This document shows positions 1 to 39,142 of a stretch of 39,142 nt of DNA, piece after piece (position 1 is the first letter of the stretch; each line of letters opens with the position of its first letter). The position numbers and the translations under genes were made by a program. Below the pieces are notes generated by a model. It saw only the letters and a list, made by a program, of their open reading frames with translations. It was not told the DNA's origin and did not search any database. This DNA is from Chiloscyllium plagiosum (Eukaryota), in assembly GCF_004010195.1 (NCBI RefSeq), contig NC_057758.1:9646162-9685303 (forward strand). Reading direction: 5' to 3'.

Positions 1-1079
1 TCACCCCCTGGTACACTTCCCTACCATCACGTTCATTCCACGACACCTTCCCCGAACGGTCACTCTCACTCTGCTGCACAGTCTGCTACCGTTATGCTCA
101 CTCCCCTGCACACTCTACAGTCATGCGCTCTCCCACACACACTCTCCCAACAACATTCTTACAGTTCTGTACATTCTCTTACCATCAAGCTCACTCCCCC
201 GCACACATTCTACCATGAGCATAGTCCTTCGAAACAATTCTGAGTTAATTTCAGAGAATCCACCTTTGAACTAATGTCCATTCTGTTCCCCGAGCAACAG
301 ACAGTGGTCCCACACAATCTATTCCATTTGGCATAACCTCTTGTCCCTTCCGCACTCTGTAGCCCAGGCCACCCCGACATTTACCCCGAGTATGGATCCG
401 TGTTCTCACATCCACTGTATTCCATCACAACGGTTTTTGGCCCAAGTCCCATACTTTAGCAAAAGGCTGAAACGTTCGATTCCTCTCTGCTCCCCCCAGC
501 AATGGAACGTAAGAGAGGATTCAAGGAAAAGAGGTTTGGAAAGAGGGAGATTGGGAGGTAAAGACAGATTGTAAGATGGAGAAAGAGTGAAGGACAATGG
601 GGAATGGATGGTCCATGAAATAGAGAATGCAAATGAGAGACGGAGCAAGATATGGAGGGACATTGTGAGAGTGGGAGGAAGTGTGGAGAGAGAGGGGCAA
701 AGGAAGAGAAACGAATTCTGCCGAGGCTATGTCGGAAAGAGTGACCTAGAGATGAAAGCAAAGACAGAGTGACTTGAACCCATCTCGTGGGATCGGCCCT
801 GGTCCCCTCCACTTCCCTGAGGACCAGGATTTGGGGTCAACTTTGTCTTTGTCCAGCTCAGATTCTTCTACACAAAGACAAACAACAACATAGTTTGCTC
901 TGCTGCTTGGCACTTTATAATGAATATATTTATTATTTACAAATTGAATTGACAGATACAATCAGTGGGATTGTGTATTTTCTCACTGGCCCCTGAGTAG
1001 AGAGAAACATTAAAATGTCTCCCAATAATACATAAGAAACAAACGACAGGCAAGAGTAGACATTGGGCCACTTCAAACT

Positions 1080-1228
1080 GATGCTGGAAGCCGAGTGATG
1101 GGAGATAAGGAAATAGCCGGAGAACTTAATAAGTACTTTGCGTCAGTCTTCACAGTGGAAGACATGAGTAATATCCCAACAATTAAAGGGAGTCAGGGGG
1201 CTGAGTTGAGTATGGTTGCCATTACAGG
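1080..1228 (+). mobile_element. CR1-type LINE ORF2 fragment
   Basis: Encodes MGDKEIAGELNKYFASVFTVE, the same motif as EILNEYFASVFTVE in other CR1 copies in the window. Confidence 0.75.
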
Positions 1229-1279
1229 GAGAAAGTGAGATGCTGGAGATAAGGGTTGAAACTTTATTGCTGGAACAGC
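1229..1279 (-). mobile_element. 3' end of a Penelope-like repeat running into the assembly gap
   Basis: gagaaagtgag...tgctggagat...gttgaaactttattgctggaacagc is the reverse complement of 35391-35449. Confidence 0.65.
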
Positions 1280-1779
1280 NNNNNNNNNNNNNNNNNNNNN
1301 NNNNNNNNNNNNNNNNNNNNNNNNNNNNNNNNNNNNNNNNNNNNNNNNNNNNNNNNNNNNNNNNNNNNNNNNNNNNNNNNNNNNNNNNNNNNNNNNNNNN
1401 NNNNNNNNNNNNNNNNNNNNNNNNNNNNNNNNNNNNNNNNNNNNNNNNNNNNNNNNNNNNNNNNNNNNNNNNNNNNNNNNNNNNNNNNNNNNNNNNNNNN
1501 NNNNNNNNNNNNNNNNNNNNNNNNNNNNNNNNNNNNNNNNNNNNNNNNNNNNNNNNNNNNNNNNNNNNNNNNNNNNNNNNNNNNNNNNNNNNNNNNNNNN
1601 NNNNNNNNNNNNNNNNNNNNNNNNNNNNNNNNNNNNNNNNNNNNNNNNNNNNNNNNNNNNNNNNNNNNNNNNNNNNNNNNNNNNNNNNNNNNNNNNNNNN
1701 NNNNNNNNNNNNNNNNNNNNNNNNNNNNNNNNNNNNNNNNNNNNNNNNNNNNNNNNNNNNNNNNNNNNNNNNNNNNNNN
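1280..1779. other. Assembly gap (N run)
   Basis: Run of N; ORFs spanning it are artefacts. Confidence 1.
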
Positions 1780-2125
1780 CTTCACTGCCATCCCTCTAAA
1801 AGTAACCTTTTAAAAAAGAAAACTAGGTCTAAAGAATAGAACAAGCAAAATGAAGCACTTGCCTACTTACCACAACGGGTCTTATTATTTAGGTTAGAGG
1901 AGGGGGGCGGGTGGGAGGCACTACCTCTGTAGTGCCTCGGGTTCCTCTCCTGCGCGCTTTTATAGGGAAAAAAAACCTACCCAGGTAAGCTTGCGCTACA
2001 CCAGCTTCCGTGTCCGCTCTGTACTTTTTAAAAAAAAAACTTTCAAATTTAAACCGTTAAACAAACGTCACCGAGCCTTCAAGCAGCCACTGCCAAACAG
2101 CCCTTACCTGCTCCGCTGAGAGAGT
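1780..2125 (-). mobile_element. CR1 LINE 5' UTR region, minus orientation
   Basis: Reverse complement of 1880-1940 (gtagtgcctcccacccg...cctctaacctaaataataag) matches the 5' UTR at 38925-38968 that precedes a CR1 ORF1 start. Confidence 0.55.
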
Positions 2126-2987
2126 GAGGATCTGTAGATTGTTAAGGTACTGCAGACTGATAATTACGTCTGCAGTAAGTGTGTTTGGGTTGTGAATCCT
2201 ATCAGATCACATGGATCGGTTGGAGCAGCAGTGAGAGGCAATGAGGAATTTACAGGAGCTGGATGGATGTGATGGATGGCACTTATAGGAAGGGAGAATA
2301 ACTGCAGATACAGTCAGGTAGATGGGCTACTTCTAGCAGAGGGAGGCAGGTAAGGCAGGAGTCTCCTGTGTCTGTCCCATCTCAAACAAGTATGCTGTTT
2401 TGGAAAATATAGGGGGTAATGCACTCTCGGGAATTTAGCACGAACAGCCAAGTTTCTGGTACTGAGACAATCTCTAATGCGGGGTACACAAGTGATCGAT
2501 TGTGATAGGGGACTCTCTGGTCAGAGGCACAAACAGGCATTTCTGTGGCCGACTGTGAGCAATCAGAATGGTGTGTTGCCTCCCTGGTGTGAGGATCAAG
2601 GATATCTTGGAGAGAGTGCAAGATATTGTCAAAGGGGAACGGGACAGCAGGAGGTACTAATGAAATGGGAAGGGAAAAGGATGAGATTCTGAAGGGTAAA
2701 TATAGTAAGTTCAGCAGGAATTTGAAAAGGAGATCCTCTAGGGTAGTAATATCTGGATTACTCCTGGTGCTACGAGCTAGTAAGGGTAGGTACAGATGGA
2801 TAGAGCAGATGAATGGGGGAGCACTTTGGGACCAGTGGCCATACTTCTATTTTTAAATTATTATGGAGAGGGATAAAACTGGTCCACAGGTTCAAATTCT
2901 TAATTGGGCAAGGCAAATTTTGATGGAATTAGACAGGAGCTTGCAAGAGTTGATTAGAGTAATTTGTTGGCAGGCAAAGGGACCTCT

Positions 2988-3571
2988 TAGCGAGTTTTGA
3001 GAAGATTTGTAGCTCAGGTTGAGGTTCTGGATGTGTTTGCTTACTGAGCTGGAAGGTGCGTTGTCAGACACTTGGTTACTATAACTCAGTAACATCATTA
3101 GTGAGCCTCTGGTGAAGCACTGGTGGTATTGCCTGCTTTTTATTTGTATTTATGTTTCCTTGGGGTGGTGATGTCATTTCCTGTTCTTTTTTGCAGGGGG
3201 TGGTAAATGGGTTCCAAGTCGATGTGTTTGTTGATAAGAGTTCCAGGTGGAAAGTGTGCTTCGAGGAATTCTCGTGTGTGTCTCTGTTTGGCTTGTCCTG
3301 GGATGGATGTGTTGTCCCAGTAGAAGTGATGTCCTTCCTCATCTGTATGTGAAGATACTAGTGACCATGGGTCATGTCTTTTTGTGGCTAGTTGATGTTC
3401 ATGTATCCTGGTGGCTAGTTTTCTGCCTGTTTGTCCAATGTAGTGTTTGTCACAGTTCTTGTACGGTATTTTGTAAGTGACATTTGTTTTGCTTGTTGTC
3501 TGTCTAGGGTCTTTCAAGTTCATTAGCTGCTGTTTTAGTGTGTTAGTGGGTTTGTGGGCTACCATGATGCC
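2988..3571 (-). mobile_element. 5'-truncated Penelope-like element (GIY-YIG endonuclease end and 3' terminus)
   Basis: ORF 3140-3565 has VTYKIPYKNCDKHYIGQTGRKLATRIHEH; 11-bp TSD aagggacctct at 2977-2987 and 3572-3582. Confidence 0.9.
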
Positions 3572-4561
3572 AAGGGACCTCTGGCAAGTGGAAGGCCTTT
3601 AAAAGTGAGATACATAGAGTTTTAAGGTCTAGATGTTCCTGTGAAGGTGAAGAGCAAGGTTGGCAGGAATAGGGATCCCTGGATGATAAGAGATATTGAG
3701 GCTCTGACCATGAAAAAGAAGAGGTATGGCTCAGGTACAGGCAGCTGGGATTAAGGGATCCCCAGACGTATATCGGGAATAATACAGTTTACTGAAGAAA
3801 GAAATCAGGAACGTGAAAAAGGAGCACAAGATAGCCTTGGTTTAGAAGATTAGGGTGAATCCAAAGATGTACTTGAAGTATATTAAAGGAAAGAGCATAA
3901 GCAGAGCGAGAATAGGGTTCCTCAAGGACCAAAGTGGGCACATATGTGAAGAACTGCAGGACATAGATGAGGTTTTCAATGAATATTTCTCATCTGTTTA
4001 CTATGGAGAAAGAATGAAGACTTGGGGAAGTTAGTAGTGATATCTTGGACTGTCAGTATCACAGTCGAGGAGGTGTTGGATGTATTAGAATGCATGAAGG
4101 TGGATAAATCTCCTGGTCCTGACCAGATATATCCAAGAACACTGCAAGAAACGCGTGAAGAAATTGGCTAATATTTTTGTATCATCGTTAGCCACAGGTG
4201 AGATTCCGGAAGACTGGAGAGTAGCGAATGTTGCAGCCCTAATTCAAGAAGGTGTGCAAAGAAAAGCTTGGAAACTATAGACCGGTAAGCCTAATATCTC
4301 TGGGTAATTTACTTGAGAAGGTTCTGAGGAAGTAGATATACATGCATTTGGATAGACAGGGTTTGATGAGGAGTAGTCAGCATGTCTTTGTGTATGGTCG
4401 CTCATGTCTCACAAATTTGGTAGAGTTCTTTGAAGTGACCAGGAAGATTGATTAGGGCAGGAGAGTAGATGTAGTCTATATAGATTTCAGTAAGGACTTT
4501 TGTTACGTTGTAGTGGTAAACCCATCTGCTAACTAAACCAAATACACAGGCAAGTTCACCT

Positions 4562-5071
4562 TTTCATCCCGTTTCCCTCTCAGTTGAAGCAAAACGCTCA
4601 GAGACACAGTATAGTTTTACCTCCTTCATCTTTATGCTGGGCCCTGGAGGGAGAGAGAACTTGTGTATAGGGACGTGAGTTCACAATGCTCTCTGGAACA
4701 GCAGTTTTCCAATTAACTATGTATTGATTTTACCAGGAGGAGCATCTAGATAAGGCAACATACATATTAATCGGGTGACCATTACAATCATCAAGCGTCA
4801 AGATTAAGCCATCTGCTGTTACACAATGACTATCTGATTTCACATTTCACCTTATTTAATCTGACCTCATATACTGAATGCTTACAATATTATTAAATTG
4901 CTCTATGTAATGACTGCTTTTCCACCTTGTTAACCCATTACCCTTGTCTGCATACCCCATTATTAACTGCAAGTTCTAATCTGATCTGAGTCATGCTCAG
5001 CTGAATGTCTTGTTTCATAAAACTCAGAACTTAACTCCTTCCTTCCTGCTTATACCCTATACACATTTTCA
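4562..5071 (-). mobile_element. Solo LTR of the ERV-B/ERV-C family
   Basis: Homologous over its full length to 17221-17763; 4-bp TSD acct at 4558-4561 and 5072-5075. Confidence 0.85.
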
Positions 5072-5419
5072 ACCTCACCTATTGTTCTTATAATGTATGA
5101 TTGACAGAGAACTACCCAAATTCCACTTTAATGAAAAATATCAGTTTTATTCTTTAACTCGAATAATGAACACTAAACAGCAACTATTTACAATTCTAAG
5201 TCTAATTTCTTTTAAAAGTTTGTTACCTACCTCCAGCTCTAATAATATAATAATTCAATAAACAACTCTATTGTTTTCAGGCAGTTAGTCTAACAATGGC
5301 CCCAAATAGTGGATTGTCACTTTAGTTTGATGTTGTCAAAACAGTGAAATTCAAATTCAGTTGGGTTTGAGTAGCTTGGGGCATAATTTAAACTGGTTAG
5401 ATTTGTATTAGTTAAGATT

Positions 5420-5555
5420 TATGGGCACTTAAGCGGGCATTGGATAGGCATATGGAGGATAGTGGGCTAGTGTAGGTTAGGTGGGCTTGGATCGGCGCAA
5501 CATTGAGGGCCGAAGGGCCTGTACTGCGCTGTATTCTTCTATGTTCTATGTTCTA
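5420..5555 (+). mobile_element. CR1-family 3' end with (ttctatg)n tail
   Basis: gagggccgaagggcctgtactgcgctgtattcttctatgttctatgttcta, a typical CR1 3' terminus. Confidence 0.7.
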
Positions 5556-5836
5556 TTACTTAGTGTGGAAACAGGCCCTTTGGCCCAACAAGTCCAAACT
5601 GACCCTCCGAAGAGCAACCCACCCAGACCCCTTCACCTAACACTACGGACAATTTAGCGTGGCCAATTCACCTGACCTGCACATTTTTGGATTGTGGGAG
5701 GAAACCGGAGCACCCGGAGGAAACCCACGCAGACACGGGGAGAATGTGCAAACTCCACACAGACAGTTGCCTGAGGCGGGAATTGAACCCAGGTCTCTGG
5801 CGCTGTGAGGCAGCAGTGCTAACCACCGTGCCACCC
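5556..5836 (-). mobile_element. HE1-type tRNA-derived SINE
   Basis: Reverse complement of the copy at 15649-15946; tRNA-like head ggtggcacggtggttagcac...gggttcaattccc. Confidence 0.9.
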
Positions 5837-6989
5837 TTTGTTGTGAAACCATCTGAGATATCTAGGTTAGAGCCAAAAGTTACATTTTTCAATTTTCCAG
5901 TACACTCTGTGACTGCTGGTCAGTCACATGACAGGTGCTTGCAAGCTTTCACTTTCTCTTAAAAGTACAGTAAACGCCTTCAACTTAACATTTTGATAAG
6001 GTTCCACATGGTAGGCTTCTCTGGAAGGTTAGATCACATGGAATCCAGGGGAGCTGACAAATTGGACGCACAATTGGCTTGATGGTACAAAGCAGAGGGT
6101 AATATTGGAAGGATGTTTGTCCAACTGGAAGCTCATTGCTGTTTGTTATCTATATCAACGATTTGGCTGAGAAAGTACAGGGCATGATTAATAAGTTTTC
6201 TGATGCCACTAAAATAAAGGCTGTATTGTGGACAGTGAGTAAAGTTTTCAGAAATTGCAACAAGACCTTGATCAGCTGGAGAAGTGGTCTGAGAAATGGC
6301 AAATGGATATGAATATAGATAAGTGTGAGGTCTTGCAGTTTGGAAAGTCAAATCAAGGTAGGAGTTTGATGGTGAATGGTAGAACCTTCAGGAGTGTAGT
6401 GGAATAGAAGGACCTTGGAGTTCAGGTTCACAAGTGGAGTCACAGGTAGACAGGGCTATGAAAAAGGCTTGTAGCTGCACTTGGAGTATTTGGTTACCTT
6501 GTTATAGGAAGGATGTTATTAAACTGGAAAGTGCAGAAGAAATTTACAAAGATATTGCCTCGACTCGGTGCCTCTGGTTATTGAGAGAGGTTGGACAAGC
6601 TTGGAGTTTTTTTTCTTTAGAGCATAGGAGACTGAAGGGGTCCGTTTAAACGTGGACAAGACTTTAAGAGGCATGGAATGGGTGAATGCACTCAGTCTTT
6701 TTCCCAGGATTGGGGAATAGAGGACTAGAGGGCATCAGTTTCATGTTAGAGGAGAAAGAATAAAAGGGAACCTGATGGGCAACCTTTTTATGCAGACAGT
6801 GATATGCATATTGAATATGCTGCCAGCAGCAGTGGTTGAGGCAGGTGCATTAACAATATTTGTTCGGCACTTGGAGAATTACATGGGTAGGGAAGGATGT
6901 GGGCCAAGTGCAGGGAAATGGGGTTAGCGTTGATGGACACTTTGGTCGGCTTGGACTGATTTAGGCTAAAAGGCCTGTCTATAGGTCTC

Positions 6990-7470
6990 TGTTGGGGATG
7001 AAATGAATTATGAAGTGGATGACCCGCTCATACCGGTCCAATTTAGAGGAACAATGAATCGCGCCACACAATTCTTGAGTATTGAATGTTTATTCGTGAG
7101 CTCACGGGGAATGACAAGTCAACTTAATGCTCACAAGTCACTCTGACCAGCTGCGAACTGTTAATTGTAGTATAATTAGTAATAAGGCACTTTGCCCAGT
7201 CACTAGCCCCAGGCACGTAGTGTCTAGACAGTGCTAGTTAGTAGCTGATAAGCAAGTATTAGTATTACAATAGATTCTTGTAAAAGAAGAACATTCCCAT
7301 GCTGGGTAAGTGTACACTATCAGGCGATAGTACAGCTGCAAGGTCAGCTGCCTCACTGAGCCTGGGAACGTACAAACTTAACACACACACTCTAACATGA
7401 GGTTTAAAATGGATTCCAGGCTTTTACTATGTAACAAGATGGTTGCTTTGGTTATAACAAATCTCCCACA
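6990..7470 (-). repeat. 3' LTR of ERV-A
   Basis: Imperfect inverted termini tgttgggga...tctcccaca; minus-strand AATAAA near 7089-7094; directly preceded on the minus strand by a PPT. Confidence 0.75.
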
Positions 7471-7472
7471 AT

Positions 7473-7493
7473 TCCTTCCTTTTTTTTTCTTTT
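7473..7493 (-). promoter_or_regulatory. Polypurine tract of ERV-A
   Basis: Minus strand reads AAAAG(A)nGGAAGGA, then AT, then TGTGGGAGA (LTR start). Confidence 0.75.
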
Positions 7494-7608
7494 CACCAAT
7501 CAGGAGGGCAGTTCAGAAGAATTGGCAAAAGGAGGGATATAGCCAGACCGGGGAGTTGTCTGGTGGTGGGAATTCAGGGTCATCCAGGTCAGAATAAAGG
7601 TCACCAGG

Positions 7609-10006
7609 ACCAAGAGGAATAGTCAGAGGGAAATTGAGAAACAAATTTGTAAGGAGATCTCCGTTATCTGTAAGAATAATAGGGTGATTGTGGTAGGTGA
7701 TTTTAACTTTGCAAACATAGATTGGGACTGCCGTAGTGTTAAGGGTTTAGATGGAGAGGAATTTGTTAAGTGTATGCACAAACATTTTTTGATTCAGTAT
7801 ATGGATGTACCTATTATAGAAGGTGCAAAACTTAACCTATTATTGGGAAATAAGGCAGGGCAGGTGGCTGAGGTGTCAGTGGGGGAGAACTTTGGGGCCA
7901 GCGACGATATTTCATTAGTTTTGAAATAGTGGATGGAAAAGGGTAGATCGGATCTGAAAGTTGAAGTTCCAAATTGGGGAAAGGCCAATTTTGATGGTAT
8001 TAGGCAAGAACTTTCAAAAGGTGACTGGTGGCAGATGTTCACAGGTAAAGGGTTGGCTGGAAAATGGGAAGCCTTCAGAAATGAGATAACGAGAGTCCAG
8101 AGACAGTATATTCCTGTTAGAGTGAAAGGAAAGGCAGTAGAGATAGGGAATGCTGAATGACTGAAGAAATTGAAGTTTTGGTTAAGAAAAAGAAGGAAGC
8201 ATGTGTAAGGTATAGACAGGATAGATCGAGTGAATCCTTAGAGTATAAAGTCAGTAAGAGCATACTTAAGAGAGAAATCAGGAGGGCAAAAAAGGGGCAT
8301 GAGATAGCTTTGGCAAGGAGAATCCAAAGGGTTTTTACAAATACATAAAGGACAAAAGGATAACTAAGGAGAGAATAGGACCCCTCAAAGATCAGCAAGG
8401 CGACCTTTTGTGTGGAACCGCAGGAGATGGGAGAGATACTAAACGAGTATTTTGCATCAGTATTTACTGTGGAAAAGGACATGGAAGATATAGAATGTAG
8501 GGAAATAGATGGTGATATCTTGAAAAATGTCCATGTTACAGAGGAGAAAGTGCTGGATGTCTTGAAATGCGTAAAAGTGGATAAATTCCCAGGACCTGAT
8601 CAGGTGTACCCTAGAACTCTGGGAAGCTAGGGAAGTGATTGCTCGGCCTTTTACTGAGATATTTGTATCATTGATCATCATAGGTGTGGTGCCAGAAGAC
8701 TGGAGGTTGGCTAACGTGGTGCCACTGTTTAAGGAAGGTGGTCAGGACAGGCCAGGGAACTACAGACCAGTGAACTTGATGTTGGTGGTGGGTAAGTTGT
8801 TGGAGGGAATCCTGAAGGACAGGATGTACATTTATTTGGAAAGGCAAGGACTGATTAGGAATAGTCAACATGGCTTTGTGCGTGGGAAGTCATGTCTCAC
8901 AAAGTTGATTGAGTTTTTTGAAGACGTAACAAAGAGGATTGATGAAGTCAGAGCAGATGTGATCTATATGGACTTCAGTAAGGCTTTCGGCAAAGTTCCC
9001 CATGGGAGACTGGTAAGCAAGGTTAGATCTCATGGAATACAGAACTGGCTCTAAGGTAGAAGACAGGCTAGTGGTGGAGGGTTGTTTTTCATTTTGGGAA
9101 AGCAAATTTTAGCAGAACTTTAATGCACTTAATGGTAAAGTCCTAGGGAGTGTTGCTGAACAAAGAGACCTGAAGTGCAGGTTCATAACTCCTTGAACGT
9201 GGAGTCTCAGGTAGATAGGGTAGTGAAGAAGGCGTTTAGTATGCTTTCCTTTATTGGTCAGAGTATTACATAAAGGAGTTGGGAGGTCATGTTGAGGCTG
9301 TACAGGACATTGGTTAGGCCACTATTGGAATATTGTGTGCAATTCTGGTCTCCTTCCTGTCGGAAAGATGTTGTGAAACTTGAAAAGGTTCAGAAAAAGA
9401 TTTGCAAGGATGTTGCCAGAGTTGGAGGATTTGAGCTATAGGGAGAGTTTGAATAAGTTAGGGCTGTTTTCCCTGAGCATTAGAGGCTGAGAGGTGACCT
9501 TATAGAGGTTTATAAAATCAAGATGGGCAAAGTCTATTTAACCTGGGTGTGGGCGACCAGAACTAGAGGGCATAGGTTTAGAATAAGAGGGAAAGATATA
9601 AAAGAGACCTAAGGGGCAACATTTTCATGCAGAGGGTGGTACGTGTGTGGAATGAGCTGCCAGAGGAAGTGGTGAAGGTTGGTACAGTTGCAACATTTAA
9701 GAGGCATCTGGAAGGGTGTATAAATAGGAAGTGTTTGGAGAGCTATGGGCTGGGTCCTGGCAGGTGGGCCTAGCTCAGATTACTTACAGTGTGGAAACGG
9801 GCCCTTCGGCCCAACAGGTCCACACCGACCCTCCGAAGAGCAACCCACCCAGACCCATTCCCCTACATTTGTCCCTTCACCTAACACTACGGGCAATTTA
9901 GCATGGTCAATTCACCGTGCCGCTTGGGTTGGGATAACTGGTCGGCATGGGCAAGGTGGACTGAAGGGTCTGTTTCCACGCTGTACATCTCTATGACTCT
10001 ATGACT
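7609..10006 (+). mobile_element. 5'-truncated CR1/HER1 LINE ORF2 inserted in the 3' part of ERV-A
   Basis: APE endonuclease VIVVGDFN; RT PEDWRLANVVPLFK, SQHGFVRGKSCLT, YMDFSKAF; (ctatgact)n tail; HE1 fragment nested at about 9775-9917 (-). Confidence 0.92.
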
Positions 10007-10019
10007 CAATGAAATCATC

Positions 10020-11321
10020 CACTGGTGGGGAATGTCATAAACAGGAAAAAGTAAAGCTGGGAAGAAATAACGGTATTCAGCATCAGTGTGGACCCGAAAT
10101 GGGTGCGGCATTATATTTGGAAAGTAATGATGAGGGAGAACAAAACAAAAACAGCAATGAGAACCACAATGACCTGGAGGAATGTAGAAGCCCAAGAACC
10201 AAACAAACTACCCATCCAAGTCCAAAGATCCCAGTATGTGCTAGTGTCATTGAGAATATGAGCAGCTATGTTCGTAAAGTTGTCACTGGAGTCAGGGATG
10301 TAGGTGCAGCAGTCGGAGCCGGGAAGGGCACAAGTGCCCCCTTTCTTGGCCAAAAGGTAGTTGAGGGCCATGTGATTTTGGAGGGCCACAGTCTGGACAG
10401 ACACTATTTCTGCATTAAGTAGGTCAAAAGCCAAAGCAGTGGCATTGGCAATCTCATCTCGAGTGGCGGCAATCTTCCGAACCTGAACCTCAAGTTGAAG
10501 GGTGGCATAGGGAGGGGAGAAGATAGTTCAAAGGTGCTGAAAGGGAATAAAAGAGTCCTCCTTCTATGGGGCATTGAAGCCTTAAGAGGTGACGTGTGAG
10601 AATTGAAAGGGTCAACGTATCCTAAATAGCAGCTCCAGGCCCGGAGGCAGGCAGCTAGGGGCAGGTGCTAGCACAAATGAAATAAGTGCAATTGAAAGCT
10701 AACACATGATCGCATTTGATACCAATCCAAAAGGTGGTAAAAAAGGAATTAATGGTAGTCCTGTTGGGAACAGTGAGAATAAGTGTGCTGTCATCCATAG
10801 TGGATCAGAAATCAGATGTAGAAAGGAGGATAGACAACCCAGCTTGCCGTCCTAAAGCATGTTTGCTTTCAATGCAAGTACTTCCTTGAGGGTCAGTCAT
10901 AGTTGTGACATTGGTGAGGAATAGGGATGGGGTGTGCCTGATAGATTGTAGCGAGGCTGGAACCAGCCTTCAAATGTGTCCAGCTGATTGCCACTGGAGG
11001 CAGATGTTGTCTCCATAAGTGGAGGGGGTGCCTATCAACTTTAGGAAGGATGTGGAAAGTAGTGACAGCAGCAGAACGACATTGATGCAACCACCATTCA
11101 GCGGTGTCAGATTCATTAGAATGTACAGCCCTCCAGGGAATCCCACCTTTAGGATGGAAAGGAATTCCAGCAAACCCAGCAGCCAAAGTGGCTGACCTTA
11201 TGTGCATAAAGATGTACCACATAAAGAAGGGAATTAAAATGCAATTCTTATTGGAGGCCACCAGGTTATACCAAAGACCCCGGTCAGATAAGAGCAATAT
11301 CAGAAAAATAAGCAAAGTCAA
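10020..11321 (-). pseudogene. env: ERV-A gamma-type envelope remnant
   Basis: Hydrophobic signal LLIFLILLLS; CWVC motif at about 11170-11182; basic HRRR near 10560-10570; ISD-like LQNHMALNYLLA plus CX6CC (CALPGSDCC); transmembrane VIVVLIAVFVLFSLII; frameshifted. Confidence 0.9.
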
Positions 11322-14300
11322 TCAATTGGAGGTATCTGCGGTTGTGGGTTTTGCAGGTAACGCAGCAGGAGCCAGTTGATCTCCCCCTTGGGGTGGCGCT
11401 CTCTTGCATTGCGTGGCATGAATCCATTTTGTTCTCATCTCAACCTTGAGAGCAGTTCGGGTCACCAGAAGGACTGGGAATAAATCTTTCCATCTAGGAA
11501 AGAGAGTTATTTTCAAACGATTTAATCATTGCATAGTCCCCTGGCTGGAAAGGTGCATGGGATCAATGGTTGGAACACTGTCCGCTTTGACAGTGCCATG
11601 ATTCTGAATGACAAGTTGAGAAAGGGCCTTAGTATAATCAATCCAAGACTCCTGTGTCGAGAGCAGAGCCACATCAGCGGAGAACACAGGAGACCTAGTT
11701 GTAGTTGGCATGGGTCTGCCCATTTAAATCTCAAAAGAAGTGAGGCCTGTTGTTCGGTTAACCTGATTCTGAATGGAATATAGAGCAAGCGGCAGAGCTT
11801 TAGGCCAGGGCAAACCCATATCCTGTGATATCTTAGTAAGGACCATTTTAAAGGAGCCATTCATCATTTCCACCATACCGAGGATTGTGGCTGATAAGGA
11901 ATGTGATGTCGCTAGGAAACTCCCAGAGCCTTACAAATAGCTTTAATGATTGCTGAAGTGAAATGAGTGCCCCTATCACTGTCAATGCCAGGGGTGCCAA
12001 ATCTAGGAATGACATCCCTCAGTAAAGATTTAACAACTGTCCTAACATCATCATCCTTGTTGATAAACACCTCAACCCATTTGGAGAACATACCAACAGT
12101 CACCAGTAAATAGTGGGATCCCAGCCTTGTTGGCAGATGCACAAAATTTGTCTCAAGTTTCACAAATGGGCCAGCAGGGACAGGAAGATGGTCAAACTTG
12201 GCCAGTGGCTTAGCGTTATTGTTTTGTAGGCAAATATGACAGAGCGACAAGAAAGCACAAGCAGCAGTAGTGAAGCCAGGGGTATATCAAAAACATGTAA
12301 CTTATGGCACATGCTCCACTTACCAACATGACCAACTCCTTGAGCGGCCAGGGCTAAGGCATGTAGATGAGACTTGGGGCAGATGGTGCGGCCATCAGGA
12401 AGCGTAAGAAGACGAAGGGATTCAGATTCAGTGGCACCTAAATCAGCCCAATGAAGGTGCTCAGATTGAGGGGGCTGCCTGCTGAGTATCACGGATGCCC
12501 TCCAAAACGTCCGGAACAATGGGAAACTGGCGTATGTTAGGGGTATGTAAACCCTGCGCATTTCCATTAGTAGCAGCCACCCGAGCGGCCCTATCAGCAA
12601 AGGCGTTGCCACGGGTGACATTATCTCCAGCAGATATGTATGCAGTACATTTTATGACAGCCACAGCAGAAGGGAGGACAATGGCCTCCAAAACATTATT
12701 AATAAGCTGACCATGTTTATCTGAAGAAGTGATGAAACCCCCTATGCTTCTGGAGAGAGCCAAAATCATGCACCACTCCAAAAGTATAGTGGGAATCAGT
12801 ATAAATGTTAACAGACTTTCTAGTAGCTAAAATGCGTGCCCATGTAAGAACAAAACCTCAGCTGCCTGCAGAAGTACCGTTAGGGAGCGCTGCAGATTCA
12901 AGGACATCAGAAGGTGTGCAGACAGCATAGCCTGCCAGTGCAGGAAGGAGGGTAGCGGGATTCAAAGCCGAGTGCGGCGCAGAATAAGATTAGATCAGGA
13001 GAGTAGCCCATTCCTGATGAAGGGCATTTGCCTGAAACGTTGTCTCTTCTGCTCCTCCAGTGCTGTGCTTTTCCAGCACCACACTCTTGACTCAGATCTC
13101 CAGCATCAGCAGTCCTCACTTTGACCTCAAGCCCCTATGCCTGGAAGCAGTCAAATGTTAAGGAGCTGCAGAATTCAGCAGCAGGGAGACCGAATGTCGA
13201 ACAAAAACAGTGCATGGATGATCCAGCATAAGGGGGGTAGACTTCTCAACTAATATCGAGGCAGCTTGCCAACATGCTGGCATTCCCCATACAACAGGTG
13301 GCAACTGAACAGAGTAAAAGGCTACAGAGTGCAGGAGATCCCCATACACTTGTGTCAGAATTCCAGAGGCATAACCCTCCCTCTCAGCAACATAAAGTTG
13401 AAACAGCTGTGAATAATCTGGAAGACCCAAAGCAGGAGAAGAGCTCAGTACAGATTTCAATTGTTCAAAAGCCTGTGTCTTTTCAGGGTCCACTGTAGTT
13501 CTGATGGTTTCTTAGGCGAAGATGCTTATCTCAAAGGCACATCAATCTCACAAAGATCAAGAATCCAGTGTCTGTAGTAATTCACCATCCCCAGAAATGA
13601 CATCAGTTCAATACATGTTGGAGGAGGGGGATTTGTGATGGCCTTTAAGCGATCAGGAGCAAGTGTCCTTGTACTCTGCGATATTGTCAAACCCAAGTAA
13701 TGAACAGTGGGCTGGCAGAGCTGCATCTTATCAATGGAAATCTTGTGGCCATCCTGTGCCAAGCACTGAAGCAGGGCAACAGTATCTTGCATGCAGGCAT
13801 TTGATGTAGTGGAGGCAACGAGTAAATTGTCAGCATATTAAAAAAGGACCCTGTTGCAAGGCATGTGGAGGGTCTCAAGGGTACACTGAACAGCGGAAGC
13901 ATAAACAGTGGGGCTCTCTGTATACCCTTGGGGAAGCCAAGTCCATGTGTATTGATGGCTGCCGAAAGTAAAGGCAAAAAGGTACTGACTATCAAAGGAC
14001 AATTTAACAGAAAAGGACATTCGTGTCGGGGACTACAGGGGAGCAAGGAACAACAACAGCATTGACAGCCCGTAGATCCTGCACAAACCTTTACCTGTCG
14101 GGTTTGCCAGGTTTTGGAACGGGCAAAATAGGGATATTACAGGGGCTTTGTGTAGGAACAAGAATGCCCTGTTCTATAAGGGAAGCAATAACAGGCCTAA
14201 TGCCTTCGGTTGCAGCGGGTGTGAGCAGATACTGACGGACCGAGGGTAGGTGAGTGCCAGCTTTTAAAGTAAGTGTGTGGAGGGGCAGAAACGACTAAAC

Positions 14301-15300
14301 CAGTATGGTTAGGATGGAAGGCCCGTAGCACAGGTGACAAATCATCTAAAAGCTGCGGGCGACTGTAGGAAAGAGGGACCGAGGGGTCCAGCATAGTGGA
14401 GGTAGTGTTAGTGGTAGAAGCAGTTAGGCCCAAGCAGAATCTGTCCGAAGTGAGCGCAGCAGCGTACAAGGATGACAAATTACCAGGAACGAGGGGATCG
14501 AATGAACAGGGAAGTAAACAAAGATGCACATGCATAGAGTAAAATCATCAAGCGGCCAGAGGGTTTTAAGGAGAACGGGAACAAAAGGAGACGCAGCAGA
14601 GTGGAAAACTTGAGATTGCGAAGTGGAAAGTTCCGGAAAACCGACATAACAAAAGCCAGTAAGAGTAATATCAGAAGTCGTATTTAGGTGACAGTCAGCA
14701 AGTGCAGAGTATGACAGATCAGGAGTGCAGAGCTGGGCAGCGGTGCAATGAAGGGACCTGTCAAAAGGATCCAGGGTAGAAAAGAAATCAAGGGGACAAA
14801 GGGGTGATTTGCAGTTGTGTGACGAGGGAATGTAAAATCGAGCAAAGCGGTTCAGTAGCACAGTGCCTGCTGTAAATGACAGCCATCAGTGGGGAAAATG
14901 GTGGGGGGCTCACATGGCAGCACATAGCGTTACATAGTGAGTTTTGGGGATTTCTAAGATCAGACTCTTAGGGGAACAATGAGTAGAGGTGTAAAGTTTC
15001 TAGAGAGTCTCACAGCCCAGCAAGGCAATCAGACAAAAGGGAGAAATAATGTGAGTTGGGAACTGTGACAGGTCCAATGGTAATAGGGATAGTATCAGAA
15101 AGGGGCTCAATCAAAGAAATACCAGAGGCATTGACAGTATGGACAGAATTGGAACTGAGGACTACATCCGCAGAGGGAGATGGAGAAGAATGAGTGGCCC
15201 CTGAATCCACCAAAACCGGAATAGAATGCTCTCCCAGCTCCACCGTCATCATAGGATTTTCATATGGGGATCGGGAGAGTCCTATAGAGGTGGCCTGCAC
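11322..15300 (-). pseudogene. pol: ERV-A pro-pol remnant (PR, 2H-like insert, RT, RNase H, IN)
   Basis: PR VLVDSGATHS; RT PILPVPKP..RFVQDLRAVN, YTWTWLPQGYTESP, YADN; RNase H VNIYTDS; IN FSKWVEVF, IPRFG..IDSDRGTHF, C-terminal WIHATQCKRAP; many stops and frameshifts. Confidence 0.93.
13010..13129 (+). mobile_element. Penelope-like terminal fragment with a degenerate minimal hammerhead, inserted in ERV-A pol
   Basis: attc CTGATGA a gggc attt gcct GAAAC GTT; homologous to 35322-35449. Confidence 0.65.
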
Positions 15301-15329
15301 CATCACCACCTCGCGTGGCAGCCCTAAGC

Positions 15330-17219
15330 ACGAGGGGAACGGGGGGGGAAATAACATAAGGCTGGTATTGGCATTGTGGATCAAAGATGGCATGTGGGAG
15401 CGCAACCTGTTGCGAAGAAGCCACACAGCAGTTTGCTTCCCAGTGCCCAAGTCGACCACAAGCCTAACATTTGATGAATCTTTTCAGGATGGGCTAAACC
15501 TTGTGATTGAGGGGGAACAAAATCTAATCAAGGATAGGCATCTTTGTCACCTTTAGAATTAAACTGACCATGTCTATCCATGTTATTTGGTGTATGAAGA
15601 GTATCCTTCCGCAAGGCAATCTGCCAAGTGAGGTTCTGAGCTCTATTTGTGGGCGGCACGGTGGCACAGTGGTTAGCACTGCTGCCTCACAGCACCAGAG
15701 ACCCGGGTTCAATTCCCGCCTCAAGCAACTCTCTGTGTGGAGTTTGCACGTTCTCCCCGTGTCTGCGTGGGTTTTCTCTGGATGCTCCGGTTTCCTCCCA
15801 CAGTCCAAAAATGTGCAGGTTAGGTGAATTGGCCAAGTTAAATTGCCTGTAGTGTTAGGGAAATGGGTCTGTGTGGGTTGCGCTTCGGCGGGTCGGTGTG
15901 GACTTGTTGGGCCGAAGGGCCTGTTTCCACACTGTAAGTAATCTAAAACCTGGGCATGATGAGGCAGCAGGCAATTAATAAGGGTTTGAACAGCCAGTTT
16001 CTCATTATCCTCTATAGGACTGCTAGCTGAATCTTCCCATGTATCTTTAAACGAGCGAGAAAACCAGAGACCGTCTCAGTGGCTTTCTGTAAGCAGCATG
16101 TAACACCACCAAATCGTTGTGCTGTCTGGTGGTGCTTATGATGGCATCCCTGACGCACCTACCTAACCAAACAGAGCCCTCATCAGCCATGTCCCAGTGT
16201 TGAGGGAAAATTGATAGAGCCTTTAACTGTAAACCAACGGGAGCCATAAGCCAGATGCAGTAAAGTCTGCACATCCTGCAGGAATCTGTCACAAATACCA
16301 CAGATTTGTAAAAGCCGATTATAAAAAGGAACAGGCCGCTTTATCGGATCTGGAGCATCCTGTAACATTCCACGGACTTCCGCATGGGTCCAATGTTTGT
16401 CAAGTGGCGTGCGTCCTATCATTATTCTAGAGAATTGTGGCGCGAGATGACTGTCCAAGCTCTGAGGGGGCGCTTCCCTCAGAGTTAAGATGCAACTGTT
16501 GTTCATTTAAACAGGTACCATAGGGATGGCCAGGGAGTGTAGAATCAGCTGGTGCAGTGATACATTAGAATCCGGCTGGGATGTTGCAGGACCACCCCTC
16601 TTGGGGATGAGACTCGAGTGGTGCAGAACCCACCTGCTCACTGTTGCAAGTGGCAACAAAAGCAGCAATCTCATCCATAAGGAGCTCAGGGTCAGAATGT
16701 GAAACAAAGAGTTTGGAGTACTGAGGGCAGTCAGGCAGGGGTGCAGAGGAAATAGGTACAGGAGAGGGAGGGTGTTCACGGGGGTCCTTAACTCTGGGAG
16801 GCTGGTATCCTTTAGCAACCTCTTTCAATTTCTCAAGCAATGTGAGCATGTACTTAGAATCTCAGGCGGAATCTCCATACCTTCCCTGAATGTTGACTAA
16901 CCAATAATCAAGCTTATCTAATTTAAATGCACCTGCGTAAAGCCAGTTTCCATGGGACCACCCATATAGATCAAGGGTAAAGGGAATAACATAACAACTA
17001 TTACCCATTTCCCTCCAAACGATGTCGGTTGGTGAATCCGGGGGGGGGGGGGTACCAGCAGTTCTCCTATCTCATTCTTGCACTTCACGTATTTACCGTG
17101 GCACTGCTGAGTTCTTTTCAAAGGTTCCAAGTGTTGCGGACCACCCTTCACAGCAGGACATGTAGCTTCATCGCTGGGGGCAGCCTATCGCCGTCAATCT
17201 TAGAAAGTTGCGATCCCAT
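15330..17219 (-). pseudogene. gag: ERV-A gag remnant
   Basis: ATG at 17219 gives MGSQLSK (myristoylation-type start); capsid-like WTHAEVRGMLQDAPDP..PVPFYNRL; zinc knuckle C*ACGRLGHWEANC at about 15428-15470. Confidence 0.8.
15649..15946 (+). mobile_element. HE1-type SINE inserted in ERV-A gag
   Basis: gggcggcacggtggcacagtggttagcac (A box), gggttcaattccc (B box), V-SINE-like core, CR1-like tail. Confidence 0.9.
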
Positions 17220-17220
17220 T

Positions 17221-17763
17221 TGTTGTCCCGTTTCTTCCCCACACCCCCCATCCTCAGTCGAAGCAAAATGCTCAGAGACACAGTATAGTTTTACTTCCTT
17301 CATCTTTATTCCAGGCCCTGGAGGGAGAGAGAACGATTACCCTCGTTCTCACACAGACATGAGTTCTTTGTGTTCTCTGGAATAGCAGTTTCTTAATGAT
17401 TATGTAGTCATTTTGCAGGGAGGAGCATCCAGGTAAGGCAACATATATATTGATTGGGTGACTGTTATAATTAGCGAGCATCAGTAGTAAGGCTTAAGTC
17501 ATCTGCTGTTACACAATGAATAACTGGCTTCACATAATACTTTTCACCTTGTTAAACTGACTTATGTACTGAAGGCTTCCACTATTGTTAAATGGCTCAA
17601 CATAACAAACATTTTTCCACCTTGTTAACCCATTACCATTGCCTCCAGCACCCCATTGTTAACTGCCAGTTCTTATCTGAGTTATGCTCAGCTGAACCTT
17701 TTGTTTCACAAAACTCAGAACTTAACTCTGTCACTACCTGATTTTACCTTATACACATTCTCA
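17221..17763 (-). repeat. 3' LTR of ERV-C
   Basis: TG...CA termini, same boundaries as the TSD-delimited solo LTRs; minus-strand AATAAA at 17305-17310. Confidence 0.88.
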
Positions 17764-17777
17764 TTCCCTCCTTTTAT
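17764..17777 (-). promoter_or_regulatory. Polypurine tract of ERV-C
   Basis: Minus strand ATAAAAGGAGGGAA directly followed by TGAGAATG (LTR start). Confidence 0.8.
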
Positions 17778-18115
17778 CATTTCACGCTAACCGATGGCAT
17801 TACTAGATTTCATAAGACTCTGACAGCCAGTACATAAGCAAGTTATTGATGTACAATATGCAGTGATTATAACAAAAATTGCTAGTCCATTATAGTAATT
17901 AGAATTTGAAGAATCCTCCCATGTGGAAAAAAAAATTCACAAGTTCTTAAATCCACAGTCCTTAGTGACCACTCTATCCCCTCCAAATTGAGTAGAAATA
18001 AGCCAGTTCTCCAAACTCTTCTTCAGTAAAATCCAACCTGAAAACAAAATTCAGTCTGTCCTTGAGCATCACTCCATGGAGAAATCTGAATTCTTTGATA
18101 ATGGCAGTTAAATAC

Positions 18116-18430
18116 TTAACAAAACTAATGAGAAATCCATCCTTCCAGAGATGCTTCAGAAGGAGAATACCAGTGCATCTGAGTGTGCAGTGCTGTAGCT
18201 ACGGCAGCAGAATAGGTGAATGCGGCTCTCTTTGCACCTGCTCTACTGTTAAGTGTAACAAAGCCAACCGGCTGTTGTTTTGTTAGCTTGATCAGTGAAT
18301 CTTCATATCCCTTAAGTGATTGAAAGACAAGGTAAAGCTCACGTGGTTTAATGTCCATAGGAAGGCCACTGACAAAAAGCGTACCAACCTCCTCTTCACT
18401 GCTGTTAGTTTGTTCACTTTTCAGGCTCAT
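18116..18430 (-). pseudogene. RBPMS2: Intronless, internally deleted RBPMS2/Hermes (RRM protein) retrocopy
   Basis: [66 protein letters not shown] fused to [20 protein letters not shown]...GWISH*FC*; matches the RBPMS-family RRM start and the RBPMS2-type C-terminus (W..RQFC). Confidence 0.88.
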
Positions 18431-19789
18431 GACTGGGGAATCCGTTGGATCAGATTGTGGATGGGTGGGTGGTGGTCCAAAGGCATGCTTTATCTGTGAC
18501 TGGAGAAACTCTAGAGATGATGTAAGCTGCTGAAAGTATCTTTGCATTTCTTCTTTCATTCCTTCCTTACCAAGGTGGATATAAGTATAGTCATACATTT
18601 AACTACATTCAGTTGTGTATCCGCCTATTTCAACCTTCTTTGAATTCTTGAAGTCTATTACTCTGTTCACTATTTATGACATTATCAAGTTTTAAACAAT
18701 CCGTAAACTTCTAAATTGTACTGCCTAAGCAATTCACTTAATTATAAACAACAATCAATGGTCTTAAAATCAAATCCTCGAGGGACCCCATTCAGGTTAT
18801 TCAAAAATTATTTTCCTTAACAAATTGATACTTGGCTGATGTGTAAGCTGTCAGGAAAAGTATTTCAAAAGTCTGGAACAGCAAGAGAACAACAAAATGT
18901 TTCCTATGCTTCGGCAATTGAAGAGGCAGTTTCCGTTCAGATTTAAATGTCAAATGTTCGAGGGAAACAAATGCTGAATATTTTAAAATATGTTCTACAA
19001 ATGAAACTTCCCGAATAAAACAGTTGGAATTGCAGTGGCGACTTTGGTAGAGATCAACATTTTTTTGAATTTGCAATATGAAGGAGGCCAATGAAGTCTT
19101 AACAATAACTGACAGAACTGAAACAGCTCAGCCTCAAGTTCTAACATACTCTAGAAAACCTTAATTAACCATAAACTAAAAATGCACTCTTCTTTTTATA
19201 AACACTCTGCACAGCAGCATAAAGATATTTTAATGTAATACACTCATCTGACTAAAGCATGACCACTGACCCAGCTGTGTTTTTTTTAACAGGCATTGTG
19301 AATTTCAAACAAATCAGGGGCTCAAGGCACTCCGTTTGTTTTAAGGTTACAAGTTTGATCATTTAAAGAATGACATAATGTTGAACAATTTCAACGTAAA
19401 AACCAAGTCTGCCCCACTACACAGTCCACAAAACACATTGAATTGAAATCCTCATTCAAACAAGGCAAAGCAGTTACTTAAAAGGATTTTCCGAACCAGT
19501 ATTTTAACATACCAACCTGTTTAAACATCAAGCACTCTCAGCATGGCACAATCTACGTTGAAACTTGCCTTTTTCAACCCAAGTATTAGTACAACATTAA
19601 ATTCAGCGTTTCTCTTTTTCTTGCATCCTCTCACTGAAATTGCACTTATAAAAAGAGAGAGCCCTCGCAGTGGACCACATGGTGTCACAATCCAAGCCTC
19701 TCTCTTCCCCCAGAATAAAGTCTTGCAGAACCTCAAATTTTACAACTAGAGGGCTTTAACCCCTTTCTCACATTACTCCTCACAGGGGC

Positions 19790-20070
19790 TTGACCCCCCA
19801 ATTAAATACAGAACCTGGCTTAAACACAGAGAGCTCAAAGCTCAACACAGTGCAGGGGACTTGAACTTCAAATCAACCACCCAGTAGACTTGAACCCCAG
19901 TACTGAGCAGAGGACTCTAACGTCAACTAAACCCACCCCAGGGGACTTGACCACCAGTACCGTGCAAAGGACTCTAACCTTGACCAAACCCATGCCAGGG
20001 GACTCAACCGCTAGTACTGCACAGAGGACTCGAATCTCAATCACACCCCCTCTCCCCCCAGTGCAGCGCA
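19790..20070 (-). repeat. Degenerate tandem repeats (about 57-bp period) in the ERV-C leader
   Basis: Recurrent caggggacttga..c.agtac.g..c.gaggactc.aa units; related units at 32030-32180 in ERV-B. Confidence 0.7.
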
Positions 20071-20306
20071 GAAGATTCATAAACTCTGTCTGCCAGCATG
20101 CTTGCGAAACTGCGTCTCTCGACTGAGCTAATTACTGTTGGAGGGATTTATAGGATAAAGAGCGATTGAATGAGGGAACCATATCTGACACACAGGAATG
20201 TTGAGAGGGACCAAGGTTTAAAAGCTTACCTTGTGGGTCCGTCTGTCTTGAGACATTAATGTTCCGGATGGCCACTGACACCGTCCAGTCGTAGCTATCC
20301 GTTTGA

Positions 20307-20324
20307 ATCCTGCCGACTACGCCA
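20307..20324 (-). promoter_or_regulatory. Primer binding site, tRNA-Ser
   Basis: Minus strand TGGCGTAGTCGGCAGGAT, complementary to the 3' end of vertebrate tRNA-Ser (...ATCCTGCCGACTACGCCA), 4 nt from the LTR end. Confidence 0.88.
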
Positions 20325-20328
20325 ATAT

Positions 20329-20545
20329 TGTCATCCCGCTTCCCCCCACACCTCAGTCAAAGCAAAATGCTCAGAGACACAATATAGTTTTACCTCCTTC
20401 ATCTTTAATCCAGACCCTGGAGGGAAAGAGAACCATCCCCATGTGCACAAAGACATGAGTACACTGTCTTCTCTGCAAAGCAGTTTCTTAATAAGTTATA
20501 TAGTCATTTTACAGGGAGGAGCATCCAGGTAAGGCAACATAGTTA
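20329..20545 (-). repeat. Truncated 5' LTR of ERV-C
   Basis: Homologous to 17221-17445 and shares the variant gcatccaggtaagg with it; truncated by Penelope/CR1 sequence. Confidence 0.85.
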
Positions 20546-20625
20546 CATGATGAAGGAACAGCGCTCAAAAAGTTAGTAATTCCAAATAAAACTGTTGGCC
20601 TATAACCTGGTGTTGTGTGATTTTT
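20546..20625 (+). mobile_element. Degenerate Penelope-like terminal fragment
   Basis: Matches the reverse complement of 25137-25220. Confidence 0.65.
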
Positions 20626-22619
20626 GGCTTGCGCAATAAGGCAGGGCAAGTGAGTGAGGTGTCAATGGGGAAACTCTATGGGGCCAGCGACTATTATTCT
20701 ATTAGTTCTAAAATAGTGGTGGAAAAGGATATACCAGATCTAACAGTTGAAATTCTAAGTTGGAGGAAGGCCATTTTGACGGTATTAAGGAAGAACTTTC
20801 AAAAATTGATTGGGGGCAGATGTTCGCAGGTAAAGGGATGACTAAAAATTGGAAGCCTTCAAAAATGACATAACAAGAGTCCAGAGACATTACATTCCTG
20901 TTAGGGTGAAAGGTAAGATTGAAAAGGATAGGGGATGGTGGATGATAAGAGAAATTGAGTTTTTGGTCAAGAAACTAAGGAAGCATGTGTCAGGTTTAGA
21001 GAGCAGCGATTGAGTGAATTCTTTAGAAAAGTATAAAGGCAGTAGGAGTATACTTAAGAGGGAAATCAGGAGGGCAAAAAGGGGACATGAGATAGTTTTG
21101 ACAAATAGAGTTAAGGAGAATCACAGGGATTTTATAAACACATTAAGGACAGAAGGGTAACTAGCGAGAGAATAGGGCCCCATAAAACTCAGCAAGGCGA
21201 CCTATGTGTGGCACTGCAGGAGTAATACGAGTATTTTGCATCAGTGTTTACTGTGGAGAAGGACTTGGACGATATAGAATGTGGGGAAATAGATGCTGAC
21301 ATCTTGAAAAATGTCCATATTTCAGAGGTGATACTGGATGTCTTGAAATACATTTAGGGTGGAGACATCCACAGGACTTGATAGGTGTATCCTGGAACTG
21401 TGGGAAGCTAGGGAAGTGATTGCTGTGCCCCTCGCTGATATTTGTGTCATCGATAGTCACAGGTGAGGTGCCAGAAAACTAGAGATTGACTAATGTGGTG
21501 CCACAATTTAAGAAAAGCCAGATGAGCCTGACATCAGTGGTGGAGAAAGTGAGGTCTGCAGATGCTGGAGATCAGAGCTGGAAAGTGGTGTGCAAGATGT
21601 TGGAGGGAATCCTGAGGGACAGGATTTACATGAATTTGGAAAGGCAAAGACAAATTAGGGATAGTCAGTATAGTTTTGTGTATGTGAAATCATGTCTCAC
21701 TGACTCGAATGAGTTTTTTTGAAGAATTTACAAAGAGGATTGTTGAGGGCAGAATGGTGGATGTGATCTATGTAGACTTAAGTAAGACATTCAACAAAGT
21801 TCCTTATGGTAGACTGGTTAGCAAGGTTAGATCCATGGATTACAGGGAGAACTAGCCATTTGGATACAGAACTGGCTCAGGGTAGAAGACAGAAGGTGGT
21901 GGCAAAAGTTTGCTTTTCTGACTGGAGGCCTGTGACTTGTGATGTGCCACAAAGATCTATGCAGGGTCTACCACTTTTTGTCATTGATTTGAATGATTTT
22001 AATGTGAAAGTAGGAGGTATGGTTAATAAGTTTGCAGGTGACACCAAAATTGGATGTGTAGTGGACAGTGAAGAAGGTTACCTCAGAGTGCAATGGGATC
22101 TGCATCAGATGAGCCAATGGGCCAATGAATGGCAGATGGAGTTTAATTTAGATAAATGTGAGGTGCTGCATTTTGGAAAGGCAAATCCGGGCAGGACTTA
22201 TACACTTAATGATAAGGCCCTGGGGAGTATTGCTGAACAAAGAGACCTTGGAGTGCAGATTCATAGTTCCTTGAAAGTGGAGTTGCAGGTACTTGGGATA
22301 GTGAAAAAGGCATTTAGTATGCTTTCCTTTATTGGTCAGAGCATTGTATAGGAGTTGAGAGGACATGTTGCCAGCGTACAGGACATTGTTCAGGCCACTT
22401 TTGGAATATTGTGTGCAATTCTGATCTCTCTCCCATCAGAAGGATATTGTGAAACTTGATTTAGGAAAGGTATCCAAGGATGTTGGCAGGGTTGGAGGGT
22501 TTGAGTTATGAGAAGAGACTGAACAGGCTGGGGCTGTTTTCCCTGGAGCCTCTGAGTCTAAGGGATGATCATATAGAGATTAATAAAACTGTGAGGGGCA
22601 TGGAATAGGGTAAATATCC
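20626..22619 (+). mobile_element. CR1/HER1 LINE ORF2 remnant
   Basis: WRPVTCDVPQ, NKFAGDTKIG, WQMEFNLDKCEVLHFGK; 41-bp Penelope 3' end inserted at 21543-21583 with TSD agtggtg. Confidence 0.9.
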
Positions 22620-22948
22620 ATGGGCGGCATGGTGGCTCAGTGGTTAGCACTGCTGCCTCTCAGCGCCAGGGATGGTTCGATTCCAGCCTCAGGTGACTGT
22701 CTGTGTGGAGTTTGCGCGTTCTCTCGTACCTGCGTGGGTTTCCTCTGGGTGCTCCAGTTTCCTCCCACAATCCAATGATATGCAGGCCAAGTGAATTGGC
22801 CATGCTAAATTGCCTGTAGTGTTAGGTATATTATTCACGGGTAAATATAAGGTAGGAGAATGGGTCTGGGTGGGTTGCTCTTTGGAGGGTCAGTGTGGAC
22901 TTGTTGGGTCGAAGGGCGTGTTTCCATACTGTAGGGTATCTAACCTAA
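22620..22948 (+). mobile_element. HE1-type SINE
   Basis: Homologous to 15649-15946. Confidence 0.88.
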
Positions 22949-22949
22949 C

Positions 22950-24770
22950 TATCAGAAATAGAGATAACTGGGAATAATAAGAATCAGGAAGTTCAGCTCA
23001 TTAATTTGAGCGTGTAAGAATTATTTGAGAAACTGAAGGGAGTAAAATCTGAAAAATTGCCAGGACCTGATGGCCTACACCCTTACAGGGATATAAGGGA
23101 TATAACTGCACAGATTGCAGATGTATTGGTTACAACATTCTGAAACTTATAATCCGGAATTGATTCAGCAGATTGAAAACCAGTGTTATATTGGTAAACA
23201 AAAGAAATTAAGGATGTTTAAAAACTGGGAACTGCAGTTCAGTTAGCTTGACTTTGGTCATCAGGACAATGATGGAATCTATTAAGGAAGTTTTAATGAT
23301 ACCATAATATGGACAAATTCCGCATGGTTTTACAAAAGGGACACCAATTCTGGCAAATGTATTATTGTGTTTAATGGATGTAGCTCTTCTCCACGCTAAT
23401 AGCAAACCATATCAGTGGTCGGGAAATTATTGGACAAGTTTCTGAAGGAGAGAGTTAATCTCTGCTTGAGAGGCAAGATCTGCTCAGGGATAGTCAGCCT
23501 GGCTTTATCAGAGGGAAGTGATGGCTCACAGGTTTAATAGAATTTTTCAAGGTGACTATGTATGTTGATGAGGGGAGTGCAAATTTGCAGTTTACATGGA
23601 TTTCATTAAAGCCTTTGACAGGGTCCCATTTGGGAGTCTGATAAAGAAGGTAAAGGCGTATGGGATCAAGGGTAACTTGTTAGGGTAAATCCAAAATTGG
23701 CTTTGAGGTAGCAAACAGAGGCTAGTAGTAGCAGTCTGATTGTGTGACAAGTGGCCAGTGTCCATGGAGTACCACAGGGATCAGTGTTGTGTCCCTTATT
23801 CATGATAGTCATAAATGATGCACATGAAAATGTGGGAGGGGCGGGGTCAGGTGTGCTGATGAGTAAGTTTGTCGATGACACAAAGACTGGCCAGGTAGTT
23901 AACAGTAAAAAGCAAAGTGTCAGGTTTCAGGAGGATACAAACAGATTGGTAGATGAGATGAAACCGTGATATATGTGAGGTGATGCTCTTCCATCAAAGT
24001 AACAAGATAAGGGAGCAGGATACTAAGAAACTCTGAGGAAATTAGGGTTCTTGAGGTGCTTGTTCACAGATCCCTGAAGGTGGCAGGATGGGTTAACAGT
24101 GTAGTTAGGAAGGCATACTGGGACACTTGCCTTTATCAGTTATGGCACAGATTGTGAAAGCAGGAGATTATGTTGGAATGATACAAAACGCTGGCAGGAA
24201 TACTGTGTGCCGTTTTGATCACCTGACTATAGAAAAGGGGTGTTTGCGGAGGAGATTCACCAGGATGTTGCTTGAAACATTTCACTGTGAAAAGAAGCTC
24301 GTGTTGTTTTCTTTCGAGCAGAGAAAGCTGAGAGGGGACCTGCTTTGAGATGTATCAAATTATATGGGGCAATAGAAGAGTGGAGAGAAAGCAGCTGTTC
24401 CCCTTAGTCTAAGAGGCAGGAATGGAGGGAGTGGGTGGGGTCGGAGCATTGGGAGGGGGGAGGGGTGGTGGTGGTGGTGGTGGTAGTCAGTGACATCATA
24501 GTTTCAAAGAGAAGGGCACCAGGTTTATTGGGGATTTGAGGAAAAGATATTTCATCTTAAAGTTATAGGGTGGTGGGAATTTGAGGATACGCTACCTGGA
24601 GGATGGTTGAGGCAAGAAACTTTACAACACTTTTTGAAAAATACATAGATGAGCACTTGAAATGTCATACTAATCATGGCTATGAGCCCACTGCTGGAAA
24701 GTGGGATTGTGGTAAATTTAGGGCAGTTTTGTTGGTGAAAACCAAAGGGCACCTTCTGTATTGTATGATT
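22950..24770 (+). mobile_element. Older CR1 LINE ORF2 fragments
   Basis: GVPQGSVLCP, SKFVDDTK, RRFTRML motifs; heavily decayed, probably two fragments. Confidence 0.8.
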
Positions 24771-25027
24771 CTGGGGATTGGGCCGTGGAGATCAGTGGGA
24801 CTCCAAGGATTTCACTGGGCAACTGTCTGTGTCACTGCTGATGTGGAGAGTTGATAAAAAATACTCTGGAACTCAAGATTCTGCAACTCACAGCTGTCAG
24901 TATTACTCGTGGGAACAATGGACTGATATATTTAACAAGCAAACATTCTGAAGTTATTTATTCATCTAATCCTCCAATTAATATATTTATTGCAGAGCAT
25001 CAAAATCTGGGAGTGTCTTTCAACAAT

Positions 25028-25091
25028 ATGGCTGAAGGTCCAAACAGGGAAGAAGATCCAGTGTCCTCGACTGAAGTTGACATAGACACAG
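25028..25091 (+). CDS. Candidate first coding exon of a host gene, possibly a chondrichthyan NLR (NACHT-LRR) family member
   Basis: Acceptor tttattgcag at 24995, ATG at 25028, MAEGPNREEDPVSSTEVDIDT, donor CAG|GTTGGT; resembles recalled N-termini of shark NLR proteins. Confidence 0.35.
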
Positions 25092-25136
25092 GTTGGTTCA
25101 CAATGTTACTTTGGAAAAAATCTCTGTCTGACAAAG

Positions 25137-25224
25137 TTAAAAATCACACAACACCAGGTTATAGTCCAACAGGTTTAATTGGAAGCACACTAGCTTTCGG
25201 AGCGACGCTCCTTCATCAGGTGGT
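25137..25224 (-). mobile_element. Penelope-like terminal fragment with a minimal hammerhead ribozyme
   Basis: 12-bp TSD tgtctgacaaag at 25125-25136 and 25225-25236; CAC CTGATGA A GGAGC gtc GCTCC GAAAGCTA GTG. Confidence 0.75.
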
Positions 25225-26065
25225 TGTCTGACAAAGGCCTTGAGAAAGAGCCTGCAGCTCAAAATTAAAAGAGCAGGACATCGGCTATGGGGAAAAGTTG
25301 AAACGAGTGACCATTTTGGGGGGCATTACAGTCACATGTAGAGGGAACTCCTGTGTGCTGCTACTGTCCAGTAGAGGCTGACCTTTGATCTTTGTGATGG
25401 ATAAAGACTGTGACCCAGAGCAGGGCATTCGACAGAACAGTGCGCTACCAGGAAGTTGAAGATGACTGTCAGAGTCCTCTTCATTATTTTTATTCCTTTT
25501 ATCAATATCAATTTGTGAGCTGCAAACCATGAGTGAAAGATAACTTTTAGACTGTGTTAATGGCTTGTATTAAAAGGAAAACAAGGTTTTCTGTCAGGCT
25601 TGGAAGTTAATTGCAAGTTGTTTCCTGATCAAAGGGTTCTGCAGATGTTTCATCATTATATTATATTTAAACAGATGGCAGAAGTTGCTAGTAATGAGGT
25701 CTGTATCTGGGAATTGTATCCAGCAAGTCTGGGAAAAAAACCTTGTGCAGATGTTGCATGGTAACTCCTCAGTCAGTTCAGGAATGATCAGAGTTTTAAT
25801 TGGGTTCTGTCCGCACTGTTCATTTTTTTTAAAAATGAATTTGACTGTTGATGCTACGGCATGAAGATTTGAAAGTTCCCCACCTAACTCACCATGAAGA
25901 GCTTTTGGTAGCTCAGAGAATTTTAAAAAACACTAAGTTATAAGGAATTCTTCCTTTATCTGTGTGAACTGCAAAGACGACCCAGGGCAAAATCTTCACA
26001 GCATAGTCCATAAAATCATCATTCACATTGTGAAAAACACTTAAATAATTTGGCTAGTTTTGTTC

Positions 26066-26217
26066 ATAGAATCCCTACAGTGTGGAAACAGGCCATTCAA
26101 CCTAACAAGTCCACACCGACTCTCCGAAGAGCTTCCCACCCCAGATTCACACCCTACCCTAGCCTTCTAACTCTGCATTTCCCATGGCTGGTCCACCTAA
26201 CCTACACATCTTTGGAT
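26066..26217 (-). mobile_element. Partial HE1-type SINE (3' half)
   Basis: Similar to 5560-5690. Confidence 0.7.
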
Positions 26218-26871
26218 TTGTTGTTTGATTCCCTTTACTGTATTTGATGTTTTGTATTGAATGTGCTTAAAAATAAAGATTTTAAGTTTCTAGCCTAGAT
26301 CAATTATATTTCTGTGTTTAATTTTGCTGTTTTAAAGTTGTAATGTTGTTAGTAAATTGCTAAGTCTTTTGTTTAAGCTTAAAAATTGATTGTCAAGAAG
26401 TGATTTGCAGAGTTTGGGATTGATCATTCAAAAAGTCTATTTTGGAACCATTGGAGTCAATTTTGAGGGTCTTTTGAAGGTTTCAAAATTTACTGTGTTG
26501 CAAATAGAGGTGGAAGGACTGTTTTAGTTTGGTTGTCTGTCTCCATGTTGTAATGCTACCCACAGTGGAGCAGAGGTGAGAAGCACGTTGAACCCAGAAA
26601 TAGAATCTCCTAAACAATTACCTTCCTATCATTAGGGGAATAGATAAACTCAACTAAATACCAAGCAGATCCTGAATGGTAAATGACCTCCCTGACTGTA
26701 GAGGGAAGAGCTTTCTGGAACAATGGGACCATCTGGAGGAAAGAAAGGACAACTGGAAATATCCATGTTTGGGACTAATGTGAAGAACATGAAAAGACGA
26801 TCTAGATGAGGCCACTTGGCCCTTGAAGCCTACTCATCATTTAACCACATCATGCACCTCAACTACACATT

Positions 26872-27686
26872 GTCATAGAGCTGTACAAAATGGAAACAGG
26901 CACATCAGTCGACTTTTTCATGCTGACCAGATATTTTAAATTAATCTAGAGCCACCTGCCAGCATTTGGCCCTCATCCTTCTAAATGCAGATGTCTTTTA
27001 AATGTTGTAATTTTAGCAGCCTCCACCACTCACTTGGGCAGCTCATTCCATAATGCATCCCCCTTTGTTGGAAAAAAAATGTTGCCTTTAGGTCCCTTTT
27101 AAATCTGTGCCCTCCCACCTTAAACCAATGTCCTGTAGCTCCCAGCCCCAGGGAAAGGACCTTGGCTATTCACCCTATCCATGCCCCTCATGATTTCATT
27201 AACCTCAACAAGATTACCCTTCAGCCTCTAACATGCCAGGGAAAATAGCCTCTCCCTATATCTCGAACCCTGGCAATGTCTTTGTAAATATTTTCTGAAC
27301 CCTTTCGGTTTCATAACATCCTTTCTGCAGCAGGGAGACCACAATTGCATGCAGTATTCCAAAAGTGGCCTCTACAGCTATGACATGTTTTCTGAACTCC
27401 TGTACTCAATGCACTGACCAGTAAAAGCAAGAATACCAAACACAACCTTCGCTGTCCTGTTCATCTGCAACCCCATTTTCAAGGAACTATGAATGTGCAC
27501 TCAAATGTCTCTTTGTTCAGCAACACTCCCCAGAACCTTACCATTCAGTATATAAGTCCTGCCCTGATTTGCCTTTCCAAAATGCAGCACCTCACATTTA
27601 TCTATATTAAACTCCATCTGCCACTTCTTGGCCTGCTGACCAATCTGATCAAGGTCCTATTGAACTCTGAGGTAACCTTTGCTGTC
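26872..27686 (-). mobile_element. CR1 LINE 3' part
   Basis: Reverse complement of CR1 ORF2 end and 3' UTR seen elsewhere in the window (e.g. 22075-22619). Confidence 0.85.
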
Positions 27687-28345
27687 CATTAGAGAAATGA
27701 TTAGAATGCAGGAGAGACATATTTCTGTGAAAATAAGAGATAGAATTGAAAGGTTAGGGAACCATGGTGAAATTGAGAGACGAGCTAAGAGGAAAACGAA
27801 AGCATACATAAAGTCTAGGCAGCTGAAGACAGACAAATATTTGGAAGAATATTGGGAATGTGGGACCAATCTAAAACAAGGAATTAAGAGGGCTAAAAGA
27901 GGTCATGAAATATCTTTAGCAAATAGGAATATCCCAAAGCCTTTTATTCCAATATAAGGATCAAGGGGGGATCAAGAGAAATTGTTGGCCCACTCAAGGA
28001 CAAAGGAGGGAAGTTATGCGTGGAGTCAGAAAAAATGGGTAAGATTCATAACGAGCACTTTGTATTGGTATTCACTGAGGAGAAGGACATGACGGATGTT
28101 GAAATTAGGGATAGATGTTTGAATACTCTAGGTCCTGGCAGGTGGGCCTAGTTTGGGTTGGGATATCTGGTCGGCGTGGACAAGTTGGACTGAAAGGTCT
28201 GATTCCATACTGTACATCTCTATGACTCTAGGTATATGAATAGGAAAGTTTTAGAACGCAGCCAAATGGAACTAGTTTAATTTGCAAAACTTGGTCAGCA
28301 TGGACAAGTGGACTGAAGTGTCTGTTTCCTTGCTGTATGACCTCA
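27687..28345 (+). mobile_element. CR1 ORF2 fragment followed by two CR1 3' ends
   Basis: IKRAKRGHEISLA motif; ctgtacatctctatgactct tail. Confidence 0.8.
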
Positions 28346-29931
28346 ATGATATAACTGACCACTGAGACAGAGTCCCCATGTTCTCCATTTCCCAGCCAGC
28401 CAAGCTTTTTTCTCAGTACAGGGTATTTATGCTATCAAGCCTCTTTGGAATTTTGTGTTTCTGAGAGATCCCTTCTTGTCCTTCTATATGCCAGGGAATG
28501 TAGGCTGTGTTGACAGAGACTTTCCTGACAGGAGAGTACCAGAAAGATGGGGTTTGCCTCCTTGTAATAGTTGTAATGTGTATTCAGGGATTACAGGCAC
28601 ATGTTGCGAAGGTAGTACTGTTATCATGAGAGATTTATTTTTGCCTTATAGATGGTGTGCAAAATAAATTGCATGTATAATGTGACGGATAGTTTTATGC
28701 AATGCCAACAAGGTGGTTTTCTAAATCAGTATTTTGAGGGACAACCTTGGAAATAGAGTATTTTGAATCTGGTATTATGCAATAAAAAGGCAAATAATTA
28801 CCCTATAGTAATGTGACCTGTAGGAGAGACTCATGATGTGATGGTATTTTGTACTGAGTTTGACATTGAAATTGGATATTGTGAAACAAAGCTTAAGGAC
28901 TTGACAGTTCATAACTCTTTAGTGTTATTTAATTTAAATCTAATATTTAATCTGATTAATGGATTATACACTGATTATAATTGCAGTAAATGCTGGCCTC
29001 GCCAGCAATGTTCCTCATCCCATGAATAAGAAAAAAAATAATGATATCATGAAGTATGAACTTGCTATTATTCAATCAGTTTCACATCCCCTATTATTGA
29101 TGAATTTAGATTAACTTTAAAACATGCCAGCAACCACTAATCATCTTCTTGTATTTCCCACAATTGCTTATAACTGCAGGTATCCTACACTGCTGTCTCT
29201 CAGGCTCACTCTCACTTAGAGTCTTGTCTGAGGGGACTGCTTTGAAGCACCTTGGGAAGTTTTACTATGTCAAAGTATGTGGAAATATAAGTTTATGAGT
29301 GAAGGAAAATGCTCGGAGACACAGTTGCTTTACCTTCCTTTATTCCAGGTCCTGGAGAGAGAGAACAATCGCTCATGTGCACAGGGGCATGAATTCATGG
29401 TCTTCTCTTAAACAGCAGCTTCTCAATGAATTATATAGTCATTTTATAGGGAGGAGCATCCAGATAAGGCAACAATACATATTTATAGGGTGACTGTTAC
29501 AATCAACGAGTATCGTTAGCAGAGGCCAAGCCCTTTATTGTTATACAATGGGTGTTCTTAACTTTGTTAACTGGACTCATACAATGAATACTTTTCCCCT
29601 TGTTATCTGCGAATGGAATTCTGAAGGACAAACTTACTAAACTCACTCTAGAAACAGGACTGAATCGGCTAAAGGCCCTGCCCCTCGTCCTGTACGTCAG
29701 GAGGCCGAGAAAAGTCAGAGATGTCTAAGGACTGCCATTGAGGTAGTCTGTGTATCCAAAGGGCACAATGGTCAGTAATACTAGAAATACTAATTCCCCC
29801 ATCTGCACAAGTACCTGATCGAGACATTCTCTGGCATTTGAATCTATCAGCAAGGTTGAGGCTGAGAGACGGAGTAACCACAAACTGAATAAGGGAACTC
29901 TGTTGCCCAAAACGAACTGTGAGTTTAGAGG

Positions 29932-31915
29932 TCAAGGGGAATTCCTGGTTGTGGGTGGAGAAAGGAGCACGGCGGTCAGGGTTCTGCCTGGGCCTGTTGT
30001 TGTCGGGAGGGGAAGGGGTCCGATGGGCCTGACAAACGACTGTCTATGTGGACAGTCACGCCTCCAGTGGCCAAAGGAACCGCAAGTGAAACAATTTCTC
30101 TGGGGGACGCATTGAGGTCCCTGGCCCTGATCTTGAAAATCCTGTATGTCCGGGCCAGGGCGAGGAGGGATACCTGGTGTATAGGGTGGTATCACAAGAC
30201 TATTAGGGTATGTGGCATAGCCGTGGCTGTATGGATTAGCCCACCCTAGAACACAGGGCAGTGGTTCCATTTGATAGCCTGTGGTGTCATGTCATGGGGC
30301 CATATCGCAGACAGGTCTCTGAACCGTTTTGTGCTTAACAGATTCAGGTAAGGCGGACTTATTCAAACTCCAGAAGTGGGTTACCAGTAATTTCATCTGG
30401 GACTTACTTTTTTCTGACCAATCTAGGGCATGAGTACTGATGGATTTACCTATTTCGTCAGGGAGACACTGCATTAAGAGTGCATTGAACTGGGTGGAGA
30501 TGTTACAGCATTAAAGGAGATATCGCCAGCGTAGGTGGCATAAGTGGAACCAAACCTGTTGTAAAAGTCCGGATCGTCTTCATCTTTCTTAGCTTTACAA
30601 TTTAGAATTTTAGTAAAATCAATGGGTTTTTGAAGGGTGCGGCGCAGGGCATTTCATATTGCATCTGTCTGATCATTTTCTCTTGGGATAGCAGCAACGA
30701 AAGCCTCCCCAAGTCGCATGGTTGCCCAAAGACTCTTGTCATTTTTCATACTTGCCAGAGGCGAGCATCATGCAACAGAGACTAAAAAGGTCCTGGGATG
30801 TAGCTTTGTAGATTCTAATAGTACACATGAGATGTTCAATGAAATCCTTGGGTTGGGTCTTCTTTTTCTGGGGCGCCATTCATAATCATCCACGTTTCTT
30901 GTGGTTTCCATAGAGTATAGATGGGAATTGTGGGCCTTTGAGCAATGGCGTTGGGATCCGGATTGGGTACTTGGCACAGCAGAAACTGTCGGTGCGGTAG
31001 TTCAGCTTCTGGGCAGTGGAACCTGCTATCAGGGTGATTAGTCACAGCATTAGTACTCATGGGGAAGTCAGCATCAGAGTCAGATTCAGGCGCACTACTC
31101 AGGGAATCAAGATCTGGGCACCCAGTCAAATAATGTTTTGTCAAGGTTTCCAGGAACTGCTCTGGCTTCCATGGTTGGTGTTAGGAACAGGCTTCAATTT
31201 TAATTTACTGCGATTAGAATGACTGAGAGTCCAGCAACAGACGGGATCAGTGTATGTGACTGGGGTAATAGTATGACTAGGTTGAGCCTCACAGGCTGGG
31301 AGGGGAGAGTTCAGGGAAAAGTTGGGCGAGCTGTGGTAGAGCTTTGGGGGTGTCTAGGACTGATTGCAGGGTGGAGGTGATTCAGGTTAGGGGTGAAGGT
31401 TTGTCCTTGGTGCTATAGGGGGGTTACAGGGCAAACAATTTTCATCAGAATCTCCCCACTATCGAATAAAGCCTGGAGTTCAGATATGTCCAGTGGCGCC
31501 TGAGAGACATCCTTGTCACTTTAGTCTTTAGATTTAAGATTGTACGTTTAAAATAATGCCTTCAAAACCTCCCAATAACTGCTTTTCCATTTATCATCAG
31601 TAGTAAGAATATTTTCACATTTAGCAGTCTGTTGCCAAGCAATTTGGTGGGATTTTTCGTTTATTTGGGTGGCCACCATTCTCCAATTAGTAATAAAACA
31701 TTTCCAGTTTTGTGAAATATTAGACTTGCACACCTCAGCGTCTGCTTTTGAACATTTATGTAGATCTCAAGTGCCCCGCAATGGTTATTGTTCATTTCCC
31801 AACAATTTGTTTAGTCGGGTGCTCAATCTACGATAATTAACTCATCATGCAGATTATCACGACAGATTTATCCTATCTGAGACGAAAGACCCAGGTTATC
31901 AAGTGTCTGTCCCAT
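29932..31915 (-). pseudogene. gag: ERV-B gag remnant
   Basis: ATG at 31915 gives MGQTLD; matrix-like PLRGT*D; MHR-like IDFTKILNCKAKKDEDDPDFYNRF; zinc knuckle CFTCGSFGHWRRDC. Confidence 0.85.
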
Positions 31916-32371
31916 TTGCCTAAAGGTACTTTAACTGTTTCAGATTTAACAATGTTACCCACAAATCAAATTCCACTTAAACACAGAAAACCCGAATCCC
32001 ACTTATACACAGAAAGCTCAAGCCTCAAACACGGATATCTCAAACCCCACCACAGCGCACAGGACTCGAACCTCAACCAAACCTACCCCAGGGGACTTGA
32101 ACCTCAATGCCACACAGAAGACTCAAACCTCGATCACACCCTCCTCCCCGCAATGCAGCACAGAGGACTTGAACCCCTGCCTGCCAGCGCGCTTGTGAAA
32201 CTGTGTCTCTCGACTGAACTAATTACCGTTCGACGAATCCATAGGATAGAGAGCAATTGAACGAGGGGACAGTCTCCGGCACACAAGAATATCGAGAGGG
32301 ACCAGGTTTAAAATCTTACCTTGTGGGCCTGTCCGTTTCGAGACACCTTCCGATCCTAGCTTTCCGTTTGG

Positions 32372-32389
32372 ATTCTGCCAACTATGGCA
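32372..32389 (-). promoter_or_regulatory. Degenerate tRNA-Ser PBS of ERV-B
   Basis: attctgccaactatggca versus atcctgccgactacgcca at 20307; same 4-nt spacer to the LTR. Confidence 0.75.
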
Positions 32390-32715
32390 ATATTATCGTC
32401 CCGTTTCCCCCTTCAGTCGAAGCAAAACACTGGGAGACACAGTTGTTTTACCTTCTTTTATTCCAGGACTTGGAGAGAAAGCTAGTGATCGCCATGTGCA
32501 CAGGGACATGAGTTCACGGTCTTTGCTCAAACATGAATTAGATAGTCATTTTATAGGGAGGAGCATCCAGATAAGGCAACATACATATTGATAGGGTGAC
32601 TGTTACAATCAGCGAGTATTGATAGCAGAGGCCAAGCCCTTTACTCTTCTACAATGGGTGTTCTTAACTTTGTTAACTGGATTCATACAATGGATACTTT
32701 ACCCCTTATTAGCTG

Positions 32716-32934
32716 GAAATGTGTTGCTGGAGAAGCGCAGCAGGTCAGGCAGCATCTAGGGAACAGGAGAATCGACGTTTCGGGCATTAGCCCTTCTTCA
32801 GGAAAGGCTTCCTGAAGAAGGGCTAATGCCCGAAACATCGATTCTCCTGTTCCCTAGATGCTGTCTGACCTGCTGCGCTTCTCCAGCAACACATTTCCAT
32901 CTCTGATCTCCAGCATCTGCAGACCTCATTTTCT
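32716..32934 (+). mobile_element. Palindromic Penelope-like terminal repeat insertion in the ERV-B 5' LTR
   Basis: Inverted arms of about 90 bp centred near 32806; 14-bp TSD ccccttattagctg at 32702-32715 and 32935-32948; hammerhead core in each arm. Confidence 0.8.
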
Positions 32935-34711
32935 CCCCTTATTAGCTGACCTTGCATACTGAATGCTTTCAATATTGTTAAATGGCTCTACGTAATTACT
33001 GCTTTTCCACCTCGTTATCCCATTACCCTTGCCTCCAGCACTCCATTGTTAACTGTAAATTCTTATCTAATCTGAGTCATGCTGAGGTGAACCTCTTGAT
33101 TCACAAAACTCAGAATTTAACCCTTTCTCTGCCTGCATATATGCTACACACATTCTCACCAGGCCTAGAGCAGTATGGGCAATGGCAAGCAATGTGTAAA
33201 AATATTGCGTGAATGAAATAACCTGATTATTTGATCAAAAGAAGAATTCAGAGTTTCCTTTTTTAGGTTTAAACAATGAATTATATATCTCTTCTAATAA
33301 GTGACCATTAGCTTATTTCATACATTTGCATCTCATTAGCTGTTATTTTCCATGCAGCTCATAGTTCTTCCCTTCTGAGAAATTCGATTTGAACTAGTTT
33401 CAGGCATGACGGTCAGAGTGGTTACCTGTTGGCAGCTACTGGTTTCTTCCTTGTTGAAAGGGCTTTGTCCTACTGTGTCTTCACACAATGTCTATGAAAT
33501 ATTCAGAGGTGCTGTTTTCCCCAATGCACGTCAGCATCAGCAAATGCTCATTTTCACCACGTACCAGGCCTGCTGTCTGTCTAAACCGCACACGACTTCA
33601 CCACTTTCATATTTCACTTTGAGCTCATGAACATCTGTGATTTGCACACTTCTGGCAGGTTGCTTTAAACACCGAGGCGCGCACATGCAGCTCTACAGCA
33701 TAAATCTTACAGGTCTTGGCTTCATTCTTCCTGCTTCCTCACTTTGCACTGACTTTAATCTGGGCAGCCTTTTTTTGGTTTGCTTTGTTGTTTAATGCAA
33801 AGGAAGAGGCAGGTGACTTGTCACAGTCGGGATGGTCCAACAGGCAAGGAGGTGGACATGTTGCCAAACAATACTGTGCGACATTTAATGTTACACTTAC
33901 CGCATATACTAGCAGCTTGAGTGATACACTATGCATACTCCAACCAAATGGTGGCAATTCAAATGGGACAGTCCTTGGTGTTGTTTGGGGGAACGACAGT
34001 CATTCAGCGGGAATATAAAACTTTACGCCCTTTGGTTCTTGATGTTGTGCTGACCTTTATCCGACTCTGAGGTCAAGCTAACCTACGTATGTTTTATTTT
34101 ACTATCATCAATGTGCTTATCAAAAGTACCTTAAATGTCCCTATGTATCTGACTCTACCAGCACTGCTGGCGGTGCATTGCACACAAGCACCACTCTTTG
34201 TAAAGAACCAACCTCTGATATCTCTCCTAAATCTTCCTCCAATTGTCGTCCCATTTTCCTCTTAAGAAGTAGCAAAACATTCTGAGACTCGGTATGGTTT
34301 TACCTCCTTCATCATTATTCTCTCCCTGGAGGGAGAGAGAACAATTGCCCGTGTGCTCAGAGACATGAGTCCACCGTCTTCTCTGGAACAGCATTTTCTT
34401 AATGAATTATATAGTCATTTTACAGGGAGGAGCATCCAGATAAGGCAACATAAATATTGATTGGGTGACCATTACAATCAGCAAGTGTCAATAGTAACGA
34501 TTTAGCCATCTGCTGTTACACAATGAATGTTCGTAATCTTAACTGGCTTTACATAATGAATACTGTTCACCTTGTTCAACTGACTTTACATGCTGAATGC
34601 TTCCAATATTGCAAAATGGCTCTATATAATGAATGTGTTTTCACCTTGTTAACCCATTACCATTGCCTCCAGCACCCCATTGTTAACTGCAAGTTCTTAT
34701 CTAATCTGAGT

Positions 34712-35449
34712 TGAAACTTTATTGCTGGAACAGCGCAGCAGGTCAGGCAGCATCCAGGGAACAGGAGATTCGACGTTTCGGGCACAGGCCCTTCTTCAGG
34801 AATGAGCAGAGAGTGTTCAGCAGGAGAAGATAAAAGGTAGGGAGGAGGGACTTGGAGGAGGGGCATTGGAAATGTGATAGGTGGAAAGAGGACAAGGTGA
34901 GGGTGATAGGTCGGAGTAGGAGGGAGGCGGAGAGGACAAGAAGAAGACTGCAGGACAGGAAGGCGGTGCNNNNNNNNNNNNNNNNNNNNNNNNNNNNNNN
35001 NNNNNNNNNNNNNNNNNNNNNNNNNNNNNNNNNNNNNNNNNNNNNNNNNNNNNNNNNNNNNNNNNNNNNNNNNNNNNNNNNNNNNNNNNNNNNNNNNNNN
35101 NNNNNNNNNNNNNNNNNNNNNNNNNNNNNNNNNNNNNNNNNNNNNNNNNNNNNNNNNNNNNNNNNNNNNNNNNNNNNNNNNNNNNNNNNNNNNNNNNNNN
35201 NNNNNNNNNNNNNNNNNNNNNNNNNNNNNNNNNNNNNNNNNNNNNNNNNNNNNNNNNNNNNNNNNTCCTCCATGTCCCTCCTCCCTACCTTTTATCTTCT
35301 CCTGCTGAACACTCTCTGCTCATTCCTGAAGAAGGGCCTGTGCCCGAAACGTCGAATCTCCTGTTCCCTGGATGCTGCCTGACCTGCTGCGCTGTTCCAG
35401 CAATAAAGTTTCAACTTTGATCTCCAGCATCTGCAGACCTCACTTTCTC
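34712..35449 (+). mobile_element. Penelope-like insertion with inverted terminal arms, spanning the gap 34970-35265
   Basis: 34712-34850 is the reverse complement of about 35275-35414; 16-bp TSD cttatctaatctgagt at 34696-34711 and 35450-35465. Confidence 0.8.
35322..35357 (+). ncRNA. Minimal type I hammerhead ribozyme motif
   Basis: ATTC CTGAAGA A GGGC ctgt GCCC GAAAC GTC GAAT: stem I ATTC/GAAT, stem II GGGC/GCCC, palindromic ACGT stem III, GUC cleavage triplet. Confidence 0.65.
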
Positions 35450-37167
35450 CTTATCTAATCTGAGTCATGCTCAGCTGAACCTCTTGTTTCACAAAACTCA
35501 AAACGTAACTCTTTCTCTACACACATTCTCGCAATCACCTTAATATTATGCCCCCTTGTGATATCCATTTATGCCCTGAGGTAAAAGTTTCTGACTATTC
35601 ACTCGATCTGTATCTCTCATTAGCTTGGACACTTCTCACCCTTTTTCGCTCCAATGAGGATATCTTTAGCTCCCTCAATCTTTCTTCATAAGACACATCC
35701 TCCAGTCCTGGCAGCACCCTGGTAAATCTCTGCACCCTCTCGAAAGCTTCCACATCCTTCCTAGAATGAGGCAACCAGAACTGAACATAATATTCCAAGA
35801 GTGATTTAACCACTGCTCGACAGAGCTGCAGCATAACTTTGTGGCTGTTAAACTCCATCCCCCACTAATGAAAGCCAACACACCATATGCCGCCTTAACA
35901 ACCCTATCAACTTGAGTAGTAACTTTGAGGGATCTATGGACATGGACCCCAAGATCCCCTGTTCCTTCACACTGTCAGGAATTCTGTCTCGAACTGTATT
36001 CTGCATTCAAATTCAACCTTCCAAAATGAATCCCTTCACATTTTTCCAGGTTGACATCCATCTGCTACTTATCCGATTTTTGCATCCTGTGTATGTCCCA
36101 TTGCAACCTACACCTGCCCTCCACACTATCCACCACTCCACCAACCTTCGTGTCATTGGTAGACCTACTAACACTCCTTCCACTTTCTTATCAAAGGCAT
36201 TTATAACAACCACAAAGAGCAGAGGTCTCAGAACCAATTCCTGCGGAACATCACTTGTCACTGAGCTCTCGGCTGAATGCTTTCCATCTACCATCACCCT
36301 CTGTCTTCTATGGGCCAGCCAATTCTGGTCCAGACAGCCAAATTTCCCTGTATCCCATGCCACCTTACTTTCTAAATGAGCCTACCAAGAGGAGTCTTAT
36401 CAAATGCCCTGCTAAAATCCATAGTCACGACATGCACTACTCTACCTTCAATGCATTTTGTCACATCCTAAAAGAATTCTATAAGGCTTGTGAGGCATAT
36501 CCTGCTCCTCTCAAAGCCATGCTGACTATCTCTAATCAAACTAAGGATTTATAATTGCTTGGAAATCCAGTCTCTGAGAACCCTCTCCAATAATTTACCC
36601 ACCACAGACATAAGACTGACTGGTTTATAATTCCCAGGATTATCCCTACTGGTATTCCTTTTCTTGATCAAGGGAATAACATTTGCCACCCTCAAATTAC
36701 CTGGTATTAATCCAGTTGACAATGAGGACGCAAAGCACATTATCAAAGGTGTCGCAATGTCTTTCCTCGCTTTCCTGTGGTAACCTTGGGTATATCCTGT
36801 CTGGCTCAGGGGACTTATCTATCCTTATGTTTTTCAAATTTTTCAGCACATCCTCCTTCTTAACATCAACCTGTTTGAGCATATCAGCCTGTTTCACGCT
36901 GTCCTCGCAAGCGACAAGGTTCCTCTCAGTAGAGAATACTGAAGCAAAGTATTCATTAACTACCTCCCCTATCTCCTCCAACTCCAGCCATAATCTCCAC
37001 TATCCCTGATCGGCCGCACCCTCACTCTGACTATCATCTGGTTCCTCATGTAAGTGTAGAATACCTTAAGCTTTTCCTTAATCCTATTCGCTAAAGCTTT
37101 TTCATGCCCCCTTCTAGCTGTCTTAAGTGCATTCTTCAGTTGCTTCCTGGCTACCTTGTAACTCTTG

Positions 37168-37238
37168 GGGTACTACCATTGTCAGTAGAGAAGGTGGGTA
37201 CTACCATTGTCAGTAGAGAAGGTGGGTACTACCATTGT
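37168..37238. repeat. 28-bp tandem repeat, 2.5 copies
   Basis: gggtactaccattgtcagtagagaaggt repeated perfectly. Confidence 0.95.
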
Positions 37239-37339
37239 TAGCTGCCATAATCTGAATTCACCAACAAGAAACAGTTTTACAGAGAAGGTGAATGATGCAA
37301 TGGGTTAGCTTATCTGCTGATATACTCAAAGGTTCATAA

Positions 37340-38196
37340 GTATCCATTTTCCCTGGAGCGTCGGAGGCTGAGGGGTGACCTGATAGAGGTTTACAAAATT
37401 ATGAGGGGCATGGATAGGATAAATAGGCAAAGTCTTTTCCCTGGGGTCGGGGAGTCCAGAACTAGAGGGCATAGGTTTAGGGTGAGAGGGGAAAGATATA
37501 AAAGAGGACTGCACAAAACACTATATAGGACAAACAGGAAGACAGCTAACAATCCGCATACATGAACATCAACTAGCCATGAAATGACACGACCAGCTAT
37601 CCTTAGTAGCCACACACGCAGACAACAAGCAACATGAATTCGACTGGGACAACACTACTATCATAGGGCAAGCCAGACAGAGAACAGCCAGGGAATTCCT
37701 AGAGACATGGCATTCATCCACAAACTCCATCAACAAACACCCAATATACCAACCACTACAGCGGACAGCTGAAACTGACAACCGGAAGCGGCAGGGACAG
37801 ACCATTATAAACACCGGAGGAAACATCAAAGAAGCGCTTCGCAGGAGGCTCCCAAGCACTGATGATGTCGCCTAGCCAGGGGACGAAACGTACAGCACGG
37901 AAACAGACCCTTCGGCCCAACCCATCCATGCTGACCAGATATCCCAACCCAATCTAGTCCCACCTGCCAGCACCCGGCCCATATCCCTCCAAACCCTTCC
38001 TATTCATATACCCATCCAAATGCCTCTTCAATGTTGCAATTGTACCGGCCTCCACCACATCCTCTGGCAGCTCATTCCATACACGTACCACCCTCTGCGT
38101 GAAAAGGTTGCCCCTTAGGTCTCTTTTATATTCAAAGTTTGTGCGAAGATTTGTAGCTCGGGTCTGTTTCCGTGCTGTACATCTCTATGACTCTAT
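37340..38196 (+). mobile_element. Young CR1 3' end with Penelope insertion (37507-37891) and internal inversion (37890-38160)
   Basis: GIY-YIG CTKHYIGQTGRQLTIRIHEH on +; CR1 3' UTR inverted; TSD atataaaagag present once in each orientation. Confidence 0.85.
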
Positions 38197-38499
38197 CCAG
38201 GTCGGTGAATAGACAAACAAATTTTTAGAACTGTTGCTGTGTAAACTGTTTGAATTTTCCATGAAATTGACCCTGCAAATGCAAAAGGATGCAAACACAT
38301 GATGAAGTTAAAGAGAAACTGTTGTTCATGGCATCCCAGGAACCTTTTGACCTTGTCGTTATGGGTGATGCAAAGTATTAGGTATAAGATAAAACTGAGG
38401 TCCTCACTGAATTCAGAGTAAACTGACTCCAATTACAATATGTTGACTAACTCCAGAAAATATTTGTGGATTCCAGTATTAATAAAGAGTTCTATAACA

Positions 38500-38755
38500 A
38501 TTTTCCCTTGGGTGTGAGAGTCCAGGACTGGAGGGCATAGGTTTAGGGTGAGGTGGGAAAGATTTAAAAGGGACCTAAGGAGCAACTTTTTCACGTTTTG
38601 AGTGTGTGTGTGAGAGAGAGAGACGTAGAGAATGAGCTGCCAGAGGAAGTGGTGGAGGGTGGTACAATTACAATGTTTAAAAGGCATCTCGATCGGTATA
38701 TGAATAGGAAGAATTTAGAAGGATATGGGCCAAGTGCTGGCAAATGGGACTAGCT
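38500..38755 (+). mobile_element. CR1 3' fragment
   Basis: gggcataggtttagggtgag...aatgagctgccagaggaagtggtggag. Confidence 0.85.
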
Positions 38756-39142
38756 GGTCGGGAAGGTAAGTGATTGTTATTTAAGAACTTACCTCGACAC
38801 CAACAGTCTTTTTGCAGCAGAGAGCAGCGGGAGCTGGGTGGAAGTGAAGTCAGAGCACATAGCCGGTCAGGAAGGCAGGTGATTGTTATTTGAGGGGTGT
38901 GTTCTAGACCCCAGGTCCTACAAAGTAGGGCCTCCCTCCCACCCTCGTCCTCTAACCTAAATTAAAAGTTCACAGACTTGCCCCAAAAAGAGGGTCCAAG
39001 GAAGTTCCTGTGGATTGAAGAGTGAGGCTTTAGCTCAGGAGTCTTTGACAAGGAGGTTGAGTGAAGTGATTACGCCACAGTTGAAGAGGGTGAAGACATG
39101 ACTGCCCAGCTGGTTCAGTGTGCTACGTGCTTGATGTGGGAG
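38756..39142 (+). mobile_element. CR1 LINE 5' UTR and start of ORF1
   Basis: ATG at 39098 gives MTAQLVQCATCLMWE (CxxC start typical of CR1 ORF1); duplicated ggtc.ggaagg...gtgattgttattt units in the UTR. Confidence 0.65.

What the first reader, a model, noticed from the sequence alone, without database searches (positions are those of the whole stretch)
17221..20545. Non-autonomous endogenous retrovirus carrying a host RBPMS2 (Hermes) mRNA copy in place of viral genes
Seen: on the minus strand the order is 5' LTR (20545-20329), perfect 18-nt tRNA-Ser PBS, leader, about 1.3 kb of non-viral sequence, an intronless RBPMS2-like CDS (18430-18116) in sense orientation, about 340 nt, PPT and 3' LTR. 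I see no poly(A) tail or TSD around the retrocopy. Known: RBPMS2/Hermes is a multi-exon RRM protein abundant in oocytes and the Balbiani body, and retroviruses capture cellular mRNAs by RT template switching, as in v-onc transduction. Inference: this is a fossil transducing retroviral vector that picked up a germline RNA-binding-protein mRNA and kept all cis elements needed for mobilisation. I know of no such case in sharks but cannot verify novelty.
Basis: partly seen in the sequence, partly recalled or inferred. Interest (0 to 1): 0.85.

Follow-up and report, generated by a model that had tools for sequence, protein, structure and literature searches.

The report
Shark retrovirus relic carrying RBPMS2 mRNA
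This is one dead copy of an ancient retrovirus-derived element that picked up a spliced piece of the shark's own egg-cell gene RBPMS2 and was then copied hundreds of times; such captures are known, but here the steps of the capture can still be read in the genome.

Summary
Minus strand: truncated 5' LTR, tRNA-Ser(AGA) PBS, leader, 1.25 kb of unknown origin, integrase stub, spliced RBPMS2 mRNA, env stub, PPT, 3' LTR. The insert is not a whole CDS: 255 nt are deleted, removing the end of the RRM. It sits between pol and env remnants, so it is not surrounded by 'non-viral' DNA. The genome holds 572 candidate copies; 39 of 39 fetched have retroviral neighbours, and 15 of 17 readable ends show 4-bp TSDs (10 perfect). 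Intermediates survive: env-bearing parent proviruses, about 39 copies with a longer RBPMS2 insert (12 examined; 9 carry a different LTR with a tRNA-Ser(GCT) PBS), and one gag-pol-RBPMS2 provirus. Both capture junctions have 8-nt microhomology, as in template-switch transduction. An LTR/PBS swap onto a second retrovirus preceded the large burst. Copies decay near neutrally (pN/pS 0.82-0.98), so RBPMS2 was most likely a passenger. LTR divergence is about 13%, and the insertion is shared with a second species. Precedents are known (crocodilian KITLG and nectin3 captures, FAM8A1). I found no shark report. This scan found the same family earlier at another locus (e1-8025832).

The parts
20329..20545 (-). 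5' LTR (LTR-A family), 3' ~217 nt only; most of U3 lost, abutting an unrelated repeat fragment
   Evidence: 86% to 3' LTR positions 321-522; K2P 0.121
20307..20324 (-). Primer-binding site, tRNA-Ser(AGA)
   Evidence: 20-nt perfect complement to genomic tRNA-Ser(AGA) plus CCA
19850..20306 (-). Leader shared with the LTR-A provirus family; candidate splice donor (GT at 20229-20228); 57-bp tandem repeat 19852-20040
   Evidence: match to window 32345-31998; GT in 10 of 15 copies where the site aligned, of 39
18595..19850 (-). Family-specific segment of unknown origin; ~100-codon open stretch (19127-18801) with no credible homologue; candidate splice acceptor AG 18874-18873
18446..18594 (-). Integrase remnant: N-terminal piece joined to the C-terminal helix (core deleted), plus ~30 nt of unknown origin; reads in frame into RBPMS2 in this copy
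   Evidence: (match to env-bearing relatives lacking RBPMS2)
17914..18445 (-). Captured spliced RBPMS2 mRNA: ~25 nt 5' UTR, ATG 18430, codons 1-72, 255-nt internal deletion near 18227, C-terminal codons, ~200 nt 3' UTR; no poly(A)
17809..17913 (-). env remnant: membrane-spanning segment and tail of the parent provirus
   Evidence: (71-80% to L107, L147, L148, L149)
17764..17800 (-). Pre-PPT block of the LTR-A provirus family and polypurine tract (17775-17764)
   Evidence: (92% to L153 over 37 nt)
17221..17763 (-). 3' LTR (LTR-A), complete, 543 nt
6989..17220 (-). Context, not part of the element: a different, broken gag-pro-pol-env provirus with its own LTR (7471-6989); the element sits immediately before its gag start

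Best explanation
A germline class I (MLV/epsilon-like) endogenous retrovirus captured the spliced host RBPMS2 mRNA once, by reverse-transcriptase template switching, and its defective descendants were spread by helper proviruses. Steps: (1) Shown: a parent provirus with gag-pro-pol-env, LTR-B and a tRNA-Ser(GCT) PBS existed. (2) Shown by junctions, mechanism inferred: RT jumped from pol onto the RBPMS2 5' UTR and back from the 3' UTR into env, each time at 8 nt of homology. This replaced the integrase C-terminal domain and nearly all of env. A displaced ~100-nt RT piece at the 5' junction indicates one more switch. (3) Shown: derivatives lost pol pieces and parts of the insert by further deletions. 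(4) Shown by junctions, order inferred: one derivative recombined with a second retrovirus family (LTR-A, tRNA-Ser(AGA) PBS) just before a shared PPT block and in the leader, and took its LTRs, PBS and leader. (5) Inferred: packaged and integrated in trans by that family's proteins, it reached roughly 500-550 surviving copies in a burst. RBPMS2 was captured probably because it is abundant in oocytes, and it rode along as a passenger. All copies examined are now decayed.
For: 572 DNA and 796 protein-level candidates. Of 39 fetched non-self loci, 39 have at least one retroviral neighbour, 37 the integrase stub, 38 the env stub, 31 a 3' LTR and 19 both LTRs. 4-bp TSDs: 10 perfect and 15 within one mismatch of 17 readable pairs (12 of 39 A loci, 5 of 12 B loci); 0 of 100000 shuffles reach 10. 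Host gene with 8 exons on G000:C40; copies follow the spliced mRNA. Env-bearing relatives without RBPMS2: L146-L149. gag-pro-RT-RH-IN-RBPMS2 provirus L144, broken by many stops, with an LTR-B-type 3' LTR start. Microhomologies ACCCCCTC and TGGGAGGA. LTR-A belongs to a pol- and env-bearing family (L153) and shares the pre-PPT block. Star-like tree of 55 rows: tips median 0.069, host branch 0.042, A and B separated by ~0.017. pN/pS 0.82 (A-A), 0.92 (B-B), 0.98 (A-B) over 71 codons. The deletion removes beta-4 and the loop that recognise CAC RNA (PMC4783296 passages).
Against: Three deletion junctions of the large family keep the integrase-RBPMS2 frame (modal spacings 31, 179, 219 nt). That is about 1 in 27 by chance and hints at translation, though only 19 of 37 copies are still in register at the integrase-RBPMS2 step. 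Genome counts are first-look candidates; only the best 40 or 150 were scored, so fetched loci are biased toward the best-preserved. The origin of 1.25 kb of the element is unexplained. The helper is inferred from shared LTR, PBS and leader, and from 32 gag candidates; trans-mobilisation was not tested. The selection test covers only 71 codons. The tree bootstrap had not settled, and two A rows fell on the B side.
Confidence: 0.85

Rival explanations
1. Same capture history, but the RBPMS2 RNA worked in cis: the retained 5' and 3' UTR segments steered element RNA into the oocyte Balbiani body or germ plasm and raised germline transmission.
For: All 54 copies compared keep mRNA ~99-120 to ~313-339 and part of the 3' UTR, while two independent deletions remove the middle; two of them were matched only to position 757 because of a later insertion. 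Zebrafish rbpms2a transcripts localise to the Balbiani body (PMC6049948, Fig 1 legend passage). Protein-level neutrality fits an RNA-level role.
Against: No enrichment of CAC, UGCAC or UUCAC in the segments kept by all copies. Copies were found with these segments as queries, so retention is partly built in. Zebrafish rbpms2b transcripts are not Balbiani-localised. The LTR swap alone can explain the larger burst. I have no evidence on germ plasm in shark oocytes.
Confidence: 0.12
2. The element made a useful protein: first full RBPMS2 from an env-like spliced RNA, later an integrase-helix/half-RRM/C-tail fusion that oligomerised with host RBPMS2 and favoured spread.
For: Three in-frame deletions. 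The kept C-terminal ~38 codons match the region that Xenopus Hermes needs for dimer formation (PMC4798249 passages). Candidate donor and acceptor flank the unknown segment. Three of 12 B copies keep the whole CDS span.
Against: pN/pS between families is 0.98, and net A-B divergence is not lower at nonsynonymous sites. Ten of 13 B copies share a deletion that removes the C-terminus and stop. Germline localisation of Rbpms2 needs an intact RNA-binding domain, which the large family lacks. In RNA run X21, 3 of 1051 laid reads are 99%+ alike, depth is on both strands and no joint is listed; X22 laid none.
Confidence: 0.1
3. A LINE inserted an ordinary processed pseudogene into a provirus, which then amplified.
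For: LINE-type RT fragments are abundant in the window, and one such event before amplification would also give many copies.
Against: The insert stops ~200 nt into a 3' UTR whose first poly(A)-signal-like hexamer lies ~590 nt further on. No A-tail. Viral sequence between integrase and env is replaced, not duplicated, and both joins carry microhomology.
Confidence: 0.03

Closest known systems
CrocERV31 with nectin3 and CrocERV29 with KIT-ligand (Chong et al. 2014, PMC4299795; passages read)
   Same: Ancient ERV lineage that carries a host mRNA between pol and the 3' LTR; nectin3 replaces env as RBPMS2 does; shared by related host species.
   Different: Six and nine copies reported, with ORFs under purifying selection. 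Here about 570 candidates, a truncated and neutrally decaying insert, loss of gag-pol, and two LTR backbones.
LTR-mediated retroposition in metazoans, incl. HERV-K/FAM8A1 and mouse IAPEy cases (Tan et al. 2016, PMC5131818; passages read)
   Same: Partial mRNA inside LTR-element sequence, microsimilarity at switch points, no poly(A) or own TSD, sense orientation, re-mobilisation from one switch event.
   Different: Those are young and few per gene (3, 7 and 10 retrocopies in mosquito, zebrafish, chicken). This one became a large ancient family with parent and intermediate forms preserved.
Acutely transforming retroviruses (v-src, v-sis; PMC13297096 passages read; junction mechanism recalled)
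   Same: Host mRNA replaces viral genes, helper dependence, 3' recombination into env at short homology.
   Different: Fixed in the germline; the cargo is an RNA-binding protein, not a growth gene; no sign of a selected product.
Zebrafish ERVs whose interior is replaced by cellular genes (PMC8672886; passages read)
   Same: Fish LTR pairs around host-gene sequence.
   Different: From the passages seen, no template-switch junctions or multi-copy families were shown for them; here pol and env stubs fix the capture site.

Membership tests
LTR retroelement integrated by integrase | Two direct LTRs with TG...CA ends | tested here: met
   3' LTR complete in the window, 5' LTR partial; both LTRs in 19 of 39 fetched loci
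LTR retroelement integrated by integrase | PBS complementary to a host tRNA, and a PPT | tested here: met
   Ser(AGA) for LTR-A; B-family PBS fits genomic tRNA-Ser(GCT) with decay; PPT
LTR retroelement integrated by integrase | Short TSD, different at each locus | tested here: met
   4 bp; 10 perfect, 15 within one mismatch of 17 readable pairs. Not testable on the window's own copy, whose 5' end is lost
Class I (gamma/epsilon-like) endogenous retrovirus | RT closest to MLV-type enzymes, YVDD motif; gag-pro-pol-env order | tested here: met
   RT piece of L144 best matches MMLV RT (E 1.4e-9; foamy-type 5.6e-7); Pfam RT, RNase H, rve and a TM heptad hit below cut-off
Class I (gamma/epsilon-like) endogenous retrovirus | Placement in a pol phylogeny with reference genera | not tested
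Retroviral transduction of a host mRNA | Introns removed; sense orientation | tested here: met
   Exon junctions 1/2, 2/3, 3/4 and 7/8 in the window copy, 6/7 in L045, all in L031
Retroviral transduction of a host mRNA | Viral sequence replaced, microhomology at joins, no poly(A) or own TSD | tested here: met
   8 nt at each join; A runs of 5 or less in 22 of 22
Retroviral transduction of a host mRNA | Re-mobilised after capture from a single event | tested here: met
   Shared junctions and deletions across loci on many contigs
Functional transduced gene (v-onc-like, or CrocERV KITLG/nectin3-like) | Intact, constrained captured ORF | tested here: not met
   RRM truncated; pN/pS 0.82-0.98; in-frame stops in codons 1-71 in 13 of 41 A-type and 9 of 13 B copies
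Functional transduced gene (v-onc-like, or CrocERV KITLG/nectin3-like) | Expressed from the LTR | tested here: inconclusive
   About 2% of one RNA run gave weak two-strand depth, mostly under 90% alike, no joints; a second run gave none; tissue unknown
LINE-mediated processed pseudogene | Poly(A) tail and long TSD around the insert | tested here: not met
Named Repbase/Dfam family | Match to a deposited shark LTR family | not testable with these tools
   No such library is offered

The most novel reading that the evidence does not exclude
The element kept the RBPMS2 segments because they are an oocyte RNA-localisation signal. A retrovirus would then have stolen a germ-plasm zip code and used it to enter the next generation's germline, and kept it across a change of LTR backbone while the protein decayed.
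Probability: 0.12. Interest if true: 0.85.

Novelty: new member of a known kind. Interest (0 to 1): 0.48.

Why it matters
It is an unusually complete natural record of oncogene-style transduction in a germline: parent virus, first capture, deletion series and backbone swap all survive in one genome, with readable junctions. Among the papers I saw, captured host mRNAs in vertebrate ERVs number under ten copies each; here there are several hundred. It also explains spurious 'RBPMS2-like' gene models in carpet sharks (P0051 equals locus L062 over 129 residues) and gives a set of dated insertions shared between species. If the captured RNA proved to be a germ-plasm targeting signal, it would be a new way for a retroelement to raise its own inheritance.

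Tried and rejected
1. The downstream gag-pol-env region as part of this element: rejected; its relatives carry another LTR (window 7471-6989) and their native sequence continues exactly at 17220. 2. The missing U3 or the host provirus's leader nearby: no match in the window or in the next 10 kb. 3. Origin of the 1.25-kb segment: no nucleotide or translated match to parent or helper proviruses beyond leader repeats; its open stretch gave only two repeat-protein hits judged noise and Pfam E above 0.08. 4. A 4-nt microhomology at the 255-nt deletion: rejected; whole-CDS copies read like the host there, leaving 1 nt. 5. Origin of ~65 nt at the 5' join: not found in parents, helper or host locus. 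6. CAC-type localisation motifs: not enriched in kept segments. 7. Absolute dating: the epaulette-shark rate is per generation (7e-10; PMC10587355 passages) and gives ~94 million generations, too old to use directly; the crocodilian rate quoted gives ~170 million years. Neither is reliable here. 8. Sequencing-run index: no RNA holder listed. 9. Literature: searches listed no report of this element (listings only); (RBPMS2 + shark + retro) found 0 papers. Subscription journals, Repbase and Dfam were not searchable, and no supplements were read.

Full report
What was checked. The finding lies on the minus strand of the window, which is G000:C49:9646162-9685303. The host RBPMS2 exons translate to the protein P0024, which its source names Chiloscyllium plagiosum, so the organism is very likely a bamboo shark.

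Anatomy. The 3' LTR runs 17763-17221. The 5' LTR is only its last ~217 nt (86% identity; K2P 0.121 over 198 nt). The PBS at 20324-20307 is a perfect 20-nt complement of genomic tRNA-Ser(AGA). The leader has a 57-bp tandem repeat and matches another LTR-A provirus in the window. Then come 1.25 kb of unknown origin, a 150-nt integrase remnant, the RBPMS2 copy, an env remnant, and the PPT.

The insert is spliced mRNA, but not a whole CDS. The host gene has eight exons across about 106 kb on C40. The window copy matches exons 1, 2, 3, part of 4, 7 and 8 back to back. A 255-nt in-frame deletion removes mRNA 340-594, so Pfam RRM_1 covers only 55 of 70 positions. The lost part holds beta-4 and the loop that read CAC RNA in human RBPMS (PMC4783296, passages). 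The copy ends ~200 nt into the 3' UTR, with no A tail: runs of 5 or less in 22 of 22 copies with an exact PPT-LTR junction, of 51 examined.

It is a large family. The RBPMS2 segment gives 572 candidates (40 scored, 40 matched) and 796 at protein level (150 scored). The unknown segment gives 553 and LTR-A 2200. I fetched the 39 non-self loci. All 39 have a retroviral neighbour: integrase stub 37, env stub 38, 3' LTR 31, both LTRs 19. These are the best-scoring loci, not a random sample. TSDs are 4 bp. Ends were readable in 12 A and 5 B loci; 10 pairs are perfect and 15 within one mismatch, and no shuffle of 100000 reached 10.

Intermediates survive. Host exon 5, absent from the large family, gives 40 matches: the host and 39 copies. 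Of 12 such copies fetched, 9 carry a different LTR, LTR-B, with a PBS that fits tRNA-Ser(GCT). Three keep the whole CDS span and nine share another deletion, 584 to 767. A search with an integrase core from one of them found relatives without RBPMS2; four fetched (L146-L149) carry pol and env remnants. L144 is a gag-pro-RT-RNase H-integrase provirus, broken by many stops, that runs in frame into the same deleted RBPMS2 as the window and ends in an LTR-B-type start. Its RT best matches MMLV RT, so the lineage is class I.

Junctions. In LTR-B copies the integrase helix is followed by ~65 nt of unknown origin, a displaced ~100-nt RT piece, and then the RBPMS2 5' UTR. RT piece and UTR share ACCCCCTC. 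At the 3' side the UTR joins env just before its membrane-spanning segment at TGGGAGGA. The large family and L144 lack ~180 nt at the 5' join, cut at a shared CAA. The last 37 nt before LTR-A match L153, a pol- and env-bearing LTR-A provirus, at 92%, while the 105 nt before them match the LTR-B parents. Both viruses share a nearly identical pre-PPT block. This places a backbone swap just upstream of the PPT.

History and age. A tree of 54 copies and the host is star-like: tips median 0.069, host branch 0.042, A and B apart by ~0.017; support is rough and two A rows fall with B. LTR pairs differ by K2P 0.132 (A, n=17) and 0.149 (B, n=9). Contigs of a second organism bridge the 3' LTR-gag junction at about 96-97% identity in 2 of 2 runs laid, so this insertion predates that split. 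A Hemiscyllium ocellatum gene model begins with the same deleted form (P0004). The copies have the short N-terminus of the bamboo-shark protein, not the longer ones of Carcharodon, Scyliorhinus or skate, so capture probably came within carpet sharks (inference). A Mesozoic date is plausible but not shown.

Did RBPMS2 help? pN/pS over codons 1-71 is 0.82 within A, 0.92 within B and 0.98 between them, so there is no sign of protein constraint. Against a pure passenger: three deletions keep the integrase-RBPMS2 frame, and the kept C-terminus is the region Hermes needs to dimerise (PMC4798249, passages). But germline localisation needs an intact RNA-binding domain (PMC6049948, passages). An RNA-level role remains open, since zebrafish rbpms2a RNA sits in the Balbiani body, but CAC-type motifs are not enriched in the kept segments. 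In RNA run X21, 1051 reads were laid; over the element depth is low and on both strands, only 3 reads are 99%+ alike, and no joint is listed. X22 gave none.

This copy's setting. It sits directly before the gag start of an unrelated provirus whose relatives continue at exactly 17220. That provirus's 5' LTR and leader are missing together with the element's U3, which fits a nested insertion followed by one deletion (inference).

Comparison and verdict. It works like retroviral transduction and meets the tests for an LTR-mediated mRNA capture; it fails the test for a functional transduced gene. Precedents: crocodilian KITLG and nectin3 captures (PMC4299795, passages) and LTR-mediated retrocopies including FAM8A1 (PMC5131818, passages). 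Searches showed no report for sharks; Repbase, Dfam and supplements were not seen. Verdict: real, a new member of a known kind, notable for copy number and preserved intermediates.

Noticed in passing
window 6989-17220 (-): A different, broken gag-pro-pol-env provirus with its own 3' LTR (7471-6989), interrupted by SINE- and LINE-type inserts; 52 gag candidates in the genome.
   Followed up: partly
P0004 (Hemiscyllium ocellatum gene model): The same deleted RBPMS2 form is fused to an astacin (hatching-enzyme-like) domain. Either an annotation artefact or an LTR-driven chimeric transcript.
   Followed up: partly
L062:5018-5404 (G000:C4): One copy is annotated in databases as an 'RBPMS2-like' gene (P0051, identical over 129 residues).
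   Followed up: partly
L154 (-) and L153 (+), between protease and RT: The LTR-A provirus family has an extra stretch with two HxT motifs, like a 2H phosphoesterase (label recalled; Pfam gave no such hit).
   Followed up: no
window 19852-20040; L044, L060: The 57-bp leader repeat has 3.4 copies here but expands to long arrays in some copies.
   Followed up: no
window 18801-19127 (-): An open stretch of 85+ codons in 17 of 33 copies that hold the region (at least one runs through an N gap); no homologue found.
   Followed up: partly
window 4561-5071, 29301-29615, 32393-33158, 34243-34711, 35454-35520: Five more LTR-A pieces cluster in this window, including a solo LTR and a gag-only provirus; short inverted-repeat elements sit inside some.
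   Followed up: partly
L133: The upstream LTR is itself preceded by a PPT, suggesting tandem proviruses that share an LTR.
   Followed up: no
L055/L056; L062/L137: Two pairs of unusually close copies: an assembly duplicate or segmental duplication, and a later duplication or conversion.
   Followed up: no
G000:C26:40.84-40.95 Mb (L083, L087 and a third match): Three longer-insert copies lie within ~115 kb; the two fetched keep the whole CDS span and are cut by an insertion at the same place, suggesting local duplication.
   Followed up: no
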